Assembly: GCA_902760865.1 (NCBI GenBank) | Contig: CACWID010000010.1 | Span: 16,864 to 80,863 of the forward strand | DNA length: 64,000 nt | Reading direction: 5' to 3' | From: an uncultured Bacteroidales bacterium | GTDB taxonomy: Bacteria; Bacteroidota; Bacteroidia; Bacteroidales; Muribaculaceae | Shown here: piece after piece, positions 1-64,000 of the stretch | How the letters are laid out: the number at the start of each line of letters is the position of its first letter | Numbering within the stretch: the stretch's first letter is position 1 | Translations under genes and position numbers: made by a program | The notes under the pieces: generated by a model | Told to the model about the DNA's origin: nothing | Database searches by the model: none | The model's input: only the letters and a program-made list of their open reading frames with translations

Positions 1-20
1 TTTTGGGGTTTTGTGGGTTT

Positions 21-138
21 TAACCGCCCTGCGGGCGGGAAATTAAACAAATTATTTTTAAAATTTTTATTAATATGAATAAAATATTAATTTTAATTTA
101 AAAATTTGATTAATTTCCCGTGCGTTAGCACGGTTATA
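21..138. repeat. MITE/REP-like extragenic element, copy A (inverted relative to B and C)
   Basis: TAACCGCCCTGCGGGCGGGAAATTAAACAAATT ... AT-only core ... TTGATTAATTTCCCGTGCGTTAGCACGGTTATA. A GC hairpin sits inside each inverted end. Confidence 0.7.
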
Positions 139-189
139 TTTATGACACAGCCTTAGCTGGGGTTTGTCGGTAGCATCAACGCCCCCCGG

Positions 190-235
190 CCCCCTCTAAT
201 CTTAGAGGGGGAGTTGGATTTGTTTTTATTGTATT
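190..235 (+). terminator. hairpin CCCCCTCTAA/TTAGAGGGGG followed by a T-rich tract
   Basis: 10-bp inverted repeat at 190-211, then GATTTGTTTTTATTG. Oriented for a plus-strand transcript coming from off-window. Confidence 0.35.
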
Positions 236-249
236 TATTGTTTTCCTTT

Positions 250-1770
250 TTAGTTTGTCGTGGAGGGGTGGTTGCGGCTGGAGAGGATGAGGAGTAGGGA
301 TGCGCCGAGGCCGTAGTACACGGCGTCGCCGGGCAGGGAGAAGGCGTTGGCGAGTAGCATGGCGGCGACGCCCAGGGGCATCGACAGCAGCACGCCGCTG
401 GGCTTGAAGCGTCCCGGCAGCCACAGGGCGAAGCACAGCGGCAGCAGGATGGCCACGGCGCGCAGGCCGAGCGACAGGAATCCCAGGTCGTTGATGAAGG
501 TGCCGTTGAAGGCGATGGCCGCCAGAAAGGCCATGGCGAGTATCGCGGCGATGGACAGGCGCGTCTGGGCCAGCTGTGACAAGGGGGAGGACTGGATGCC
601 CATGCGGCGCTTGAAGTTGCCGTACACGTCGCGGACTAGAATCGTCGCTGCCCCCAGCGACAGGCCGCTGCCGCAGCCCAGGATGTTGATGAGCATGGTT
701 CCCAGCATCAGTCCGCCCAGCCATGCCGGCAGATGCTGCAACACGAATGACGGGAAGGCCTGTGCCGAGTCGCCGATCACCCCCACGCCAGCGGGCAATG
801 CCTCGCCCGCCGCCTTGAGGGCCGACAGTTCATCGGCCGTGACATAGTGGCCGCGCATGTAGATGCCCACCAGCGTGCATGCCGCGCCGATGATGGGCAT
901 GAACACCGAACACAGCAGCGCCCCGCGGCGGGCCTTGGTTGTGGTAGCCGCCGACCAGATGCACTGTGCGTAGCTCTGGGTACACACCACGCCCAGCACG
1001 AGCGACAGACAGCCGCCCAGGTCCTTGAACACCCCTCGGGCAAAGGGACTGCCGTAGCGGTGATGGATGCTCTCGACGCCAGTCAGGTCATTGAGTCCGG
1101 CAAGGGTGGGGGAAGTGTAGATCGACTCCACGCCGTCGCGCAGGCCCGAGAAACCGCCCGCGATGTGCCACACGACGGCTCCCGCCGCCAGCGAGCACAC
1201 ATACAGCAGGATGAGCTTGACGATGCCTCCCACGCCCGCACTGCGGATGCCGCCGAACAGCACCAGCAGCATGATGAGCACCGCCCCGATGAGGCAGGCC
1301 CACACCGAGGACAAGCCGAAGAGGCTGCCGATCATCGCCGACGAAGACAAGACCTGTGACATGATGCTGATGAAGATGCCGATCAGGAACAGCAGCGAGC
1401 CCACCGTCTCGGCCTTGTGCCCGTATTCACGGCTCACCACCTCGAGCAGCGTCGTGCAGCCGCTGCGCCGCAACGGGCCGGCATACAGCAGTCCGAGCAC
1501 CAGCGACCCCAGTCCGGCGCCGATGGTGAACCACCACGCCGACACACCGTAACAGAAGGCCAGCTGGGCTGTGCCGATGGTGCTCTGTCCGCCCGCCAGG
1601 GTGCCCAGCAGCGCTCCGCACACCATCCAGCTCCCGCTCTTGCCGCCCGTGGTGAAGCTGTGGGCGTCCTTGACGTGGCGCCCCGACAGCCAGCTCACCG
1701 ACAGCAGCAGGGCCACTGTCAGCACGACACCGATGAGATGTATGGTTGATACCATTGGTATAATAAGCAT
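250..1770 (-). CDS. sodium:solute symporter (SSF) family transporter
   Basis: 506-aa ORF with ~13 hydrophobic helices. SSF-like N-terminal region GGKSGSWMVCGALLGTLAGGQSTIGTAQLAF. Substrate cannot be assigned from sequence. Confidence 0.7.
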   Translation of the reverse strand: MLIIPMVSTIHLIGVVLTVALLLSVSWLSGRHVKDAHSFTTGGKSGSWMVCGALLGTLAGGQSTIGTAQLAFCYGVSAWWFTIGAGLGSLVLGLLYAGPLRRSGCTTLLEVVSREYGHKAETVGSLLFLIGIFISIMSQVLSSSAMIGSLFGLSSVWACLIGAVLIMLLVLFGGIRSAGVGGIVKLILLYVCSLAAGAVVWHIAGGFSGLRDGVESIYTSPTLAGLNDLTGVESIHHRYGSPFARGVFKDLGGCLSLVLGVVCTQSYAQCIWSAATTTKARRGALLCSVFMPIIGAACTLVGIYMRGHYVTADELSALKAAGEALPAGVGVIGDSAQAFPSFVLQHLPAWLGGLMLGTMLINILGCGSGLSLGAATILVRDVYGNFKRRMGIQSSPLSQLAQTRLSIAAILAMAFLAAIAFNGTFINDLGFLSLGLRAVAILLPLCFALWLPGRFKPSGVLLSMPLGVAAMLLANAFSLPGDAVYYGLGASLLLILSSRNHPSTTN

Positions 1771-1916
1771 TTAAGGGCCACAAAAGTACTAAAAATTACC
1801 CATTTCGGAGAACTTTTCAGTTTTTCTCGCCCTGCAATCTGCCTATTTCTGAGAAAAAAACCACATTGTTAATAACAATTATGTCCAAAACGCTTGTCCT
1901 ATGGATTAAAAATATG

Positions 1917-1924
1917 TAATTTTG
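1917..1924 (+). promoter_or_regulatory. Bacteroidetes-type -7 promoter box TAATTTTG
   Basis: Exact TAnnTTTG match 54 nt upstream of the ATG at 1978. Confidence 0.6.
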
Positions 1925-1977
1925 TAGGTTGTATATGGTGCGGCTTTAATTATGGAATGTAATTTAACCTAAAAATA

Positions 1978-3990
1978 ATGACAAACATGACAAGATTTAC
2001 TACTCTTTTCTCGCTGATTTTGCTGTCAGCAGTTGTGGCGTTGGCCGGCCCTCGCCACTATTCTAGTAACATCGAGGGTGATGTCAATGCCGACGGTGAC
2101 GTCAACATCGCCGACATCAACGTTGTCACCGATGCCATCTTGAGCTACCGTTGGGACGCCAGGTGTGACGTGAACCACGACGGTGACATCAACATCGCCG
2201 ACATCAACTACCTCATCGACCTGATCTTCAACGGCCCGGCATTGCCGATCGTTGACACGGGCATGTACATGGGCGTGATCGGCTACAACCAGACGCTGAC
2301 CACCAAGGAGATTTCCTATCTCGACTCGACCACCATCGAGGAGTTCAACGCATTTGTCGACGGATTGACCACGCAGCCCGGTAGGCTCCTGTACTACTCT
2401 GTTGACCAGGCCCTGGATGCACTGAACAACGCAATTCTTCCCAAGAACCTGCAGAATGTGGCCGTCGTGACCTTCACGGGCGGTCTGGACCAGGGTTCGC
2501 TGATGATGACCGACAAGTATGAGACCGAGTCAGAGTATGCCCAGGCCATCAGCTCCCGACTGGCCGACGAGCGCATCTATGGCCGTCCCATCAAGGCTTA
2601 CACCATCGGTATGCTCAATCCCACCGTCAAGGACGAGGCTCAGTTCCGTGCCAATCTCTACGCCCTCGCCAGTGACTCGGCCAAGGCAATGGAGGTGAAC
2701 AATATGGCCGGTGTTGCCGCCAGCTTCAACACCGTTGCCGAAGACCTGGTTGCTCACAACATGTCTGAGAATCTGACCCTCGTGTTCCCCGGTGTGGGAA
2801 CCGGTACCCGCATCCGCTTCACCCTCGACGATGTCACCGAGGAGAACGTCGATGAGTCTCAGGTGTACATCGAGGGCGTCTTCTCGCTGAAGAGCCGCAG
2901 CCTGACCAACATCACCTATCATGGCATGACCTGCATGGCCGGTGACAGCGTCGCTGCAACGAGCGAGGACGGCATGTTTGTAACCCTCGTCTTCAACGGC
3001 ATCCAGCTCAACAGCGAGGAGCGCATCAATAAGGACAAGATCCAGGAGTGGTATTGGGTAGAGGACCAGGAGGTATGGGCTGCCAGCACCGAATTCTCGG
3101 CAAGCCGCATCCCCGAGCCCGAGGGCTCCTATGCCAGCGCACTGGTGATGCTCGTGCTCGACTGCAGCTCGGTTGTTGAGGACTGCATGGGCGAGTTGCA
3201 GGCAGCAGCCAACAACTTCGTAGAGCGCATGCAGAACTACACCACCGTCATCATTCCCGACACGATCCCCGGTCTGTACACCGTCAATGGCGTATCCTTC
3301 CAGATGGTCGATGTTGAGGGCGGAACCTTCAAGATGGGTGTTGACAATGAGTATTATGAGGCTGGTGTGGCCAACATTGACGAGCTACCTGCCCACGAGG
3401 TGACCGTTTCCTCGTTCTCGATCGCCGAGACCGAGGTGACCCAGGAACTGTGGAATGCCGTGATGGGCACCAACCCCAGCACCTTTACCGGCGACCTGCA
3501 GCGTCCCGTCGAGAATGTCAGCTGGGAGGACTGCCAGGAGTTTATCACACAACTCAATGCTCTGACAGGTATGAACTTCCGTCTGCCCACCGAGGCTGAG
3601 TGGGAATATGCCGCTCAGGGTGGCAACATGGGCGCAGGTACCTTCTACGCCGGCAGCGATGACATCGATCTCGTCGCTTGGTATTACAGCAATAGCTATA
3701 TTCTCGGCAGCGAGAATCCCGACTACGGAACCCATGCTGTTGCTTCCAAGGAGGCCAATGAACTTGGTCTGTATGACATGACCGGTAACGTGTATGAGTG
3801 GTGCAGCGACTGGTATGGCGCCTACAACGCCGAGTCCCAGACCGATCCCGTCGGTCCCGAGATGGGCAACGAGCGCGTGATCCGTGGTGGTAGCTGGGTC
3901 AGCATCCGCCGCGACAGCCGCAATACCTCACGCAACAGCGAGGCTCCCGAGTATCGCGACTTCCACGTGGGCTTGCGTCTCGCCCTCTGA
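1978..3990 (+). CDS. secreted multidomain protein: N-terminal dockerin-type repeat pair, vWA-like middle, C-terminal FGE-sulfatase (SUMF1/EgtB/PvdO) domain
   Basis: Signal peptide MTNMTRFTTLFSLILLSAVVALAG. Ca-binding repeat pair DVNADGDVNIADIN and DVNHDGDINIADIN. The C-terminus (GGTFKMG...HEVTVSSFSIAETEVTQELW...VSWEDCQEF...RLPTEAEWEYAA...GNVYEWCSDWY...RGGSW) fits the FGE-sulfatase fold signature. Confidence 0.8.
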   Translation: MTNMTRFTTLFSLILLSAVVALAGPRHYSSNIEGDVNADGDVNIADINVVTDAILSYRWDARCDVNHDGDINIADINYLIDLIFNGPALPIVDTGMYMGVIGYNQTLTTKEISYLDSTTIEEFNAFVDGLTTQPGRLLYYSVDQALDALNNAILPKNLQNVAVVTFTGGLDQGSLMMTDKYETESEYAQAISSRLADERIYGRPIKAYTIGMLNPTVKDEAQFRANLYALASDSAKAMEVNNMAGVAASFNTVAEDLVAHNMSENLTLVFPGVGTGTRIRFTLDDVTEENVDESQVYIEGVFSLKSRSLTNITYHGMTCMAGDSVAATSEDGMFVTLVFNGIQLNSEERINKDKIQEWYWVEDQEVWAASTEFSASRIPEPEGSYASALVMLVLDCSSVVEDCMGELQAAANNFVERMQNYTTVIIPDTIPGLYTVNGVSFQMVDVEGGTFKMGVDNEYYEAGVANIDELPAHEVTVSSFSIAETEVTQELWNAVMGTNPSTFTGDLQRPVENVSWEDCQEFITQLNALTGMNFRLPTEAEWEYAAQGGNMGAGTFYAGSDDIDLVAWYYSNSYILGSENPDYGTHAVASKEANELGLYDMTGNVYEWCSDWYGAYNAESQTDPVGPEMGNERVIRGGSWVSIRRDSRNTSRNSEAPEYRDFHVGLRLAL

Positions 3991-4017
3991 TCAGGCACGC
4001 TGACTGAGTGATAACAT

Positions 4018-4064
4018 GTTGCGCCCGGATGATGACGGCTCTCGTCTCATCGGGCGCAACTTTT
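4018..4064 (+). terminator. rho-independent terminator
   Basis: GTTGCGCCCGGATGA...TCATCGGGCGCAAC stem followed by TTTT. Lies 28 nt after the stop at 3990. Confidence 0.7.
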
Positions 4065-4088
4065 GTTGGAACATACCGTTTTTTGTAT

Positions 4089-4096
4089 TACTTTTG
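4089..4096 (+). promoter_or_regulatory. -7 box TACTTTTG
   Basis: TAnnTTTG match 34 nt upstream of the ATG at 4130, just after the terminator at 4018-4064. Confidence 0.6.
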
Positions 4097-4129
4097 TCCA
4101 CGATATTCATCTAAGCCGATACAATTATT

Positions 4130-4924
4130 ATGCTACTGATTATTGCCACTGCATTGTTGCCGGCTCTGTTGCTGGGCTGGTGGATCTATCGCAAGGACTC
4201 CATGCGCCCCGAGCCGCCACAGATGCTTTTCAAGGCCTTCTTCTATGGCATGGGCTCGGCATTCCTCTCCCTGGTGATTACGACCATCATGGGGGTGATG
4301 GGCATCATGGTGTATGACCTGGGCTCCTATGTGGGCGCGGTCTCTACCGCCCTGTTTGCCGCCGCCGTACCCGAGGAAATCGCCAAGCTCACCATGCTGT
4401 GGATTTTCCTGCGCAAGAATCCCTACTATGACGAATACTTCGACGGGATCGTCTATGCCGCCTGTGTCGGCTTGGGGTTTGCCGGAGCCGAGAACATCCT
4501 CTACCTGTTACAGAGCGAAGACTGGGTAGGCACCGGCATCGTGCGCGGCCTCACTGCCGTACCGGCCCACTTTGCCATCGCCTGCGCCATGGGGTACTTC
4601 TACAGCAAGCGCCACTTCGGTGACCGCAGCAACCTCACGGCAGCGTGCATCCTGGGTGTTCCCATCATCATCCATTGGGTCTATGATGCATTGGCCTTCA
4701 GCGAGATGTTGGCCGCCCCGGCCCTGTCGGTCGTGCTCAATATCCTGTTCGTGCTGCTCATCTGGCGGGTCTATAAGAGCACCATGCGCCGCATCGGCGA
4801 CCTGCAGCAGCAGGACCAGGCGCGCATGACGCCACCGCCCGTTCCCGGCAGCCATCGCTCGCCTATGCCGCCCCCGTTGCCTGGCAGCCGCAATGACAAT
4901 AACAATAACACTCCTCTGGCCTGA
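4130..4924 (+). CDS. PrsW-family intramembrane metalloprotease
   Basis: 264 aa, polytopic. PrsW-type motifs PEEIAKL and GFAGAENILY, with a later HWVYDA. Pro-rich C-terminal tail. Confidence 0.7.
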   Translation: MLLIIATALLPALLLGWWIYRKDSMRPEPPQMLFKAFFYGMGSAFLSLVITTIMGVMGIMVYDLGSYVGAVSTALFAAAVPEEIAKLTMLWIFLRKNPYYDEYFDGIVYAACVGLGFAGAENILYLLQSEDWVGTGIVRGLTAVPAHFAIACAMGYFYSKRHFGDRSNLTAACILGVPIIIHWVYDALAFSEMLAAPALSVVLNILFVLLIWRVYKSTMRRIGDLQQQDQARMTPPPVPGSHRSPMPPPLPGSRNDNNNNTPLA

Positions 4925-4946
4925 TGCCGGAGGAGTGTTGTGCTTT

Positions 4947-4982
4947 CTATAGTGGCTATAGTGACTATAGTTCCTATAGCTT
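4947..4982. repeat. 9-nt tandem array CTATAGNNN, 4 units
   Basis: ctatagtgg ctatagtga ctatagttc ctatagctt. Lies between the convergent PrsW-like and S41 peptidase genes. Confidence 0.9.
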
Positions 4983-6626
4983 TTATTTCTCGTTTTTCTT
5001 GACGAGGCGCTCGTAGTCGGGGTTGCCCTCGCGCAGGAGGCGGTCGTAGCGCTCGCGGTCGTTCAGGACGTCATAGGCGGCCTGAACGTCATGGTTGCGG
5101 TGGTTGATGATGATGCTGTAGGCGCCCGAGTCGCCATAGACGTCGCGGGCAATCAGTCCCTTGGCGATGGCCTTGAGCAACTGCTGGCTAGTGCGGAATT
5201 TCTCCTCGTCATACTTGATGCTGTCGTTCTCGCCCATGGCGATGAGGTCGCGCATCATCTCGTCGCTCACCTCGAAGCCTCGGTCAAAGTCCTTGACCGT
5301 CTTGAACTGCTTGGAGATGGACTTGCGGTTCTTGTCCACATACTTGATGGCAAACTGGTTGATGATGCCCTTGGCCGACAGGTCGCGGTAGTAGGTGGAA
5401 TACTCGCTGGTGTCGATGGGAACGTACACGTCGGGCATGACTCCGCCGCCGCCGTAGATGGTGCGGCCGTTCAGGCAGGTCCTGTAGCGCAGCGTGTCAT
5501 TGAACTGGATGCTGTCCAGGCAGTAGTACTCGCCCTCGTTGTAGCGGTCGAGCAGCTCGTTCTCATAGGCCTTCTTGTCACCGCGCTTGTAGGGCTTCTG
5601 GATGCAGCGGCCGCTGGGCGTGTAGTAACGGGCCACGGTCAGGCGCATCATCGAGCCGTCCTCAAACTTGAACGGCCTCTGCACCAGCCCCTTGCCGAAG
5701 GTCCTGCGGCCCACTACCACGGCGCGGTCCCAGTCCTGCATGGCTCCGGCAAAGATTTCGGCTGCCGAGGCCGAGTACTGGTTGACGATGACGACCATGT
5801 GCAGGTCCTTGTAGTCGCCCCATCCGTTGGCATGTGCCTCGTTGCGGGGGCTGTTGTCGCCCTCGGTATAGACCATAAGCTGGTCGCGCTCCAGGAACTC
5901 GTTGCACATGTCGATGGCGGCATTCAGGTAGCCGCCCCCGTTGTCGCTCAGGTCCATGATCAGCTGGGTCATGCCCTGCTTCTTGAGGCCCTTGAGGGCG
6001 TCCATCATCTCCTCGTGGGTCTTGGCACCGAAGCGCGAGATGCGCAGGTAGCCCGTACGCTCGTCGAGCATATAGCTGGCGTCGATGCTGTGTACGGGGA
6101 TGTTGTCACGCGTGATGCGGAAGGTGATCAGTTCCGGTACGCCCGGGCGCTGCACCTTGATGGTGACCTGGGTGCCCTTCTTGCCGCGCAGGCGCTTCTG
6201 GATGTCGCTGTTGCGCATCTTCACGCCGGCGATGACCGTGTCGTTCACATAGATGATGCGGTCGCCGGCCAGCACACCCACGCGCTCGCTGGGCCCACCG
6301 GGCACCGTCTGGATGACGTAGAGCGTGTCCTTGTTCATGTTGAACTGGATGCCCACACCGCTGAACTCACCCTGGAGCGGCTCCTCGAGTTCCTTGGTCT
6401 CCTTGGCGTCGGTATAGGACGAGTGGGGGTCCAGGTTCTCGAGCATGCCCTTGATGGCGTCCTCGACGAGCTTGTCCTCGTTGACCGAGTCCACATACAG
6501 GGTCGAGATGGCATATTCGGCATTCAGCAGCTTCTGCATCGCCTGGGGCATTGAGCGCTGGGCTGTGATGGTAAATGACAGGGCCATAGCCACGGCTACG
6601 GCAACAATTATTCTCTTGTTCATCAT
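4983..6626 (-). CDS. S41 family C-terminal processing (tail-specific) peptidase
   Basis: 547 aa with a signal peptide. PDZ-like segment GGPSERVGVLAGDRIIYVND. Catalytic Ser context NQYSASAAEIFAGA and Lys context GRRTFGKGLVQ. Confidence 0.9.
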   Translation of the reverse strand: MMNKRIIVAVAVAMALSFTITAQRSMPQAMQKLLNAEYAISTLYVDSVNEDKLVEDAIKGMLENLDPHSSYTDAKETKELEEPLQGEFSGVGIQFNMNKDTLYVIQTVPGGPSERVGVLAGDRIIYVNDTVIAGVKMRNSDIQKRLRGKKGTQVTIKVQRPGVPELITFRITRDNIPVHSIDASYMLDERTGYLRISRFGAKTHEEMMDALKGLKKQGMTQLIMDLSDNGGGYLNAAIDMCNEFLERDQLMVYTEGDNSPRNEAHANGWGDYKDLHMVVIVNQYSASAAEIFAGAMQDWDRAVVVGRRTFGKGLVQRPFKFEDGSMMRLTVARYYTPSGRCIQKPYKRGDKKAYENELLDRYNEGEYYCLDSIQFNDTLRYRTCLNGRTIYGGGGVMPDVYVPIDTSEYSTYYRDLSAKGIINQFAIKYVDKNRKSISKQFKTVKDFDRGFEVSDEMMRDLIAMGENDSIKYDEEKFRTSQQLLKAIAKGLIARDVYGDSGAYSIIINHRNHDVQAAYDVLNDRERYDRLLREGNPDYERLVKKNEK

Positions 6627-6651
6627 GTTTATTTCATTCCTTGTTTGGTGG

Positions 6652-6688
6652 AGATAGTGACTATAGTATTAATAGTGACTATAGTGTA
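6652..6688. repeat. 9-nt tandem array (C/A)TATAGTNN, ~4 units
   Basis: gatagtga ctatagtat taatagtga ctatagtgt. Starts 9 nt downstream of the coaD stop. Confidence 0.8.
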
Positions 6689-6696
6689 GATGGCTC

Positions 6697-7194
6697 TTAT
6701 GGTTTCTGGTCGAGTTTGAATCCCTCAGGCAGGTACTTGCTCACGTCCTGGCCATAGCGGTAGAGCTCGCGCACGATGCTGCTGCTGATGTGGCTGTACT
6801 CGGGCAGGGTATAGAGCAGGATGGTCTCGATGCCGCTCAGGCCGCGGTTCACCTCGGCCAGGTGTTTCTCGTTCTCGAAGTCCTGGATCAGGCGCACGCC
6901 GCGCACGATGAACTGGGCACCTACCTCATTGGCGACCTCTACGGTCAGGTTGCTGTAGGTGATGACCTCCACGCGGGGATCGTCCTTGAAAATCTCCTCA
7001 ATCCACGACTTGCGCTGTTCGGCGCTCATGAAGGGGTTCTTGTCGGCATTCACGCCGATGGCGATATAGAATTTGTCGAACAGCGGCAGGGCCCGGCGCA
7101 CGATCGACTCGTGGCCGCGGGTGAAGGGGTCAAAAGATCCCGGGAAAATAGCGATGCGCTTTCCCTCGTTGTCAATGCACTGTGATGTCCTCAT
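6697..7194 (-). CDS. coaD: phosphopantetheine adenylyltransferase
   Basis: 165 aa. Nucleotidyltransferase motif [16 protein letters not shown] and C-terminal ISSSIVRE. Overlaps the upstream parE-like gene by 23 nt. Confidence 0.9.
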
Positions 7195-9178
7195 CGTCCT
7201 CGTTCACTAGGTTGTCAATAATAAATCCCTGGCGCTCCATCGTGTTCTTGCCCATGAAGAAGGCCAGCATCTGCTTCACCGAGTCTTCCTTGCGCAGCGA
7301 CACGCGGTCGAGGCGCATATCGGGACCGATAAAGTCCTTGAACTCGTCAGGAGAGATTTCTCCCAGACCTTTGAATCGGGTGATCTCGGCGGCATCACCC
7401 AGCTTGTTGAGTGCAGCCAGGCGCTCCTCGTCGTTGTAGCAGTAGTAGGTCTCCACCTTCTGCGGCTTGGCCTCGCGCTTGCTGGTGCGGTTCTTGCGCT
7501 TGGCGTCTTTCTTGTTGAGCACGCGGAAGAGCGGTGTCTGCAGGATGTACAGGTGGCCCGTCTTGATCAGCTCGGGGCAGAATTGCAGGAAGTAGGTCAA
7601 CAGCAGCAGGCGGATGTGCATGCCATCGACATCGGCATCAGTAGCGATGATGACCTTGTTGTAGCGCAGGCCGTCGATGCCGTCCTCGATGTTTAGGGCC
7701 GACTGCAGCATGGCGAACTCGGCGTTGATGATCACCTTCTTCGGGTCCATGCCGTAGGTGTTCAGCGGCTTGCCTCGCAGCGAGAACACGGCCTGGGTCT
7801 CCACGTCGCGGATCTTGGTGATGCTGCCGCTCGCGCTGAGTCCCTCGGTAATGAAGATGGCGCTCTCACCGCGGCGGTCGTTGTCCTTGGGGGCTCGGGC
7901 GTCGTTGAAGTGGACGCGGCAGTCGCGCAGCTTGTCGTTGTGCAGTGCGGCCTTCTTGACGTTCTCGCGCACTTGCTTGCTCACGCCGGCAATGGCCTTG
8001 CGCTCGCGCTCGTTGTCCTGGATCTTCTTCAGCAGCACCTCGGCCGTTTCGGGCGCCTTGTGCAGGTAGTTGTCCAGTTCGCGCTTGATGAAGTCGTTGA
8101 TATACTTGTAGATTGTCGGGCCGTCTTTCCACATGATGCTGCTGCCCAGCTTGATCTTGGTCTGGGACTCGAACACGGGCTCCTCGACCTTGATGCTGAT
8201 GGCGGCGACGATGCCGTTGCGGATGTCGCTGTACTCGAAGTTCTTGCCGTAGAACTCCTTGATGGTCCTCGACAGGGCCTCGCGGAAGGCGCTCTGGTGG
8301 GTACCGCCCTGGGTTGTGTGCTGGCCGTTGACAAACGAGTAGAACTCCTCGCCGAGCTGTGCGGCATGGGTGATGACCACCTCGATGTCGTCGCCGGTGA
8401 AGTGCATCAGCGGGTAGAGCGGGTCATTGGTCATGTTCTCCTTCACCAGGTCGCTCAAGCCGTTGCGCGAGTGGTACTTCTTGCCGTTGAACACCAGCGT
8501 CAGGCCCGTGTTCAGGTAGGAGTAGTTCTTGATCATCTGCTCGATGATCTCCTCGCGGAAGACGTAGTTCTTAAAGATGCTGGCATCGGGCTTGAAGCGT
8601 ACCAGGGTGCCGTTCTCTTCACCCTCCTCGGCAGCGACGATGCCGCTTTCCTCCTGGGCGAGGCCCTCGTGGTAGAGCACCGACGAGCACTGGCCGTCGC
8701 GCACGCTGCGGATGTAGAACTCGGTAGAGAGCGCGTTGACCGCCTTGATACCGACACCGTTCAGGCCGACGGAACGTTTGTAGGTCTGAGTGTCATACTT
8801 TGCACCGGTGTTCATCTTGGACGAGGCGTCCTTGACCTGATTCAAGGGGATACCGCGACCGAAGTCGTGGATGGTGACCGTGCCCTCGTCGGCGTCCAGG
8901 TCGATGTTGATGACGGGCTTGGCGTAGCCCGTGTTGAACTCGTCGATACTGTTGTCGATGACCTCCTTGATAAGGACATAGATGCCGTCGTCGTTCTGGG
9001 AACCGTCACCCAGCTTGCCGATGTACATGCCCGGGCGCAAGCGTATGTGCTCGCGCGGGGAGAGCGTGATCAGCTCGTCATATCCACCGTTGTCATTGGC
9101 CTGCTGGGGCGCTGGCTGCAGCACGTCGTCCACCTCGGGCTCCTCGGTTATGTCGTGATTCATGTTGTCTTGTGACAT
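7172..9178 (-). CDS. parE: type IIA DNA topoisomerase subunit B (topoisomerase IV ParE-like)
   Basis: 668 aa. GHKL ATPase motifs ([23 protein letters not shown]) and TOPRIM motifs ([19 protein letters not shown]). The ParE-versus-GyrB choice rests on remembered family features and the parE-coaD-peptidase neighbourhood. Confidence 0.75.
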
Positions 9179-9213
9179 GTTATATCTATCGGTTGTTTTT
9201 GCGTTTTAACTTG

Positions 9214-9221
9214 CAAAGATA
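9214..9221 (-). promoter_or_regulatory. -7 box TATCTTTG (minus strand)
   Basis: Upstream of the parE-like start at 9178. Confidence 0.55.
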
Positions 9222-9408
9222 CTAAAAATCCCGCAAATCACACACTTCCACGCCGATGAATAAGGTTTATTAACTATCTGAGGATCTCGCCGGGAGCAAA
9301 AACAGGCGGGCAGGGAACCGCCATCGGCACTCCCTCCCGCCACCAGCTCGATTTCGACGAAATTTAGCGCTGGTATTCAGGCGGCGTGTCTTAATTGTGA
9401 CTCAGTAA

Positions 9409-9548
9409 TATAACCGTGCTATCGCACGGGAAATTAAACAAATTTTTAAATTAAAATTGATAATACAAACATATTAATAAAAATTTTATAATTAATTTGA
9501 TTAATTTGGCTTCGCCGAGCAAAGGTTCCCGCCCGCAGGGCGGTTATA
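9409..9548. repeat. MITE/REP-like extragenic element, copy B
   Basis: TATAACCGTGCTATCGCACGGGAAATTAAACAAATT ... AT core ... TTGATTAATTT[GGCTTCGCCGAGCAAAGG]TTCCCGCCCGCAGGGCGGTTATA. Confidence 0.7.
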
Positions 9549-9699
9549 GTTCTAGCAGTTGAATTATGACACATTCTCAGCTGCTAACGCGCTGATTGAT
9601 AATCAATCATTTTGTCGGACTCGCGTTATTGATAAAGCGAAACACGGTGCTTGCCCATAAGCTTGGACAAGCACCGTGTAACTCCATTAACTCAATGTT

Positions 9700-10089
9700 T
9701 TACATTTTTGCTGCGATGGCGGCTGCGATAGCCTGCATCTCCTCGGCGGGCAGACTCAGCTTGTTGCCGAATCTCATGTCCTTCTCGGTCTGCAGCGGAA
9801 CGAGGTGGATGTGGCAGTGGGGCACCTCCATGCCGAGCACGGCGACGCCGATGCGCTTGCAGGGGACGGCCTGTTCCAGAGCCATGGCCACCTTGCGGGC
9901 GAATGCCCACAGGCCGGCATACTCTTCCTCGTCGAGGTCGAACATGTAGTTCACTTCATGCTTGGGGATGACCAGGGTGTGGCCCTTGGCCATCGGGTTG
10001 ATGTCGAGGAAGGCGAAGTAGCGGTCGTCCTCGGCCACCTTGTAGCTGGGAATTTCACCAGCGGCGATTTTGCTGAATATCGTTGCCAT
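9700..10089 (-). CDS. HIT (histidine triad) family protein
   Basis: 129 aa with histidine triad HCHIHLVP and N-terminal IFSKIAAGEIPSYKV. Confidence 0.9.
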   Translation of the reverse strand: MATIFSKIAAGEIPSYKVAEDDRYFAFLDINPMAKGHTLVIPKHEVNYMFDLDEEEYAGLWAFARKVAMALEQAVPCKRIGVAVLGMEVPHCHIHLVPLQTEKDMRFGNKLSLPAEEMQAIAAAIAAKM

Positions 10090-10096
10090 GTTTCTT

Positions 10097-10567
10097 TTAG
10101 ATTTCGATTTTCATGATTTCAAACTTGATCACACCGGCGGGAGCGTGTACTTCCACTTTGTCGCCCACCTTGTGGCCGAGCAGGCCCTTGGCAATGGGAG
10201 TGGTGATCGAGATTTTGCCTTCGCGCAGGTTGGCCTCGGTCTCAGTAACGATGGTATAGGTCATCTGAGCCTTGCTCTTGACGTTGCGGATGGTCACCTT
10301 GGTGAGCAGCTGTACCTCGTCGGTTGTGATTTTACTCTCATCGATGATGCGTGCCGATGCAATCAGGCTTTTCAATTCGGCAATCTTAGCCTCGAGCATG
10401 CCTTGGCGTTCCTTTGCGGCATCATATTCTGCATTCTCTGAAAGGTCACCCTTGTCGCGGGCCTCGACAATAGCACGAACAACCTCGGGGCGTTCTACAT
10501 TCTCGAGATGGGAAAGCTCGGCCATTTTCTTGTCGTAACCTTCCTGTGTCATGTAAGTAATAGCCAT
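10097..10567 (-). CDS. greA: transcription elongation factor GreA
   Basis: 156 aa. Coiled-coil N-terminus with DLSENAEYDAAKERQ, followed by a Gre C-terminal domain. Confidence 0.9.
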   Translation of the reverse strand: MAITYMTQEGYDKKMAELSHLENVERPEVVRAIVEARDKGDLSENAEYDAAKERQGMLEAKIAELKSLIASARIIDESKITTDEVQLLTKVTIRNVKSKAQMTYTIVTETEANLREGKISITTPIAKGLLGHKVGDKVEVHAPAGVIKFEIMKIEI

Positions 10568-10668
10568 GCTAAATACTGTGTTTTAAATTTTTAAAGTCTC
10601 AAAAAATGAGAAGAATCTCAACTATTTGCTGGTGAGATCCCTCGCGGTTAATATTTGGTTTATCGCTG

Positions 10669-10676
10669 CAAAGGTA
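10669..10676 (-). promoter_or_regulatory. -7 box TACCTTTG (minus strand)
   Basis: About 100 nt upstream of the greA start at 10567. Confidence 0.55.
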
Positions 10677-10805
10677 GTGCTTTTTTTGATTTCTGATGGC
10701 AGATTGTTAATAAAATCGTGCTTTTTTTTAAAAATTTAACCGAAGACGGTGGCTGCGACAGCCCTTGGAGTGCCGATTCAGTGTCACATGGCGAAAGGAA
10801 CAGGA

Positions 10806-12242
10806 TTAGCGGCGCCACAGGGTGATAACCTGGCGCGTGGCAATGGCGATGCTGACGACGGTGATGACGATGGCCAGCGGCAGGAGGCCGCCCTCCATCG
10901 CCGCCATGACGCTCGAGGCCACAGCCAGCGTCCACAACAGGTTGTAGATGCTCGCGCGGGTCACCCTCAAGCGGTACATCCCGAAGTAAACCACCGCCAC
11001 GATGATGCTGTATAGCAGGTAAGACACCAGGAAGGCTACACCCAGGCCCGTCAGTCCCCACCAGCGGTAGAAGACGATGTTCAGCACCAGGTTGATGACA
11101 GCACTCGCCACCTCGGTCCACAGGTAGGTCTTGCCGTCGCCCTTGGCCAGGATGGTGAACGCCAGGCACCACGACAGCGTGCGCAGCACGGTGCCGATCA
11201 TGCCCCAGGACACGAACGTGAGGATGACGTTGAACTCCGGCGTGTAGAGAATCCATACCACCAACTCGCGCAGGAGGATGAACAGGGCCACTACGGGAGC
11301 CATCACGGCTAGCGAGACATTGATTTCTTGTGACACAAAGGCGCGCAGCCTGATGCGGCTGTCTGCCACTTGCGACAGGCGGGGGTAGTACTCCATGCCT
11401 AGGGCCGTCAGAATCAATCCCGTATATTTATTTATTAATGTGTAACCGGCCTGGTAGAAACCCACCTGCTCGGTGCCCGCATGGACGTTGAGCCATGCAT
11501 TGAAGGCATAGCTCGCCAGAATGCTGGCAAAGTTGCCCAGCGTCATGTAGATGCCCAGCCTGACAAAGCCTTTGCCCATGTCGAACGTCTCGCGACGGTC
11601 CACGTGGGCGACCGGGTACTCACGGTCGCGGAACAGCCATGCGAAGGTGGCCAGAGCGAGCGCATAGGCAATGATAGACGGCAGGATGCTGCGCTCACGC
11701 AGCAGGTAGAACAGCGGTATGGAAACAGCAAGTCCCACGATCGTGCCCCACAGGGTGACGCTGGCCAGCCGCTTGAGGCGGGCGGTGCCTTGCAGCACGG
11801 CATATTCGCCGTTGGTCAGCGCCTGCAGCAGTACGGCGACACTCAGGGCGACGAACCCCCAGATGTGTGTCCCGTCGCCGAAGGTCAGCTGGCTCAGCAG
11901 CGGCGCCATGACCAGGGTGAGCAGTGCACCAGCCAGACCCAGCCAGAGCGACCACTTGCGCACCACGGCAATCATGCGTGACACCAGGCTGCGGTCCTGG
12001 CCAGCCAGTGCCTGGGAGATGTCGCGCACGCTGCTTGAACGGATGCCCAGGTTGGTGCCCGTGGAAATCATCTCCAGCGCATTGTTGAACAGGCCGAACA
12101 AGCCGATGCCCACGGGGCCGATCCACAGGGCGACGAGCTTGGTGCGGATGATGGAACACAGAATGCCCATCACCTGCACTCCGCCGAACAGGCCCATTGC
12201 CTTCATCGCCATGCGTGATATGTTGCCTCGACTGCCTGACAT
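10806..12242 (-). CDS. oligosaccharide/O-antigen flippase (Wzx, MOP superfamily)
   Basis: 478 aa with ~12-14 TM helices. N-terminus FGGVQVMGILCSIIRTKLVALWIGPVGIGLFGLFNN is typical of polysaccharide flippases. Confidence 0.7.
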   Translation of the reverse strand: MSGSRGNISRMAMKAMGLFGGVQVMGILCSIIRTKLVALWIGPVGIGLFGLFNNALEMISTGTNLGIRSSSVRDISQALAGQDRSLVSRMIAVVRKWSLWLGLAGALLTLVMAPLLSQLTFGDGTHIWGFVALSVAVLLQALTNGEYAVLQGTARLKRLASVTLWGTIVGLAVSIPLFYLLRERSILPSIIAYALALATFAWLFRDREYPVAHVDRRETFDMGKGFVRLGIYMTLGNFASILASYAFNAWLNVHAGTEQVGFYQAGYTLINKYTGLILTALGMEYYPRLSQVADSRIRLRAFVSQEINVSLAVMAPVVALFILLRELVVWILYTPEFNVILTFVSWGMIGTVLRTLSWCLAFTILAKGDGKTYLWTEVASAVINLVLNIVFYRWWGLTGLGVAFLVSYLLYSIIVAVVYFGMYRLRVTRASIYNLLWTLAVASSVMAAMEGGLLPLAIVITVVSIAIATRQVITLWRR

Positions 12243-12283
12243 CTATAATACTATTTGGGTGGATGCAATTCGTGAGGGGGAAA

Positions 12284-13243
12284 TCAGCGGTCAGTGATGA
12301 TGACTTCGTAGGTGTTGTACACGATGCCGCGGCCGCCCAGGCGGCACTTTTGCCTCACGAGGCCCTCGTTGAGGTAACGTCCGTGGTCCTCGTTACTGAT
12401 GCCGAAGTCAAAGTAGCGGTATCCCAACCGCGCGCTCTCGTTGATGAGCAGCTCGAACAGCAGCGTCAGCGCCTTGCTGTCCTTGCCGCGGGGCGAGGCT
12501 CCGATGTACTGGCAGTGGGCGACAGGAGATGATAGGTACATCACCACGCCGGCCAGCAATTCGCCGTCAAGGGTCGCGGTATAGAGGCGGATGTTCTCGG
12601 GGAAACGGCCCTGCAGCAACAGCATCTCCTCGAGGGTGTGGACCGGGCGGGTGCCGTAACGCTCGCCGAGCAGTGACGACAGCAGGTGCCAGTAGCCTTG
12701 CCAATCGTCGCTCTCGCCGACCTGGATGCCGGCCTTGCGGGCCGAGTTGGCGCCGCTCTTGTTGCCGCGGTCGAAGGGGAGGGGACAGGTCAGGTCGATT
12801 GTCGTCGAGACGTTGGTCTCGATCAGGGCCGCCTGGTGGCGAAACAGGGCGTAGAGGTCCTCCTCGCAGGGGTAGCGGTGATAGATGTGCGGGATGGCTT
12901 TGTACACAAGGCGCTTGATGCCGTTGTCACGCATCCACGCCATGGCGGCGTCCATGACCTCGACCATCACCGTCGTGTCAAAGTGCTTGAGCGGCACAAT
13001 CCAGCCACCGTAGGTCAGCCCGCGGTGGGAGTAAAGGGTATCGCCGTCCACGTTGGCAGGCAGCAGGGCGCAGGGCTTGCCGTCGCGCAGTGCTACCAGC
13101 GAGCAGTCCCTGAATCGGTCGCTGTGGTAGTCCATGTAGCCGCGCTTGAGCAGGAAAGTGCCGTTGCGGCTATGGCCCACCATCTCGTCCCACATGCCGG
13201 CCATCGATTTGTCATATCGTTGAATCTCTATCATCGACGTCAT
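12284..13243 (-). CDS. GNAT/FemAB-like acyltransferase-fold protein (putative)
   Basis: 319-aa cytoplasmic ORF immediately downstream of the flippase. The assignment is a weak, recollection-based resemblance to FemAB/GNAT-fold proteins. Confidence 0.4.
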   Translation of the reverse strand: MTSMIEIQRYDKSMAGMWDEMVGHSRNGTFLLKRGYMDYHSDRFRDCSLVALRDGKPCALLPANVDGDTLYSHRGLTYGGWIVPLKHFDTTVMVEVMDAAMAWMRDNGIKRLVYKAIPHIYHRYPCEEDLYALFRHQAALIETNVSTTIDLTCPLPFDRGNKSGANSARKAGIQVGESDDWQGYWHLLSSLLGERYGTRPVHTLEEMLLLQGRFPENIRLYTATLDGELLAGVVMYLSSPVAHCQYIGASPRGKDSKALTLLFELLINESARLGYRYFDFGISNEDHGRYLNEGLVRQKCRLGGRGIVYNTYEVIITDR

Positions 13244-13354
13244 TCATTTTTGTGGCAGTGTCATCGTTTATTTTCACGCTAGAATAGAATCTTGACACAC
13301 CGTCCTGTTGGTCCAAACTTCACTAATAAAACGCAAAAATAGCAATAAATGTAT

Positions 13355-13362
13355 TACCTTTG
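13355..13362 (+). promoter_or_regulatory. -7 box TACCTTTG
   Basis: 23 nt upstream of the ATG at 13385. Confidence 0.6.
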
Positions 13363-13384
13363 CCCAAAATTTAAGAGAAAACAA

Positions 13385-14560
13385 ATGAAACTTTCTAAAA
13401 TCGGCCTGTTGCCGCGTATCATCATCGCCATCATCCTGGGCGTTGTGTGCGGCATGTTCTTCAGCGAGTGGGCTGTGAGGTTGTTTGTCACCTTCAACAG
13501 CGTGTTCAGTCATTTCCTGTCGTTCCTCATCCCGCTCATCATCGTGGGACTTGTCACCCCGGCGATTGCCGACATCGGTAAGGGGGCCGGCAAACTGCTT
13601 CTCATCACGGCACTCATCGCCTATGGCGACACGATCTTTTCCGGTTTTTTGAGCTACTTCACGAGCACCGGCATCTTCCCGGCGCTCATCGACCGTAGCC
13701 AGGCCGCGCAGGCCGTCGCGTCGGCCAAGGAGCTGGAGCCCTTCTTCACCATCGAGATTCCGCCCCTGCTCGACGTGATGAGCGCGCTCATCACGGCCTT
13801 TGTCATGGGACTGGGCATCTCCTTCTTTGAGTCACCCAACCTGAAGAAGGCTTTTGACGAGTTCCGTGACATCATTGCCAAGACCATCGAGGTGGCACTC
13901 ATCCCCATCTTGCCGATTTACATCTTCTCGATATTCCTCAACATGTCCTTCACGGGGCAGGCCTGGCGCATCATCAATGTGTTTATCGCCATCATCGGCG
14001 TCATCTTTGTGATGCACATTCTCCTGCTGGTGTTCCAGTACTGTGTTGCCGGCCTCATTGCCAGGCGCAATCCCTTCCGTGCCCTGTATAACATGTTGCC
14101 GGCCTATTTCACGGCCTTGGGCACCTCGTCGTCGGCAGCGACCATCCCTGTCACGCTGGCCCAGGCCAAGAAGAACGGCGTCAGTGACGGTATCGCCGGC
14201 TTTGTCGTGCCCCTGTGCGCGACCATCCACCTCTCGGGCAGCGCGATGAAGATTACCGCGTGTGCCGTCGCCCTGATGATCATGCAGGGCGGCTCCATCG
14301 AGATCGGGCAATTCACCGGATTCATTCTCATGCTGGGCGTGATGATGGTGGCCGCTCCCGGCGTGCCTGGCGGAGCCATCATGGCCGCCCTGGGTGTGCT
14401 GCAGTCCATCCTGGGCTTCACCGCTGAGCAACAGGCCGTAATGATAGCCCTTTACATCACGATGGACAGCTTCGGCACCGCCTGCAACGTGACTGGTGAC
14501 GGCGCCATTGCGCTGGTGGTGGACCGCATCTATAGCCGCAAAAGTGCCGAGAATAGCTGA
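13385..14560 (+). CDS. dicarboxylate/amino acid:cation symporter (DAACS/SDF family)
   Basis: Start moved to ATG 13385 because a TACCTTTG -7 box (13355-13362) lies inside the longer ORF. Family motif LGTSSSAATIPVTL and GDGAIALVVD. Polytopic. Confidence 0.8.
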   Translation: MKLSKIGLLPRIIIAIILGVVCGMFFSEWAVRLFVTFNSVFSHFLSFLIPLIIVGLVTPAIADIGKGAGKLLLITALIAYGDTIFSGFLSYFTSTGIFPALIDRSQAAQAVASAKELEPFFTIEIPPLLDVMSALITAFVMGLGISFFESPNLKKAFDEFRDIIAKTIEVALIPILPIYIFSIFLNMSFTGQAWRIINVFIAIIGVIFVMHILLLVFQYCVAGLIARRNPFRALYNMLPAYFTALGTSSSAATIPVTLAQAKKNGVSDGIAGFVVPLCATIHLSGSAMKITACAVALMIMQGGSIEIGQFTGFILMLGVMMVAAPGVPGGAIMAALGVLQSILGFTAEQQAVMIALYITMDSFGTACNVTGDGAIALVVDRIYSRKSAENS

Positions 14561-14661
14561 TTTGTCTAGAAATCAGAGGCATGATGTCTAGCAGTGAAGA
14601 GGCTTTAGACTGTTTTTTTGAAAAAAAGTAAGAAAAAATTTTGTATGTGAGAAAAACATAT

Positions 14662-14669
14662 TAACTTTG
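14662..14669 (+). promoter_or_regulatory. orphan -7 box TAACTTTG with no ORF downstream
   Basis: Exact TAnnTTTG match in the 290-nt gap between convergent genes. Confidence 0.35.
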
Positions 14670-14675
14670 TAGCGC

Positions 14676-14760
14676 ATAAAAGGGAAAAATCAATTTTGAT
14701 TTATCAAAGAGTTTCGGATTAACGTACTGTCGTGATGATAGATGGTTAATCCATTTTTTA
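14676..14760 (+). ncRNA. candidate small RNA (orphan promoter to weak hairpin + T-run)
   Basis: -7 box at 14662-14669. GGATTAAC...GTTAATCC stem (14716-14752) followed by ATTTTTTA. No ORF in between. Confidence 0.2.
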
Positions 14761-14772
14761 TGTCCTTACCCC

Positions 14773-14818
14773 AAAAATAACAAATCGGGTGGCGCAGAGA
14801 TTACTGCTGCGCCACCCG
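14773..14818 (-). terminator. rho-independent terminator of the LRR-dockerin gene
   Basis: 12-bp stem CGGGTGGCGCAG/CTGCGCCACCCG, followed on the minus strand by TTTGTTATTTTTGG. Confidence 0.7.
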
Positions 14819-14850
14819 ATGATGTTGTGGGAAATCTGTGATGTGGAGGA

Positions 14851-17800
14851 TCAATTACCGCCCAGGATGATGCTGGTCAGGGCATTGACATCGGCAATGT
14901 TCACCTCGCCGTCACCGTTCACGTCGGCATACTTGTTCCAAGTGTTGTTCAGGATAAAGTCGATCACTGCGTTGATGTCGGCAATGCTTACCTCGCCATC
15001 GAGGTTCACGTCGCCCTGCAGGGGCTCTTCCTCTTCCTGATCAACGTAGGTGGCACCGCACACGCCGTAGGCCTCGACGCCCTCGACAGCAAACATGACC
15101 TCGGTGGACATCGTGCCGTCCTCGTTGGGCTTAGCACGCATGCACTTGATGCCGCTGTGGTGCAACGGGTTGTTGACATCCAGGGGTACACTCTTGCGGA
15201 TGGCCTGCTCGTCGTTCTCAGGTGCGATGTAGCTCCAGTAAACGTACTCGCCGTCGCCATTGATCTGGGCCACATTAGCCAACTCGCCGCTGTCCTGGGC
15301 ACCCTCGACCTTGATGGGAGAGTCGTCGATGAGTTCGCAGTCGGCGATGCGCAGGTTCTCGTTGCCCTCCAGGTCGGCACCGGTCTGCAGGTTCTCAATC
15401 TTGCTCAGGGCAATGCGGTAGATACCGGGCACGCAGCCGTTGGGGTCGGTCTGCACCTGCATGTACAGGTAGCCGTTCTCCTCGTCGAGGTAGAAGGTCT
15501 TGATGATGGCGTCCTTGAACAGCGCGTTGAAGTGCTTGGTGTGGCCAGCGCCGCCGTCGGGGTAGATGTCACCCTTAGTGAAGCGCAGCAGGCACAGGCC
15601 GTTGAACTTCTTGCTCATCCAGAAGATGCCGTGCTTGTCCTGGGTGAAGCCACCGGTGATGGAGCCCCAGCTGATCTCGTCGTTGTAGTAGGGGAGCCAC
15701 TGGTTCTGCAGCAGGAAGGGCTGCTGGCCATAGAGGCCCGTCGTGTCGGCGTTCAGCTCGTGGATGCCCACGTTGCGGTCGCTGATGTAGATCTTGTTCT
15801 CGTTCTTGTCGATGAACATGGTGAAGGGATCCTCGCTGGGTGCGTAGCCCACATTATTTAATACGGTCACGCGGTAGAAGATGCCGTTGGTGTTGTTCAC
15901 GTAGAACAGCTCACCGTCGCCCAGGGGCTGGTTGGGATCCTGGTAAGTGAAGTTCTTACCGGCCACGGCTACATACACACGGTTCTTGTAGCTTTGCAGT
16001 GTGAAGGCGTGCTGGCCGGCGTTGAAGTTGGTATTCACGATGTTGCCGTCCTCGTCCTTGTACATCAGGTCGCCGCTCGTGGTGGCGAAGTACAGGCCGG
16101 TGGGGCAGCCCAGGGTCGCGCCGTCACCCTCGATGGTCGGGTCGGCTACGATATTGAGGTAACGCCACTGGTTGGCACTCTTGAACTTGTCAACCGATTC
16201 GGGAGCCACCTTGCAGATGACATCACCCTGACCCTCGTTGAACACACCTGCTGCCAGGGCGGGCGTGTTGACGTTGAGCACGCGCAGCTCCTTGATGGTG
16301 ACGGGAACCGAGCCTTGTTCCATATAGTTCACGTTGGCGGGAATCTCCATGCTCTCCAGTGCGGTGCAGCCCTCAAAGCAGTTGCGCATCATGTTGGTCG
16401 TGGTGCTGGGCAGCGTCACGTCGGACAACTGCTGGCAACCGGCGCACAAGCCCTGAGGTATCTCGTTGCGACCCTCGGCGATGACAATCGACTGCAGGGC
16501 GGAGCCGGCGAACACGTTCTGGCCCACGGTGACGTTGCTCTCGAGCGTGAAGCTCTCGATATCACTATAGGCAAAGCCGTAGTTGCCGATGGTCGTCAGC
16601 GCGGGCAGGTCAACGCTGGTGAACGGGGCATAAGCCAGACCGTAGTTGTCGATGCTGGTCACGGTGCCGTTGCTGTAGGTCGTGCCGATTTGGCCCTCGT
16701 GGGCGGTCACCAGCAGGCGGCTGCCGCTGTCATTCAGCAGAACCCCGTTTTCGAGTTTGAAGACGCCGTTGTCCTCGGCAAGGGTGATATTGGCAAGGGT
16801 GGGGATGGGAGCAAATGCGCCCTGGCCGATGCTGGTCACGGTGGCGGGAATGCTCACGCCGGCCAGCTGTGTGCCGGCAAAGGCTTGTGTGCCGATGGCG
16901 GTCAAGCCGTCAGGAAGAACGATGTCACCTGCGAGCTTGCTGTTCTCAAACGCACTCTGGCCGATACTGGTCAATGCGCTCGGGAATGTGAAGGCAGTAA
17001 TGGCCGTGTTGTAGAAGGCGGTGATACCGATGCTGGTCACGCCGTCGCCCATGGTGACGTTCTTGAGGTTGCGGCAGCCGTTGAAGGCGCTCTGCTCGAT
17101 GGTCGTCACGGCAACGGGGATGTCGATACCGGTCAGCGAGGTGCAGCCCGAGAAGGCGCTGTTGCCGATGCTGTTCACCTTGTTGCCTTCCTCAAAGGTT
17201 ACCGTCTCCAGTGCCGTACAGCCTTGGAATGTGGTGCCCTGGATGGTTGTGGTCTCGCCACCGATAACCAGCGACTTGAGCGCGCCCATGTTGTGGAACG
17301 GCTGCTCGTTGTTCAGGTAGGCGCTGGCATCGACGTTGCGGCCCATGTAGATGTACTCGATGCTGTTGATGGCAACACGGGCCTCGGCATTGGAACCGAA
17401 CATATTGACCTTCATCTCGACGGGAGCATCACCGGTAGTGATGATCAGTCGCTTCAGGTTCGGGCAGTTGGCGAACTCCTCGCTGACGGGCTTCTTCCAG
17501 CCGGCATAGATGATGACCTCCTCCAGGGAAGTACAGCCGTTGAACACACCGGTGCCTACGCTGGTCACCGTCTCGGGCAGCGGGCTCACGGTAAGGCTCG
17601 TACAGCCCTTGAAGCAGTTGCGGCCGATGGTCACACAGGTCGCGGGCAGCGTCACCGACGTCAGGTCGCGGCAATCAGCAAAGGCGTTGGCAGCGGTAGC
17701 CACCACGGTATAATCCGTGCCCTCGTAGTCGAAGGTCTCGGGGATGACAACGTCGCCGGTGTAGAAGAGCGTGTCGGCAGGAGTCGTCGCGGTGGCCTTG

Positions 17801-17970
17801 ATGATGGTGTACTTGGCAACAGTGGCTGTCCCGTCGTTCTTGGTGGTGTAGTTGATACCGTCCACTGTGATGCTGGCGGCATGAACAGCGGTCGCTGCTG
17901 CGAGGCAGCACACGATGGCCGCGAGGCGTGTCAACCATTTCTTGTGAGTAAATAATCCATTCATACGCAT
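14851..17970 (-). CDS. secreted BspA-type leucine-rich-repeat protein with beta-propeller-like region and C-terminal dockerin pair
   Basis: 1039 aa with a signal peptide. Many ~23-aa LRR units (IGxxAFxxCxxLxxVxIPxxVTxI). C-terminus DVNLDGEVSIADINAVIDFIL...DVNGDGEVNIADVNALTSIIL. Confidence 0.75.
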   Translation of the reverse strand: MRMNGLFTHKKWLTRLAAIVCCLAAATAVHAASITVDGINYTTKNDGTATVAKYTIIKATATTPADTLFYTGDVVIPETFDYEGTDYTVVATAANAFADCRDLTSVTLPATCVTIGRNCFKGCTSLTVSPLPETVTSVGTGVFNGCTSLEEVIIYAGWKKPVSEEFANCPNLKRLIITTGDAPVEMKVNMFGSNAEARVAINSIEYIYMGRNVDASAYLNNEQPFHNMGALKSLVIGGETTTIQGTTFQGCTALETVTFEEGNKVNSIGNSAFSGCTSLTGIDIPVAVTTIEQSAFNGCRNLKNVTMGDGVTSIGITAFYNTAITAFTFPSALTSIGQSAFENSKLAGDIVLPDGLTAIGTQAFAGTQLAGVSIPATVTSIGQGAFAPIPTLANITLAEDNGVFKLENGVLLNDSGSRLLVTAHEGQIGTTYSNGTVTSIDNYGLAYAPFTSVDLPALTTIGNYGFAYSDIESFTLESNVTVGQNVFAGSALQSIVIAEGRNEIPQGLCAGCQQLSDVTLPSTTTNMMRNCFEGCTALESMEIPANVNYMEQGSVPVTIKELRVLNVNTPALAAGVFNEGQGDVICKVAPESVDKFKSANQWRYLNIVADPTIEGDGATLGCPTGLYFATTSGDLMYKDEDGNIVNTNFNAGQHAFTLQSYKNRVYVAVAGKNFTYQDPNQPLGDGELFYVNNTNGIFYRVTVLNNVGYAPSEDPFTMFIDKNENKIYISDRNVGIHELNADTTGLYGQQPFLLQNQWLPYYNDEISWGSITGGFTQDKHGIFWMSKKFNGLCLLRFTKGDIYPDGGAGHTKHFNALFKDAIIKTFYLDEENGYLYMQVQTDPNGCVPGIYRIALSKIENLQTGADLEGNENLRIADCELIDDSPIKVEGAQDSGELANVAQINGDGEYVYWSYIAPENDEQAIRKSVPLDVNNPLHHSGIKCMRAKPNEDGTMSTEVMFAVEGVEAYGVCGATYVDQEEEEPLQGDVNLDGEVSIADINAVIDFILNNTWNKYADVNGDGEVNIADVNALTSIILGGN

Positions 17971-18110
17971 TCAGGTTTTTAAGTGATTATTATTAATTTG
18001 ATAATTTTCAATCCGTTTCAACCCACAAATGTAAACAAAAAAAAGAAAATCGGCACATTTTTCCATCCTTTTTTTCATGATGTGCGATTTCTTCTGTCGG
18101 GCAATAACAA

Positions 18111-18142
18111 AGCTGCCCTGACGCTCACGTGTCAAGGCAGCT
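18111..18142 (-). terminator. terminator-like hairpin downstream of HU
   Basis: AGCTGCCCTGAC...GTCAAGGCAGCT with 11 of 12 bases paired and T-rich flanks on both strands. Confidence 0.5.
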
Positions 18143-18173
18143 TTTTAGTTCCCTGAAAACAAGCAATGCTTGA

Positions 18174-18452
18174 TTACTTCTTGTTCACCTTCATGGCCAG
18201 GTCAGCACCGGGTTTGAATTTAACGACCTTCTTTGCGGGGATCTTGATGGCTTCCTTGGTAGCGGGGTTGATACCCTTGCGAGCATCCTTCTTCACTACC
18301 TGGAAGGTACCGAAACCGATAAGGGCTACCTTGTCACCTTTCTTCAGGGTGCCTTCTACAGCCTCGAGGGTTGCTTCGAGAGCGGCCTTGGCCTGTACCT
18401 TGGTCAGATTGGCTTTCTCAGCGATTGCTTGGATTAATTCAGTCTTGTTCAT
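18174..18452 (-). CDS. hup: HU family DNA-binding protein
   Basis: Start taken at MNKTELIQAIAEKANLTKVQAKAALEA...GFGTFQVVKKDARKGINPATKE (92 aa). The longer ORF extension is AT-rich leader sequence. Confidence 0.9.
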   Translation of the reverse strand: MNKTELIQAIAEKANLTKVQAKAALEATLEAVEGTLKKGDKVALIGFGTFQVVKKDARKGINPATKEAIKIPAKKVVKFKPGADLAMKVNKK

Positions 18453-18512
18453 AGTGTAATTGATTAATAAAATTATTGATGTGAATAAATGAAATTGTTC
18501 GTTTTGTTGTCG

Positions 18513-18520
18513 CAAATATA
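18513..18520 (-). promoter_or_regulatory. -7 box TATATTTG (minus strand)
   Basis: About 60 nt upstream of the HU start at 18452. Confidence 0.55.
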
Positions 18521-18635
18521 AGTAAAACAACGGTTTCACCAAAAAAAAAGCAAAAAAAAATGCCTTTTTCCGCTTAAAAACAGTGCTTTTTGGCTTTTTT
18601 AATCGCAAAATAGCTGAAAATAGGGACTTTTTCTC

Positions 18636-18643
18636 TACTTTTG
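18636..18643 (+). promoter_or_regulatory. -7 box TACTTTTG
   Basis: 23 nt upstream of the rhomboid ATG at 18666. Confidence 0.6.
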
Positions 18644-18665
18644 TGCCATAAAAAATTAAGAACTA

Positions 18666-19313
18666 ATGCAAAACGAGAATCGATCATTTCTTACGTCTAT
18701 ACCACCTGTTACCAGACATCTGCTCATTATCAACGTGCTCGTCTGGCTGGCGACCATCGTACTCCATCGTTCCGGAATTTTCCTGGAGCGTTGGCTGGCT
18801 TTGTTCTTCTGGCAGGATAGTTATTTTAACTTGGCCCAACCGTTGACCCACATGTTCATGCATGACACGCATGGCATCACCCACATCTTCTTCAATATGT
18901 TCTCGTTGTGGATGTTCGGCGGACTGCTGGAGCGGGTCATGGGTTCAAAGCGTTACCTGTTCTATTACATCATGTGCGGCCTGGGTGCTGCATTGGTCCA
19001 GGAGTTGACGTGGCAGTTCTCGTTGCAGGAGATTGTTCCCACGGTGGGCGCCTCGGGTGCCGTGTTCGGCATCCTGCTGGCCTTCGGTATGCTGTTCCCC
19101 AACATGCCGATGTACATTTTCTTTATCCCTGTGCCCATCAAGGCCAAGTGGGTGGTCATCGGCTATGGTCTGCTGGAACTCTACTTCGGTATCTCGGGCA
19201 ATCAACCGGGTGTGGCCCATTTTGCCCATCTCGGCGGCATGCTTGCCGGCATCATCATGATGCTCTATTGGAAACATAAGGGTACGTTCATGCGCAGGAA
19301 TGGCTTTTATTGA
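18666..19313 (+). CDS. rhomboid family intramembrane serine protease
   Basis: 215 aa, 6 TM. Catalytic Ser context GASGAVFG and His context AHLGGMLAG. Confidence 0.85.
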   Translation: MQNENRSFLTSIPPVTRHLLIINVLVWLATIVLHRSGIFLERWLALFFWQDSYFNLAQPLTHMFMHDTHGITHIFFNMFSLWMFGGLLERVMGSKRYLFYYIMCGLGAALVQELTWQFSLQEIVPTVGASGAVFGILLAFGMLFPNMPMYIFFIPVPIKAKWVVIGYGLLELYFGISGNQPGVAHFAHLGGMLAGIIMMLYWKHKGTFMRRNGFY

Positions 19314-20223
19314 CGATATCAAGCGCACTTACCGTCAGGGGTCGATGCTGATGAGGCTCATCTTCATCAACATCGGCGTCTTTGTGCTGTTGCACCTCTT
19401 GACGATCGGTTTCATGCTGTTTAACGCCGACGGCAGCGTCGTGTTGTCGTGGGTGGAACTGCCCAGCGACCTGGGCCTGCTCCTGAGGCGTCCGTGGACG
19501 CTGGTGACCTACATGTTCACCCACTATGGCCTGTTGCACATCTTGTTCAACCTGCTGTGGTTCTACTGGCTGGGGCGCATCTTCATGGAATTTTTCTCAC
19601 CCAAGCAGCTCACGGGACTTTACCTGTTGGGCGGATTGGGCGGTGCCGTGCTCTATCTGCTGGCCTATAACCTGCTGCCTCGTCTGGCCGGCATGTCAAT
19701 GCCCCTGGTCGGCGCTTCGGCTTCGATCCTGGCCGTGGTCATCGCGACGGCGGTCTATGTCCCTGACTACAAGATCGGGTTGCTGTTCATCGGTGAAGTG
19801 CCCCTCAAGTGGGTTGCCATCGTCACCATGTTTATCTCCCTGATCGGGATGGAAGGCGGCAACATCGGCGGGAATATCGCCCACATCGGCGGAGCCATCG
19901 TGGGTGCCTGGTATGGAGTCAGGATCAGGCGGGGACGCGATATCACGCGCCCGCTCAATGCTTGCATCGACTGGTTTGCCGGGCTGTTCAACGGACGCTC
20001 CTTCAAGCTGCCCAGGTTCAAGAAACCCGAGTTCAGCCGCCCTGCCGGAAAGGCCACTCAACAGCCCCCTAGGCGCCAGGAGGACAGCCGGGTCCCCCGC
20101 GACCAGGTGAGCGAGGAAGAACTGGATATCATATTGAAGAAAATCAAGGACGCGGGCTACGATGCCCTCACCGATGACGAGCGGGACAAACTCTTCAAGG
20201 CGTCCCGACAACGTCAGGCATAG
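19300..20223 (+). CDS. rhomboid family intramembrane serine protease with basic/acidic C-terminal tail
   Basis: 307 aa. Motifs GASASILAV and AHIGGAIVG. Overlaps the preceding rhomboid gene by 14 nt. Confidence 0.8.
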   Translation: MAFIDDIKRTYRQGSMLMRLIFINIGVFVLLHLLTIGFMLFNADGSVVLSWVELPSDLGLLLRRPWTLVTYMFTHYGLLHILFNLLWFYWLGRIFMEFFSPKQLTGLYLLGGLGGAVLYLLAYNLLPRLAGMSMPLVGASASILAVVIATAVYVPDYKIGLLFIGEVPLKWVAIVTMFISLIGMEGGNIGGNIAHIGGAIVGAWYGVRIRRGRDITRPLNACIDWFAGLFNGRSFKLPRFKKPEFSRPAGKATQQPPRRQEDSRVPRDQVSEEELDIILKKIKDAGYDALTDDERDKLFKASRQRQA

Positions 20224-20238
20224 AAAGACTCATGTGTA

Positions 20239-21414
20239 ATGGCTGGAAGAAAAAGTACATATAATTATAATGTGCGCCACCGCAGCAGAAGATTCCGGTG
20301 GCTGTTAGAGGGCTTGGCGCTGTTGTTCGCCCTGCTGCTCATCCTGTGCGCCTACGCTGGGAAGATCGACCCCGGGAGCTTCTTCCCGGCTCCCTTCTTG
20401 ACGCTGGCCTACATGCCGATGTTGCTGTTGCTGGCCCTCTTCCTTGTCCTCGTGCTGCTGTTCAGGCGCTGGCTGGCCGCGCTGATATTGGTCGCAGCCT
20501 TTGTGGCCACGTTGCCGGTGTTCGGCATGTATGTCCCTCTGAACAGCGAGGACCAGTTGCCGCCCATGCCCACCGAATCCAAATCGCTGCTCAAGGTGAT
20601 GACCTATAACGTGCTGTGCTTCAACTACAACGAGGCATCGGCCGACCAGGGCCCCTCGGCCACGATGGCGCTGATTCTGGAAGCCGACCCCGACGTGGTT
20701 CTGCTCCAGGAGGGCGGTGCCGCCGGCATCGAGTGGGAGGAGATTCCCTCGCTGAAACCCCACATGGCGAAAGTCAGGGCTAAATACCCTTATACCTTTA
20801 CCAGTCCCGAAGGGCTGAACATCCTCTCCAAGTATCCGTTCAAGACCCAGGCCCTGGGCGAACCCGACGAGACGCGGTCTGTCCTGGGCTATAACCGCGA
20901 GATGAAGGCCTATCTGGCCAGGGCCTATGACCTGTCGTTGCCGTCAGGCAAGCAGCTCCGTCTCATCGACTTCCGGCTGCAGTCCTATCACCTGCAGTTC
21001 GGTAAGAGCCAGAACGTGCGCATCTCTCCCGACATCAAGCCGGCGCCGCTTGAGCGCATGCGTCGCTCGTTTGCCCTTCGCGGGGGCGATGCGTCTGTCA
21101 TCCGCCGTGCCATCGACGAGTCGCCGGGCAACGTCATCGTGTGCGGCGACATGAACGATGTCACCACGTCTAACGTCTATCGCATCATCCGCGGTGACGA
21201 CATGAGCGACGCCTGGATCGAGGTGGGCTACGGCTATGCGCCGACCTTCAACCGCTACCACCTGCCCTTCCGCATCGACCACATCCTCTATCGTGGCCAG
21301 TTGCAGGCCCTCAAGGCCGAGCGCCTGCAGGAGGGCAGCAGTGACCACTACCCATTGATGGCCACCTTTGACATCGATACTACTCATGACTCAGTAAAAT
21401 CAAATAACCAATAA
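20239..21414 (+). CDS. membrane-anchored endonuclease/exonuclease/phosphatase (EEP) family protein
   Basis: 391 aa. N-terminal TM helices followed by an EEP-like core (VMTYNVLCFN, LLQE, VCGDMND, SDHYPL). Confidence 0.7.
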   Translation: MAGRKSTYNYNVRHRSRRFRWLLEGLALLFALLLILCAYAGKIDPGSFFPAPFLTLAYMPMLLLLALFLVLVLLFRRWLAALILVAAFVATLPVFGMYVPLNSEDQLPPMPTESKSLLKVMTYNVLCFNYNEASADQGPSATMALILEADPDVVLLQEGGAAGIEWEEIPSLKPHMAKVRAKYPYTFTSPEGLNILSKYPFKTQALGEPDETRSVLGYNREMKAYLARAYDLSLPSGKQLRLIDFRLQSYHLQFGKSQNVRISPDIKPAPLERMRRSFALRGGDASVIRRAIDESPGNVIVCGDMNDVTTSNVYRIIRGDDMSDAWIEVGYGYAPTFNRYHLPFRIDHILYRGQLQALKAERLQEGSSDHYPLMATFDIDTTHDSVKSNNQ

Positions 21415-21441
21415 CCAATATTTTAATCATTTACTACAGAC

Positions 21442-23565
21442 ATGAAGAAAATTTTATTCACCGTTCTTGCCGTAGCCACCCTGATGCTGGTGGGCTGTGA
21501 CAAGCAGAAATCCAACGAGAACAACCCGTTTATGTCGGAGTATGCTAACGAGTACGGCATTCCGCCGTTTGACAAGATTTCCTATGCCGACTATGAGCCC
21601 GCAGCGCTGGCCGGTATCGAGGAACAGAATGCCGAGATTGATTCCATCATCAAGAACACGGCAGAGCCTAACTTTGAGAACACCATCCTGGCGCTGGACA
21701 ACAGCGGCAAGATCCTGAGCAAGGTGGGTGGTGTGTTGTTTGCCCTGAGCGAGAGTGACAACACCCCGGAGATGCAGAAGGTTTCCGAGAAGCTGTTGCC
21801 CATGTTCACGGCTCAGAGCGACGCCATGTACATGAATGACAGCCTGTTTGCCAAGGTAAAGGCCGTCTATGACAACGCCGACAAGCTGGGCATGGATCCC
21901 ATCCAGAAGCGTCTCACCGAGAAGTACTACAAGAGGTTTGTCCGCAACGGTGCCCTCTTGACCGCTGCCCAGAAGGACAGCCTCAAGGAGATCAACCGCA
22001 AGCTGGGCGAGTTCAACCTGAAGTTCGGCAACAACATCCAGCATGACCTGAGCGAGTGCATCTTCTATGTGGACAAGGAGGAGCAGCTCAAGGGCCTTCC
22101 CCAGACGATCATTGACAACGCTGCCAAGCTGGCTGCCGAGAAGGGCAAGAAGGGCCAGTGGGCTTTCAATGCCATCGCCGCTACGCGTCTGCCCGTGCTG
22201 ACCTATGCCGACAGCCGCGACCTGCGCCGTCAGATGTACGAGACCTACACCTCTACCGCCAGCCATGGTGACGAGTGGGACAACAGCGAGAACATCCGCA
22301 ACATCCTCCTGCTCCGTCAGCAGAAGGCCAACCTGCTCGGCTTCAACACCTATGCCGACTATGCCACCGACCCCTATATGGCCAAGACTCCCAAAGCCGC
22401 CGAGGACCTGCTGATGCAGCTCTGGCGCCCCGCCATCAAGAAGGTGGATGAGGAGGTTGCCGACATGCAGAAGTATGCTGCTGCCCATGGCGACACCGCC
22501 AAGATCGAGGCTTGCGACTATTACTACTATGCCGAGAAGGTGAAGAAGGAGAAGTTCAACTTCAGCGAGGACGACGTACGTCCCTACTTCGCTCTCGACA
22601 GCGTGGTGAAGAACGGTATCTTCTATGCCGCCAACAAGCTCTACGGCCTCACCTTCGAGGAGATGCCCGATGCTCCCAAGTACAACCCCGAGGTGAAGGT
22701 CTATGACGTGAAGGATGCCGAGGGCAAGCACCTCGCCGTCTTCATGACCGACTACCTGCCCCGTCCCGTCAAGAGCCCTGGCGCATGGATGAATGCCATG
22801 CAGGAGGCCTACAACTATGGCGGTGAGAACGTGCGTCCCATTATCTATAACGTGGGTAATATGGCACTGCCTTCGGGCGACACCCCCTCGCTGCTCACTT
22901 GGGACGACGTGCAGACCGTCTTCCACGAGTTCGGTCACGCCCTCCACGGCATGCTGACGCGAGTTCCGTATCGTGGCCTGGCAGGTACCAACACCGACCG
23001 CGACATTGTCGAGATGCCTTCACAGATCAATGAGCACTGGGCATTTGAGCCTGAGGTGCTGAAGCACTATGCACGCCACTACAAGACCGGCGAGGTGATC
23101 CCTGACAGCCTCGTGCAGAAGCTCAACGAGAGTGCACAGTTCAACATGGGCTTCATGACCACCGAGCTCGTCGGTGCCGCCCTCATGGACATGTATTGGC
23201 ACAAGAAGGCCTGGACTCCCGAGGAGGCCAAGAACATCGACGTCAAGGCATTTGAGCAGGATGTGAAGAACCAGCTCAACATGCCCGCCCTCGTCGAGTT
23301 CCGCTATCGCAGCCCCTACTTCAAGCACGTCTTCGCCAGCGATGAGTATGCTTGCGGTTACTACACCTACCTGTGGGCTCAGGTACTTGAGGCCGACGGC
23401 TATCTGCCCTTCGAGAAGGCTGGCTGCTTCGACAAGGCCACTGCCGACGCGTTCAAGAAACTCCTTGAGTCTGGTGATACCATGGATCCCATGGAGCTCT
23501 ACAAGCAGTATCGTGGCCAGGCGCCCACCGTCGACGCCCTGCTCCGCAACCGCGGCCTGAAGTAA
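21442..23565 (+). CDS. dcp: M3 family metallopeptidase (peptidyl-dipeptidase Dcp-like), lipoprotein
   Basis: 707 aa. Lipobox LMLVGC. Zinc motif HEFGHALH and M3-type C-terminal region. Confidence 0.85.
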   Translation: MKKILFTVLAVATLMLVGCDKQKSNENNPFMSEYANEYGIPPFDKISYADYEPAALAGIEEQNAEIDSIIKNTAEPNFENTILALDNSGKILSKVGGVLFALSESDNTPEMQKVSEKLLPMFTAQSDAMYMNDSLFAKVKAVYDNADKLGMDPIQKRLTEKYYKRFVRNGALLTAAQKDSLKEINRKLGEFNLKFGNNIQHDLSECIFYVDKEEQLKGLPQTIIDNAAKLAAEKGKKGQWAFNAIAATRLPVLTYADSRDLRRQMYETYTSTASHGDEWDNSENIRNILLLRQQKANLLGFNTYADYATDPYMAKTPKAAEDLLMQLWRPAIKKVDEEVADMQKYAAAHGDTAKIEACDYYYYAEKVKKEKFNFSEDDVRPYFALDSVVKNGIFYAANKLYGLTFEEMPDAPKYNPEVKVYDVKDAEGKHLAVFMTDYLPRPVKSPGAWMNAMQEAYNYGGENVRPIIYNVGNMALPSGDTPSLLTWDDVQTVFHEFGHALHGMLTRVPYRGLAGTNTDRDIVEMPSQINEHWAFEPEVLKHYARHYKTGEVIPDSLVQKLNESAQFNMGFMTTELVGAALMDMYWHKKAWTPEEAKNIDVKAFEQDVKNQLNMPALVEFRYRSPYFKHVFASDEYACGYYTYLWAQVLEADGYLPFEKAGCFDKATADAFKKLLESGDTMDPMELYKQYRGQAPTVDALLRNRGLK

Positions 23566-23596
23566 TATTTCAATTTGGGCATTTACCCAAATTGAA

Positions 23597-23624
23597 GATT
23601 AGAGATTAGAGATTAGAGATTAGG
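23597..23624. repeat. 7-nt tandem array GATTAGA, 4 units
   Basis: gattaga gattaga gattaga gattagg. Starts 32 nt after the dcp stop and precedes a terminator hairpin. Confidence 0.9.
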
Positions 23625-23647
23625 GAACTCTTACTCCCCCAAAGATT

Positions 23648-23689
23648 ATCGGGGCCTTGCCACTCTCGGCAAGGCCCCGATTGTTTGTT
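23648..23689 (+). terminator. rho-independent terminator of dcp
   Basis: ATCGGGGCCTTGCC...GGCAAGGCCCCGAT stem followed by TGTTTGTT. Confidence 0.7.
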
Positions 23690-23748
23690 CTTCAGCCCGG
23701 TCTTCTGTGCCGTGACTCAGTCACGGCCACCGGGTGACCATCGCCAGG

Positions 23749-24576
23749 CTATAGGTTGTTGGATTTCAGCAGGAGGTTGATCAGTGCAGTGACATCGCTG
23801 ATGCTGACGTTGCCGTCTTTGTTCACGTCTCCTGTACCGATGCAGATCTCCGGATTCAGCAGCATATTGATCAGTGCGGTCAAGTCATTTAAGTTCACGG
23901 TGCCGTTGTGGTCCACGTCGCCGGTCTTGACGTAATCAACGTTGGGGACTTCAAGGCAAGCGCCCACGATGTCACCTTCACTTTGGGCTTCGATGACATA
24001 TTTGCCTCCCGAGGTGAACGGTATCTCTTCGGTATAAAGGCGCCACTTGTACCATACGTCAACATCATAATCTCTCCACCTGTAGTAGATATCGTTGCCA
24101 TAGGGCGAAATCAACGATACATAATAACCTCTTTCTCCGGTAGGCTCAATCTTGATGCCGGGAGCCGCTGAAAAGCCCAGGTAATCGACATTGAAGGTGA
24201 CATAAATGCTTGGACTACGTTCTTTGCCCAACGTTTCAGCATAGGCTTCAATGGCATATCTGCCCAGTGTAGTGAATGGATAAACGCCGTCATAATCGCG
24301 CCACCTTGTCCAGAAACCTTCGCTCTGGCCGTCCTCAAGGATTCTGGTCCAGCGGAAATGGACATTGCCCTCACGGGGTAGTATAGTGAGGTCATAGGCC
24401 GTCACCATCATGGCCTCGTCAATTCGGGGCATCATAATCAGGCCTGGAGCGGCAGTGTGGTACAACAATTCAGATTCGGCCTTTGCGGCGTTGTAATTCT
24501 CGCCGTCATTCAATGGGGCGGCATGTGTCGGCAGCATCATAAATGCCGCTACGACAATCATTAAAAAATTCTTCAT
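23749..24576 (-). CDS. secreted protein with two CHB_HEX_C-like beta-sandwich modules and a C-terminal dockerin pair
   Basis: 275 aa with a signal peptide. C-terminus GDVDHNGTVNLNDLTALINMLL...GDVNKDGNVSISDVTALINLLL. Confidence 0.6.
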   Translation of the reverse strand: MKNFLMIVVAAFMMLPTHAAPLNDGENYNAAKAESELLYHTAAPGLIMMPRIDEAMMVTAYDLTILPREGNVHFRWTRILEDGQSEGFWTRWRDYDGVYPFTTLGRYAIEAYAETLGKERSPSIYVTFNVDYLGFSAAPGIKIEPTGERGYYVSLISPYGNDIYYRWRDYDVDVWYKWRLYTEEIPFTSGGKYVIEAQSEGDIVGACLEVPNVDYVKTGDVDHNGTVNLNDLTALINMLLNPEICIGTGDVNKDGNVSISDVTALINLLLKSNNL

Positions 24577-24649
24577 AGTCTTTATTGGAAATTACATCAT
24601 CTAATTCGGCCGCAAAGGTATTCATAATTCTGGAAATAGCGGCTCTGTT

Positions 24650-26620
24650 TCATCCTTTTTCTTTCAATGGGCGGTCTGTCCGGTGGCGCATCAGCCGCAG
24701 GGAGTTCAACACGCAGAGGAGGGCGACGCCGACGTCGGCAAACACCGCCTCCCACAGGTTGGCGATGCCCAGCACGCCCAGTATCATCACCAGCACCTTC
24801 ACGCCGATGGCGAAGGCGATGTTCTGCTTGACGATGCGTCGGGTGCGCCGGCCCAGGGTGATGGCGTCAGCCACGCGCGAGGGTTGGTCGGTCTGGATGA
24901 TGACGTCGGCGGTCTCGATGGCCATGTCGCTGCCCAGGCCGCCCATTGCGATACCCACGTCACTGAGCGCCAGCACGGGGGCATCGTTGATGCCGTCGCC
25001 CACAAAGGCCACCTGCCGTTGTCCTTGTCCTTGCAGCCGCTCGATGTGCTCCACCTTGTCCTGCGGCAAGAGGTCGCCGTGGGAGTGGGTGATGGCCAGT
25101 TGCCGGGCCACCTCGTCGGCCAGGGCCTGTCGGTCGCCCGTGAGCATCACCGTGGTGATGTCCTGACGTGCCAGGGCGTCAATGGCATCACGCGCATCCT
25201 CCTTCGGCACGTCGCTCAGAGTGATGTGTCCGGCATATTGCCCGCCTATGGCCACGGCCACCATCGTGCCGACGATGTCCTTCAACCCGGCGGGGAAGGC
25301 TACGCCCTCATGCTCCAGCAGGCGTGTCGTGCCCACGAGCCACGGCTGGCCGTCCACGACGGCGCTCAGGCCATAGCCCGCGATATTCTTGAGGTCGCTG
25401 ACGGCGACCGTAGCCGGCTTGTGGCTGTCGAGGATGGCTTGTGCGATGGGGTGGGGGCTGCCTTGCTCGATGGCGGCGACGATGGCGAGCTGTTCCTCGG
25501 TCAGGCCGTTGACCTCGCTGACAGCGAAACGGCCTGTCGTCAGCGTGCCCGTCTTGTCAAACACGACCGTGTCCACTGCCGCGATGGCGTCAAGGTAATT
25601 GCTCCCCTTGAACAGGATTCCGCGGCGCGAGGCGGCGCCGATTCCCGCATAGTAACTGAGCGGAATGCTGATGACCAGTGCGCAGGGGCACGAAATCACC
25701 AGGAAGACCAGGGCCCGATGGAGCCATTCGGCAAAATGATAGTCAAAACCGGTCGCTGCCAGTGAATACACCCATGGCAAGAGCACCACGAGTGCGGCAA
25801 GCCCCACGACGACAGGCGTGTACACCTTGGCAAAGCGGCGGATGAAGAGTTCGGCCGGAGCCTTGCGCTCGGTGGCCTCCTCGACCAGATGCAGGATGCG
25901 CGAGACGGCGCTGTCGCTGGCAGGACGGCAGGCGCGGATGCGCACCACGCTGTCGCTGGCTATCATGCCCGCCAGCACCTCGTCGCCGCTCTCGATGGCG
26001 CGCGGCATGCTCTCGCCCGTCAGTGCCGCCGTGTCGAAGGCGGCAGCCAGGCCCGTCAGGGTCCCGTCGACGGGTACGCGTTCGCCGGGCTTGACCTCGA
26101 TGATGTCGCCCACCTTGACCTCGGCAGGGTCGATGGTCACCGACTTGTCGTCGCGGATGACCGTGGCATGGTCGGGACGGAAGGCGATGAGCGACTTGAT
26201 GTTGCCGCGTGCACGGCTCACGGCACGGTCCTGCAGGGCCTCGCCGATGCAGTAGAGTGCCATCACGGCGACCGCTTCGGGGTATTCGCCGATGGCAAAG
26301 GCTCCGATGCTGGCCACCGACATGAGCAGGAACTCGCTGAATACTTCGCCCTCACGGGCCTCCTCGACGGCCTCGCGCAGCACGCCCAGTCCCGTGGGCA
26401 GCCAGGCGGCGGCATACCATGCCAGCCTCACCCAGCCGTTGGAGAACCAGCGGCAGCCCGTTGCCGTCATGATGATGCCTGCAACCAGCAGAACCAGCGA
26501 CAGTGCCGGTTTCCACCAGCTCATCTCCTCCTCATGCTCGTGGTCATGTCCATCACCGCAGCAACTGCAGCCGTGGTTGTGGCATTCTTCCTCGTGATGA
26601 TGTTCGTCGTTATATGTCAT
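24650..26620 (-). CDS. heavy-metal translocating P1B-type ATPase (Zn/Cd/Co-type)
   Basis: 656 aa. Motifs DKTGTLT, CPC (VISCPCALVIS), SPHPIA and GDGINDAP. His/Cys-rich N-terminus HHHEEECHNHGCSCCGDGHDHEHEEE. Confidence 0.9.
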   Translation of the reverse strand: MTYNDEHHHEEECHNHGCSCCGDGHDHEHEEEMSWWKPALSLVLLVAGIIMTATGCRWFSNGWVRLAWYAAAWLPTGLGVLREAVEEAREGEVFSEFLLMSVASIGAFAIGEYPEAVAVMALYCIGEALQDRAVSRARGNIKSLIAFRPDHATVIRDDKSVTIDPAEVKVGDIIEVKPGERVPVDGTLTGLAAAFDTAALTGESMPRAIESGDEVLAGMIASDSVVRIRACRPASDSAVSRILHLVEEATERKAPAELFIRRFAKVYTPVVVGLAALVVLLPWVYSLAATGFDYHFAEWLHRALVFLVISCPCALVISIPLSYYAGIGAASRRGILFKGSNYLDAIAAVDTVVFDKTGTLTTGRFAVSEVNGLTEEQLAIVAAIEQGSPHPIAQAILDSHKPATVAVSDLKNIAGYGLSAVVDGQPWLVGTTRLLEHEGVAFPAGLKDIVGTMVAVAIGGQYAGHITLSDVPKEDARDAIDALARQDITTVMLTGDRQALADEVARQLAITHSHGDLLPQDKVEHIERLQGQGQRQVAFVGDGINDAPVLALSDVGIAMGGLGSDMAIETADVIIQTDQPSRVADAITLGRRTRRIVKQNIAFAIGVKVLVMILGVLGIANLWEAVFADVGVALLCVLNSLRLMRHRTDRPLKEKG

Positions 26621-26708
26621 TGTCTTTACCTCCAGTTGTTTGTTTTTCTGGCGGCAAAGTTACAGACTATTCCGTGCAACTCGGTTGCAAAGTTCCAGAT
26701 CGTAGACG

Positions 26709-26748
26709 CTATAGTAACTATAGTCACTATAGTAACTATAGGAACTAT
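26709..26748. repeat. 9-nt tandem array CTATAGTNN, ~4.5 units
   Basis: ctatagtaa ctatagtca ctatagtaa ctataggaa ctat. Starts 26 nt downstream of the GT2 stop. Confidence 0.9.
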
Positions 26749-26773
26749 GAGGGGATAGAAAGGGGCGGGAGTG

Positions 26774-27754
26774 TCAATAGAGGAGGCGGGCGATGCGCGC
26801 CGAGCCGCGTTTGCCGGTGGCGATGCGAGCAAAGAGGCGTCGCGTCACGGGGGCCACAAGCCAGCGCCAGCGGCGGTTGTTGCCGTAGCTGTCGCCTAGG
26901 GCCTTATAGGCCTGTCGGCAGAGGGGGATGGAAAGGTCGCTGCAACCCTCTCGCTCGTATTGTGCCGCGAGCACCATGCGCCTGTATTCGAGCAGGCGCT
27001 CGTAGCGCGTCTTGTATTTGGCCTTGAGCTGTGAGCAGCGCACCTCGTTCTTCATGATGTCGATGACGTGCTCCCACTGGCCGTGGCGGCTGTGGAACTC
27101 GGTCCCGGTGATGGAGTCGGCGCCGTTGTGGTTGATGATGATGCGGGACTTGCCGCCCATGTAGGCGATGTGCGGCCGTGCCAGCAGCAGCCTGAGTCCC
27201 AGCTCCCAGTCGTTCCACCCCGGCAGGTTGATGTTCCAGCCGTCGGTGCCGGCAAAGAACTCGCGCCTGACGGCATAGCGTTGCGTAGCCAGTTGCGCGT
27301 GCAGGATGTGCTGGGCGAAGATGTCCCGCTTGTGGAACGGGGCCTGGCGCGTACTGCCGTCGGGGAAGACCAGCGAAGAGCGGGCACTGATAATGTCGAG
27401 CTGTCGCCCTGCTTTCTGGGCCCGGTTGATGACCTTGACATAGGATTCGACAAGGTGCTCGTCCATCAGGTCGTCGCTGTCGAAAAAGAGAACCCACTCG
27501 CCCGTCGAGAGTTCGAAGCCCCGGTTGCGTGCCGCTCCCGCGGTGTGGTGCTCCTCTCGGGTGATCACGACGTTGAAGCCCTCGCCGGGATGCTCTTTCT
27601 TGAAATTCTCGAGCACCTGCAGGGTGTCGTCGGTGCTGTAATTATCCACCAGAATCACTTGCAGGGGGCGATGGGTCTGAGTGACAACGCTTTCCAGCGT
27701 GGCCTTGACCACGTCGGCGCGGTTATAGACGGGTATGATGATGGTTACTTCCAT
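26774..27754 (-). CDS. family 2 glycosyltransferase
   Basis: Start taken at ATG 27754 (MEVTIIIPVYNRADVVKATLESV). DxD-type motif FFDSDD. 326 aa. Confidence 0.8.
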   Translation of the reverse strand: MEVTIIIPVYNRADVVKATLESVVTQTHRPLQVILVDNYSTDDTLQVLENFKKEHPGEGFNVVITREEHHTAGAARNRGFELSTGEWVLFFDSDDLMDEHLVESYVKVINRAQKAGRQLDIISARSSLVFPDGSTRQAPFHKRDIFAQHILHAQLATQRYAVRREFFAGTDGWNINLPGWNDWELGLRLLLARPHIAYMGGKSRIIINHNGADSITGTEFHSRHGQWEHVIDIMKNEVRCSQLKAKYKTRYERLLEYRRMVLAAQYEREGCSDLSIPLCRQAYKALGDSYGNNRRWRWLVAPVTRRLFARIATGKRGSARIARLLY

Positions 27755-27808
27755 TGTGTTCACGGGGGTAAAGGTACTGCTTTTTTTGATAAAGTGCAAA
27801 AAATGTCC

Positions 27809-27816
27809 TACTTTTG
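27809..27816 (+). promoter_or_regulatory. -7 box TACTTTTG
   Basis: 9 nt upstream of the ATG at 27825, in the divergent GT2/GT1 intergenic region. Confidence 0.55.
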
Positions 27817-27824
27817 CACCCGCA

Positions 27825-28940
27825 ATGAAGATATTATTCGCTGGCGATGCCAGTAACCTGCATAACTGCCTGGCCCAGGAGCTGCGGCGAATGGGACACG
27901 AGGCGACGGTGGCATCCGACGGTTCCCGCTGGATGGACACCCATCGAGACATCAACCTGCTGAGGCGCCCCGGCAAACTGGGCGCCCTGCGCTACTTGTG
28001 GGACATCAAGCGGGCCCTGCCGCAGATGACGGGGTATGACATCGTGGAGATAGCGTCCCCCATCTTCCTGCGCCTGAGGCCTCACCGTATCGCCCGCGTC
28101 TTTGACTACCTGAAGGCCAACAACCGCCACGTCGTCCTCTCGGCCCTGGCCACCGATGTGGTCTATTATGACGCCTGCCATGACGGGCACACCTTCCGTT
28201 ACAGCGATTATATGCTGGGTGACGAGCCTTCGCCCTACGTCGGCTCGGCCGAATATGTTTCCAACCAGCAGGACAACTGGAACGCACCATTCATGCGCGA
28301 ACACAACGACCACATCGTGTCGGGCATCGACGGCGCCGTGGCGTGCCTCTATGAGTATTATGTGGCTTACAAGCCTGTGCTGGGCGACCGCGTGGCCTAT
28401 GGCGGCATTCCCATCGACACCGCGTCGCTGGAGTACCGTCCACTGGAATCCGTCCCTGTCAAGGTGCGCCTGTTTATCGGCATCCAGCGCGACCGCCATG
28501 TCGTCAAGGGGACAGACCGCCTGCTGGCAGCGATGAAGCGCGTGCATGACCGCTATCCCGGCATCACCGAGCTCGAGGTTGTCGAGAACCTGCCCTACGA
28601 CGAATACACGCGCCGCATGCGCGAGTCGCATGTCATCCTGGACCAGCTCTACAGCTACACGCCCGGGACCAATGCCCTCATCGCCATGGCCCAGGGCCTT
28701 GTTGCCGTCTCGGGAGCCGAGCCTGAGTATTATGACCTCATCGGCGAGACGGCCAACAAGCCGATTGTCAATGTCTCGCCCCTGGTAGAGGGCGACATCG
28801 ACCGCAAACTCAGCTGGCTGGTCGAGCATCGCGACGAACTGCCCCAGATGGCTCGTGCGAGCCGCGCCTTTGTCGAAAAACACAACGCTGCACCAGTGGT
28901 GGCGCAGCGCTATCTTGATTTCTGGAAAAAACTCGATTAG
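27825..28940 (+). CDS. GT-B fold glycosyltransferase (family 1/4-like)
   Basis: Start at ATG 27825, 9 nt after a TACTTTTG -7 box. N-terminus MKILFAGD is Rossmann-like. C-terminal YTPGTNALIAMAQGLVAVSGAEPE resembles the GT1 E-x7-E region. Confidence 0.6.
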   Translation: MKILFAGDASNLHNCLAQELRRMGHEATVASDGSRWMDTHRDINLLRRPGKLGALRYLWDIKRALPQMTGYDIVEIASPIFLRLRPHRIARVFDYLKANNRHVVLSALATDVVYYDACHDGHTFRYSDYMLGDEPSPYVGSAEYVSNQQDNWNAPFMREHNDHIVSGIDGAVACLYEYYVAYKPVLGDRVAYGGIPIDTASLEYRPLESVPVKVRLFIGIQRDRHVVKGTDRLLAAMKRVHDRYPGITELEVVENLPYDEYTRRMRESHVILDQLYSYTPGTNALIAMAQGLVAVSGAEPEYYDLIGETANKPIVNVSPLVEGDIDRKLSWLVEHRDELPQMARASRAFVEKHNAAPVVAQRYLDFWKKLD

Positions 28941-28994
28941 AAACCTGTCAATCTTGGTGGGGATTCCTCATCCCTACGGTTGATGGTCAACCGA

Positions 28995-30074
28995 TTACAT
29001 GTACTTGCCGACGGCAGCCTTGAGTCGTGTGGCGTCCTCGACGCGCTCGACGATCTCGCCGTTGCGGATGATGAACGTGGTGGGCATTCCCGTCACGTTA
29101 TAGGTGCCCACGGTCTTAGAGTTGACGCCCATGGGGTCATAGACGGTGATCCAGGGCAGGTTCCTGGCTGATTCGCGCCATGCGACGTTGTCGGGATCGA
29201 TGCTCACCTGGTAGATTTCGAGTCCGTGGCTGTGATAGGACTTGTAGATGTCGTTGAGCAGTTTGTTCATCTGCGGTGAGATCTCGGTGGCATAGGCCGT
29301 GAAGTCCAGCAGCACGATGCGGTTGTTGGCGGCTACCTGCGAGAGCTTGTGCTCCTTGCCGTTGTAGTCCTGCAGCTTGATGTCGATGATGGAGGCCACG
29401 TCGGCATAGACCGTGTCGGTGGGTGCCGACATCGAGCGACGGCGACGCTGGCCGTCGAGCAGCACGTTCACCAGGTAGTCGGTACGGGGGTCGTTGGGGC
29501 GGAACGAGTTGAAGGCGTTGGCCACGGCACCGATGATGCGCAGGTCGTTGTCGTTCATCGGGTCAAACAGCGGCCTGTTGCCGATGTACTTGTTGATGGT
29601 GTAGTAGGCGACGATGCCGCTGGGGTCGGCCACAATCTGCCGTGCCAGCTGGTCTTTCCAGGCCTGCATTGCGGCCTCGTCGGCTCCGGTGCTGGCCAGG
29701 CGTATGGCTTCCTTGTCAATCTTCATCACCTGCTCGGCATGCTCGCTGCCGCCGATGGTGTAGTCGGTGGCATAGTTGGGCATCTTGGCTGTAATCGTCA
29801 GGTGGTCAAGGCTGTCGATGGGGAAACAGATGGCCTGGTCGCCCATGCGCAGCTGGTAGATGCTGGGAACCTGCGGCGCGGTTGCACTGATGCTAAACTT
29901 GCCGCCCTTGTCCACCTTGACACTGTCGATGATTAACCACTCGCCGTTGCTCGACTGCTCGAGGACGAGGGTGGTGTCGCTGGCTCCGTCTATCGAGCCG
30001 TCGATGTGAAACTTGTTGCCGTTACACGCCGTTAATGCAACGACGGCGCATATCATCATGAAAATCTTCTTCAT
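28995..30074 (-). CDS. TlpA/thioredoxin-like fold lipoprotein lacking the CxxC active site
   Basis: 359 aa. Lipobox ALTAC. The C-terminal Trx-like fold (IVLLDFTAYATEISPQ...GMPTTFII) has YATEIS where WCxxC is expected. Confidence 0.65.
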   Translation of the reverse strand: MKKIFMMICAVVALTACNGNKFHIDGSIDGASDTTLVLEQSSNGEWLIIDSVKVDKGGKFSISATAPQVPSIYQLRMGDQAICFPIDSLDHLTITAKMPNYATDYTIGGSEHAEQVMKIDKEAIRLASTGADEAAMQAWKDQLARQIVADPSGIVAYYTINKYIGNRPLFDPMNDNDLRIIGAVANAFNSFRPNDPRTDYLVNVLLDGQRRRRSMSAPTDTVYADVASIIDIKLQDYNGKEHKLSQVAANNRIVLLDFTAYATEISPQMNKLLNDIYKSYHSHGLEIYQVSIDPDNVAWRESARNLPWITVYDPMGVNSKTVGTYNVTGMPTTFIIRNGEIVERVEDATRLKAAVGKYM

Positions 30075-30183
30075 CTGTTACTGTATTTTTATTGTCCAAA
30101 TAAAACGTGCGAAATTACTCCATTTTTTCCACATGGCCAAGAAAACGCAAAACTATCAAGTCTTCTGGCCCCGGCTGAGGGCC

Positions 30184-30221
30184 AAAAACAAAAAAGAAAA
30201 GACCCGCCATCTCAGCGGGTC
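30184..30221 (-). terminator. rho-independent terminator of the GH13 gene
   Basis: GACCCGC-N7-GCGGGTC stem, followed on the minus strand by TTTTCTTTTTTGTTTTT. Confidence 0.8.
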
Positions 30222-30402
30222 CCTCCAATCGTTTACTCTAAATCTTTACCTTATGAAAAAATATTACCCAAAAAAATCGCTGCAAAAGTACTGCCAAATC
30301 CGCGATGTGACCACATACTTTTAGTTAAAAAATATTAAACCAACAGTTTTCATATCTTTTTAGGACATTTTTGGGTGAATAACGGGTGCCAATCCGTCAA
30401 AA

Positions 30403-33400
30403 CTAAGCGTATGATTTTGACAAAATCATGTTGATCAGCGTCGTGACATCCGAGATGTTCACCTCATGGTCGCCATTGACGTCGGCGGTGTCGACATGGG
30501 CGCTATCGGTGCCTTGCAGGATGATGTTGATCAGCGTCGTGATATCGGCGATATTCACCTGTCCGTCGCTGTTCACGTCGCCGGGCATGTGGCTATACTG
30601 GTCGGTGATGTCGGCCACCGTATATTTGTTGCTCGTCGAGGTGATTTCCAGGTAAATGTCCTTGTTGATGCCCGTCACATCTACGCTCTGGTGCTCGCTG
30701 TCGCCCTGGCTGAGCACGACGTTGAAGGTGTAGTCCTCACTGCCGACGTTGAAGGTGCGGTAGTAGAACCGCTGGCCCATCACCGTCTTTGTGGCCGTGA
30801 TGCGCACTCCGGGCCAAGTGTCGCTGATGACGCCCGCGTTGTCCCATGCATACACATAGACGTTGCTCCAGTTGTTGGGCGAGGTGGTGGGATCCTTGAT
30901 ATAGACCGTGGCGGTGTAGGGGACAAAGCCATGGAAGATGTATTCGCGCTGGACGACGTTGCGAACCTTGCCCTCGTAGAGCACACCGGCGGTGAGCACC
31001 GTGTTGTCGGTGAAGGTCAGGGTCACGTGGCCCGTAGCATGGGCGCTCGAGGCGGTGGGCATCGTGCCGTTGGTGGTATAGACGATGACGGCATCGTTCT
31101 CGCTGGCCGTGATGGTCACGCTCACGCTGCCCTCATACTGGCCGCTGGGCTTGTCGATGGTCAGGGTGGGGGCGGGCGAGGTATAGTTGGTCACCTCGTG
31201 GTGCCAGTTGCCGTCGATGTAGTAGCCGTGGTTGCGGAAGGTCAGATCGCTCGTCTGAGTGCCGTCGGTGACAAAGATGATGCCTGTCGGGACGCTGGTG
31301 AGCGAGCCGCCGTAGGTCCACTTCCAGATGCGGCGGGTGCCGTCGCTGGTGGTGCCCATCAGCGTCATGGCCTCGCCCGGCCAGGTTCCGCCCGTGAAGT
31401 TGCTGCTGCTGTTCCATATCCACGTCGTGACGCTGCTCACACCGGTGCCGGTCTCTAGGAATACGCTCATGTCGTCCTCCTCGCAGCTGGGCTCATACAC
31501 CTCGACCGGAGTCACAGGCGACGTGCCGTTGCCCTCGCCGTCGTTGCTCGAGAGCTCTTCCTGGGTACCGTCATAGCTCATTACCGTGCCGGCATTGGGG
31601 CTGCTGGTGTACAGGTAGGGGCCGTCGGTGCCGATTTTTCCGGGAGCGGGCGTCTTGGAGGTCGAGAGGACATAGATGCGCATGTTGCCCTGGCCGCTGC
31701 ACGATGTGGTGGTCAGCGTGCCGTTGGTCACGGTCTTGACATCGCCCGTGATGCAGTCGGTGTAGGTGCCGTTGAGCACATTGGTGAACGTAGCAGAGCC
31801 GTTGATGGTCACCAGCACATAGCTGTCGGTGTTGCTGTCGGTGTAACGGCGCTTGAAGGCATAGCCGCCCGACGAACTGCAGCCGCTGGTGCTGTACTGG
31901 CCCTTGCGCAGCGCAGGTACGGCCTGGCGGATGCGGTTGAGGCGCTGCAGGTGCTTCACCAGGGGTTTGCTCAGCGTGGCGGCGAGGTTGCCGGTGGCTC
32001 CGCTGGCGACGCCGAAGTCACTGGTGGTCACCTGCCCCTTGATGTAGCCGCCATAGTAGGCGCGGCCACTGTCCTTGAGGGGGCCGTTGCCGCCTGGGTC
32101 GATGGTCTTGCCGGCCTTGAACTCGATTTCGCTGCCGTAGTACAGGCACGGAATGCCGCGGAAGGTGAACATCAGGCTCAGGTTCTCGGCCCACTGATTG
32201 GTGCCCTCGTTGAAGCGGATGTTGTCGTTGGGGCCGGGGCTGTAGTCGTGGCTATCGACATACACGACATTGTAGGTCGCGTCGTTGTAATATTTGTCGC
32301 CGTTGATGGCCAGGTTCCACACGCTGCCGATGTTGTGGAACGAGTAGTGGACCGGGAAGTCGATGACGTTCAGGCCCGAGGCGCGGCTCACGTCGGGAGT
32401 ATGATAGGTGTTGCCGTTGAGCACGGCGTTGCTTGACGTGGGCATCGAACTGCTGGTCTCGGTGCAGTTGTCGGCATACATCTGCTGGCAGGAGCTGATG
32501 TTGGCGAGCGTGCTCAGGTCGGTGCTCTCGTAGATGGCCACGCCGTCCCAGTAGCTGGCAGTATTGTTCCAGCTGTAGTCCTTGTTCTCGGCCCAGGTGT
32601 AGAAATAGGGCGACAGGGCGGGCTGGTTGCGGTAGGTCACGCTGCCCTGGAAGCGGGCGCACACCTCGGTGCACAGGAAGAAGTCGGCCTGGTTGAGGCG
32701 TTTGTGCTTGTACTGCTCGCCCAGAGCCTGGAAGGCGGGAATATAGACCTTGTTGAACGTCAAGCGAGAGATATGGCCGCCCGTGTCGATGCGGAAACCG
32801 TCAACGCCCATCTTGATAAACGAGCCGTAGCAGTCAATCAGGTAATCGGCAACGGCCTGGTTCTCGGTGTTCAGGTCCACGCAGTCGCCGGCGATCTGGG
32901 CCCACCAGCGCGTGTTGTCATCCCAGTTGAACTGGCCGAAGTGGTGCCAGTAGTTGTGGTTATCGTGATTCTGGTTATCGGTATTTTTCATCTGCTTCAG
33001 TCGGGCGTCATATTGCTGTCCGCTGGGCAGGTTGGCGTAGTTTGTCGGCAGTTTTCCGCCCACCGAGTCGGTGGTGTAGGGCTTCATGCACTCGTTGATC
33101 TTGAACTGGTTGGCGCTCCAGTCGCGGGTGAACAGTTTGCACAGGTGTTCCTCGCCGAAGTTGCCCGTGTGGTTGAGTACCACGTCGAGCAGCACCTTCA
33201 TGCCGCGGGCGTGAGCCTCGTCGATGAGCGTCTGGAATGTCGTGTCGCCGCTCTCATAGCGGTGGTCAACGCTCGAGAAGTTCCTCGCGTGGTAGCCGTG
33301 ATAGTCAAGGCCGGACGCGTTCTCCACGATGGGAGTGACCCACACGGCGGTGAAACCCAGCGCCTTGATATAGTCCAGCTTGTCGATAAGCCCCTTGAAG

Positions 33401-33624
33401 TCGCCGCGCCAGCAGGGGTCGCCGTGATTGGCTCCGGCGGCATCCCAGCACTGGGCATTGTTGCCCGGATCGCCGTCATAGAAGCGCGTGGTGATCACAA
33501 AGTAGATGCTCTCGTCGCGGAAGTCGTTGCGTGGCCCCACAAAGGCACTCCACGCCTGTTGCCATGCCGTCACGGCCAACAGCAACAAAACAATAGACTT
33601 AATCAGTGTACTCCTGTCTTTCAT
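30403..33624 (-). CDS. GH13 alpha-amylase family enzyme with C-terminal beta-sandwich modules and dockerin pair
   Basis: 1073 aa with a signal peptide. GH13 conserved regions DVVLNHTG, GVDGFRIDTGGH and VYVDSHD. C-terminus GDVNSDGQVNIADITTLINIIL...ADVNGDHEVNISDVTTLINMIL. Confidence 0.85.
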   Translation of the reverse strand: MKDRSTLIKSIVLLLLAVTAWQQAWSAFVGPRNDFRDESIYFVITTRFYDGDPGNNAQCWDAAGANHGDPCWRGDFKGLIDKLDYIKALGFTAVWVTPIVENASGLDYHGYHARNFSSVDHRYESGDTTFQTLIDEAHARGMKVLLDVVLNHTGNFGEEHLCKLFTRDWSANQFKINECMKPYTTDSVGGKLPTNYANLPSGQQYDARLKQMKNTDNQNHDNHNYWHHFGQFNWDDNTRWWAQIAGDCVDLNTENQAVADYLIDCYGSFIKMGVDGFRIDTGGHISRLTFNKVYIPAFQALGEQYKHKRLNQADFFLCTEVCARFQGSVTYRNQPALSPYFYTWAENKDYSWNNTASYWDGVAIYESTDLSTLANISSCQQMYADNCTETSSSMPTSSNAVLNGNTYHTPDVSRASGLNVIDFPVHYSFHNIGSVWNLAINGDKYYNDATYNVVYVDSHDYSPGPNDNIRFNEGTNQWAENLSLMFTFRGIPCLYYGSEIEFKAGKTIDPGGNGPLKDSGRAYYGGYIKGQVTTSDFGVASGATGNLAATLSKPLVKHLQRLNRIRQAVPALRKGQYSTSGCSSSGGYAFKRRYTDSNTDSYVLVTINGSATFTNVLNGTYTDCITGDVKTVTNGTLTTTSCSGQGNMRIYVLSTSKTPAPGKIGTDGPYLYTSSPNAGTVMSYDGTQEELSSNDGEGNGTSPVTPVEVYEPSCEEDDMSVFLETGTGVSSVTTWIWNSSSNFTGGTWPGEAMTLMGTTSDGTRRIWKWTYGGSLTSVPTGIIFVTDGTQTSDLTFRNHGYYIDGNWHHEVTNYTSPAPTLTIDKPSGQYEGSVSVTITASENDAVIVYTTNGTMPTASSAHATGHVTLTFTDNTVLTAGVLYEGKVRNVVQREYIFHGFVPYTATVYIKDPTTSPNNWSNVYVYAWDNAGVISDTWPGVRITATKTVMGQRFYYRTFNVGSEDYTFNVVLSQGDSEHQSVDVTGINKDIYLEITSTSNKYTVADITDQYSHMPGDVNSDGQVNIADITTLINIILQGTDSAHVDTADVNGDHEVNISDVTTLINMILSKSYA

Positions 33625-33662
33625 CTTGTTATTAATTATATGGTTATACTTAATTAGTGTAG

Positions 33663-33670
33663 CAAAAGTA
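33663..33670 (-). promoter_or_regulatory. -7 box TACTTTTG (minus strand)
   Basis: About 40 nt upstream of the GH13 start at 33624. A second candidate, TAAATTTG, lies at 33691-33698. Confidence 0.55.
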
Positions 33671-33788
33671 GGCCGTTTTTATAAAACCTGCAAATTTATT
33701 TGAATTTTTTGGACATTTTTGCAGTGATTTTTGGAAATTATGGCCAAATTTATTTGGCCTTTTTGTTCAGATATATGTGGATTTTTTG

Positions 33789-33796
33789 TAAGTTTG
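33789..33796 (+). promoter_or_regulatory. -7 box TAAGTTTG
   Basis: Upstream of the small lipoprotein gene. Confidence 0.5.
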
Positions 33797-33821
33797 CAGT
33801 TTGAATATGAAGAGTCAAGAG

Positions 33822-34136
33822 ATGAGACATTTGTTATATCTGGTGGCTGTGGTGGCTGTGCTGCTGGCGGGTTGTTCCGAGAAGAAGTCGCCGCTCGATG
33901 CCGAGGCGCGCGACAGTGGCATGAGAGCCGCTGCCGCCCTCGTGGCTGTGGACCACACCGACACGATGGCGATGGAGCGTGCCGTCATGGACGCCAAGGC
34001 CAAGCAGAGCGTGTATGCGCTCCAGCGCGATTCGGCTGCTGTGCGGGCCTTTGACGATGCGTTCCGCTCCTACCTCAAGGAGAAAGACCGCAGCCTGTAC
34101 CAATCCATTTTCCCCGAAGACACAAAGAAACGATGA
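33822..34136 (+). CDS. small lipoprotein, unknown function
   Basis: Lipoprotein signal MRHLLYLVAVVAVLLAGC. Upstream in-frame starts at 33801 and 33807 lie only 5-11 nt after the -7 box. Coupled to the next gene by an ATGA overlap. Confidence 0.5.
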   Translation: MRHLLYLVAVVAVLLAGCSEKKSPLDAEARDSGMRAAAALVAVDHTDTMAMERAVMDAKAKQSVYALQRDSAAVRAFDDAFRSYLKEKDRSLYQSIFPEDTKKR

Positions 34137-34795
34137 GACGATTACCGATCCTGTTGATTATCATGATGGTCCTGCTGACGGCCTGTGATTCCGCATCACG
34201 TCGCGGCGAGGCCCTGGGACGCGATTTCCTCGCGTCGTGGGGCGACACGGCGGCGATGCACGAGACCGTGAAGCGCTTTGACGCCCTGCGCAACGACAGC
34301 CTCAGCTGGCCGTGGCAGGTCAAGGCCGCCAACCGCGCCTTTGCCGGCGTGCTGATGTCCGACGGCCGTGACTCGTTGTTCCAGGCCGCCCACGTGATCT
34401 GCCTGTCCCCGCGGGAACTGGCACAGCTCAAGTGCCCTCCCATGGTCGAGTTGTTGAAGAAGCGGGTGTTTGTCACCGACTCTGCCGCCGACTACCTGTC
34501 CCTGGTGCATTGGCTGTGTTACACGGTGGGCTATGACCGCCATGTGGAGGTCTTTGACAGCACGTTGCAGGCCATTGTCGACGGTTTCTCATTGCGCGAG
34601 CAGATGGACGTCTATGTGCAGGCCTCGCGTCCCGGAGCATTGGGCGCCGCCCTGGCTGCCGACGCCAACCAACCTGATGCCGACATGGACGACATCAATG
34701 CCCGCATCGACATCCTGCGCAACATGTACACTCCCGCCGACTTCAAAACCTTTGAGGACGCCTACAACGCCGCCCTCAAGAAGAAACAACAATAG
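34133..34795 (+). CDS. lipoprotein, unknown function
   Basis: 220 aa. Lipobox LLTAC. I recognise no family. Confidence 0.5.
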   Translation: MRRLPILLIIMMVLLTACDSASRRGEALGRDFLASWGDTAAMHETVKRFDALRNDSLSWPWQVKAANRAFAGVLMSDGRDSLFQAAHVICLSPRELAQLKCPPMVELLKKRVFVTDSAADYLSLVHWLCYTVGYDRHVEVFDSTLQAIVDGFSLREQMDVYVQASRPGALGAALAADANQPDADMDDINARIDILRNMYTPADFKTFEDAYNAALKKKQQ

Positions 34796-34799
34796 CCCC

Positions 34800-34848
34800 C
34801 ATCTAACATCTAACGTCTAACATCTAACGTCTAACATCTAACGTCTAA
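34800..34848. repeat. 7-nt tandem array CRTCTAA, 7 units
   Basis: catctaa catctaa cgtctaa catctaa cgtctaa catctaa cgtctaa. Fills the gap between the lipoprotein stop and the polyprenyl synthase ATG. Confidence 0.9.
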
Positions 34849-34851
34849 AAT

Positions 34852-35826
34852 ATGAAAACATTCCAAGAGTATCTTGACATCATCAACAAGGCTATTGCCG
34901 AGATTCCTTATCCCGAGTCCCCGCGCCAGCTCTATGAGCCCATCGCCTATCACATGGCCCTGGGCGGCAAACGCATTCGTCCCGTGCTGGTGCTCATGGC
35001 CTGTGACGCCATGGGCGGAAGTGTCGATGTGGCTGTCGATGCCGCATTGGGCATCGAGATGTTCCATAACTTCACGCTGTTGCACGACGATGTGATGGAC
35101 AACGCCGACGTGCGTCGCGGCAAGACTACCGTCCACCGCCGCTGGAACGCCAACACCGCCATCCTGAGCGGCGACACGATGCTGACCATCGCTACCCAGT
35201 ATATTGCTCGCATGGACGGGCGCAACAGCCGGGCGTTGATGGACCTGTTCAACAAGACCGCTATCGAGATCTATGAGGGACAGCAGTGGGACATGGACTA
35301 CGAGGAGCGCGACAATGTCACCGTCGATGAGTACATCAACATGATACGCTTGAAGACCTCCGTCCTGCTAGGCTGCGCCCTCAAGTCCGGAGCCCTCGTC
35401 GCTGGAGCCGACAACGCCAACGTCGAACTCTTCTATGAGGCGGGCGTGAATATGGGGCTGGCGTTCCAGCTCAGGGACGACCAGCTTGACGTGTGGGGCG
35501 ACCCGGAGACCTTCGGCAAGGAGATTGGCGGCGATATCATGAACAACAAGAAGACCTTCCTGCTCATCAATGCCATGCGGCTTGCCCAGGGTGACGATGC
35601 CGACGAGCTGCGTCACTGGCTCAACGACCCCTTTGCTACGCGCGAGGATAAGGTGAGAGGCGTGACGGCCCTCTATGAACGCCTGGGCGTGCGCCAGCTG
35701 GCCGAAGAAGCCATTGCACACTACAACGACCTGGCCGTGGCAGCCTTCAACAGGATCGTCATGCCGGACCGCGACAAACAAGCTTTCATCGCCTTGACCA
35801 ACAAATTGGCAGGAAGAAATAACTAG
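34852..35826 (+). CDS. polyprenyl diphosphate synthase (trans-IPPS family)
   Basis: 324 aa. First Asp-rich motif LLHDDVMD and second FQLRDDQLD. Confidence 0.9.
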   Translation: MKTFQEYLDIINKAIAEIPYPESPRQLYEPIAYHMALGGKRIRPVLVLMACDAMGGSVDVAVDAALGIEMFHNFTLLHDDVMDNADVRRGKTTVHRRWNANTAILSGDTMLTIATQYIARMDGRNSRALMDLFNKTAIEIYEGQQWDMDYEERDNVTVDEYINMIRLKTSVLLGCALKSGALVAGADNANVELFYEAGVNMGLAFQLRDDQLDVWGDPETFGKEIGGDIMNNKKTFLLINAMRLAQGDDADELRHWLNDPFATREDKVRGVTALYERLGVRQLAEEAIAHYNDLAVAAFNRIVMPDRDKQAFIALTNKLAGRNN

Positions 35827-35827
35827 C

Positions 35828-35889
35828 CACTATAGCAAACTATAGTCACTATAGCCACTATAGTATCTATAGTAACTATAGCTTCTAGA
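35828..35889. repeat. 9-nt tandem array ACTATAGNN, ~7 units
   Basis: cactatagc aaactatagt cactatagc cactatagt atctatagt aactatagc ttctagagc. Starts 2 nt after the polyprenyl synthase stop. Confidence 0.9.
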
Positions 35890-35902
35890 GCAAATAATTG
35901 AC

Positions 35903-36673
35903 ATGATTGACAGCCACAGTCATATTTATTGCGATGCCTTTGACGAGGACCGCGACGAGGTGATTGCACGCGCCCGTGAAGCAGGCGTGCGTCACATCGT
36001 CCTGCCCAACGAGAACCTCGAGAGTGTGCCCCGCCTGGCCGCGCTGCACGCGCAGTACCCGGACTACGTCTCGATGGCGCTGGGACTGCACCCCGAGGAT
36101 GTACACGACGACTATCTAGACGTGCTCGGCCGGATGCGCCCCCTGCTCGACCAGTACCCAGTCGTGGCCATCGGCGAAATCGGCATCGACCTGTATTGGG
36201 ACAAGACCTGGCGCGAACAGCAACATCGGGCACTCGACATCCAGCTGCACTGGTGCCACGAGTTGGGAGTACCCTTCATCATGCACTGCCGTGAGGCGCT
36301 CGACGACATCCTCGATGTCATCGACCACCTGGATTGCCCGGTGCCGCGTGGCGTGTTCCACTGCTTTGCCGAGACGCCGGCCGACGTTGAGCGTGTCCGC
36401 CACAGGGGCGACTTCTACTTCGGCGTGAACGGCGTGGTCACTTTCAAGAAGAGCACCGTACCCCAGCTGCTGCCCGTCATCGGCCTCGACCGCCTGCTGC
36501 TGGAAACCGACGCCCCCTATCTGACGCCCGTGCCCCACCGCGGCAAGCGCAACGAGAGTGCCTACATCCCCCACATCAACGACTTCGTCGCCAAGCAACT
36601 CGGCGTCACGCCCGAGGCCGTTAGTGCCGCCACCGACCGCAACGCCCAAGAACTCTTTAACTTGAAGCTATAG
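35903..36673 (+). CDS. TatD family metal-dependent hydrolase
   Basis: 256 aa. N-terminal IDSHSHIY, then EIGIDLYW, HCREA and ETDAPYL. Confidence 0.9.
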   Translation: MIDSHSHIYCDAFDEDRDEVIARAREAGVRHIVLPNENLESVPRLAALHAQYPDYVSMALGLHPEDVHDDYLDVLGRMRPLLDQYPVVAIGEIGIDLYWDKTWREQQHRALDIQLHWCHELGVPFIMHCREALDDILDVIDHLDCPVPRGVFHCFAETPADVERVRHRGDFYFGVNGVVTFKKSTVPQLLPVIGLDRLLLETDAPYLTPVPHRGKRNESAYIPHINDFVAKQLGVTPEAVSAATDRNAQELFNLKL

Positions 36674-36692
36674 TTACTATAGCCACTATAAA
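36668..36692. repeat. 9-nt tandem array CTATAGNNN, ~3 units
   Basis: ctatagtta ctatagcca ctataaa. The TAG stop of the TatD-family gene is part of the first unit. Confidence 0.85.
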
Positions 36693-36695
36693 ACA

Positions 36696-36728
36696 CGAGG
36701 GCCCGCAGCGTTGTGTTGCGGGCCCTCG
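36696..36728. terminator. bidirectional terminator-like hairpin between convergent genes
   Basis: 12-bp stem CGAGGGCCCGCA/TGCGGGCCCTCG. Confidence 0.6.
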
Positions 36729-36749
36729 TTGTCTCGTGCTGGTCGATGA

Positions 36750-38774
36750 TTACCAGATGATGGCGCGGTCGGCGGGATCGAGCCACATCTTGTCACCAGC
36801 CTTGATGCCGAAGGCGTCAAAGAAGGTGTCGATGTTCCTCAGCGTAGCGTTCACGCGGTAGCGGCCGATGCTGTGGGGGTCGCTCTTGGTCTGCTGGAAG
36901 ATGGCCTCCTCGGTCATGTTGTCGGCCCAGATGCGGCCGTAGCTCAGGTAGAAGCGCTGAGCGGGAGTGAAGCCGTCAATCTTCTTGCCCTCGCGGAACT
37001 GCTGCGTGGTGCGGAAAGCGTCATAGGCGATGCGCAGGCCGCCCTGGTCGGCGATGTTCTCGCCTAGGGTCAGGTGGCCGTTGGCATGCTGATCTTTCAC
37101 AACAACGATCTCGTCGAACTGTGCGGCGAGCTTCTCGGCGGCTTCCTGGAACTTCTGGCTGTCTTCCTCGGTCCACCAGTCGGTCATGTTGCCGTACTGG
37201 TCAAACATGCGGCCCTGGTCGTCAAAGCCGTGGGTCATCTCGTGGCCAATCACCACGCCGATGGCACCGAAGTTGGTGGCATCGTCGGCCTCCACGTCAA
37301 AGAAGGGAGGCTGCAGGATGGCAGCGGGGAAGCAGATCTCGTTGGTCGTCGGGTTGTAGTAGGCGTTCACCGTCTGCGGAGTCATGCCCCACTCGTCGCG
37401 GTCAACGGGCTTGCCCATCTTGTCAAGGTTGCGGCGGGTCTCATACAGGCTGGCAGCCTTGATGTTGTCATACAGGCTCTTGCTCGGGTCCACGGTCAGG
37501 CCGCTGTAGTCGCGCCACTTGTCGGGATAACCGATCTTGACGGTAAAGGCGTTGAGCTTCACCAGGGCGTTGATCTTGGTCTGCTCGCTCATCCAGGTCA
37601 GGCTGGCGATGTGGGCTGCCAGCGACTTGCGCAGCTCGCTGATGAGCTTCAGCATCTTCTCCTTGCTGCCGTGAGCAAAGTACTTGTTCACGTAGATCTC
37701 GCCGACAGCTTCGCCCAGCAGGCTGTTGGGGAAACCCAGTGCGCGTTTCCAGCGCGGCTTGCGCTCCTTCTGTCCGCTCAGCATGCGGCCGTAGAAGTCG
37801 AATGCGGTCTCGCCGAAGTCGTCGCTCAGGTAGTTGCTGGCTCCACGGATGAGGATGCCGGCCATGTAGTCACGCATCTGCTTCTCGGTGAGCTTGGTCA
37901 TCAGGTCGTTGGCAACGGCCATCACCTTAGGCTCGGTCAGGATGACCCACTCCACTTGGGGTGTTCCCATCAGGTTGAAGTACTGCTTCCAGTCGATGGC
38001 AGGGTAATCGGCCTGCAGCTGGTCGAGGGTGCGGATATTGTAGAGCTTGTTGTAGTCGCGGGCCTCGGCGCGGTCCATCTTGGCCTGGGCGAACTTGTAC
38101 TCGATGTCATAGATGGTCTTGCTGGCGTTCTTGGCGTCTTTCTTGCTGTAGCCGGCAAGGACGAACATCTTGGTGAGGTAGTTCTTGTAGGCCTCCTGGA
38201 TTTTCTTGCTGTCGGCGTCTGTGTTCAGGTAGTAGTCCCTGTCGGGCAGGCCGCTGGTACCGGCCTCGAGCCACATCACGTTCATGTCACTGTTCTTCAG
38301 GTCGGTCTCCACACCGATGCCGAAGAAGGGGTTACCGATCTTCAGGTGCTGGTCGGCCAGGAAGCTGGTCAGGTTGCTCTTCTTGAAGGCCTTGATGTTG
38401 GCCAGGTCAGCAGCCAGGGGCTTTGCGCCCTCACTGTTCAGGCGGACGCTGTCCATCGCCATCTTGTAGAGGTCGGCCACCTTCTGGTTGACAGATCCCA
38501 TCTTGTGCTGGGTCTTGCCCAGTTCCAGGAACATGTCGCGCAGGCGGTTCTCGTTCTCCTCGGCAATCACGTTGAACACGCCATAGCTGGAATATTCGGG
38601 GTGCTTGCTCAGGGGGTTGGCTTTCATCCAGCCACCACCGGCATACTCATAGAAATCCTCGCCCGGCTTCACACTCAGGTCCATGTCGGCGCGGTTCACG
38701 CCGTGAGTCACTTGTGCCTTCACACCAGGCACTGCGGCCATCATGATGGCCAATGCTAATAACATTTTCTTCAT
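36750..38774 (-). CDS. pepO: M13 family metallopeptidase (PepO/neprilysin-like)
   Basis: 674 aa with a signal peptide. HEMTHGFD (HExxH) and ENIADQGG motifs. Confidence 0.9.
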   Translation of the reverse strand: MKKMLLALAIMMAAVPGVKAQVTHGVNRADMDLSVKPGEDFYEYAGGGWMKANPLSKHPEYSSYGVFNVIAEENENRLRDMFLELGKTQHKMGSVNQKVADLYKMAMDSVRLNSEGAKPLAADLANIKAFKKSNLTSFLADQHLKIGNPFFGIGVETDLKNSDMNVMWLEAGTSGLPDRDYYLNTDADSKKIQEAYKNYLTKMFVLAGYSKKDAKNASKTIYDIEYKFAQAKMDRAEARDYNKLYNIRTLDQLQADYPAIDWKQYFNLMGTPQVEWVILTEPKVMAVANDLMTKLTEKQMRDYMAGILIRGASNYLSDDFGETAFDFYGRMLSGQKERKPRWKRALGFPNSLLGEAVGEIYVNKYFAHGSKEKMLKLISELRKSLAAHIASLTWMSEQTKINALVKLNAFTVKIGYPDKWRDYSGLTVDPSKSLYDNIKAASLYETRRNLDKMGKPVDRDEWGMTPQTVNAYYNPTTNEICFPAAILQPPFFDVEADDATNFGAIGVVIGHEMTHGFDDQGRMFDQYGNMTDWWTEEDSQKFQEAAEKLAAQFDEIVVVKDQHANGHLTLGENIADQGGLRIAYDAFRTTQQFREGKKIDGFTPAQRFYLSYGRIWADNMTEEAIFQQTKSDPHSIGRYRVNATLRNIDTFFDAFGIKAGDKMWLDPADRAIIW

Positions 38775-38816
38775 TATTATTGTTTATATTAAAGGTATAT
38801 GTCCGTTTTTGGTCTG

Positions 38817-38824
38817 CAAAATTA
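38817..38824 (-). promoter_or_regulatory. -7 box TAATTTTG (minus strand)
   Basis: About 43 nt upstream of the M13 peptidase start at 38774. Confidence 0.55.
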
Positions 38825-39048
38825 ACAATAATCCTAATAATAAGTATACATAATCAGAAAAAAACCGACTTTTCAGCGTTGGCAGCACATTCGTCCCGAC
38901 GTTGTGTGCCAGGGCGTTAATCCTTTTGAAGGCAAGAAGGACAAATAAACAATTAATTGATTATTACTAGCGTATTATTATTGTCCAAGCCCCGTCAGGA
39001 GAAGCCTGGGCTTTCCTGACTGGGCGCTTATTGTTCGGGGTTCATGTG

Positions 39049-40620
39049 TCAGAAGGGGACGGACCTGTCGTCAGAGCCCTGGAGGAAGTCCACGTTGGGG
39101 GGTGGGGCAGAGAAACCGTCGGCCACGGGCGAAGCGCCGCCGACGCTTCCGCTGTTCATCTTGGACTCGTAGGTGGTCTCGCTGGAGGTGAGGTCCTGGT
39201 CGCCCTGGTTCTCGAAACGGGCGAACTGCTTGACAAAGTGCAGGTTGATGGTGTCGGTGGCACCGCTGCGGTGCTTGGCGACGATGAACTCTGCCAGTCC
39301 CTTGATGTTGTTGCCCTCGGCGTCCTCGCTTGAGCGGGTGTAGTACTCGGGTCGGTGGATGAAGCACACGATGTCGGCATCCTGCTCGATGGCTCCCGAC
39401 TCACGCAGGTCGCTCAGCTGGGGCCTCTTTCCCATCTTGTCGTCGACTGATCGTGTCTCGACGCTACGGTTAAGCTGCGACAGGGCGATGATGGGGATGT
39501 CGAGCTCCTTGGCCAACTGCTTGAGGTTACGCGAGATGGTGCTGACCTCCTGCTCGCGGCTGCCGAACTTCATGCCTGTGGCGTTCATCAGCTGCAGGTA
39601 GTCGATGATGATGATTTTCACGCCATGCTCGCGCACCAGGCGGCGCGCCTTGGTCCTGAGCTCGAAGATGGACAGGGACGGCGTGTCGTCGATGTACAGC
39701 GGGGCGGTGCTCAGGGCGCGGGTGCGGGTCATCAGGTTCTCCCACTCGGGCTGGGTGAGCTGGCCGCTCTTGATTTTCTCGCCCTCGAGCGAGCAGACGT
39801 TCTGGATGAGACGGTTGACGAGCTGCAGGCTCGACATCTCGAGCGAGAACACGGCGACGGGGTAGTTGTAATCGACCGCCATGTTCTTGGCCATCGAGAG
39901 GACGAAGGCCGTCTTACCCATGGCCGGGCGGGCGGCGATGATGATCAGGTCGCTGTTCTGCCAGCCGCTGGTGAGGCGGTCCAGCTTGTGGTAGCCCGTC
40001 TCGAGTCCGCTCAGTCCGTTCTCGCGGTTGGCGGCCTCCTCGATTTTCTTGATGGCGTCCTGCACGGCGTTCTCGATGGGGATGACGTCGCGCTTGAGGG
40101 TGTTCTTGCTGATCTCGAAGAGTTTACCCTCGGCTTCCTGCATCAGGTCATAGACGTCGATCGACTCGTCGAAGGCCAATGCCTGTACCTGGCTGCTGTA
40201 GCTGATGAGCTCACGGGCGAGGTACTTCTGCGCCACGATGCGGGCGTGGAACTCGGCGTTGGCGGCACTCGAGACCATACCTGTCAACTCGCTGATGCGC
40301 ACGGCGCCGCCCACCTCTTCGAGCGCCTTGTTGTTGCGCAGCTGCTCGGTGACGGTGAGCATGTCGATGGGCTTGCCGCTGGCGGCCAGCGACTGGATGG
40401 CCTCGTAGATCTTCTGGTTGGCAGGGTTATAGAAGGCCTCGGGCTTGAGGATCTCGCACACATTGTTATAGGCGTCCTTTTCGAGCATCAGCGCGCCGAG
40501 GACGGCCTCCTCCATCGAGGTCTCCTGCGGTGGCAGCTTGCCGAACTCGCTGACAATCTCGGGCTCATGTGTTGGGCGCGTGCGACGTCGCGCCTGTTTG
40601 CCGGTTTCAAATTCTTCCAT
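39049..40620 (-). CDS. dnaB: replicative DNA helicase
   Basis: 523 aa. N-terminal domain EEAVLGALM, Walker A ARPAMGKT and Walker B IIIIDYLQLM. No intein. Low-complexity C-terminal tail. Confidence 0.9.
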   Translation of the reverse strand: MEEFETGKQARRRTRPTHEPEIVSEFGKLPPQETSMEEAVLGALMLEKDAYNNVCEILKPEAFYNPANQKIYEAIQSLAASGKPIDMLTVTEQLRNNKALEEVGGAVRISELTGMVSSAANAEFHARIVAQKYLARELISYSSQVQALAFDESIDVYDLMQEAEGKLFEISKNTLKRDVIPIENAVQDAIKKIEEAANRENGLSGLETGYHKLDRLTSGWQNSDLIIIAARPAMGKTAFVLSMAKNMAVDYNYPVAVFSLEMSSLQLVNRLIQNVCSLEGEKIKSGQLTQPEWENLMTRTRALSTAPLYIDDTPSLSIFELRTKARRLVREHGVKIIIIDYLQLMNATGMKFGSREQEVSTISRNLKQLAKELDIPIIALSQLNRSVETRSVDDKMGKRPQLSDLRESGAIEQDADIVCFIHRPEYYTRSSEDAEGNNIKGLAEFIVAKHRSGATDTINLHFVKQFARFENQGDQDLTSSETTYESKMNSGSVGGASPVADGFSAPPPNVDFLQGSDDRSVPF

Positions 40621-40677
40621 TATTCTGTTTTCTGTCGGTTGGGTCTCACGCTAAGGCGTGCTTGATTATCGGGAGTG

Positions 40678-40685
40678 CAAAGGTA
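40678..40685 (-). promoter_or_regulatory. -7 box TACCTTTG (minus strand)
   Basis: About 58 nt upstream of the dnaB start at 40620. Confidence 0.55.
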
Positions 40686-40823
40686 GTGAAAAACGTTGGA
40701 TTATGCCACAGGGGTTATTGACATTATTTTCACATGATGTTGACAAGTCGGCGAGTCAGCGCGTTGCCAGAGGGGGGAACGTGCAGCCGGGACAGGAAAA
40801 GTGTTGACAATAATTCAACAGGC

Positions 40824-40840
40824 TGTAAAAAATACACAAA
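40824..40840. promoter_or_regulatory. operator-like site S1 (TGTAAAAAATACACAAA)
   Basis: Perfect 17-bp direct repeat of S2. Lies upstream of the -7 box of the NrtR-like gene. Confidence 0.5.
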
Positions 40841-40868
40841 TTATTTTGGAGGTTTAAAAATTTGGCAT

Positions 40869-40876
40869 TACTTTTG
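40869..40876 (+). promoter_or_regulatory. -7 box TACTTTTG
   Basis: 33 nt upstream of the ATG at 40909. Flanked by sites S1 and S2. Confidence 0.6.
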
Positions 40877-40879
40877 CAG

Positions 40880-40896
40880 TGTAAAAAATACACAAA
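40880..40896. promoter_or_regulatory. operator-like site S2 (TGTAAAAAATACACAAA)
   Basis: Identical to S1. Sits between the -7 box (40869-40876) and the ATG at 40909. Confidence 0.5.
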
Positions 40897-40908
40897 GGGT
40901 ATCTGACG

Positions 40909-41640
40909 ATGAAATACAATGAGCAAACCAAGCAATGGGAATCGCCCTACTGGCATCCGGCTGTGACGACCGACGCAGTCGTGTTCGGCTTTGACGGCGT
41001 GGGGCTGAATGTCTTGCTCATCCAGCGCGGCCTGGACCCTTACAAGAACATGTGGGCGCTGCCTGGCGGATTCATGCGTCGCGAGGATGAGAGCGCCGAG
41101 GCCTGTGCCTATCGCGAGTTGCACGAGGAGACTGATGTGGACGACATCTACATGGAGGAGTTAGGTACGTTCTCCAGCCGCAATCGTGACCCGCGCGAGC
41201 GCGTCATCACCATCGCCTTCTTTGCCCTGGTGGTCAAGGACAAGTACCATGTCATGGGCGGTGACGATGCCAGCAATGCCAAGTGGTTCCCGGTCAAGGA
41301 ACTGCCCGAATTGGCCTTCGACCACGCGGATATCGTAGCGTTAGCCCTCGAACGGCTACGCCAGCGCATCCACTTCGAGCCCATTGGATTTCACTTGCTT
41401 GACAAGGAATTCACAATGCCCCAGTTACACAATATTTATATAGCTATTTTGGATCCGCCCGAGGATGACATGAAACTTAGAGACAGAAGAAATTTTCAGA
41501 AAAAGATGTTGAATCTCGGGTATATCAGGGAGACCGGATACAAGGTGACAGGAAACCCTCACCGTGCTCCCAAGTTGTACACTTTTGACGAAGAAGCCTA
41601 CCAGCAAGCCAAGAAGATAGGCATGCGCCTAGAGTTCTGA
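40909..41640 (+). CDS. NrtR-family protein: Nudix hydrolase domain fused to C-terminal winged-helix DNA-binding domain
   Basis: 243 aa. Nudix box GGFMRREDESAEACAYRELHEETD. C-terminal LAFDHADIVALALERLRQRIHFEPIGFHLLDKEFTMPQLHNIY...RNFQKKM...APKLYTF matches the NrtR wHTH architecture. Confidence 0.75.
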   Translation: MKYNEQTKQWESPYWHPAVTTDAVVFGFDGVGLNVLLIQRGLDPYKNMWALPGGFMRREDESAEACAYRELHEETDVDDIYMEELGTFSSRNRDPRERVITIAFFALVVKDKYHVMGGDDASNAKWFPVKELPELAFDHADIVALALERLRQRIHFEPIGFHLLDKEFTMPQLHNIYIAILDPPEDDMKLRDRRNFQKKMLNLGYIRETGYKVTGNPHRAPKLYTFDEEAYQQAKKIGMRLEF

Positions 41641-41717
41641 TCGGCTGACAGGCGGCGGAATCAACCTAGATCCAACCCTTGGAATTACAGGGGGCTGGAG
41701 ACATGTCAGAGATGGTT

Positions 41718-41738
41718 AATGTGTCAATTTTACACATT
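41718..41738. promoter_or_regulatory. operator-like palindrome S3 (AATGTGTCAATTTTACACATT)
   Basis: 9/10-bp inverted arms. The core TGTGTCAATTTTACA is related to the reverse complement of S1/S2. Confidence 0.5.
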
Positions 41739-41773
41739 GAGCCGTGTCAGACATTCGTGACCCGGAATCTGCC

Positions 41774-41792
41774 AATGTGTAAATTTTACATT
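41774..41792. promoter_or_regulatory. operator-like site S4 (AATGTGTAAATTTTACATT)
   Basis: Matches S3 at 16 of 17 positions over the core. Lies 43 bp upstream of the -7 box of the vWA-fusion gene. Confidence 0.5.
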
Positions 41793-41834
41793 TTGGCAAG
41801 GTTGCAGAAATAGAAGATGCATTGAAAAGTGCTG

Positions 41835-41842
41835 TAATTTTG
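41835..41842 (+). promoter_or_regulatory. -7 box TAATTTTG
   Basis: 96 nt upstream of the ATG at 41938, downstream of S3 and S4. Confidence 0.55.
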
Positions 41843-41937
41843 CAGCGACAACATAACAAGACAGAGAACTGAAAACATATAATGAGTGTATTTATTATTA
41901 GTAGTAGTAATTAACGGTTTGATAAAAGTTTGACATT

Positions 41938-43122
41938 ATGAAAATTCCATTTAAGAGAAACAAGAGTGCGGCCCCTATGGCCAACGAAGGATGCCCTACA
42001 GGGAATGGTATGAATCAGGAACCCGAGGCCGACAACGGCCAGGAGAAGGTGTGTATGGACCCCAAGAAAGCCCACGTCTATAACCTCATCATCGTCGATG
42101 AGAGCGGTTCGATGGGTGGTCTGGAGCAGGTGACCATCAGCGGTATCAACGAGACCATCGCCACCATCAGGAAGGCGCAGGAGGACTTTGCCGACAAGCA
42201 GCAGCACTTCCTCACGCTGGTCACGTTTGACGAGAGAGGGGATGCGCATCCCGTCCGAACCCTCATCGATGCCATGCCCATCGGCGACGTGCATGACTTC
42301 CATGATTACCGTCCCACTGGCTGCACGCCCCTGTTTGACGCCATGGGCCAGTCGCTGACCCGGTTGCATGAGCGCATCAAGGACGATGAGAACGCCACGG
42401 CAGTGGTGACCGTCATCACCGACGGCCTGGAGAACGCCTCCCGCGAGTGGACGGGCGAGGCCCTGCGTAACCTCATTGAGCGCCTCAAGGAAGAGGGCTG
42501 GTCCTTCTCCTACATGGGCTCGTGCCACGATGTGGTCGAGGTGACCAGGAGATTGTCTATCGACCACGTGATGCAGTTTGACCACGATGATCTGGGCGCG
42601 TCCAACACGTGGCACCGCGACAGCTCATCCAAGTTTGCTCACTTTCGCCGTATGTGCTGCGAGTTTGATGCCAATGACAGCCGAGAAATGAAAATGGCCA
42701 AGCGCCGTGCCCAAGCTAGCGCCTACTATGCCGACCGCGTTACTCCCGACTGGATTGAGCAGCTAGCCGACAACGAGATCTTTGTCTTCGGCAGCAATCC
42801 CCAGGGGAACCATGCCGGCGGTGCCGCCGCCCATGCGGTGAAGAACTTCGGTGCCATCATGGGTCAGGGCGAGGGTCCCCAGGGCCAGAGCTACGCCATC
42901 CCCACCACGGGCGATTTCGTCCTGTTTGCTCAGGCAGTGCAGCGCTTCGTGTACTATGCCAGCCAGCATCCCGACCAGCGATTCCTGGTTACCCGCGTGG
43001 GCTGCGGCAGCGCGGGCTACGACGTGCATAGGGTGGCACGGCTGTTCGTCGATGCCATCAAGCAGGAGAACATTGCCCTGCCTATGGACTTCTGGATGCA
43101 CCTGGGCCTCAGGATGTTCTAG
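41938..43122 (+). CDS. cytoplasmic vWA-domain protein fused to a C-terminal Rossmann-like (LOG/DprA/SLOG-type) module
   Basis: 394 aa with no signal peptide. vWA domain with MIDAS residues D54-E-S-G-S58...TGCT...TDG. C-terminal EIFVFGSNPQGNHAGGAAAHAVKNFGAIMGQGEGPQGQSYAIPT...VTRVGCGSAGY recalls small phage-associated FVFGSN...HGxGAA...SYAIPT proteins (from memory). Confidence 0.6.
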   Translation: MKIPFKRNKSAAPMANEGCPTGNGMNQEPEADNGQEKVCMDPKKAHVYNLIIVDESGSMGGLEQVTISGINETIATIRKAQEDFADKQQHFLTLVTFDERGDAHPVRTLIDAMPIGDVHDFHDYRPTGCTPLFDAMGQSLTRLHERIKDDENATAVVTVITDGLENASREWTGEALRNLIERLKEEGWSFSYMGSCHDVVEVTRRLSIDHVMQFDHDDLGASNTWHRDSSSKFAHFRRMCCEFDANDSREMKMAKRRAQASAYYADRVTPDWIEQLADNEIFVFGSNPQGNHAGGAAAHAVKNFGAIMGQGEGPQGQSYAIPTTGDFVLFAQAVQRFVYYASQHPDQRFLVTRVGCGSAGYDVHRVARLFVDAIKQENIALPMDFWMHLGLRMF

Positions 43123-43226
43123 TAGTGAGCCAGGAAGGACGCCCTCAAGGTTACCAATAGTACTGAATAACTGTTATACCCCACATAACTGAAGAAAACA
43201 CACACAAAGACTTGTTTACCCCGATT

Positions 43227-43265
43227 GGAGGGCTCGCCAAACCACCTCGGCGGGCCCTCCGTTTT
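43227..43265 (+). terminator. rho-independent terminator of the vWA-fusion gene
   Basis: GGAGGGCTCGCC...GGCGGGCCCTCC stem followed by GTTTTGCTT. It marks the left edge of the AT-rich island. Confidence 0.65.
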
Positions 43266-43631
43266 GCTTCATTCAAATTGTCTGACTACGGGATTTAATT
43301 GATGATAAAGAAAAAAACATTATACATCCTGTTTACATGATATTGCTGAATAAGGGCATCCGTTCATATTTGTATTCGATTAGTCCTTATACAAATTTGC
43401 CTCATCTTGTGTATGCATTTGGGGTTTGCTATACTTAATTCTTTATCGTAACAGGAAAAAACTGAAAAAAAACTTGTACACATCCATTTTAATAACGAAA
43501 TTTGCGGACAAGATGTGGATTCAGTGATACAATTCAAACGGCCCTTTTTTAGTTGTTATTGTATTGTGAATCATTATTATGTACGAATTTCTGATTTTCG
43601 TTATATTTTTTATTCAAGCAAAGTTGGGCAG

Positions 43632-44531
43632 ATGGCTGAAGATTACGATATATTTATTAGCTATAGGCGTGATGGCGGTTTCGCAACTGCAAATCATATC
43701 TACAAATTGCTGACTCGAGATGGATATTCTGTCTGTTTTGATGTTGATTCACTCCGAGAAGGTGATTTCAATATCAATGTCTTGAATAGTATAGATCAGT
43801 GTACTGATTTCCTGCTTATTGTAGATAGGCATTGTTTTGACAAAACTTTGGATAGTAATTTTGATTCAAGATATGATTGGTTGAGGATGGAATTAGCATA
43901 TGCCTTGAAACAGGACAAGAATATTGTACCAATACTCTTGAATGGCATCAATAATTTCCCCCAGAATTTGCCTGAAGATATTTGTGCTGTAACAACTAAG
44001 AATGGGCCTGAGTACAATCAGAGTTACTTTGATGAGTTTTACAATAAATTGAGATTATTCCTTCGTAGTAATCCTAAGAATATCCGTTTCTCCCATAAAA
44101 AAAAGATACTGGTAAGTGCTTTTATTATTGTAGCATTAGTATTAGCTTACTTGTTTAAAGTGCCTGATGGTTTTGGGAGCAAAGTTATTGAAGTCGAGGA
44201 TTCATTGTGTATAAATCCGGTTCTGGGACAATTTAAATATACTGGTCCAATTGATCAAGATGGCCTGCCTCATGGAAAGGGTAAAGCAGTATTTCCCATA
44301 GGGGATACCTATGAAGGGGATTTTTCTCATGGTAAGTTCGAGGGGAAATGTATCTATAACCATGTCGAGGTGGGTGATAAGTTTTACGGAACTTATAAGG
44401 ATAATGTGAGATATGAAGGCACCTATGTCTGGCAAGACGGTCCCTATTTTACTGGTTTGTATAAGAATAATGAGTTATATAAAGGTACACTATATGATGT
44501 TAGTGGGAAAATTCTCATGAAATATAAATAG
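43632..44531 (+). CDS. TIR domain - single TM - MORN-repeat protein
   Basis: Start at ATG 43632 (MAEDYDIFISYRRDGG). TIR motifs DIFISY and DWLRMELAYAL (putative catalytic E87). TM segment ILVSAFIIVALVLAYLF. C-terminal MORN-like repeats YEGDFSHGKFEGKC, YGTYKDNVRYEGTY and FTGLYKNNELYKGT. AT-rich gene. Confidence 0.7.
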   Translation: MAEDYDIFISYRRDGGFATANHIYKLLTRDGYSVCFDVDSLREGDFNINVLNSIDQCTDFLLIVDRHCFDKTLDSNFDSRYDWLRMELAYALKQDKNIVPILLNGINNFPQNLPEDICAVTTKNGPEYNQSYFDEFYNKLRLFLRSNPKNIRFSHKKKILVSAFIIVALVLAYLFKVPDGFGSKVIEVEDSLCINPVLGQFKYTGPIDQDGLPHGKGKAVFPIGDTYEGDFSHGKFEGKCIYNHVEVGDKFYGTYKDNVRYEGTYVWQDGPYFTGLYKNNELYKGTLYDVSGKILMKYK

Positions 44532-44621
44532 AAAAATTATTATCGTATAGATTGATGTAATTATTGAATATCAGAAAAAACGATGCGGAATTAGTTTTTC
44601 ACTAAATATAATAAAAAGAAT

Positions 44622-45164
44622 ATGAAACGAAGAGGCAGAATATATATATTGGTATTATTGGTGTTTTGTCTGAGTTCCAGCTGTAATAAAAAGAATCAGA
44701 ATATTACAGGTAATTCTTCACAGGATACGGTAACGGTATCAAGTGATAGTTCTATTATTCATTCAAGGAATGGATATGACACATTGAGAGTTGATAATGA
44801 TTCATTGGATGCTATAGTCAGAACAAGAGATTCAATAGCGAGTGAAAAACGACATGATAGTATCGGAATAGTTCGTGAAAAGAATCATCAACAAGAACCT
44901 TCTGGAAACAATCAGAAACCGAATAATCAGAATGATACAAAAGCAAATGATAAAGGTGTAAAACCATCAACGCGACCGTCTGACAAAAAAACGAGATCTG
45001 ATGATCGAAAAACTGTCACTCAAAAACCTTATAGAGCCCCACTTGGAGCAGGAGAAGGGTCAGAGGATGGATCAGAGGGGGGAGGATACAACCCTGGCCC
45101 ACCTCAAGCAACACCGCCTATAAAGTATCCATTGCCTCATAAACCTAGACCTAAAGGGAGATAG
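44622..45164 (+). CDS. low-complexity lipoprotein, unknown function
   Basis: 180 aa. Lipobox LSSSC. Ser/Asn/Lys-rich with a Gly/Pro-rich C-terminus. AT-rich like the neighbouring TIR gene. Confidence 0.5.
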   Translation: MKRRGRIYILVLLVFCLSSSCNKKNQNITGNSSQDTVTVSSDSSIIHSRNGYDTLRVDNDSLDAIVRTRDSIASEKRHDSIGIVREKNHQQEPSGNNQKPNNQNDTKANDKGVKPSTRPSDKKTRSDDRKTVTQKPYRAPLGAGEGSEDGSEGGGYNPGPPQATPPIKYPLPHKPRPKGR

Positions 45165-45392
45165 CAGTCGCTTGAAGTTTTTGACTTTGACAATGGTATA
45201 GTTACATTGCCGATGGTGAGATGCGATAATTGGCTAGAAGGAATGTGTGTCGTTGGGAGTTGCCCTAATAGATAGCACTCTGTTTTTAGGGATAATTTGG
45301 TGATGTTCAACACAGTTTTATGATTTTATCATTTTCTGTGAAAGAATTCTCTTAATTTGTGGACTAGTAAAGTATTAATTGTTAGAATAGAT

Positions 45393-47771
45393 ATGAGATT
45401 TTCTAATTTTAGAATGACGGTTTTGGTTGTTGTCGCTATGCTGGCGATGACTGCCATGGGACAGCCCAAGGCGCTGACGTTTAACGACGCAACACGCCAC
45501 CAGACCGTAACGGTGACCGCCGTGGGCGAGGACATTGTGCGTGTGGATGTGGTGCCCGACGGGTGGAACGGCACACGCCTGCCATCGCTGGCACTGGACA
45601 AGAACGCCAAGGCCGAGATTAACGTCGAGGAGTTGGAGGACATGAGCGTGATGCGCACCGGCAGCGGCATGAAGGTGGTGCTGGACAGGACCATGGGCAG
45701 CATCACGGTGGGCAGCCGCAATGGCTATTACATCACCGACCTGTGTGACCGCGGCTCATCGAAGCTGACGCTGCTGCACCACGGCCATGAGTCGTTCTAC
45801 GGCGCTGGCGAGCGCGGCTACTCGTTTAACCTGGCCGGCGACACGCTTGTCAACTACAATAGCCAGAACTACGGTTACCAGATGGGCGAGGCGCGCACCA
45901 AGCTGATGGGCATCACCATGCCGATGGTGATTTCGTCCAAGGGCTACGGCGTGCTGTTTGACGACTTCTGCAAGTCCTCGCTTGTCGTGGGGGACAATGA
46001 ACTCCGGTATTCTTCTACCTCCCCGCAGCCCATCTCCTATTACGTCATCGACGGCAACGGCAAGGTCGAGAACGTGGTCAGGAACTTCACTTGGCTCGTA
46101 GGCCGTCAGGAACTGCCGCCGCTGTGGACGCTGGGCTACATCACCTCGAAGTATGGCTACCGTGACCAGCGCGAGAGCGAGGGCGTGGTCGATACCCTCA
46201 AGCGCGAGGGCTACCCGCTCGACGGCATCGTGTTCGACCTGTACTGGTATGGCCAGGAGGAGGACATGGGGCGCCTGGAGTGGGACAAGCAGCAGTGGCC
46301 CGACCACCGCAAGATGCTGCGTGACTTCAAGGAGAAGGGCGTCAATGTGGTGACCATCTCGCAGCCCTATGTGCTGACCAACGGCCGCGCCATCGACAAT
46401 TACCGCCTGCTGGATCCCCAGGGCATCTTCTGCAAGACCGACGGCACCGACACGACCCACACCGTCACCATCTGGGTGGGACAGGGCGGCATGTTTGACG
46501 TGTCCAATCCCGCCACACGCCAGTGGCTGCGCAACCGTTACAAATCGCTCACCGACGAGGGCGTGACCGGCTGGTGGGGCGACCTGGGCGAACCCGAGAA
46601 GCACCCGCTCGAAATCCGCCACTACAACGGCCTGACCGCCGAGCAATACCACAATTACTACGGCAACGAGTGGAGCAGCATCATCTATAATATGTTCAAG
46701 GAGGAGTACCCCGACCGTCGCCCGATGGTCATGATGCGTGCCGGCACCGCCGGCCTGCAGCGCTATTCGGTGTTCCCCTGGTCCACCGACGTGTCCCGCT
46801 CGTGGGGAGGCCTGCAGCCCCAGGTGACCATCATGCTCAACGCGGGCCTGAGCGGTCTGGGCTATATGTCGCACGATGTGGGCGGCTTTGCCGTCGATCC
46901 TGCCAACAAGCGCGACGGCGAACTCTACATCCGCTGGCTGCAGTTGGGTCTGTTCTCGCCCATGCTGCGCACCCACTCGACCTATCATGCCGAGCCTTAC
47001 CATTACACCGAGTTCGGCGACCTGACGCTGCGCATCATCAAGCAGCGCTACGCCTGGCTGCCCTATAACTACACGCTGGCCTATGACAACGCCCGCAACG
47101 GTCTGCCCATGGTGCGCCCGTTGGGCTTCTATGAGGATGACAAGCAGATCAGCCGTTATGACCACATCTGGGACCAGTACCTGTGGGGCCGCGACGTGAT
47201 GGTGGCTCCCGTGATGCAGCAGGGCGCCGTCAGCCGTGATATCACCTTCCCCGAGGGCACTTGGGTCGATGTCAACCATCCCGAGAAGCGCTACGAGGGC
47301 CACACGACGGTCAACTACAGCGCACCGCTCGAGGTGTTGCCGCTGTTCGCCCGTGCGGGTGCCTTCATTCCCCAGGCCAACTACGAGATGCAGAACGTGG
47401 GCGACTATAACCCCGACAAATTAGACATTATATATTATACCAGCGACTCGCCGTCGACCTACATCCTGTTTGACGACGACCTGCACTCGACAGGCACGTT
47501 GGCCAGGGACCAGCACCGCGAGATCCAGTTCACCGCCACGCCCCAGGGCAAGGTGTGCTATGTCACCATCCAGGGCCGCGGCAATGTCGCCGGCGACACG
47601 CCCAACAAGGACTACCGCCTCATCGTTCCCGCCACGACCAAGCCCTCCAAGGTGTTGATCAACGGCAAGAAGGCATCGGGCGTGACCTATGACAAGTCCA
47701 CCGGCCGTCTCGTGATTCCCGTCTCCATCCCTGACATCGCCACGGCGACCACGATTGAATGGAGCAAGTAA
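45393..47771 (+). CDS. GH31 family glycoside hydrolase (alpha-glucosidase-like)
   Basis: Start at ATG 45393 (signal peptide MRFSNFRMTVLVVVAMLAMTAMG). GH31-like core with GVTGWWGDLGEPE and YMSHDVGGF regions. 792 aa. Confidence 0.75.
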   Translation: MRFSNFRMTVLVVVAMLAMTAMGQPKALTFNDATRHQTVTVTAVGEDIVRVDVVPDGWNGTRLPSLALDKNAKAEINVEELEDMSVMRTGSGMKVVLDRTMGSITVGSRNGYYITDLCDRGSSKLTLLHHGHESFYGAGERGYSFNLAGDTLVNYNSQNYGYQMGEARTKLMGITMPMVISSKGYGVLFDDFCKSSLVVGDNELRYSSTSPQPISYYVIDGNGKVENVVRNFTWLVGRQELPPLWTLGYITSKYGYRDQRESEGVVDTLKREGYPLDGIVFDLYWYGQEEDMGRLEWDKQQWPDHRKMLRDFKEKGVNVVTISQPYVLTNGRAIDNYRLLDPQGIFCKTDGTDTTHTVTIWVGQGGMFDVSNPATRQWLRNRYKSLTDEGVTGWWGDLGEPEKHPLEIRHYNGLTAEQYHNYYGNEWSSIIYNMFKEEYPDRRPMVMMRAGTAGLQRYSVFPWSTDVSRSWGGLQPQVTIMLNAGLSGLGYMSHDVGGFAVDPANKRDGELYIRWLQLGLFSPMLRTHSTYHAEPYHYTEFGDLTLRIIKQRYAWLPYNYTLAYDNARNGLPMVRPLGFYEDDKQISRYDHIWDQYLWGRDVMVAPVMQQGAVSRDITFPEGTWVDVNHPEKRYEGHTTVNYSAPLEVLPLFARAGAFIPQANYEMQNVGDYNPDKLDIIYYTSDSPSTYILFDDDLHSTGTLARDQHREIQFTATPQGKVCYVTIQGRGNVAGDTPNKDYRLIVPATTKPSKVLINGKKASGVTYDKSTGRLVIPVSIPDIATATTIEWSK

Positions 47772-47812
47772 AGACATCGCCTGATTCACGATATTGATGA
47801 CCAAATACCCTG

Positions 47813-47851
47813 ATGCGGCAGTCCTGTACCCTGGATTGCCGCATTTGGTTT
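47813..47851 (+). terminator. terminator-like hairpin after the GH31 gene
   Basis: ATGCGGCA-N16-TGCCGCAT stem followed by TTGGTTT. Confidence 0.55.
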
Positions 47852-48011
47852 ATCTATAAAAAAGGGAGATTGGTCGTATTTTTATGCCCAATGGGGCGAT
47901 TATCGGGCTGTATAGCGCATAAAGTAGTTAAACTTGGTATTTGAATTGCCGTCTAAAAGACAAACGAAATGAATTTAATCACTTGTTGAACAATTATAAA
48001 ACAACACGATT

Positions 48012-49676
48012 ATGAAAACTTCTGTTAAAAACTTGATGATGAGCTTCGCGCTCATGGGATGCCTGATCTTTGGTGCATCCGACGCTTCGGCCCAGGGCCG
48101 CAGTCGTTCACAAGGAGGCAGCACCACCAGCAGAAGCCAGTCGGCGGCTGTCTCACGTACAAACAATACCCCTGCACCGGCGGTGAGCCGCTCCAGCAGT
48201 ACATCTAGCAGCTCGGTGAGCCGTAGCAGCTCAGCAACGCCTCAGGTGAACCGCTCGTCCAGCAGCAGTTCCATGAGCACGACACGCAGCAGCTCGGCAA
48301 CGCCTCAGGTGAACCGCTCGTCCAGCAGCAGTTCCATGAGCACGACACGCAGCAGCTCGGCAACGCCTCAGGTGAACCGCTCGTCCAGTAGCAGTTCCTC
48401 GAGCACCCGCAGCAGCTCGGTAGCTCCCCAGGTGAACCGCTCATCCAGCAGCAGTTCCTCGAGCACCCGCAGCTCGGTAACGCCTCAGGTGAACCGCTCC
48501 ACAGGCAGCAGCACCACGAGCACCCGTAGCAGTTCGGTAGCTCCCCAGGTGAACCGCTCCACTGGCAGCGGCACCACGAGCACCACGACCCGCAGCGGCT
48601 CGGCAACGACTCATGTGAACCGTTCAACTGGCACCAGTTCCACGAGCACCACGACCCGTGACATCAATACCGGCACGGTGAGCCGCAGCACCACGACCCC
48701 GACGGGCACTTCAGGCAATAGCGCAAACACCCGTTCGGGCGGAGCAACGACCCGCGGCACTACCGGAACCACTGGTGTGACCGGATCCTCGAGCTCGACC
48801 AAGGGCGGCTCTGTCGGCACCGGCGACGTGACTCGCCACAGCGATAGCGGCAGCCCCAAGGTGACCACGACTCCGAGCAGCATGACTGAGGGCCGCACCA
48901 TCGGCATCTCGTCCACCCCCACCACCAAGCGCGGCGATGGTACCACCAAGCGTGGTGACGGCACCGGCAAGCGTGGCGATGGTAAAGGCAAACCCGGCGA
49001 CGGCCACGGCGGCAAGCCCGGCGACAATGGCGGCAAGCCCGGCGACGGACACGGAGGTAATCATGGCCACGGAGGTGGCGGAGGCCGTCCTGGTTTCGAT
49101 TCACACAACCACTTCGACTACAACGGCCACCACTATGGCAACGACTTCCACAGGAACTATCACAGCCACTCCTGGAGTTGGAGTCGCCCCCTGCCTCCTC
49201 CCGTACGTCCCTACCGTCCCGCACCTCTCGTATGGTATCGCCCCGTGATCCCCGCTGGTTGGTATCCCTATGCAGGAGCCCCCGTGATCGATCGCATCCT
49301 GGGCATCAGCTTCGGAACGCTCTTTGACATCTCGCTCGACTATCTGTACTACAATGGCTACGAGATCGATGGCTATGCAGACCACATCATCTATCTGAGG
49401 AATGTGCCCCTGCTGCACCTCGTCTGGGACGACGTCATGCTGAGCTACGATAGTTTCGACAGATTGGTAAACGCACAGTTTGTTTACATGACTTCGCACT
49501 ATGACACATACCGCTACAACAGGATTTACAACAACCTGTGCAGGGTATATGGGACTCCCATCACCGGCAATGGTGCAGAAATCAGTTGGTACGGAGGGAA
49601 CAGCACCGGTTGGGTGACCCTCTCCAGGCACAACAATCTGGGCTACTACTACATCACACTGTCGATCGGATATTGA
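48012..49676 (+). CDS. secreted Ser/Thr-rich repeat protein with triple RGD, Gly/His-rich tract and a globular Tyr-rich C-terminal domain
   Basis: 554 aa with a signal peptide. Seven ~21-aa repeats RSSSATPQVNRSSSSSSMSTT. KRGDG occurs three times. The conserved-looking C-terminal ~170 aa are of unknown family. Confidence 0.6.
   Translation: MKTSVKNLMMSFALMGCLIFGASDASAQGRSRSQGGSTTSRSQSAAVSRTNNTPAPAVSRSSSTSSSSVSRSSSATPQVNRSSSSSSMSTTRSSSATPQVNRSSSSSSMSTTRSSSATPQVNRSSSSSSSSTRSSSVAPQVNRSSSSSSSSTRSSVTPQVNRSTGSSTTSTRSSSVAPQVNRSTGSGTTSTTTRSGSATTHVNRSTGTSSTSTTTRDINTGTVSRSTTTPTGTSGNSANTRSGGATTRGTTGTTGVTGSSSSTKGGSVGTGDVTRHSDSGSPKVTTTPSSMTEGRTIGISSTPTTKRGDGTTKRGDGTGKRGDGKGKPGDGHGGKPGDNGGKPGDGHGGNHGHGGGGGRPGFDSHNHFDYNGHHYGNDFHRNYHSHSWSWSRPLPPPVRPYRPAPLVWYRPVIPAGWYPYAGAPVIDRILGISFGTLFDISLDYLYYNGYEIDGYADHIIYLRNVPLLHLVWDDVMLSYDSFDRLVNAQFVYMTSHYDTYRYNRIYNNLCRVYGTPITGNGAEISWYGGNSTGWVTLSRHNNLGYYYITLSIGY
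48225..48659 (+). repeat. in-frame coding tandem repeat, 63-nt unit (two perfect copies, then five 57-66-nt variants)
   Basis: Units 48225-48287 and 48288-48350 are identical except for one base at unit position 9 (tcagca in the first, tcggca in the second). They encode SSSATPQVNRSSSSSSMSTTR. Confidence 0.9.
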
Positions 49677-49723
49677 TACAAAACACGATTAGTCTAGATA
49701 CACACACACGATCCTCTTTGATG

Positions 49724-49765
49724 CAGGAGGCGGACAGCAAAAGGCGGTCCGCCTCCTGTTGATTG
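49724..49765 (+). terminator. terminator after the Ser-rich protein gene
   Basis: 12-bp stem CAGGAGGCGGAC/GTCCGCCTCCTG followed by TTGATTG. Confidence 0.6.
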
Positions 49766-50006
49766 ATAGCGGTAGGGTGGGGCATCAGGACATGGGGCGG
49801 GAAAGTCAGTTTTTCGTGCTTTTTGGCCCTACTGGAAACAATTATGACCGATTTTAACAATTTTTCAATGTAATTTTAGAAATATTAGATACTTATATTT
49901 GGTCAAAACCACCGATTGTAGTAATTTTGCAACAAGTTTTTTCATAGGATTAGATTTTTAAGGTTTAAAGTGTACGCGTGTTGGGAAACAGGCGTACATT
50001 TTTTTG

Positions 50007-50014
50007 TAAATTTG
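50007..50014 (+). promoter_or_regulatory. -7 box TAAATTTG
   Basis: 12 nt upstream of the rnz ATG at 50026, implying a very short leader. Confidence 0.5.
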
Positions 50015-50025
50015 CAGTCCGAAAA

Positions 50026-50946
50026 ATGACCCGATTAGACTTGAACATACTGGGATGCGGGAGCGCGACGATGACGCCGCGCCACCAGCCGTCGTGCCAG
50101 GTGCTGAACGTGCGCGACAACCTGATGATGATCGACTGCGGCGAGGGAGCCCAGCTGGCCGTGCGCCGCATGGGGCTCAAACTGATGCGCCTCAACCACA
50201 TCTTCATCAGCCACCTTCACGGCGACCACTGCTTCGGGCTGCCGGGGCTGGTATCGACGATGGCGTTGCTCAACCGTACCAATTCGTTGACGATCCACAC
50301 CTTCCAGGACGGGGCAGAACTGTTCGGGCAGATGCTGGACTACTTCTGCCGCGAGCGGCCGTTCGAGGTGCGCTTCAATGTCATCGATACGCATAAACGT
50401 GTCATCCATGAGGACGATGCCATGACGGTAACCACGTTCCCGCTCGTCCACCGCGTGCCGGCAGTGGGTTTCCTGTTCCAGGAAAAGCCCAAGCTGCGCC
50501 ACATCATCGCCGACGAGGTGCAGCGCCTGGGCGTGCCGCACTATGCCATGAACTCGCTGCGGCAGGGCGAGGATTGGGTCACCCCCGACGGCGTCATCGT
50601 CCCCAACGAGCAGTTGACCACCGCAGCCGACCCCGCCATCAGCTACGCCTACTGCAGCGACACCAAGTTCTCGCGTCGTGTCATCAAGAGCGTTGAGGGC
50701 GTGGACTGGCTCTACCATGAGGCCACCTACGACGACACCCTGCGCATCAAGGCCCACAAGCGCTACCACAGCACTGCACTCGAGGCCGCCACCGTCGCCC
50801 GCGAGGCCGGCGTGAAGCAGCTCATCCTGGGCCACTTCTCCAAGCGCTACGTGGACGACACGCCCCTGCTTGACGAGGCCGTCACCGTCTTTCCCGCCAC
50901 GCGCCTGGCCAACGAGGGCATGGTCATCGACCTGAACCAGCCGTGA
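50026..50946 (+). CDS. rnz: ribonuclease Z
   Basis: Start at ATG 50026 (MTRLDLNILGCGSA). Metallo-beta-lactamase motif HLHGDHCFGLPGL. ~306 aa. Confidence 0.9.
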   Translation: MTRLDLNILGCGSATMTPRHQPSCQVLNVRDNLMMIDCGEGAQLAVRRMGLKLMRLNHIFISHLHGDHCFGLPGLVSTMALLNRTNSLTIHTFQDGAELFGQMLDYFCRERPFEVRFNVIDTHKRVIHEDDAMTVTTFPLVHRVPAVGFLFQEKPKLRHIIADEVQRLGVPHYAMNSLRQGEDWVTPDGVIVPNEQLTTAADPAISYAYCSDTKFSRRVIKSVEGVDWLYHEATYDDTLRIKAHKRYHSTALEAATVAREAGVKQLILGHFSKRYVDDTPLLDEAVTVFPATRLANEGMVIDLNQP

Positions 50947-50957
50947 TGGCTCCGGGA

Positions 50958-51092
50958 AGCTCTGAGTTCTCCGAGCTCTCTGAGCTCTCTGAGTTCTCCG
51001 AGTTCTCTGAGTTCTCTGAGTTCTCTGAGTTCTCCGAGTTCTCCGAGTTCTCTGAGTTCTCCGAGCCCTCCGAGTTCTCCGAGTTCTCCGAG
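50958..51092. repeat. 9-nt tandem array GAG(T/C)TCTC(C/T), ~15 units
   Basis: Uninterrupted gagttctcc / gagttctct / gagctctct units starting 12 nt after the rnz stop. Confidence 0.9.
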
Positions 51093-51417
51093 AAAATAAT
51101 CCAGTACCATTAAACCTTGCTCGACCTTGCTAGTCCAATGGGTGATTTTCGGGTCGGGAAGGCTTTTATCAGGAAAAAGCACAAAGGCCCGAAGCCGCGA
51201 GAAAAGGAATATTATTACGTTTTTTAACAGATAGTTGACGTAAAAAGTTCAAAAATTTGTTTAAAAACATTGTGTTTCATCAACATAAAGTCTAAAAAAG
51301 CCCAAACGGGCACAAATTAAGTAAATTTTTCTTTATTGTTTGAAGAATTTGTATTTCCTTTGCAGTCTCAAAATTGTGAACATACATTTTTAAATAACTA
51401 ATTTAATACAAACGACT

Positions 51418-51660
51418 ATGTCAGAAATTGAAGAAAGAGTAAAACAAATTATCGTTGATAAGTTAGGTGTTAGCGAGTCTGAGGTGACTCCGGAGGCTAC
51501 TTTTAGCCAGGACCTGGGTGCTGACAGCCTTGATACCGTCGAGCTGATCATGGAATTTGAGAAGCAGTTCGACATCAAGATCCCCGATGATATGTCAGAG
51601 TCCATCCAGAGCGTAGGCGACGCCATCCAGTTCATTGTAAACGCTAAGGCTGCCGAATAA
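51418..51660 (+). CDS. acpP: acyl carrier protein
   Basis: 80 aa. Phosphopantetheine attachment motif [16 protein letters not shown]. Confidence 0.95.
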
Positions 51661-51689
51661 GACAAAGTATTCTTTAAATTTCCTACCAC

Positions 51690-52973
<1,284 letters not shown>

Positions 52974-52996
52974 CCTACTGGCACAACGATTTGCCG

Positions 52997-53770
52997 ATGC
53001 TGCTGAGCAACGCCATATCACTCATAAAGCTCCTTTTCGTCAAGGATAAGGAGCTTTATGTTTTTATTCACCGCATCACCGGCTATTATCCCCGCGACAT
53101 CAAGCTGTATGAACTCGCCATGGTGCACCGCTCCAAGCCGGTGAAAACGCCCGAAGGCAAATGGTCGAACAACGAGCGGCTCGAGTTCCTGGGCGATGCC
53201 GTCCTGGATGCCGTTGTCGCCGACTTCCTCTACGACGCCTTCCCCGGGCACCACGAGGGTTTCCTCACCTCTACGCGCGCCAAGATTGTCCAGCGCGAGA
53301 GCCTTAACCGCATCGGCAACAGCCTGCACCTCGACAGCCATGTGCACGCCTCGATGCATTTCTCATCCCATAACAGCTACGTCTGCGGTAACGCCCTCGA
53401 GGCGCTTGTCGGCGCCGTCTATCTCGACCAGGGCTACAAGCGTTGCCGCAAGTTTATCATCAACCGCCTGGTCAAGGCATTCTTTGACCTCAATGAACTG
53501 GTCCGCACCGAGCAGAACTTCAAGTCACGCCTCATCGAGTGGACCCAGAAGTACCGCGTCACCATCGAGTTTGAGCTGGTTGACACCTACAGCGACGCTG
53601 ACAAGAACCCCGTCTTCTGCACCGCGGTCATCCTGGGTGGCATCTATGCCAGTGATGCCGAGGGCTACAGCAAGAAGGAGTCCCATCAGGCGGCGTCCCG
53701 CAAGGCCCTGGACCGACTGAACGGTGACCAGCGCTTCCGCGAGCAGGTCCTCTCTACCGCCATCCTCTGA
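52997..53770 (+). CDS. rnc: ribonuclease III
   Basis: RNase III signature ERLEFLGDAVLD plus a C-terminal dsRBD. ATG 52997 preferred over the TTG at 52991. Confidence 0.9.
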   Translation: MLLSNAISLIKLLFVKDKELYVFIHRITGYYPRDIKLYELAMVHRSKPVKTPEGKWSNNERLEFLGDAVLDAVVADFLYDAFPGHHEGFLTSTRAKIVQRESLNRIGNSLHLDSHVHASMHFSSHNSYVCGNALEALVGAVYLDQGYKRCRKFIINRLVKAFFDLNELVRTEQNFKSRLIEWTQKYRVTIEFELVDTYSDADKNPVFCTAVILGGIYASDAEGYSKKESHQAASRKALDRLNGDQRFREQVLSTAIL

Positions 53771-53842
53771 TCGCTCACGCCACCTATAACAAACGTGAAA
53801 AAGTGAAAAAATTGGTTTCATTTTGCCGTTGTATGGGCAAGA

Positions 53843-54556
53843 ATGAGTAACTTCGCAGGCCTTTGCGGTCCCAAAAACCGCAATCGACTACTGAATGTCA
53901 TGAGACCGATAACCAATATACTGCTAGTGTTGGCACTCATCTGCTATGTGTTCCTGCCCTTCCACGCCATCTCGTTGATGGGCACGGTGACAGGCATGGG
54001 CTTTACCGCCGGCACCATATCCCAGTTCCAGAGCATCGGAAGCGTTGCCCTGGCTCTCGTGCCGTTCATCGCCTGCTTCGGGGCTGTCGCGCTCAACTGC
54101 CTGAAGCGCCACTGGTGGGTTGTCGGTGCCATCGCCTGCATCCTGCTGTGGCTATGGTTCTACTCCGTCACGGGCAGTTCCCGTGACATCACCCTGCAGC
54201 ACGCTCCCGAGGTGACCCCCGACAACGACCTCGGCGAGGGCTTCTCGGTCATCGGCATGGGCATCGGTTATACCCTGTCGCGTGCCCTGACCTGGTTGTC
54301 GCTCATCTCGGCCCTCATCTCGCTGCTCCCCTTCAAGTTCAACCAGACCATCGAGAAGGCCGTGGACGACACCTTCGAGGACGGCCGTCGACACGTGCGC
54401 GAGGAATTCAAGCGCCTCGAGAACGCTCACAAGACCCACAAATCAAAGCAGAATCTTCCTAAACAGGAAACGGCAGACCCTGCCGCCGTCCGACAGGAAG
54501 AGCCCCCTCTCCCCGAAGAGGACAAGGAAGATCCCTCCCGCTTCATGCCCAAGTAA
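53843..54556 (+). CDS. integral membrane protein with charged/Pro-rich C-terminal tail, unknown function
   Basis: 237 aa with 4-5 TM helices. The start is uncertain; an alternative Met lies at 53900. Confidence 0.45.
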   Translation: MSNFAGLCGPKNRNRLLNVMRPITNILLVLALICYVFLPFHAISLMGTVTGMGFTAGTISQFQSIGSVALALVPFIACFGAVALNCLKRHWWVVGAIACILLWLWFYSVTGSSRDITLQHAPEVTPDNDLGEGFSVIGMGIGYTLSRALTWLSLISALISLLPFKFNQTIEKAVDDTFEDGRRHVREEFKRLENAHKTHKSKQNLPKQETADPAAVRQEEPPLPEEDKEDPSRFMPK

Positions 54557-54596
54557 AAAAGTACCAGAAGAATCATTCTTCTGGTACATTTTTTTT
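54555..54596. terminator. bidirectional rho-independent terminator
   Basis: AAAAAA + GTACCAGAAGAAT-CAT-TCTTCTGGTAC + ATTTTTTTT, between convergent genes. Confidence 0.75.
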
Positions 54597-54633
54597 CGTC
54601 GATGGTTCGGGCGAACACCCCCACCTCTGTGTG

Positions 54634-55185
54634 TTATTCTGACGGAGTGGGGTGGTGCATGTCGATGCGGCGGAAGGTGATGGGGGTGGTGACACGCAGG
54701 GTGTGTCGGTTGGCTCCGTAGAACAGTACTCGTCCCGCCAGGACATCATACTTGGCCAGAACGCCGTGCACATTCTTGTAAACGAGGTTGTCGAGGTGGA
54801 TGTAGGCCTGCTTGAGGTCCACGCTGTAGAGCAACACCCACTTGGCGGTGAATTCCCCCTGCCACAGCAGCTGCCACTCGTCGTGCTCGGGGATGCCGTC
54901 GGGCGACACGCTGGTGCGTATCAGCTCGTTGTAGTATCCCCAGACCGTGCTGTCCTTGACGTTGAACTTGTAATTCATCTCGATGAAGTGGACGGTATCA
55001 TCGTACTGATAGACCCAGTCACCGTCCATGTACTTGTTGTACTGGTCCTGTAACTCGACGCTCTCGAGCGTGGTCCAGTCGGTCTCGATGACCTCGTGGC
55101 TGCCCTCACAGCCGGCCAGCGACAGTAACAGTACTGCCGATATCAATAATGCTCTGAAGTAATATTTTATCATCGTCATAACCAT
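54634..55185 (-). CDS. lipoprotein, unknown function
   Basis: 183 aa. Lipobox LSLAGC. Immediately downstream of the OM-barrel gene. Confidence 0.5.
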   Translation of the reverse strand: MVMTMIKYYFRALLISAVLLLSLAGCEGSHEVIETDWTTLESVELQDQYNKYMDGDWVYQYDDTVHFIEMNYKFNVKDSTVWGYYNELIRTSVSPDGIPEHDEWQLLWQGEFTAKWVLLYSVDLKQAYIHLDNLVYKNVHGVLAKYDVLAGRVLFYGANRHTLRVTTPITFRRIDMHHPTPSE

Positions 55186-55258
55186 ATAATACTTACTTAT
55201 CTTAACGCAGCCGTCGCCCGATTATTGCCCCTCGACGGTGGCTTCTTTTGCAAAGAAA

Positions 55259-55290
55259 CTGGCCCCGGTCAAACTGAAGACCGGGGCCAG
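55259..55290 (-). terminator. terminator of the OM-barrel gene
   Basis: 12-bp stem CTGGCCCCGGTC/GACCGGGGCCAG, followed on the minus strand by TTTCTTTGC. Confidence 0.6.
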
Positions 55291-55317
55291 ATGAGTAGTT
55301 GTCGTTTAGGATCGGTT

Positions 55318-57876
55318 TTAATTGCCGCCGCCCATGCCGCCGGTGACACCGCCGCCGGTGTTGCCCGACTGCTTGCCGCTGCCGATCAGGTCGTCGTTCT
55401 CGATCGACTTGTCAGCCTTCTTGACGCGGGTCGTGAGCGAGCCGAAGCGGTAGCTGATGTTGATGCCGAAGCGGCGCGCCTGCTGCTCGTAGCGGGTCCA
55501 GCCCGTCACGTCGCCCTGGGTCACATAGCTCTTCATGCTCATGTACTTGCTGCTGAAGGGTACCACGGCCTGCAACTGCACGGTCAGGCGGTCTTCCTTG
55601 AGGAAGGAGCGCTGCAGGGAGAATCCGTGGAAGAAGACGGTTCCCATTCGGCCGTACAGGTCGGTGATGCCGCCGCCCCACATGCCGGCGAAGCCTGACA
55701 GCTGCAGTTTCCAGGGCAGGTACTGGGTCACGTTGGCGAAGAAGTTGCCGCTGATGCGGTCATTCGTCAGATTCAGTTCCTTGCTCTTGTAGTAGTTGTA
55801 GCCGATAGAGCCGTTGAGCATGACGTTGGTCTTCTTGGTCAGCATCAGCTGCACGAAGGCCGACATGGTCGTCGAATAGGTCTTGAGCGTGTTGGCATAG
55901 GTGGACACCTGTACCAGGCCGTCGGCCCACTTCACGGCACCGATGCCGTTGTTGCTGAACTGGAACTGCGGCGTGATGTTGAACGTCAGCTTGGGACCCA
56001 CGTGCATATAGGTCATGCTCACCGAGTGGTAGTGCACACTGCCCAGGTCGGTGTTACCGAAGGAGCGGCTCGTGGGAGTCTCGATCAAGGCCGGATTCAG
56101 GTAGCTGATGCCGGGACGGTTGATGCTGGCTGCATAGGACAGCTTCAGGCTGTTGGCGAAGTTGAACTTGTAGTGCAGGCTGGCACTGGGCACGAGGTCG
56201 TTGAGATGGGCCTCGTAGGGGATTTGCTGCCCGTCAGGGTAGGTGGCGCGCAGGTAACTGTGCTCGTAGCGCAGTCCGGCACGGGCGCTCCAGGGACCGC
56301 TGTTGAAGGTGTAGCTCACATAGGCGGCACCCACCTGGGTCACATGCTTGTAGCGCATGTTGGTGTCATCTTCGGTGCCCAGGTAGTCCAGCACGTTGTG
56401 GCTGCGGTTCAGGCGGTAGATGTACTTGGCGCCGGTCTCGAGGGTGTGCTTCGGGGCCAGGGGTCGCGTCCAGTCGAGCTGGACGGTGTGCTCGTTGAAG
56501 TTCTCCTTGCCGTTCTGGTCAATGCCGTAGTAGGGTACGGGCAGATTCACAATGTTGGTATAGTTGGAGTTGTCCTTGTTCTTGTTATGCCATGCCGAGA
56601 GCATGTAGCTCAGCGTGATGGTCTCGCCCTTGAGGCGCGTGCGGCGCTGGTAGTCAAGGCGGCTGTCAAAGCTGTAGCTGTCGGCCTTGGTGTGGTTGGC
56701 CAGGTCGTAGCTGTAGAGCGGCTGTCCGGCAGCACTGCGCATGATGCTGCTGGTCGTACCGTTGCCGCCGTAGTCGTAGGCAAATCCGCCCAATGACAGG
56801 GACACGAGGTTCAATGTGTCGGGCTCCCAGCTGGCGCTCACGTCACCGAAGTGGACCGTCATCTTGTCCACGTCAAAGGTGCCGTCGGTCATCAGTTCTG
56901 CGCCGCTCTCGGTGTAGCGGTTATAGCCCTTGGTATTGGTCTTCTGGCCGTTGTTGCCGTCGTGATGGATGCCGTAGTCCACCGACATCACCACCTTGTC
57001 GAGCTGGGTGGTCAGGTTCAATGATCCACCCACTGATCCCCTGTGGTCGGCCCTGGCCGATGCCATGCCCGAGACGCCCTTGAGCGTCGAGTTGTCGGCC
57101 ATGACGATGTTCAGAATCATCGTCGTGCCCTCGGCGTCATACTTTGCGCCCGGCTCGGTGATGACCTCGATGCGCTTCACGCTGCTGGCGGGCATCGCCT
57201 TGAGGATGTCCTTGGCGTTGCGAGAGAGCGAGGGGTCGGGGTGGCCGTTGCGGAAGATCTTGAAGTTCGTCTGGCCGTTGACGCGGATTTCGTCGCTGGC
57301 ATCGACGCTCACCATCGGCACCTTGCGCAGCATGGTCAGCACGTTGTTGGTCTTGCTGTCGGCGTCGTCGGCGACACTGTAGCCGATGCGGTCCACCTCC
57401 TGCTTGATGAGCTGGCGCTGGGCGGTGACGGTGACATCCTTCAGCTGGATGTTGTCAAATACGCTCAGCAGCGAGTCGTTCACCCAGTCGTCGTCACCGT
57501 TGTCGGCAACAGGCACCTCGCGCGTCAGTTTCAGAGGGATAGACATGCCCATCTGGCTGTAGGTGCCGTCAAGGGTGTTCTCGCTCAGCTTGGCCTCGTA
57601 GGAAGCGCCCATGTCGGGGAAGGTCAGATCCAACTTTTCTCCTTTTGTCTTGGCTTGGGCCTTCAGGCCGAAGGCTTTCTGCTCGGGCACATCGATTGAT
57701 GCGGTGATGCCGTTATCACTCTGCTCGATGTGGAGCACCACACCGATTTTGAGGTTGTAGGCCGGAACCTCGATGTTACCGGTCCACTTGCCGCTGAAGT
57801 CCTGTGCCATTGCCGTGAGGCCTGTGAGGACAATCACCAGGACACTCATTACTCGGTTCAAAAATTGACGTTTCAT
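55318..57876 (-). CDS. TonB-dependent-receptor-like outer membrane beta-barrel family protein
   Basis: 852 aa with a signal peptide. Plug-like VLTMLRKVPMVSVDASDEIRVNGQ and a long Tyr/Gly-rich beta-strand pattern. Barrel end ISYRF is followed by a Gly-rich tail. Confidence 0.7.
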   Translation of the reverse strand: MKRQFLNRVMSVLVIVLTGLTAMAQDFSGKWTGNIEVPAYNLKIGVVLHIEQSDNGITASIDVPEQKAFGLKAQAKTKGEKLDLTFPDMGASYEAKLSENTLDGTYSQMGMSIPLKLTREVPVADNGDDDWVNDSLLSVFDNIQLKDVTVTAQRQLIKQEVDRIGYSVADDADSKTNNVLTMLRKVPMVSVDASDEIRVNGQTNFKIFRNGHPDPSLSRNAKDILKAMPASSVKRIEVITEPGAKYDAEGTTMILNIVMADNSTLKGVSGMASARADHRGSVGGSLNLTTQLDKVVMSVDYGIHHDGNNGQKTNTKGYNRYTESGAELMTDGTFDVDKMTVHFGDVSASWEPDTLNLVSLSLGGFAYDYGGNGTTSSIMRSAAGQPLYSYDLANHTKADSYSFDSRLDYQRRTRLKGETITLSYMLSAWHNKNKDNSNYTNIVNLPVPYYGIDQNGKENFNEHTVQLDWTRPLAPKHTLETGAKYIYRLNRSHNVLDYLGTEDDTNMRYKHVTQVGAAYVSYTFNSGPWSARAGLRYEHSYLRATYPDGQQIPYEAHLNDLVPSASLHYKFNFANSLKLSYAASINRPGISYLNPALIETPTSRSFGNTDLGSVHYHSVSMTYMHVGPKLTFNITPQFQFSNNGIGAVKWADGLVQVSTYANTLKTYSTTMSAFVQLMLTKKTNVMLNGSIGYNYYKSKELNLTNDRISGNFFANVTQYLPWKLQLSGFAGMWGGGITDLYGRMGTVFFHGFSLQRSFLKEDRLTVQLQAVVPFSSKYMSMKSYVTQGDVTGWTRYEQQARRFGINISYRFGSLTTRVKKADKSIENDDLIGSGKQSGNTGGGVTGGMGGGN

Positions 57877-57939
57877 AATTGACGGTATTTTAGAGTTGTT
57901 ATTCTAACTTTTCTAGTGTACTACTTAACTAGTACACTG

Positions 57940-57947
57940 CAAAGGTA
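57940..57947 (-). promoter_or_regulatory. -7 box TACCTTTG (minus strand)
   Basis: About 64 nt upstream of the OM-barrel start at 57876. Confidence 0.55.
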
Positions 57948-58135
57948 TAACAACCTTGTTTTATCTTCCAAATTATTTAACACTTTTTAGTTTATTTTCA
58001 AGCATTTTTCAACTCTTTGCTGTTTTTGTACTGACCGTCGCTTCGTTCTGACTTGATTGAGAGTCCGGAAATACGGGTCAGCTGTGATCCTACGTTGGAC
58101 GCATGGGCGATTCAGAAAGTTGCAACACCTTCACA

Positions 58136-58687
58136 TTATTGTTCTTCCATCTCAGACACTTGGCACACGCTTTCCTCGAGGTCCCGGATTCTATTGCTTG
58201 CTCTCGTTTTATCAAAAGTCTTGAAGTACAGCAGCGTGAAGGCCAGGATGAAAAGGATTCCAAAGACCGTGGCACCGATGCTTTTGTTATGTATGATATC
58301 CACAAGGATGTAGAGGCCTAAGAAGAAGGCCAGCATCCATCCTGACAGTTGGTGGCGTTTCTTGTAGCGCTTAATTCCTGCCAACTGTTCCTGGCGTGTA
58401 GTACTGTTGAACTTTTTTAGCCAGAGCCAGTCAATAACCGATACAATGATAATGATGGCTGCAAAGGTCATGAAAACGGCGAACTTGTAGATGATGTAGT
58501 TTTCCACATGATGACTGAATGAAACCCATGCGATAAGAATAATAAATGCCACGTCAAGCACGATGCCCTGCTTTACGTCCTTGGTAATCTGGGCATGCGT
58601 TTGGTCGATGTGCTGAATCAGCTCATCTTTGTTCATGCCGGTCGTCGGCTTGTTCTCAGTGCTGTTAGGATATTTCTCTTGTTCCAT
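58136..58687 (-). CDS. 4-TM membrane protein, unknown function (paralog of 58822-59334)
   Basis: 183 aa. N-terminal MEQE...KDELIQHI, four hydrophobic helices, C-terminal IRDLEES. Lower G+C than the backbone. Confidence 0.45.
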   Translation of the reverse strand: MEQEKYPNSTENKPTTGMNKDELIQHIDQTHAQITKDVKQGIVLDVAFIILIAWVSFSHHVENYIIYKFAVFMTFAAIIIIVSVIDWLWLKKFNSTTRQEQLAGIKRYKKRHQLSGWMLAFFLGLYILVDIIHNKSIGATVFGILFILAFTLLYFKTFDKTRASNRIRDLEESVCQVSEMEEQ

Positions 58688-58821
58688 CGTTTTGTTGTTT
58701 TATTGTTTTTACTCTTTAGACGCATCAGTGGGGCAGAAAACTACACTGATTCGACCATTTTTTTCTAGCAGTGGATTGTATGGGTCAGTCGTTAAGTCGG
58801 TCAATCTGTTGGTTTCACACA

Positions 58822-59334
58822 TCAGATGCCCTCGAGCTCGCGCAGGTCATTGATGCCGTTTTTCTTTATCGATTTTACTCGGTACTCCGTAGAACACGTA
58901 ATGAGAACAGCAAGGATAGATAATGCGATAATTGCTGCAAACACGACTGTACCAAACCTTTCGTTCAGGTCGTTGTCGGTAAGAAACGCCAATGTGTAGC
59001 CGATAAAGGCAGCGGCTATGCCCACGACCACGCAGCTCCAGATGTAGCCCTTGCGAAACACACTCAATAACTGTTTAGCGTCGCCACACCTGCTCATCTT
59101 GCCATACCACAACGCATTAAAAAGGCACAGGAGTCCCACCGCTAAGGGCGTGAACACACAGATCCATTCCTTCCAATTGCGCCCAAGCGCCGAGGCAGCG
59201 ATAATCAGGAATACAACCACCCACAGGACGGTAAACAACCAGTTATACTTGGTCTGCTTGGCACAACGGCCTTGAATGCTCGCTATCAGTTCTTTCTTGT
59301 CAAGGCCATTCTCGTTAAAAATCTCTTGTTCCAT
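58822..59334 (-). CDS. 4-TM membrane protein, unknown function (paralog of 58136-58687)
   Basis: 170 aa. N-terminal MEQE...KKELIASI, four hydrophobic helices, C-terminal INDLRELEGI. Confidence 0.45.
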   Translation of the reverse strand: MEQEIFNENGLDKKELIASIQGRCAKQTKYNWLFTVLWVVVFLIIAASALGRNWKEWICVFTPLAVGLLCLFNALWYGKMSRCGDAKQLLSVFRKGYIWSCVVVGIAAAFIGYTLAFLTDNDLNERFGTVVFAAIIALSILAVLITCSTEYRVKSIKKNGINDLRELEGI

Positions 59335-59423
59335 AATGCTATGATTTTAAATAATTAGAAATGCTTTTTTACTTATTAGACGCAGCACTACCTGAAAAGC
59401 TACAACATCTAGGCAGTTTTTTC

Positions 59424-59469
59424 AACAAAAAAACAACAGCGAATCGGCTTGATTAACGATTCGCTGTTG
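59424..59469 (-). terminator. rho-independent terminator of the 774-aa LRR/dockerin gene
   Basis: 13-bp stem CAACAGCGAATCG/CGATTCGCTGTTG, followed on the minus strand by TTTTTTTGTT. Confidence 0.8.
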
Positions 59470-59522
59470 TTTGTGCTGACTATCAAGAGATAAGGTATCT
59501 CATGTCAGGCTCGCTTGTCCGA

Positions 59523-61847
59523 TTAATGTCCGGTGAGCAACATGTTGATCAATTTCGTGATGTCACTGATGTTCATCTGGCCGTCGCCGTTGACGTCGCC
59601 AGTGGCCGGAGCAACCTGTACCTCGCCAACGATGTTGTTGAACTGGTTCCAGTAACCGGATGCGCAGTAACTGTCAAGAACTGCGGGGTAAACATGGAGG
59701 GTCGCCGTGCCATAGGTGCCTGTCTCGAAGCAGTTATTGGATGCCATCACGGGAGGAGTCGCAGCCTTGCAGTAGATATCGGTCAGCTCATTACAGCCAT
59801 TGAACGCCTTCTCGCCGATGTGTGCCAGACCGCTGCCCATGTTCACGGTAGCCAACGACGTGCAACGGTCAAACGCAGCCGAGCCAAGCGAGATGACATA
59901 GTCGCCGAGCGTCACGCTGGTCAATGACCTGCAGTCGACAAATGCACTGTTGCCGATAGTGGTGACATAAGCACCGATGGTCACACTCGTCAACTCCGCG
60001 CAGTTGAGGAACGCGCAGTCGTCGATGGCAGTTACCATATAGGTCTCGCCGTTATGGGTCACTGTGGCGGGAATAGAAACATTGCCATAATAGGAGTTGC
60101 CACTGATGTGGCCGGTGCAAACGCTCACCTTGCCATTCGGGGTGATCTTGTAGTAGATGCCATCCTCCTCAAAGTCATACAAAACGCCGATTGGTTGCTC
60201 ATAGAGCTCAAATTCCTTTACTATCGTCAAGCTTTGTTCTTTACCATCTGCGATGGCATAGGCTTCGACTTTGTAATGTCCATAGTCCATGACATCAAAT
60301 TCCATAGTATTATGACTCCAAGACTCTATAATGGGAATAGTATTACCTAAGTTGTCGGTATAATCACAGATGCAATAAATATCAGAAGGCTCTGTAGCAG
60401 TAATTACGACATGTGCATAGGTGATGCCATCAGGCCGTAAGATAACCTCGTGGCTGATTGTTGGAGCTTCTGTTTGCTCCATCACTGGCGGGAATGGTTC
60501 AATCACGACGGTGAAATCACAAAACTCGCTTCGTTGTTTGCCGGGGACTTCAGCATAGGCCATGAATTCGATTACTTGATATTCATATGAGCGCTCGATG
60601 ATATAAGGATTGTTCACTTCTTCACCACTCGTGAGTAATAGATGCACGATAGCACCATCCTCCTCGCTGAAGGCAGTAATTGTATAGACGTCACCATCTT
60701 CTACCATCGTAAACTGAGGTGGGTCGGCAATTGGCAGTGGCGGAATCATCACAGTCTGACAAACCCACTGGCTCTGTTGTTTGCCTGGGGCTTCGGCATA
60801 GGCTGAGAATCCATATTCTTGTTCAAAATCTGTCATCTCAATCGTATAAGGATTTTCCACTTCTGTACCATAAATGTCCCAGTATAGATGCACGATAGCG
60901 TTCTCATCCTCACAGGTGGCACTTACTATGACGCTTAAATCATTTGTTTCTACTGTAATGACAGGTGTTGCGGTAACTGGCTGTTCTGGAATTGCTGGAA
61001 TTGTCACCGTTTTATAAACCACCTCGCTTGGTTGCATGTATGGGGCTTCGACATAGGCTGAGAATTCATAAACTTGCTCATACTCGATGCTCTCAAACAT
61101 AATAGGGTTCTCCACTTCTACACCATCCATGAGCAGGTGCACCCAAGCGCCCTCCACACTACTGGTTGCACTTACGGTAACGATATTACCGTCCTGGACG
61201 ACTACAATCTCAGGCGCTTCGGCAGTGGGCATTTCCTTGGGTAGCAAAGTATAATAGTGCCAAGTTTCAGTTGAGACTTCACCGAAGTTTGTGGCCTGGT
61301 TGTACGTGCTTACAGAAATCTCTTGTGTGTCATATGTTTTCGGGATACAGTAGGAAGCAGTCGCGGCTTGCTGTTCCGTCATTATATATTCTTCCCCGTT
61401 AACATAGATAGCGACCTGCAACAGTGATCCGCTATAGGCAACGTTGATGATTAAGTCATCTTCCTCCTCGGTGAATATGACTTCAGGTTCAGGCATCACG
61501 TAGTAGGGCCGCATGACGAACTGCTCGATGACGGTATTGCTGGGCAGTTTCCCGCTCTCCTGAGCCGAGGCAATCACCTGACAATTAAAACCATCACTGG
61601 GCCGTTCAATCGTGTACTCATAGGTCCTGCGGTTTTGCACTTCATCGATGACGGTGCTGAAGTCCTGGTCATAGTTATTGTCGCGGACCACCTTCACGTT
61701 GAGTCTGCCGTCAGCTCGCACAACGATCGTGATGTAATCATCAGTCTCGCTGATCTCGATAACAGGGTCGGCGCTCATTTCCTGCGCGTCGGCTATGGCA
61801 GGCAACGCCATCAGCACGACCAATAAAAAGTAAAATAATCTCTTCAT
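59523..61847 (-). CDS. secreted protein: six ~83-aa tandem beta-sandwich modules, BspA-type LRR block, single C-terminal dockerin repeat
   Basis: 774 aa with a signal peptide. Modules end in AYAEAPGKQ.S-type motifs. LRR units TAIDDCAFLNCAELTSVTIG... C-terminus GDVNGDGQMNISDITKLINMLL. Confidence 0.65.
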   Translation of the reverse strand: MKRLFYFLLVVLMALPAIADAQEMSADPVIEISETDDYITIVVRADGRLNVKVVRDNNYDQDFSTVIDEVQNRRTYEYTIERPSDGFNCQVIASAQESGKLPSNTVIEQFVMRPYYVMPEPEVIFTEEEDDLIINVAYSGSLLQVAIYVNGEEYIMTEQQAATASYCIPKTYDTQEISVSTYNQATNFGEVSTETWHYYTLLPKEMPTAEAPEIVVVQDGNIVTVSATSSVEGAWVHLLMDGVEVENPIMFESIEYEQVYEFSAYVEAPYMQPSEVVYKTVTIPAIPEQPVTATPVITVETNDLSVIVSATCEDENAIVHLYWDIYGTEVENPYTIEMTDFEQEYGFSAYAEAPGKQQSQWVCQTVMIPPLPIADPPQFTMVEDGDVYTITAFSEEDGAIVHLLLTSGEEVNNPYIIERSYEYQVIEFMAYAEVPGKQRSEFCDFTVVIEPFPPVMEQTEAPTISHEVILRPDGITYAHVVITATEPSDIYCICDYTDNLGNTIPIIESWSHNTMEFDVMDYGHYKVEAYAIADGKEQSLTIVKEFELYEQPIGVLYDFEEDGIYYKITPNGKVSVCTGHISGNSYYGNVSIPATVTHNGETYMVTAIDDCAFLNCAELTSVTIGAYVTTIGNSAFVDCRSLTSVTLGDYVISLGSAAFDRCTSLATVNMGSGLAHIGEKAFNGCNELTDIYCKAATPPVMASNNCFETGTYGTATLHVYPAVLDSYCASGYWNQFNNIVGEVQVAPATGDVNGDGQMNISDITKLINMLLTGH

Positions 61848-62068
61848 AACAGTATGATTAGGTTAAACATGGATAATCGGGAACATATCACAGCAAATTT
61901 AGTCACTCCAGAAGTATTGAACAAACAACTTTGAGCACTTTTTCCCTGATTTTCTGAATTTTCTCGAAAAAGTGTCTAATTTTTTTACACTTCTGGCCAC
62001 AATTCGTGCTGGCATACTTCTTGCAGCAGTAACAAGATGTGTATAACCAATAAATAGTTTAAAGGATT

Positions 62069-62386
62069 ATGATACTATCGACAACTCCCCAGATTGAGGG
62101 TTACCGTATCCGTGAGTATAAAGGCGTGGTTACTGGCGAAACGATCATCGGCGCCAATTTCCTGAAGGACTTTATGGCAGGCATCCGTGACATCGTGGGC
62201 GGCCGCTCGTCCAGCTACGAGAAAGTGCTCCGCCAGGCCAAGGACACCGCCATGCAGGAAATGACCGAGCGCGCCTATGCCATGGGAGCCAACGCCATCG
62301 TCGGCATCGACATCGACTACGAGACCATCGGCAAGGACAACTCCATGCTCATGGTAGCCACCAGCGGCACCGCCGTGGTCATCTGA
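62069..62386 (+). CDS. YbjQ (UPF0145) family heavy-metal-binding-domain protein
   Basis: 105 aa. Typical sequence [19 protein letters not shown]...GGRS..YE......A...M...A...GANAIVG. Confidence 0.85.
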
Positions 62387-62418
62387 TATGAGGCTGTGCC
62401 ATACTGATGACTCGGTAC

Positions 62419-62511
62419 TATAACCGTGCTAGCGCACGGGAAATAAAACAAATTTTTAAATCAAAATTTTATTAATAATTTGCTTGATTTCCCGCCCGTA
62501 GGGCGGTTATA
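62419..62511. repeat. MITE/REP-like extragenic element, copy C (short core)
   Basis: TATAACCGTGCTAGCGCACGGGAAATAAAACAAATT ... CTTGATTTCCCGCCCGTAGGGCGGTTATA. Confidence 0.7.
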
Positions 62512-62542
62512 GTTCTAATAGCATAAATGACGCTACTCAATT

Positions 62543-63778
62543 TTAGTGGAGCAGGAGCTGGGCGTCGCCGTAGCTCAGGAAACGGAAGCCGTGCTCCATG
62601 GCGTAGTCGTACATGGCGCGCCACTTGTCCTGGCCGATAAAGGCGGCTACGAGCAGCAGCAGTGTGGACTGCGGCTGGTGGAAGTTGGTGATCATGCCGC
62701 TGACGACACGGTACTCAAAGCCCGGCGCGATCATCAGCTGGGTGCTGCCCATGTAGGTGTCGGCATGGTGGCGGTCCAGGTAATCGACGATATTCTGTAG
62801 CGCCTGCTTGGTGGAAATCTCGCACGGGGTGGTGTAGGGCATCCACTGGGTGATGGTGAGCGCCTCCTCGTCGGCATCGGGGTTCTCCTGCAGGATCTGG
62901 CCGATGTAGTACAGGCTCTCGAGAGTGCGCACGCTGGTCGTGCCCACGGCGATGATGGGGCCGGGAGCGTTGATGATGTCCTGGATGACGTCGCACGGCA
63001 CGCTGATGAACTCGTAGTGCATCGGGTGGTCGCCGATGTGTTCGCTCTTGACGGGCTGGAATGTTCCTGCACCCACGTGCAGGGTGATTTCGCGGCGTAG
63101 GATGCCGCGTTTGTCACATTCGGCCAGTACCTCGTCGGTGAAGTGCAGGCCCGCTGTCGGCGCTGCGACGCTGCCGTCGATGTGGCTATACACCGTCTGA
63201 TAGTCCGTCGAATCGCTCTCCTCGGTGCCGCGGTTCAGGTAGGGCGGGATGGGAATCTCGCCGATGGCCTCCAGCACGTCGGCAAAGGTGATTTTCCCCT
63301 CTTCACCATCCCAGTCAAAGGCGATTTCCCACGCATTGCCGCGCTGCTCGCCGCGCGTGGCCCGCAGTGTGATGTCGTGCCCCTCGATGGTGACGGTCTG
63401 GGAGAGGGCCCCTTGTTTCCATCGCTTGCTGTTGCCCACGAGGCATTGCCACACGCAGTGGCCCGTGGTCTGGAAAATCTGCTCATAGTCGCGCGGCAAG
63501 ACCGGCTCGAGGCAGAAGATCTCGATCGTCGATCCGGTCTCCTTGCGGAACCTGAGGCGCGCATTGATCACGCGTGTGTTGTTATAGATGAGGGTCGAGT
63601 GCTGGGGCAGCAGCGCGGGCACTTCCCAGAAGCGTCGTTCCTCCATGTCTCCACCTTTATAATATAAGAGTTTGCACTGCTCACGCTGGGCGAGGGGGTG
63701 CTTGGCGATACGCTCGTCGGGTAGGGGATAGTCATAGTCAGCGATGCGCAGGGCGCGGATGTCGTCAATCAGGGCCAT
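62543..63778 (-). CDS. queA: S-adenosylmethionine:tRNA ribosyltransferase-isomerase
   Basis: 411 aa. N-terminal DYDYPLPDERIAKHPL, then PPYL, AAPTAGLHFT, GTTSVRTLES and FRFLSYGDAQLL. Confidence 0.85.
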   Translation of the reverse strand: MALIDDIRALRIADYDYPLPDERIAKHPLAQREQCKLLYYKGGDMEERRFWEVPALLPQHSTLIYNNTRVINARLRFRKETGSTIEIFCLEPVLPRDYEQIFQTTGHCVWQCLVGNSKRWKQGALSQTVTIEGHDITLRATRGEQRGNAWEIAFDWDGEEGKITFADVLEAIGEIPIPPYLNRGTEESDSTDYQTVYSHIDGSVAAPTAGLHFTDEVLAECDKRGILRREITLHVGAGTFQPVKSEHIGDHPMHYEFISVPCDVIQDIINAPGPIIAVGTTSVRTLESLYYIGQILQENPDADEEALTITQWMPYTTPCEISTKQALQNIVDYLDRHHADTYMGSTQLMIAPGFEYRVVSGMITNFHQPQSTLLLLVAAFIGQDKWRAMYDYAMEHGFRFLSYGDAQLLLH

Positions 63779-63785
63779 GATGTCG

Positions 63786-64000
63786 TCAAGAATAAATAAT
63801 GAGAGCTATGGTTAACAGTAAGGTGAAAATAAGCATATTGCGGGCCGTTTCGCCCAGCAGGGGGTTAAGGGCGGCGCCGTCGCGGTGGCGCAGCTTGTAC
63901 CAGGTGGCGGTGTGGAGCACCAGGTAGATGACGGGGATGGCCAGCGTCCACCGCGGCAAATTGCTCCCAAGGGCAATGCCCAGCCACACCGGGGAGAGGA
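63786..64000 (-). CDS. C-terminal fragment of a membrane protein (gene continues beyond the window)
   Basis: The open frame runs to the window edge, and the visible part has hydrophobic helices. I recognise no family. Confidence 0.3.
   Translation of the reverse strand, partial: LSPVWLGIALGSNLPRWTLAIPVIYLVLHTATWYKLRHRDGAALNPLLGETARNMLIFTLLLTIALIIYS

Follow-up and report, generated by a model that had tools for sequence, protein, structure and literature searches.

A probable two-gene ADP-ribose response module and an adjoining TIR-MORN island in a Bacteroidota genome

The window analysed here is a 64-kb stretch of DNA from an uncultured Bacteroidales bacterium of the Muribaculaceae. The three open reading frames listed in a first-pass annotation were recovered (gene 1, 40909-41640; gene 2, 41938-43122; TIR gene, 43515/43632-44531), and a fourth was found at 44622-45164 (Table 1). 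Genes 1 and 2 have housekeeping surroundings, with genes for DnaB, an M13 peptidase, TatD and GH31. The first three genes had been read as one module centred on NAD and ADP-ribose (ADPr). We find it rather probable that the stretch instead holds two independent things, an ADPr module (40824-43260) and a TIR island (43270-45430).

Table 1. Features of the module and of the adjoining island, in window coordinates.
Feature	Coordinates	Strand	Basis
Operator O1 (TGTAAAAAATACACAAA), 5′ of regulator gene	40824-40840	+	identical to O2, 56 bp apart
Putative Bacteroidota-type −7 promoter box (TACTTTTG), directly 5′ of O2	40869-40876	+	read from sequence
Operator O2, overlaps likely transcription start of regulator gene	40880-40896	+	motif scan, repeat, conservation
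NrtR-family Nudix and winged-helix regulator (gene 1), 243 aa, intact RELHEE Nudix core	40909-41640	+	Pfam
Operator O3 (AATGTGTCAATTTTACACATTG), 5′ of vWA-macro gene	41718-41739	+	conserved before vWA-macro genes in many loci
Operator O4 (AATGTGTAAATTTTACATTTTG), 56 bp past O3	41774-41795	+	motif scan, repeat, conservation
Putative −7 promoter box (TAATTTTG) of vWA-macro gene	41835-41842	+	sequence, repeat D8
Disordered N-terminal 44 residues of vWA-macro protein (gene 2); start codon uncertain	41938-42069	+	pLDDT, homologue starts
vWA domain, complete MIDAS motif (D54-x-S56-x-S58, T130, D162)	42070-42582	+	AF2 model, PDB Foldseek
Helical linker, two long helices, residues 218-261	42589-42720	+	model secondary structure
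C-terminal module of predicted macrodomain fold, 'A1S_2505'/phrog_2072 family, residues 263-394 and stop	42724-43122	+	NCBIfam, phrog, model
Intrinsic terminator of vWA-macro gene, 13-bp GC stem then GUUUUGCUU	43226-43260	+	hairpin calculation
Low-GC cargo island, outside module; replaces ~150 bp and the GH31 promoter of sister species	43270-45430		composition, blastn
TIR (N-terminal, cytoplasmic)-TM-MORN (C-terminal) protein, 299 aa from ATG	43632-44531	+	Pfam TIR_2, MORN
Small low-complexity lipoprotein, signal peptide and Cys, K/S/T/P-rich	44622-45164	+	3′ partner of TIR-MORN

Gene 1 had been described as a Nudix/winged-helix regulator of the NrtR family, and its product matched the Pfam domains NUDIX (1.5e-19), NrtR_WHD (4.5e-17) and AraR_C (5e-11, which passes the Pfam cutoff). 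NrtR is reportedly an ADPr-responsive, Nudix-related regulator of NAD metabolism (Rodionov 2008, Huang 2009), and AraR is said to be its Bacteroides offshoot (Chang 2015). Gene 1 shares with them the Nudix domain and C-terminal winged helix as well as palindromic operators before its own gene and its targets, an arrangement of autoregulation; the targets differ, being NAD-biosynthesis genes for NrtR, arabinose genes for AraR and, here, a vWA-macro gene that ARH or PARG accompanies in some loci. The best solved relative of gene 1 is AraR of B. thetaiotaomicron (5bs6, 7e-42), followed by Shewanella NrtR (3gz5, 1e-26), and because this closest relative is an arabinose sensor, ADPr is not guaranteed to be the effector. 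Unlike NrtR, gene 1 falls far under the cutoff of the curated NCBIfam equivalog for ADPR-NrtR (130 against 400 bits), and unlike AraR its Nudix box is intact. Every linked regulator keeps the RELxEE box and Ex7RE, some of them in fully canonical form.

The operator-like sites claimed near the regulator were borne out by four 17-bp palindromes (TGTGTAAAwTTTACACA) that precede genes 1 and 2 and are found nowhere else in the 64 kb, where 0.06 matches would be expected by chance. O1 (40824) and O2 (40880) have the same 17-nt sequence, and the palindromes O3 and O4 (41718 and 41774) repeat their spacing of 56 bp. Paired sites like O1 and O2 are conserved 5′ of NrtR homologues, both in loci related to this one and in unrelated ones; in related loci the motif precedes homologues of both genes. 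It matched 122 times in the 52 kb that lie upstream of NrtR and vWA genes, compared with 30 times in 894 kb elsewhere (70-fold), an enrichment that takes in 13 loci with no adjacent NrtR gene; 25 of 63 non-syntenic loci have neither an adjacent NrtR gene nor the motif. The known −7 consensus is TAnnTTTG, from which both −7 boxes are putative promoters, and the string TAnTTTTGCAG at the box of the regulator gene is repeated before gene 2 (repeat D8). O3 and O4 sit 43-115 bp 5′ of the putative −7 box of gene 2, which is not textbook occlusion geometry.

Gene 2 encodes a protein described as cytoplasmic, in which a vWA domain and a helical linker precede a C-terminal macro-like module (AF2 model, pLDDT 86). 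The vWA domain had been claimed earlier and was upheld: its Pfam match is weak, but the modelled domain finds only vWA domains in the PDB, among them those of TFIIH p44, Rpn10, integrin I and anthrax receptor. The MIDAS residues (DxSxS...T...D) are invariant across 48 homologues, and the region also matches phrog_7371. Residues 1-37 were modelled at pLDDT <50, and many homologues have a later start. Past the gene lies a strong hairpin (−27 kcal/mol, z = −3.7), in agreement with the terminator proposed ahead of the TIR gene.

The C-terminal module had been called SLOG-like, and the locus was said to contain no Macro domain. Modelled alone (pLDDT 89.8), the module matched macrodomains almost exclusively, including TARG1, PARP14/PARP9 macro, DarG, Poa1p and viral nsP3. 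Of the 50 best structural matches in the PDB, about 45 were macrodomains or designs derived from macrodomains, at modest Foldseek E-values (4e-3 and weaker). The module is not SLOG-like, and because its predicted fold matches macrodomains the statement about Macro was wrong at the fold level. The module belongs to NCBIfam NF049995 (5.5e-36) and phrog_2072 (2.4e-31); Pfam Macro models gave no match to the gene 2 protein, and the family HMM found no macrodomain among PDB sequences. A BFVD search with the module ranked true phage homologues first and annotated Macro proteins next. The 'A1S_2505' family is uncharacterised and phage-rich and occurs also in polyvalent ART proteins; of 113 representative proteins, 12 join its domain to ARH, 4 to PARG and 1 to NUDIX. 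We conclude that the module is a member of this family with a predicted macrodomain-like fold.

The macrodomains of TARG1/OARD1 and DarG are ADPr hydrolases, DarG being the antitoxin to DarT, a DNA ADP-ribosyltransferase, and they are the best structural matches of the predicted module (TM 0.58-0.65, with 0.65 for TARG1). Unlike them, the module is fused to a vWA domain, has no sequence-level membership in their family and stands in a window without DarT. In a weak hhalign alignment with TARG1 (probability 21%), the GGAA/GAGIA and R[IV]GCG loop motifs line up, whereas the catalytic Lys and Asp are not conserved. Because K84 pairs with a variable residue and D125 with Ala in this weak alignment, the module is unlikely to act as a hydrolase by the TARG1/DarG mechanism and may do no more than bind ADPr.

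Genes 1 and 2 recur as a pair, NrtR standing directly 5′ of vWA-macro in no fewer than 10 different, unrelated flanking contexts. Between them, 18 loci carry an inserted ADP_ribosyl_GH (6e-41) and 4 a PARG_cat_microb, and a 669-aa DarT-domain protein (3e-20) is encoded just upstream of the pair in 7, a setting reminiscent of DarG. Across the whole genus GH31 lies 3′ of gene 2. Because no ARH, PARG, ART or DarT gene was found in the 64-kb window, the version present here is without a proven eraser.

We propose, with a probability of about 0.6, that 40824-43260 is a two-gene autoregulated ADPr response module, a reading based on the gene structures, predicted folds, operator conservation and placement, recurrent neighbourhood and domain fusions, from which we infer the effector ligand, the repression, the binding or hydrolysis of ADPr and the biological trigger. 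The gene 1 product would be a repressor, with a winged helix and a Nudix sensor domain whose catalytic box is intact, that binds two palindromes around its own promoter and two before gene 2, such that both promoters would be closed at rest. An ADP-ribosyltransferase or NADase from a phage, from a competitor-delivered toxin or, in some genomes, from a resident DarT-like enzyme would use up NAD+, and free ADPr or a close derivative would build up. An ADPr-type ligand in the Nudix pocket would then release the repressor. The induced vWA-macro protein would recognise ADP-ribosylated macromolecules, its macro-like module binding and perhaps removing ADPr and its MIDAS site holding the modified protein. 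Many relatives have an ADP-ribosylglycohydrolase or PARG gene in the operon, the window carrying a minimal form with neither. The NAD/ADPr-centred proposal stood for genes 1 and 2, through the cross-lineage operator motif, the recurrent pairing, the ARH, PARG and DarT-domain neighbours and the domain fusions, and was not supported for the TIR protein as third partner.

The vWA-macro protein could also be a sensor-effector rather than a repair protein or eraser, with its macro-like module sensing an ADPr-derived messenger from a TIR or ART encoded anywhere in the genome, its vWA domain sequestering or aggregating a target and NrtR providing feed-forward induction. The apparent loss of the TARG1/DarG catalytic residues favours a reader over an eraser, the abundance of the domain family in phages is as expected for signal interception, and vWA domains are binding and assembly modules in conflict systems (PMC9503650). 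We nevertheless consider this unlikely: repeated fusion and operon linkage with the bona fide erasers ARH and PARG point to adduct processing and not to signal-triggered killing, neither the protein nor its operon carries a toxic effector domain, and PADLOC returned no match.

It is quite improbable that gene 1 is a classical NrtR regulating NAD+ homeostasis genes elsewhere, with gene 2 as a housekeeping factor that cleans up NAD by-products (O-acetyl-ADPr, ADPr-1''-phosphate) and has no role in conflict. Such a role would suit the family membership and intact Nudix box, the housekeeping surroundings and the stable inheritance through the whole genus. However, no NAD-biosynthesis gene adjoins the pair in ~100 loci, and the neighbours that are present (ARH, PARG, DarT) target macromolecular ADP-ribosylation. 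A vWA domain with a MIDAS site implies that the ligand is a protein and not a metabolite, and the macro-like domain is found widely among phages and polyvalent ART proteins.

The TIR gene had been described as encoding a TIR-MORN protein in a compositionally foreign island, and both descriptions were confirmed. The product has a TIR_2 domain (6e-10), a single TM helix (about 44107-44160) and MORN repeats; its homologues begin at the Met encoded at 43632, and W83 and E87 are invariant among them. Because E87, at the position of the TIR catalytic Glu, is conserved, the protein is probably NADase-competent. The 2.2-kb island (~43.2-45.4 kb) has a GC content of 33-37% compared with ~60%, and its break-points were placed by blastn against loci L001, L003, L006, L007 and L029, sister-species homology stopping at ~43265-43272, just past the gene 2 terminator. 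The lipoprotein of the window had no family match in domain and family searches, and a short lipoprotein gene lies 3′ of TIR-MORN in every context seen.

Thoeris systems combine a ThsB TIR protein with a ThsA effector of the SIR2-SLOG or Macro-TM type, the Macro effectors occurring in type II. A non-canonical trio of this kind, in which the TIR protein would produce a signal derived from ADPr, the vWA protein would sense it through its C-terminal module and NrtR would adjust expression, would fit three genes adjoining on one strand, a TIR protein with its catalytic Glu beside a protein ending in a predicted macro-like fold, and an arrangement that is stable in the species, with the island at the same position in 90-97% identical contigs from several other samples. 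A TIR HMM nevertheless found no TIR gene near any of 99 vWA-macro loci, and TIR-MORN homologues had no NrtR or vWA neighbour in 5 other contexts, occupying another conserved context in other bacteria. The island is missing from 12 of 12 genome and ~19 metagenome sister-species loci that retain M13-DnaB-NrtR-vWA-GH31, and sister species carry different cargo at its position. The gene 2 terminator stands between gene 2 and the TIR gene, and the motif scan of the window placed no operator near the latter; the cassette is outside NrtR operator control. ThsB-type models score far under their cutoffs, the neighbour of the TIR gene lacks any SIR2, SLOG or TM effector part, and the TIR protein, itself a predicted membrane protein, is paired with a lipoprotein of its own. 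The trio is largely refuted by these synteny data and is very improbable. We conclude that TIR-TM-MORN and the lipoprotein are a separate two-gene cassette, unrelated cargo that only this species carries at this variable intergenic site.

Also disfavoured, and barely credible, is an AraR-like sugar sensor of the downstream GH31 glycosidase with gene 2 as a passenger, for which the AraR and AraR_C matches and the genus-wide position of GH31 speak, since GH31 has no operator in the window or in relatives, the NrtR-vWA pairing persists without GH31 or other sugar genes, the AraR Nudix box is degenerate compared with the RELHEE kept here, and a terminator and, in this species, the island part gene 2 from GH31.

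The closest precedent for the ADPr response module is the class of ARG-centred systems, a computational prediction without experimental validation, which combine Nudix-HTH, ARG and vWA, with or without Macro, and were proposed to act against ADP-ribosylation by viruses (Iyer, Burroughs, Anantharaman and Aravind 2022, Viruses 14:1977, section 3.8; PMC9503650). In common are a negative regulator of the Nudix-HTH (NrtR-like) type with a proposed role in ADPr sensing, a 'peptide-binding' vWA component, Macro domains (optional in that class), loci that mostly have no coupled ART and a variable, mosaic neighbourhood (PMC9503650); many related loci studied here do have ARG (ADP_ribosyl_GH) in the operon. 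Unlike that class, the version in the window has neither the defining ARG nor a phosphatase, a single protein combines its vWA and ADPr modules, the latter from the A1S_2505 family, unseen by Pfam Macro models, and some versions add PARG or a DarT-domain protein. Its lineage is within the Bacteroidota (rumen Muribaculaceae and relatives); the phyla named in the published account are Actinobacteria, Planctomycetes and Proteobacteria (PMC9503650). We conclude that the locus is a Bacteroidota form of such systems, in which genes 1 and 2 are a conserved, self-regulated pair that probably answers ADP-ribosylation stress.

Genes 1 and 2 form a conserved, probably NrtR-controlled vWA-macro module, kin of a kind of system that has been predicted in other bacteria. 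Pfam searches of gene 1 returned NUDIX at 70.8 bits (cutoff 21.1) and NrtR_WHD at 62.4 bits (cutoff 27), in agreement with its earlier identification as a Nudix-winged-helix regulator of the NrtR family, and it has the family arrangement of an N-terminal Nudix fold followed by a C-terminal winged-helix DNA-binding domain. AraR_C also exceeds its Pfam cutoff. Among solved structures, AraR of Bacteroides thetaiotaomicron (5bs6, 7e-42) is closest and Shewanella NrtR (3gz5, 1e-26) comes next; gene 1 aligns with both from end to end.

Related contigs place the organism among the rumen Muribaculaceae, as a 'Sodaliphilus'-like member. The region has housekeeping flanks, one with TatD, M13 peptidase and DnaB, the other with a GH31 glycosidase, a Ser/Thr-rich repeat protein and a gene of RNase Z-like type. 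Its GC is ~60%, with short dips in non-coding parts, and falls to 33-37% at ~43.2-45.4 kb. Scans for Rfam families and tRNAs over 40.5-45.5 kb and 38-48 kb gave no match, hence neither a riboswitch in the long gene 2 leader nor a tRNA integration site. The gene at 48012-49676 encodes a secreted protein of 554 aa that carries long tandem repeats rich in Ser/Thr (SSSATPQVNRSSSSSSMSTTR...) and a Gly/His-rich stretch; it returned no family match and is conserved in a related locus (L003) only over its C-terminal third.

Genes and palindromic operators of the region, in window coordinates
Feature	Position	Strand	Product or sequence	Remark
Gene 1 ORF (NrtR-family regulator)	40909-41640	+	243 aa	
Gene 2 ORF (vWA-macro protein)	41938-43122	+	394 aa	
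TIR gene ORF	43515-44531	+	299 aa from ATG 43632	homologues begin at ATG 43632
Lipoprotein ORF	44622-45164	+	180 aa	
Operators O1, O2	40824 and 40880		identical 17-mers TGTAAAAAATACACAAA	56 bp apart
Operators O3, O4	~41718-41720 and ~41774-41776		palindromes AATGTGTCAATTTTACACATTG and AATGTGTAAATTTTACATTTTG	56 bp apart

In the full-length AF2 model of gene 2 (pLDDT 86), a disordered N-terminus is followed by a vWA domain, then by two long helices and a compact C-terminal alpha/beta domain. A PDB search with the first half of the model yielded vWA domains only, with more than 170 matches at E <= 1e-3. The Rossmann-like fold is accompanied by the MIDAS pattern (DxSxS...T...D), whose residues D54, S56, S58, T130 and D162 show no variation across 48 homologues, and the original vWA call is therefore upheld. 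The C-terminal 130 residues correspond to the NCBIfam entry 'A1S_2505 family phage non-structural protein' (5.5e-36) and to phrog_2072, both annotated as of unknown function; a literature search on A1S_2505, and on DUF1810 with ADP-ribose (ADPr), found nothing functional. Modeled alone by AF2 (pLDDT 89.8), this module (residues 263-394) is predicted to adopt a three-layer alpha/beta/alpha fold with a mixed six-stranded sheet, and its top 50 Foldseek matches in the PDB are almost exclusively macrodomains, with E-values of 4e-3 and weaker. They include TARG1 (TM 0.65), PARP14, PARP9, DarG from three species, Poa1p, macroH2A and alphavirus nsP3. In a viral structure library, true homologues ranked first, among them crAss-like polyvalent 'ART-PolyVal' proteins, and annotated Macro proteins came next.

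The first-pass annotation, which was otherwise largely accurate in what it observed, had described this module as SLOG-like and had stated that no Macro domain was present. Neither statement survives the fold search, which rules out a SLOG assignment: the predicted fold matches macrodomains, no LOG, DprA, ThsA-SLOG or TRPM-SLOG structure occurs among the top 50 PDB matches, and gene 2 has no SLOG, LOG or Lysine_decarbox Pfam match. Curated sequence models and solved-sequence profiles do not recognize the module as a macrodomain, as there was no Pfam Macro match in gene 2 at E <= 0.01, the family HMM of the module found no macrodomain among PDB sequences, and phmmer of the full protein against the PDB returned nothing useful. 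An hhalign comparison with TARG1, the sequence of which was checked against the PDB, gave a probability of only 21%. This weak alignment pairs GGAA...FGA with TARG1 GAGIA...FGG and RVGCG with RIGCG, setting the RVGCGSAG stretch against TARG1 RIGCGLD, and both SN-PQGNHA-GGAA and RVGCGSAG are nearly invariant in the module family. We take the Gly-rich ADPr-binding loop motif of macrodomains to be N-x6-GG-[VLIA] after strand 2, with a G-x-G loop before the last helix. In the same weak alignment the catalytic K84 and D125 of TARG1 lie opposite a variable residue and an Ala, respectively, so any catalysis by the module would differ from the TARG1/DarG mechanism. Judged by its predicted fold, the C-terminal module of gene 2 is a divergent macrodomain that probably binds ADPr.

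A search of the 64-kb window with the consensus TGTGTAAAwTTTACACA, allowing up to 3 mismatches, found only O1-O4, the palindromic operators before genes 1 and 2, against a chance expectation of 0.06. In 108 fetched loci (99 vWA-macro and 9 TIR-MORN) the motif occurred 122 times in the 52 kb directly upstream of NrtR or vWA-macro genes versus 30 times in 894 kb elsewhere, a 70-fold enrichment. The operator-like sites that had been noted at gene 1 are thus substantiated, and the locus shows the NrtR-family pattern of palindromic operators, conserved across genomes, before the regulator's own gene and its putative target. Even in 13 loci that lack an adjacent regulator gene, 2-3 motif copies stand immediately before the vWA-macro gene. 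Gene 1 and gene 2 are each preceded by a putative Bacteroidota -7 box (TAnTTTTGCAG), and O2 abuts the one at gene 1. The consensus scan found no motif near the window TIR gene, near GH31 or in any of the 9 TIR-MORN loci. Operator pairs 55-56 bp apart recur in many lineages (the window; L013, 4271/4327; L070, 3472/3528; L089, 5580/5636), and triplets 27-30 bp apart occur where the regulator gene is not adjacent (L058, L063 and L092). This regular spacing suggests that binding is cooperative or looped, with the helical phasing kept constant.

In 12 genomes and ~19 metagenome contigs of the genus the gene order M13-DnaB-NrtR-vWA-GH31 is kept, which alone proves little about pairing. Distant gene 2 homologues (53-62% identity) have completely different neighborhoods, and at least 10 distinct contexts have an NrtR homologue directly upstream of the vWA-macro gene, on the same strand. 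This linkage does not hold everywhere: 25 of the 63 non-syntenic loci with enough upstream sequence have neither regulator nor motif. An ADP-ribosylglycohydrolase (ARH; PF03747, 6e-41) is encoded between NrtR and vWA-macro in 18 related loci. That place is taken by a microbial-type PARG (PF10021) in L013, L014 and L015, and a fourth locus, L089, has the PARG upstream of its vWA-macro gene. Seven loci carry, directly before the regulator, a gene whose 669-aa product ends in a DarT domain (PF14487, 3e-20); DarT is an ssDNA thymidine ADP-ribosyltransferase, and these DarT-linked loci may be a toxin/eraser version of the system. In them (L047, L049, L051-L053, L077 and L086) the DarT-domain protein measures 654-669 aa and is encoded ~2.5-4.5 kb upstream of the vWA-macro gene, together with a functionally uncharacterized 191-aa protein, directly before an NrtR-ARH-vWA-macro operon.

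An exhaustive search with the macro-like domain returned 4,254 clusters at 50% identity. This A1S_2505/phrog_2072 clade of more than 4,000 clusters at that identity has no Pfam model; phages commonly encode it, for instance in crAss-like polyvalent ART proteins. Domain fusions among 113 multidomain representatives involve ARH (12), PARG (4), DUF1810 (2), DUF6717 (2), NUDIX (1) and others. DUF1810, DUF6939 and DUF6717 recurrently neighbor or are fused to the A1S_2505 domain (L013-L015 and the set of 113 representatives) and are candidates for further ADPr-linked functions. Some operons carry paralogous macro-like modules, since in L067 and L095 a second, shorter A1S_2505-related ORF (199-212 aa) precedes the ARH and vWA-macro genes. 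On four IMG/VR contigs of predicted viral or prophage origin (L114-L116 and L126), a stand-alone vWA homologue (36% identity) adjoins Nudix and ADP-ribosylglycohydrolase genes, and therefore the vWA, Nudix and ARH theme extends beyond Bacteroidota chromosomes; the vWA-macro fusion protein was not found in viral contigs, where the vWA and macro-like parts occur separately. The three lines of regulation, neighborhood and fusion agree in pointing to ADP-ribose chemistry of macromolecules, and to this extent the ADPr theme previously proposed for genes 1 and 2 stands.

The solved relative nearest to the gene 1 product binds arabinose. The Nudix motif Ex7RELxEE is kept in gene 1 and in all homologues linked to gene 2, and is fully canonical in some, unlike the degenerate Nudix box of AraR. 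Because this metal- and nucleotide-binding core is intact, the sequence favors a nucleotide ligand over a sugar. Sugar control of GH31 by gene 1 was rejected, as no operator precedes GH31 and NrtR-vWA pairing is independent of GH31. Gene 1 scored 130 bits against the NCBIfam NtrR equivalog for ADPR-responsive NrtR (cutoff 400); it is an NrtR-family member below the ADPR-responsive equivalog threshold, and family membership does not fix its ligand. Neighbor annotation placed no NAD biosynthesis or salvage gene adjacent to the regulator in any of the loci, and the NAD regulon of an equivalog-sense NrtR is accordingly not seen at the loci examined.

The third proposed partner, the TIR gene, fares differently. 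Its product has an N-terminal TIR domain, with the invariant W...E motif retained at the position of the catalytic Glu, then a single TM helix, then MORN repeats. TIR-MORN homologues (57-67% identity) occupy two other contexts, LpxB-DHFR-ThyA-DUF2752-CD225 / TIR-MORN / PLA1-DUF554-NAGLU and a site beside RyR-domain and protease genes, neither with an NrtR or vWA neighbor. As in the window, a short low-complexity lipoprotein gene follows each homologue (L020, L025, L028, L109 and L110). These lipoproteins (76-180 aa) are disordered and S/T/K/P-rich, with only a short ATP[AP][IV]K motif in common. The pair looks like a conserved two-gene cassette, with a cytoplasmic TIR, a periplasmic MORN region and a lipoprotein partner. 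Homologues from gut and rumen metagenome contigs (P0294-P0390) combine this same N-terminal TIR and TM module (50-65% identical) with varied C-termini (FGE-sulfatase PF03781, Sel1, WG_beta_rep, aspartyl protease or MORN), a receptor-like pattern in which the outside is exchanged and the TIR inside is kept.

Homology between the window and its sister species ends at ~43270, just past a strong terminator, and restarts at ~45430, and the intervening GC of 33-37% versus ~60% agrees with the initial description of the TIR gene as lying behind a terminator in a compositionally foreign island. In place of the island, sister species have ~150 bp or other low-GC cargo (a membrane protein or a dockerin-like protein), and junction alignment indicates that the island event replaced the promoter that GH31 had ancestrally, together with the 5′ end of its leader. 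We found no clean target-site duplication or integrase for the island, and inverted repeats near its ends are weak (72%). Contigs of 90-97% identity, sampled from other cattle, from gut and from other sources, have the island at the same place; it is thus fixed in this species, but the rest of the genus lacks it. A search for a same-species empty site in contigs from four metagenomes found the island in all 4 that cover the site and no deletion joint. Across the genus, the site past the vWA-macro terminator takes varied low-GC cargo (L007, 9116-10144; L011, 9167-10486; L037; L005/L032), which may be a membrane protein, a secreted protein of dockerin-like type, or TPR and BspA-LRR genes.

Curated Thoeris models do not recognize the TIR gene as ThsB-type: PADLOC ThsB1 gave 21.5 bits (2.6e-5) over a partial match only, and NCBIfam ThcB4 gave 27.9 bits against a cutoff of 220. 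Thoeris sets a TIR gene beside ThsA (SIR2-SLOG or Macro-TM), whereas here a TIR HMM found no match around the 99 vWA-macro loci (0/99), and 0 TIR-MORN contexts in other taxa include a vWA-macro or NrtR gene. Synteny over ~100 vWA-macro and ~15 TIR-MORN loci thus rejects a three-gene or Thoeris-like system, and with it the TIR gene as third partner, as the genes do not occur together elsewhere and sister species lack the island. The adjacency of the TIR island to the ADPr module looks coincidental, a caveat that the first-pass annotation had itself raised and that is borne out by the absence of TIR-vWA/NrtR linkage elsewhere and by the homology break.

For the NrtR-controlled vWA-macro module, we propose that the gene 1 product would repress its own gene and gene 2 via O1-O4, judging from its family and from where the operators lie. 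The proposed anti-repressor ligand, which would relieve repression, is ADPr or a close derivative, given the precedent of NrtR, the neighbors that process ADPr and the intact Nudix box. In the induced gene 2 protein, the macro-like module would recognize ADP-ribosylated targets and the MIDAS site would hold them; in relatives, the co-encoded ARH or PARG would strip the ADPr modification. As proposed, this mechanism closely parallels systems described by Iyer et al. 2022, which combine a Nudix-HTH or WYL regulator, an ADP-ribosylglycohydrolase (ARG), a phosphatase and vWA or other chaperones, with or without Macro/NADAR, and which were computationally predicted, in other phyla, to counter viral ADP-ribosylation (PMC9503650). 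The window shares their Nudix-HTH regulator and vWA peptide-binding chaperone. It differs in the vWA-macro fusion, the unclassified macro clade, the Bacteroidota host, and the absence of both the phosphatase and the core ARG gene, the latter being present between NrtR and vWA-macro in the 18 related loci. The predicted systems mostly have no coupled ART or sirtuin, and likewise neither tblastn nor Pfam on neighbors found DarT, ART or SIR2 in the window. The DarT-domain neighbor of 7 related loci departs from this and could make some versions toxin-antitoxin-like. DarTG, in which DarT lies beside a macrodomain antitoxin, is not matched, as the window lacks a DarT homologue.

A bolder reading goes further and is tentative, with a probability of roughly 0.4: Bacteroidota would possess a widespread ADPr-inducible regulon whose core effector is a MIDAS vWA domain fused to an unclassified macrodomain clade that is also common in phages, with host and phage both deploying ADPr readers/erasers. 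If true, one unrecognized ADPr reader/eraser family would stand on both sides of an ADP-ribosylation arms race. To our knowledge, host counter-measures against phage or toxin ADP-ribosylation are almost unexplored experimentally, their sole description being a computational prediction in other phyla. The analysis removes a tempting but false 'non-canonical Thoeris' reading and leaves the TIR-TM-MORN and lipoprotein cassette with an architecture that resembles a transmembrane receptor. With just two genes, a defined operator, a directly testable regulator ligand and a single effector, the locus makes a compact test case from gut and rumen Bacteroidota, and the operator motif would allow genome-wide mapping of the regulon. 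A predicted fold and a biochemical theme are given to the large, uncharacterized and phage-common A1S_2505/phrog_2072 family, and DUF1810, DUF6939 and DUF6717, as candidates, are tied to the same ADPr theme.

Follow-up and report, generated by a model that had tools for sequence, protein, structure and literature searches.

An AT-rich two-gene cassette

Within the 64-kb window, i.e. the whole stretch of DNA analysed here, a vWA/A1S_2505 gene and a GH31 gene are separated by ~2.05 kb of inserted AT-rich DNA with 35% G+C (43266..45315, not assigned to a strand, right end ±~10 nt), which carries two genes on the plus strand. The first (43632..44531, +) encodes a 299-aa TIR-TM-MORN protein, which profile, PDB and AF2 evidence predicts to be a single-pass inner-membrane protein with N-in/C-out orientation, and the second (44622..45164, +) encodes a 180-aa low-complexity protein with the signal peptide and lipobox Cys21 of a lipoprotein. 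For the TIR gene, the ATG at 43632 is favoured over the GTG at 43515, since all homologs start with M-x3-YDIFISY. Apart from these two genes, the only island reading frames of 50 aa or more are short antisense ones that overlap them or the flanks.

The island is the sole stretch of more than 2 kb with G+C below 0.42 in the 64-kb window (mean 0.558, sd 0.07). In 300-nt windows, G+C lies between 0.27 and 0.43 from 43250 to 45350 as compared to 0.55-0.65 in the flanking genes, and the interval 43266-45392 as a whole has 34.9%. Codon usage is non-native too, GC3 standing at 0.33 in the TIR gene and at 0.24 in the one for the lipoprotein versus 0.78 for vWA, 0.85 for GH31 and 0.70 for Nudix. The cassette is missing in 12 of 12 Muribaculaceae/Sodaliphilus relatives that keep the gene order dnaB-Nudix-vWA-GH31, in most of which the vWA-GH31 gap measures only ~190-330 bp. 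A composition this unlike the surroundings, in a segment that syntenic relatives lack, marks a genomic island and bears out the initial annotation, which had described an AT-rich two-gene island. The same spot holds different small genes in loci L022 and L026 and a larger rearrangement in L020. The same insertion was found at this site in five variant lineages (L114 and L117-L120), in all of which both reading frames are unbroken, and recombination has evidently taken place inside the island. The exact 299-aa protein occurs on 14 metagenome contigs from independent samples, always in identical context, and cassette relatives at 65-74% identity likewise have ~36% G+C. The island is a horizontally acquired two-gene cassette, residing in a variable vWA/A1S_2505-GH31 spot of one rumen Muribaculaceae (Sodaliphilus-like) lineage.

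The left border is the terminator hairpin of the upstream vWA/A1S_2505 gene (43227..43265, +), GGAGGGCTCGCC...GGCGGGCCCTCC followed by a T-run, which aligns with the equivalent element in the related loci compared; in the junction alignment, homology to relatives ends just 3' of this hairpin. The right border is the native GH31 promoter and leader (45316..45392, +), which lies outside the insertion and aligns, TCTTTTATCTTTGCAG block included, with the conserved sequence that precedes GH31 in related species. The island had been taken to span 43266-45392, of which the left edge stands, and since the last 70-80 nt are the conserved GH31 promoter/leader, the right edge is placed at ~45315-45325 instead of 45392. 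The label of vWA gene for the upstream neighbour also needed revision, as its VWA match is weak (E ~0.01) and a strong A1S_2505-family domain is found at its C-terminus. Searches of the window upheld the earlier remark that mobility genes, tRNA genes and repeats do not mark the island edges: no tRNA gene was found in the 64 kb, no direct or inverted repeats of note at the island flanks, and no integrase, transposase, tRNA target or terminal repeats at the island. No UTR or boundary sequence common to the island and other copies of the cassette was found. The vWA/A1S_2505 protein and the NrtR-type Nudix regulator were considered as functional partners on account of NAD/ADP-ribose themes and were dropped, since both genes are kept in all 12 island-free relatives and have native composition.

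The TIR domain is of SARM1 type

The N-terminal domain (aa 1-145; 43632..44066, +) was assigned by PDB phmmer, BLASTP and Foldseek, and the TIR assignment of the initial annotation holds in profile, PDB-sequence and fold searches alike. Pfam TIR_2 (PF13676) matches aa 7-125 at E=4.8e-10, its 40.4 bits lying above the cut-off of 28. The PDB phmmer search matches the SARM1 TIR over aa 3-144 with E=1e-18, and the first 19 PDB sequence matches are all SARM1/TIR-1 (E 1e-18 to 2e-16), followed by TIR-SAVED at E=0.04 and TLR2/15 at E=0.1. BLASTP gives 36% identity to SARM1 across 139 residues with 2 gaps. For the predicted fold, the 22 best Foldseek matches are without exception SARM1/TIR-1, and the chains of isolated TIR domains among these reach TM-scores of 0.84-0.89. 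SARM1 is hence the nearest characterised relative by sequence and predicted fold, ahead of other bacterial TIRs; the initial annotation had missed that the nearest solved relative is an animal protein and not a bacterial TIR. The SARM1 TIR itself has been placed within a mainly bacterial clade in published trees (PMC13142454, citing Zhang 2011). BtTir, the B. thetaiotaomicron TIR that makes 2'cADPR, was rejected as characterised relative, since it resembles AbTir and its TIR is C-terminal (residues 156-287). No second TIR gene was found in the 64-kb window.

The catalytic centre is predicted to be intact. The DWLRME motif pairs residue by residue with SARM1 DWVHKE in both phmmer and BLASTP alignments, so that Trp83 (codon 43878-43880, +) aligns with W638 and the presumed catalytic Glu87 (codon 43890-43892, +) with E642, as had been proposed for E87 at the outset, and W-x3-E is kept in 120 of 120 homologs. 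Identity to SARM1 in the aligned TIR extends to Y568, R569, R570, D594, L598, G601, F603, W638, E642 and N679, and these ten positions are invariant in an alignment of 22 orthologs except for L598, whose partner L41 is kept in at least 90%. The roles of the aligned SARM1 residues from Y568 to N679 are those that we take to be established in the SARM1 literature. They were also drawn from PMC7075850. In the BLASTP alignment SARM1 H685 is replaced by Gln130 and the second BB-loop residue K597 by Ser40; NADase activity and its product are therefore not to be assumed. Purifying selection on the cytoplasmic TIR is strong, with dN/dS of 0.00-0.24 among the five variant lineages. The TIR is of SARM1 type, with the predicted catalytic W-x3-E site intact.

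Many TIR domains are scaffolds. That function is common among TIR domains, and it could be asked whether this TIR is a non-enzymatic scaffold as well, or whether the cassette is decaying or functionless passenger DNA. The replacement of H685 and K597 would fit such a reading, as would a low-complexity orphan as the second gene and an unrecognised promoter motif; no match to the Bacteroidetes -7 motif TAnnTTTG was found 5' of the TIR gene, the sole match lying within coding sequence. However, the constraint on the TIR, the intact frames in all five variant lineages, the recurrence of the exact protein in independent samples, a catalytic Glu without exception in the 120 homologs and the invariance of most NAD-pocket residues make either version very improbable.

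Membrane topology and the MORN ectodomain

Hydropathy and the AF2 model place a transmembrane helix at aa ~155-176 (44094..44159, +), the hydrophobic stretch covering aa 157-181 and the modelled helix residues 155-174. The N-terminal flank has a net charge of +6 and the C-terminal flank one of -3, which fits the positive-inside rule, and no signal peptide was found on the TIR-TM-MORN protein. The helix is followed by an extracytoplasmic MORN domain with two conserved Cys (aa 186-299; 44187..44528, +), recognised by Pfam, PDB and AF2: Pfam MORN (PF02493) scores 28.5 bits against a cut-off of 22.5 (E 1.2e-6) as tandem repeats, PDB matches to MORN1 and the radial-spoke protein RSPH1 are obtained at E=2e-9 and recur in Foldseek, and the AF2 model has ten beta strands across aa 186-298 with pLDDT 88-95. 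Read by eye, the sequence comprises four MORN repeats and a capping strand.

In a search of a 1.8-billion-protein library with the ectodomain, yielding 9386 hits that are mostly generic MORN and of which only single full-length-stretch matches are informative, the module was found after a single TM helix in three Ser/Thr kinases (P0156, P0210, P0268), in TIRs of two unrelated subfamilies and in further proteins, and in secreted form behind signal peptides in P0132 and P0133. The arrangement first suggested, TIR inside and MORN outside, agrees with the one TM helix, with its +6/-3 charge and with these signal peptides; a single-pass receptor topology with cytoplasmic TIR and periplasmic MORN is accordingly predicted from the sequence and the AF2 model. 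The presence of the module on Ser/Thr kinases supports a sensor role of the ectodomain, and its sharing between kinases and TIRs points to a common extracytoplasmic cue. MORN repeats may also merely drive dimerisation. For the lipoprotein dN/dS is 0.52-1.32, and those values for the periplasmic parts that exceed ~0.8 derive from few substitutions and non-independent pairs; the periplasmic half and the lipoprotein change fast while the TIR stays constrained.

The lipoprotein partner

The product of the second gene is a predicted bacterial lipoprotein, small and disordered, with a signal peptide and a lipobox at Cys21; S, K, P, N, G and D abound in its tail. Its Cys21, contained in MKRRGRIYILVLLVFCLSSSC, is invariant among five aligned partner proteins. 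A TIR-TM-MORN gene followed by a small lipoprotein gene was found in eight of eight independent contexts, namely the window lineage, L010, L015, L034, L035, L115, L116 and L114; no other gene is co-transferred, and the lipoprotein gene is a conserved and not an incidental companion of the TIR gene. Homologs are scarce, forming only 3 clusters among 5.8 billion proteins, and searches with Pfam, PADLOC and NCBIfam gave no family hit.

The two-gene layout looks like a toxin-immunity pair, and gut bacterial TIRs with NADase activity are known (PMC9092222), so that the TIR could in principle be a host-directed or interbacterial toxin, like TcpB/BtpA and NADase toxins, with the lipoprotein as its immunity protein. 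This is scarcely credible: the TIR is N-terminal and has neither a signal peptide nor a secretion or delivery domain, the predicted topology would keep it in the producer's own cytoplasm, where a periplasmic lipoprotein could not neutralise the enzyme, and no T6SS or T9SS markers are present nearby.

A family of membrane-anchored TIRs and its RyR neighbours

The membrane TIR-MORN architecture had been noted as one not known from defence systems. The protein does not stand alone: it belongs to a TIR-TM family with at least 241 detectable cluster representatives, which is a large family of gut and rumen Bacteroidales combining a near-constant SARM1-type TIR and TM with variable ectodomains, such as FGE-sulfatase/C-type-lectin, Sel1, BACON, Lcl_C, WG-beta and others. 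The TIR-TM-MORN architecture is not described in a study of conflict systems from the Aravind laboratory (PMC7159879) or in a survey of gut TIRs (PMC9092222). Distant orthologs (57-60% identity) have native G+C, occupy a conserved spot among thyA, folA and lpxB-type genes with CD225/GYF and DUF2752 membrane proteins adjoining, and look vertically inherited.

RyR-domain genes, coding for cADPR-binding modules, were found at 15 of 91 family loci versus none in 267 kb of control DNA; in the 64-kb window, a search relaxed to E 10 brought up no such gene. In phages, proteins with an RyR domain are able to bind 2' and 3'cADPR or to cleave them (PMC13232231). A recurrent module consists of a TIR-TM-X protein, a sigma-like 187-aa protein and a C39-like peptidase-RyR fusion (L044, L056, L077 and L115), of which the short contig L049 holds only the start, and in L090 a RyR-TPR-cyclase fusion adjoins the TIR gene. 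The sigma-like protein scores 19 bits with Sigma70_r2, below the cut-off of 24 bits.

Where studied, SARM1-type TIRs consume NAD+ rapidly. This weighs against a purely physiological envelope receptor, comparable to a eukaryote-like Ser/Thr kinase receptor except for a nucleotide second messenger as output, in which an ADPR-type signal would act on transcription or proteolysis via RyR proteins and sigma-like factors without cell death. Such a role would account for the recurrent module and the RyR-TPR-cyclase neighbour, for the ectodomain shared with Ser/Thr kinases and for the housekeeping neighbourhoods of the orthologs beside CD225/GYF and DUF2752 genes, and the synteny of the distant orthologs with housekeeping genes fits physiological signalling at least as well as defence. 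However, the sigma assignment is sub-threshold, the window has none of these partner genes, and a mobile cassette with only a lipoprotein gene would be hard to wire into host regulation; for the cassette, we regard this role as unlikely.

Relation to defence and to known TIR systems

A defence framing, as initially adopted, found no direct support. PADLOC gives weak sub-threshold ThsB/TIR-effector matches, and the Thoeris models of PADLOC and NCBIfam stay far below their cut-offs, with a best score of 27 bits against 220; since all matches are sub-threshold, the cassette is not a recognised system. No ThsA-like effector adjoins the TIR gene, no effector gene lies beside the cassette in the 64-kb window, and no defence-gene neighbourhood was found in the window or at the orthologs, the window neighbours being dnaB, an NrtR/AraR-type Nudix regulator, GH31, an M13 peptidase, acpP/fabF and rnc. 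Carriers of the cassette were found neither in viral contigs nor in the phage and plasmid databases, the sole plasmid matches being distant TIRs on Paraburkholderia megaplasmids.

These results bear on the cassette as a stand-alone abortive-infection gene, whose product would detect phage at the envelope and respond by depleting NAD+, killing the cell or halting its growth, with the lipoprotein as accessory or decoy. A horizontally acquired, strain-variable cassette in a variable hotspot, with an intact predicted catalytic site, would suit this role, as would a fast-changing periplasmic half and lipoprotein on a conserved TIR, which is what an arms race would lead one to expect. Single-gene TIR+TM systems protect E. 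coli (PMC11350192), and the PADLOC matches, weak as they are, point the same way. Against it stand the missing defence island at the cassette and its orthologs, the Thoeris score, the want of phage, plasmid or viral-contig carriers in the searches made, and the syntenic, native-G+C, vertical-looking orthologs at 57-60% identity. An exclusively antiphage role, a narrower form of the receptor reading that we prefer (below), is rather unlikely.

Compared with the NAD+ hydrolase/ADP-ribosyl cyclase SARM1 and C. elegans TIR-1, the cassette TIR matches box 1 DxFISYRR, the BB-loop Gly, F603, W638 and E642. Unlike SARM1, the cassette protein lacks ARM and SAM domains, and hence allosteric control by NMN/NAD+ and octamer formation; its TIR is N-terminal and membrane-tethered, with an ectodomain, and carries Gln for H685 and Ser for K597. 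With Thoeris ThsB it shares a bacterial TIR with the catalytic Glu, and the frequent position of family TIRs beside RyR proteins recalls the logic of a TIR signal generator and a sensor-domain effector. In contrast, there is no adjacent ThsA-type effector (SIR2-SLOG, Macro-TM, caspase, DUF2270 etc.), and ThsB is a soluble cytoplasmic sensor whereas the cassette TIR is a predicted membrane protein with an ectodomain. The term RyR is absent from the main text of a systematic Thoeris survey of 2025. A catalytic TIR on a TM helix is also present in the E. coli single-gene TIR+TM systems (PMC11350192) and in Dictyostelium TirC (PMC13142454), for which membrane tethering has been proposed to restrain or localise a dangerous NADase; however, these have no folded extracytoplasmic domain, whereas the cassette encodes a conserved ectodomain of 115 aa as well as a partner lipoprotein. 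TLR-like features, i.e. a TM helix with extracellular repeats, seem absent from bacterial TIR systems according to PMC11350192.

With Toll-like and IL-1 receptors the cassette protein shares a repeat ectodomain, a single TM and a cytoplasmic TIR, with the ectodomain varied on a constant TIR. However, polarity is reversed, with an N-terminal TIR and type II topology, MORN repeats take the place of LRR/Ig in the ectodomain, and the TIR is predicted to be of the enzymatic SARM1 type and not a scaffold. The resemblance is convergent, with homology only at the TIR fold. PknB-type Ser/Thr kinase receptors are alike in having the MORN ectodomain after a single TM helix (P0156, P0210, P0268) and differ in the output domain, a kinase in place of the putative TIR NADase.

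Proposed function and significance

The best explanation, to which we give an even chance, is that the acquired cassette is an envelope-sensing receptor with a putative NAD+-cleaving SARM1-type TIR as its output. The MORN ectodomain, possibly together with the lipoprotein, would sense an envelope cue, for which phage attachment or injection, attack by competitors and envelope damage are candidates, and the cue would alter clustering of the receptor. Clustering would gather the cytoplasmic TIRs and switch on NAD+ cleavage, as in SARM1 and other catalytic TIRs, with NAD+ depletion and growth arrest, an ADP-ribose-derived signal, or both as the output. In many relatives the adjoining RyR-domain proteins could read or clear such a signal; the window has no RyR gene. 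A much broader reading, which we hold to be speculative and improbable, takes the family as TLR-like bacterial receptors that relay immune or stress signals from outside to inside, with the nearest bacterial kin of the SARM1 TIR as their core. A swappable periplasmic sensor, such as MORN, C-type lectin/FGE or Sel1, would drive an NADase/cyclase, and RyR-peptidase and RyR-cyclase fusions would read its ADPR-type product.

In bacteria, plants and animals alike, catalytic TIR domains play a central part in immunity and cell death. To our knowledge, the bacterial ones examined to date are soluble sensors or effectors of the cytoplasm. In the cassette, as predicted from sequence and model, a SARM1-type TIR is linked to the cell exterior via a TM helix and a sensor-like ectodomain. 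The cassette also illustrates neatly how a small set of genes can enter a conserved intergenic hotspot without recognisable mobility machinery. If the proposed mechanism holds, bacteria would couple envelope sensing directly to NAD+ cleavage, the family would offer tractable bacterial models for clustering-driven activation of SARM1-type TIRs, and the RyR neighbours would make the relation between cADPR-type molecules and RyR domains, an old question, testable. Should the TLR-like reading prove true as well, the animal SARM1-cADPR-ryanodine receptor axis would have an operon-level precedent in gut Bacteroidales.

A SARM1-type TIR domain in a receptor-like membrane protein

The start of the TIR-TM-MORN gene (43632-44531, forward strand) was set at the ATG at 43632, giving a 299-aa product, because homologs all begin with M-x3-YDIFISY. 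The N-terminal TIR assignment made in the initial annotation was borne out by Pfam TIR_2 (E=4.8e-10, above the gathering score) and by sequence and structure searches of the PDB. In the sequence search, the first 19 matches were SARM1 or its worm ortholog TIR-1 (E 1e-18 to 2e-16, aa 3-147), with the next TIR matches following at E=0.04 or weaker, and BLASTP against the human SARM1 TIR gave 36% identity over 139 residues with two gaps. When an AlphaFold2 model obtained with 22 orthologs as input (mean pLDDT 83.8) was used in a Foldseek search of the PDB, ranks 1-22 were all occupied by SARM1/TIR-1, the isolated TIR-domain chains among them having target-normalised TM-scores of 0.84-0.89.

With SARM1 numbering anchored on E642 in the alignment, Y11, R12, R13, D37, L41, G44, F46, W83, E87 and N124 are identical to SARM1 Y568, R569, R570, D594, L598, G601, F603, W638, E642 and N679, respectively, and are invariant across the 22 orthologs, except for L41, which is conserved in at least 90% of them. 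SARM1 residues E596, K597 and H685 are changed to Asp, Ser and Gln. The W-x3-E motif is present in 120 of the 120 listed homologs, and E87, proposed earlier as the catalytic Glu on the basis of this motif, indeed matches that position. Roles of the aligned SARM1 residues follow the SARM1 literature. A cytoplasmic SARM1-type TIR with an intact catalytic site is firmly supported. The importance of the Glu and of the BB loop in SARM1, among other residue roles, has been described (PMC7075850). Published trees place the SARM1 TIR within a mainly bacterial clade (PMC13142454), although one survey found no bacterial SARM1 homologs (PMC7075850).

No signal peptide was found in the 299-aa protein, in which beta-strand A begins at residue 7, and its single hydrophobic helix (aa 155-176) is flanked by a net charge of +6 on the N-terminal side and -3 on the C-terminal side, which predicts a TIR on the cytoplasmic side and a MORN domain in the periplasm. 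The ectodomain (aa 186-299; Pfam MORN E=1.2e-6, above the gathering score) can be read as four MORN repeats and a capping strand, carries two conserved cysteines and is modelled as ten strands with pLDDT 88-95. An inner-membrane, receptor-like protein with a periplasmic MORN module is firmly supported. Searches with the ectodomain alone returned mostly generic MORN proteins, and the informative matches were those aligned as one full-length stretch. Among these matches, three Ser/Thr protein kinases (P0156, P0210, P0268), two TIR proteins from different subfamilies (P0122, P0126) and proteins whose N-terminal domain is unrecognised (P0200, P0227) all have the module behind a single TM helix; it is also found on short-tailed membrane proteins and, preceded by a signal peptide, in secreted form (P0132, P0133). 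A distribution of this kind would be expected if the module were an extracytoplasmic unit for sensing or interaction that is exchanged among signalling outputs.

Among 241 cluster representatives recovered by homology search, about 23 are full-length TIR-TM-MORN proteins (52-94% identity), and the remainder have the N-terminal TIR alone in common (identity 44-67%, query coverage 44-76%), most with one TM helix and differing C-termini, namely FGE-sulfatase, Sel1, WG_beta_rep, BACON, Lcl_C or aspartyl-protease-like domains, or none. Since the TIR is retained while the C-termini differ, the family combines a constant SARM1-type TIR with a variable outside. On one rumen contig (L028:1-17500), six different TIR-domain genes form an array, and two of them encode FGE-sulfatase ectodomains. 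Interleaved with them are an Hsp70-like gene and genes for LRR/Sel1/TPR proteins, a Zn-ribbon M48 peptidase, a double-Zn-ribbon protein and a radical-SAM protein, the last alongside a Cys-rich peptide-like ORF. The contig has the look of a large conflict locus with multiple TIRs.

Horizontal acquisition of the two-gene cassette

The sharp compositional drop claimed in the initial annotation was evident both in 300-nt windows, with G+C of 0.27-0.43 across ~43250-45350 versus 0.55-0.65 in flanking genes, and at third codon positions, with G+C of 0.33 in the TIR gene and 0.24 in the lipoprotein gene (44622-45164, forward strand) versus 0.78, 0.85 and 0.70 in the vWA, GH31 and Nudix genes. This is the sole stretch longer than 2 kb below 0.42 G+C in the 64-kb window (mean 0.558), and it holds two ORFs as first described. 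Junction alignments place its left edge at ~43266, just past the conserved vWA terminator, and its right edge at ~45315-45325, where the conserved GH31 promoter/leader resumes. A tRNA scan of the 64-kb window found none, and no terminal repeats of note were found at the island ends, again in line with the earlier reading. The vWA label of the upstream gene (41938-43122, forward strand) stands only in part: the VWA match is weak (E ~0.01), and there is a strong C-terminal match (5.5e-36, aa 281-385) to the NCBIfam domain A1S_2505, 'phage non-structural protein'. This is a core gene outside the island, since all 12 relatives described below retain it at native G+C.

Scanning species-representative genomes with the vWA-like protein identified 12 relatives (69-82% identity), each of them a MAG from rumen or gut that bears the label Sodaliphilus, Muribaculaceae, Prevotellaceae or Bacteroidales. 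The dnaB, Nudix, vWA order is kept in all 12 and GH31 lies directly downstream in 11, the vWA-GH31 gap being ~190-330 bp in most. By tblastn, none of the 12 encodes the TIR protein or the lipoprotein; the island is absent from every one of these relatives, and its codon usage is non-native. The same spot holds an unrelated 225-aa multi-TM protein in L022 (9355-10032), a 263-aa secreted protein with dockerin-like repeats in L026 (9443-10234), and, in L020 (9200-14200), a larger rearranged block that encodes a regulator of the TPR/HTH type together with LRR-type surface proteins. As unrelated small genes occupy this site in some relatives, it can be regarded as an accessory-gene hotspot; no mobility genes are visible there. 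Within its own lineage the island is stable: the exact TIR-TM-MORN protein occurs on 14 metagenome contigs, all in the same context, and the island occupies an unchanged position in five variant lineages (L114, L117-L120).

Four orthologs at 57-60% identity (L010, L015, L034, L035) have native G+C (0.57 against a contig value of 0.56, and 0.495 against 0.47) and a conserved position adjoining CD225/GYF_2 and DUF2752 membrane-protein genes (4/4), with thyA, folA and lpxB also nearby on the longest contig, L010. The conserved CD225/GYF_2 and DUF2752 pair, from which the TIR-TM-MORN gene is transcribed divergently in these native-G+C orthologs (L010:6956-7848; L015:37-993; L011-L014), did not accompany the cassette into the window genome. 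Outside the window lineage, its closest relatives, P0002 (74% identity) and P0003 (65%), are at ~36% G+C even beside neighbouring genes at 0.40-0.50. Cassette copies have coding sequence alone in common, no common UTR or boundary being found among them, and searches for phage, plasmid or viral-contig carriers returned none. Horizontal acquisition of the two genes is firmly supported.

A conserved lipoprotein partner

In every independent context examined, the TIR-TM-MORN gene is followed by a small gene that encodes a signal peptide and a lipobox Cys. The tail of its product is of low complexity, with many polar, charged and Pro/Gly residues, and the product measures 180 aa in the window lineage and in L114, 92 in L010, 76 in L015, 93 in L034, 90 in L035, 147 in L115 and 190 in L116. 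That it is a conserved partner of the TIR gene is firmly supported. Sequence similarity is weak, with a common NDS-L/I...DS...E-K/R patch and, in the window subclade, a C-terminal ATPPIK-F/Y-P motif; among 5.8 billion proteins only three homolog clusters were detectable. Surface-exported lipoproteins of Bacteroidetes carry an acidic export signal, whereas residues following the lipobox Cys here are basic or neutral, and hence the lipoprotein is likely periplasm-facing.

Over ten pairs among five island variants, in which counts are small, pairs non-independent and recombination evident, dN/dS was 0.00-0.24 for the TIR (aa 1-145), 0.37-1.58 for the TM plus MORN half and 0.52-1.32 for the mature lipoprotein. 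These values argue robustly for a functional, constrained TIR, and are only suggestive of faster change in the periplasmic parts. The lipoprotein genes of L118 (2103-2648) and L119 (1507-2052) are identical, but the TIR genes of these two variants differ (TIR-domain dS 0.05), and synonymous divergence is also unequal between segments in other variant pairs, pointing to recombination within the island among co-existing lineages.

RyR-domain neighbours and possible output

RyR-domain genes (Pfam PF02026, above the gathering score) lie within ~3.4 kb of family TIR genes at 15 of 91 loci, the same 15 representing 15/57 of family loci of at least 6 kb; neither the control sequence, 267 kb in all, nor the window contains one. 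RyR-bearing loci are SARM1-like TIR loci of gut and rumen Bacteroidales. These genes encode stand-alone proteins of ~100 aa (in L015, one such gene comes directly behind the ortholog's lipoprotein gene), C39-like peptidase-RyR fusions of ~330-350 aa, often behind a weakly sigma-like 187-aa protein, and one RyR-TPR-adenylate/guanylate cyclase fusion (among others L015:2347-2637; L115:1519-1800 and 2436-3536; L044:7877-8866; L090:263-2257; L068:2553-2858; L110:175-489). [quoted passage not shown] On this basis the TIR family could plausibly have a signalling output of the ADPR type. No description of TIR-RyR gene linkage was found in the open-access literature searched.

NrtR regulators respond to ADP-ribose, and a link between the TIR NADase and the NrtR/AraR-type Nudix regulator two genes upstream (40909-41640, forward strand; NUDIX and winged-helix domains) is tempting by proximity. 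However, the Nudix gene is conserved in island-less relatives, and may instead regulate the GH31 sugar-utilisation gene. A metallo-beta-lactamase-fold gene (49978-50946, forward strand), with precomputed Pfam matches to Anti-Pycsar_Apyc1 and Lactamase_B, probably encodes an MBL or RNase-Z-like enzyme with a housekeeping role and not an anti-defence protein, since L018 carries a copy at 92% identity.

The defence label considered initially is not established, with no recognised system, no adjacent effector and housekeeping ortholog neighbourhoods; on the other hand, a defence role is compatible with the cassette's strain-variable arrival at a hotspot and with the fast evolution of its extracytoplasmic parts. 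In E. coli, TIR and TM helix make up single-gene defence systems, and the same paper notes that bacterial TIR systems seem to lack TLR-like features, namely a TM helix combined with extracellular repeats (PMC11350192), whereas the TIR-TM-MORN protein adds an extracytoplasmic repeat domain. Interest attaches mainly to the relationship with SARM1, the modular, receptor-like layout and the RyR lead. Clustering controlled by the ectodomain would switch on NAD+ cleavage, with NAD+ depletion, an ADPR-derived signal or both as the output, and the biological role may be to sense threat or stress at the envelope level.
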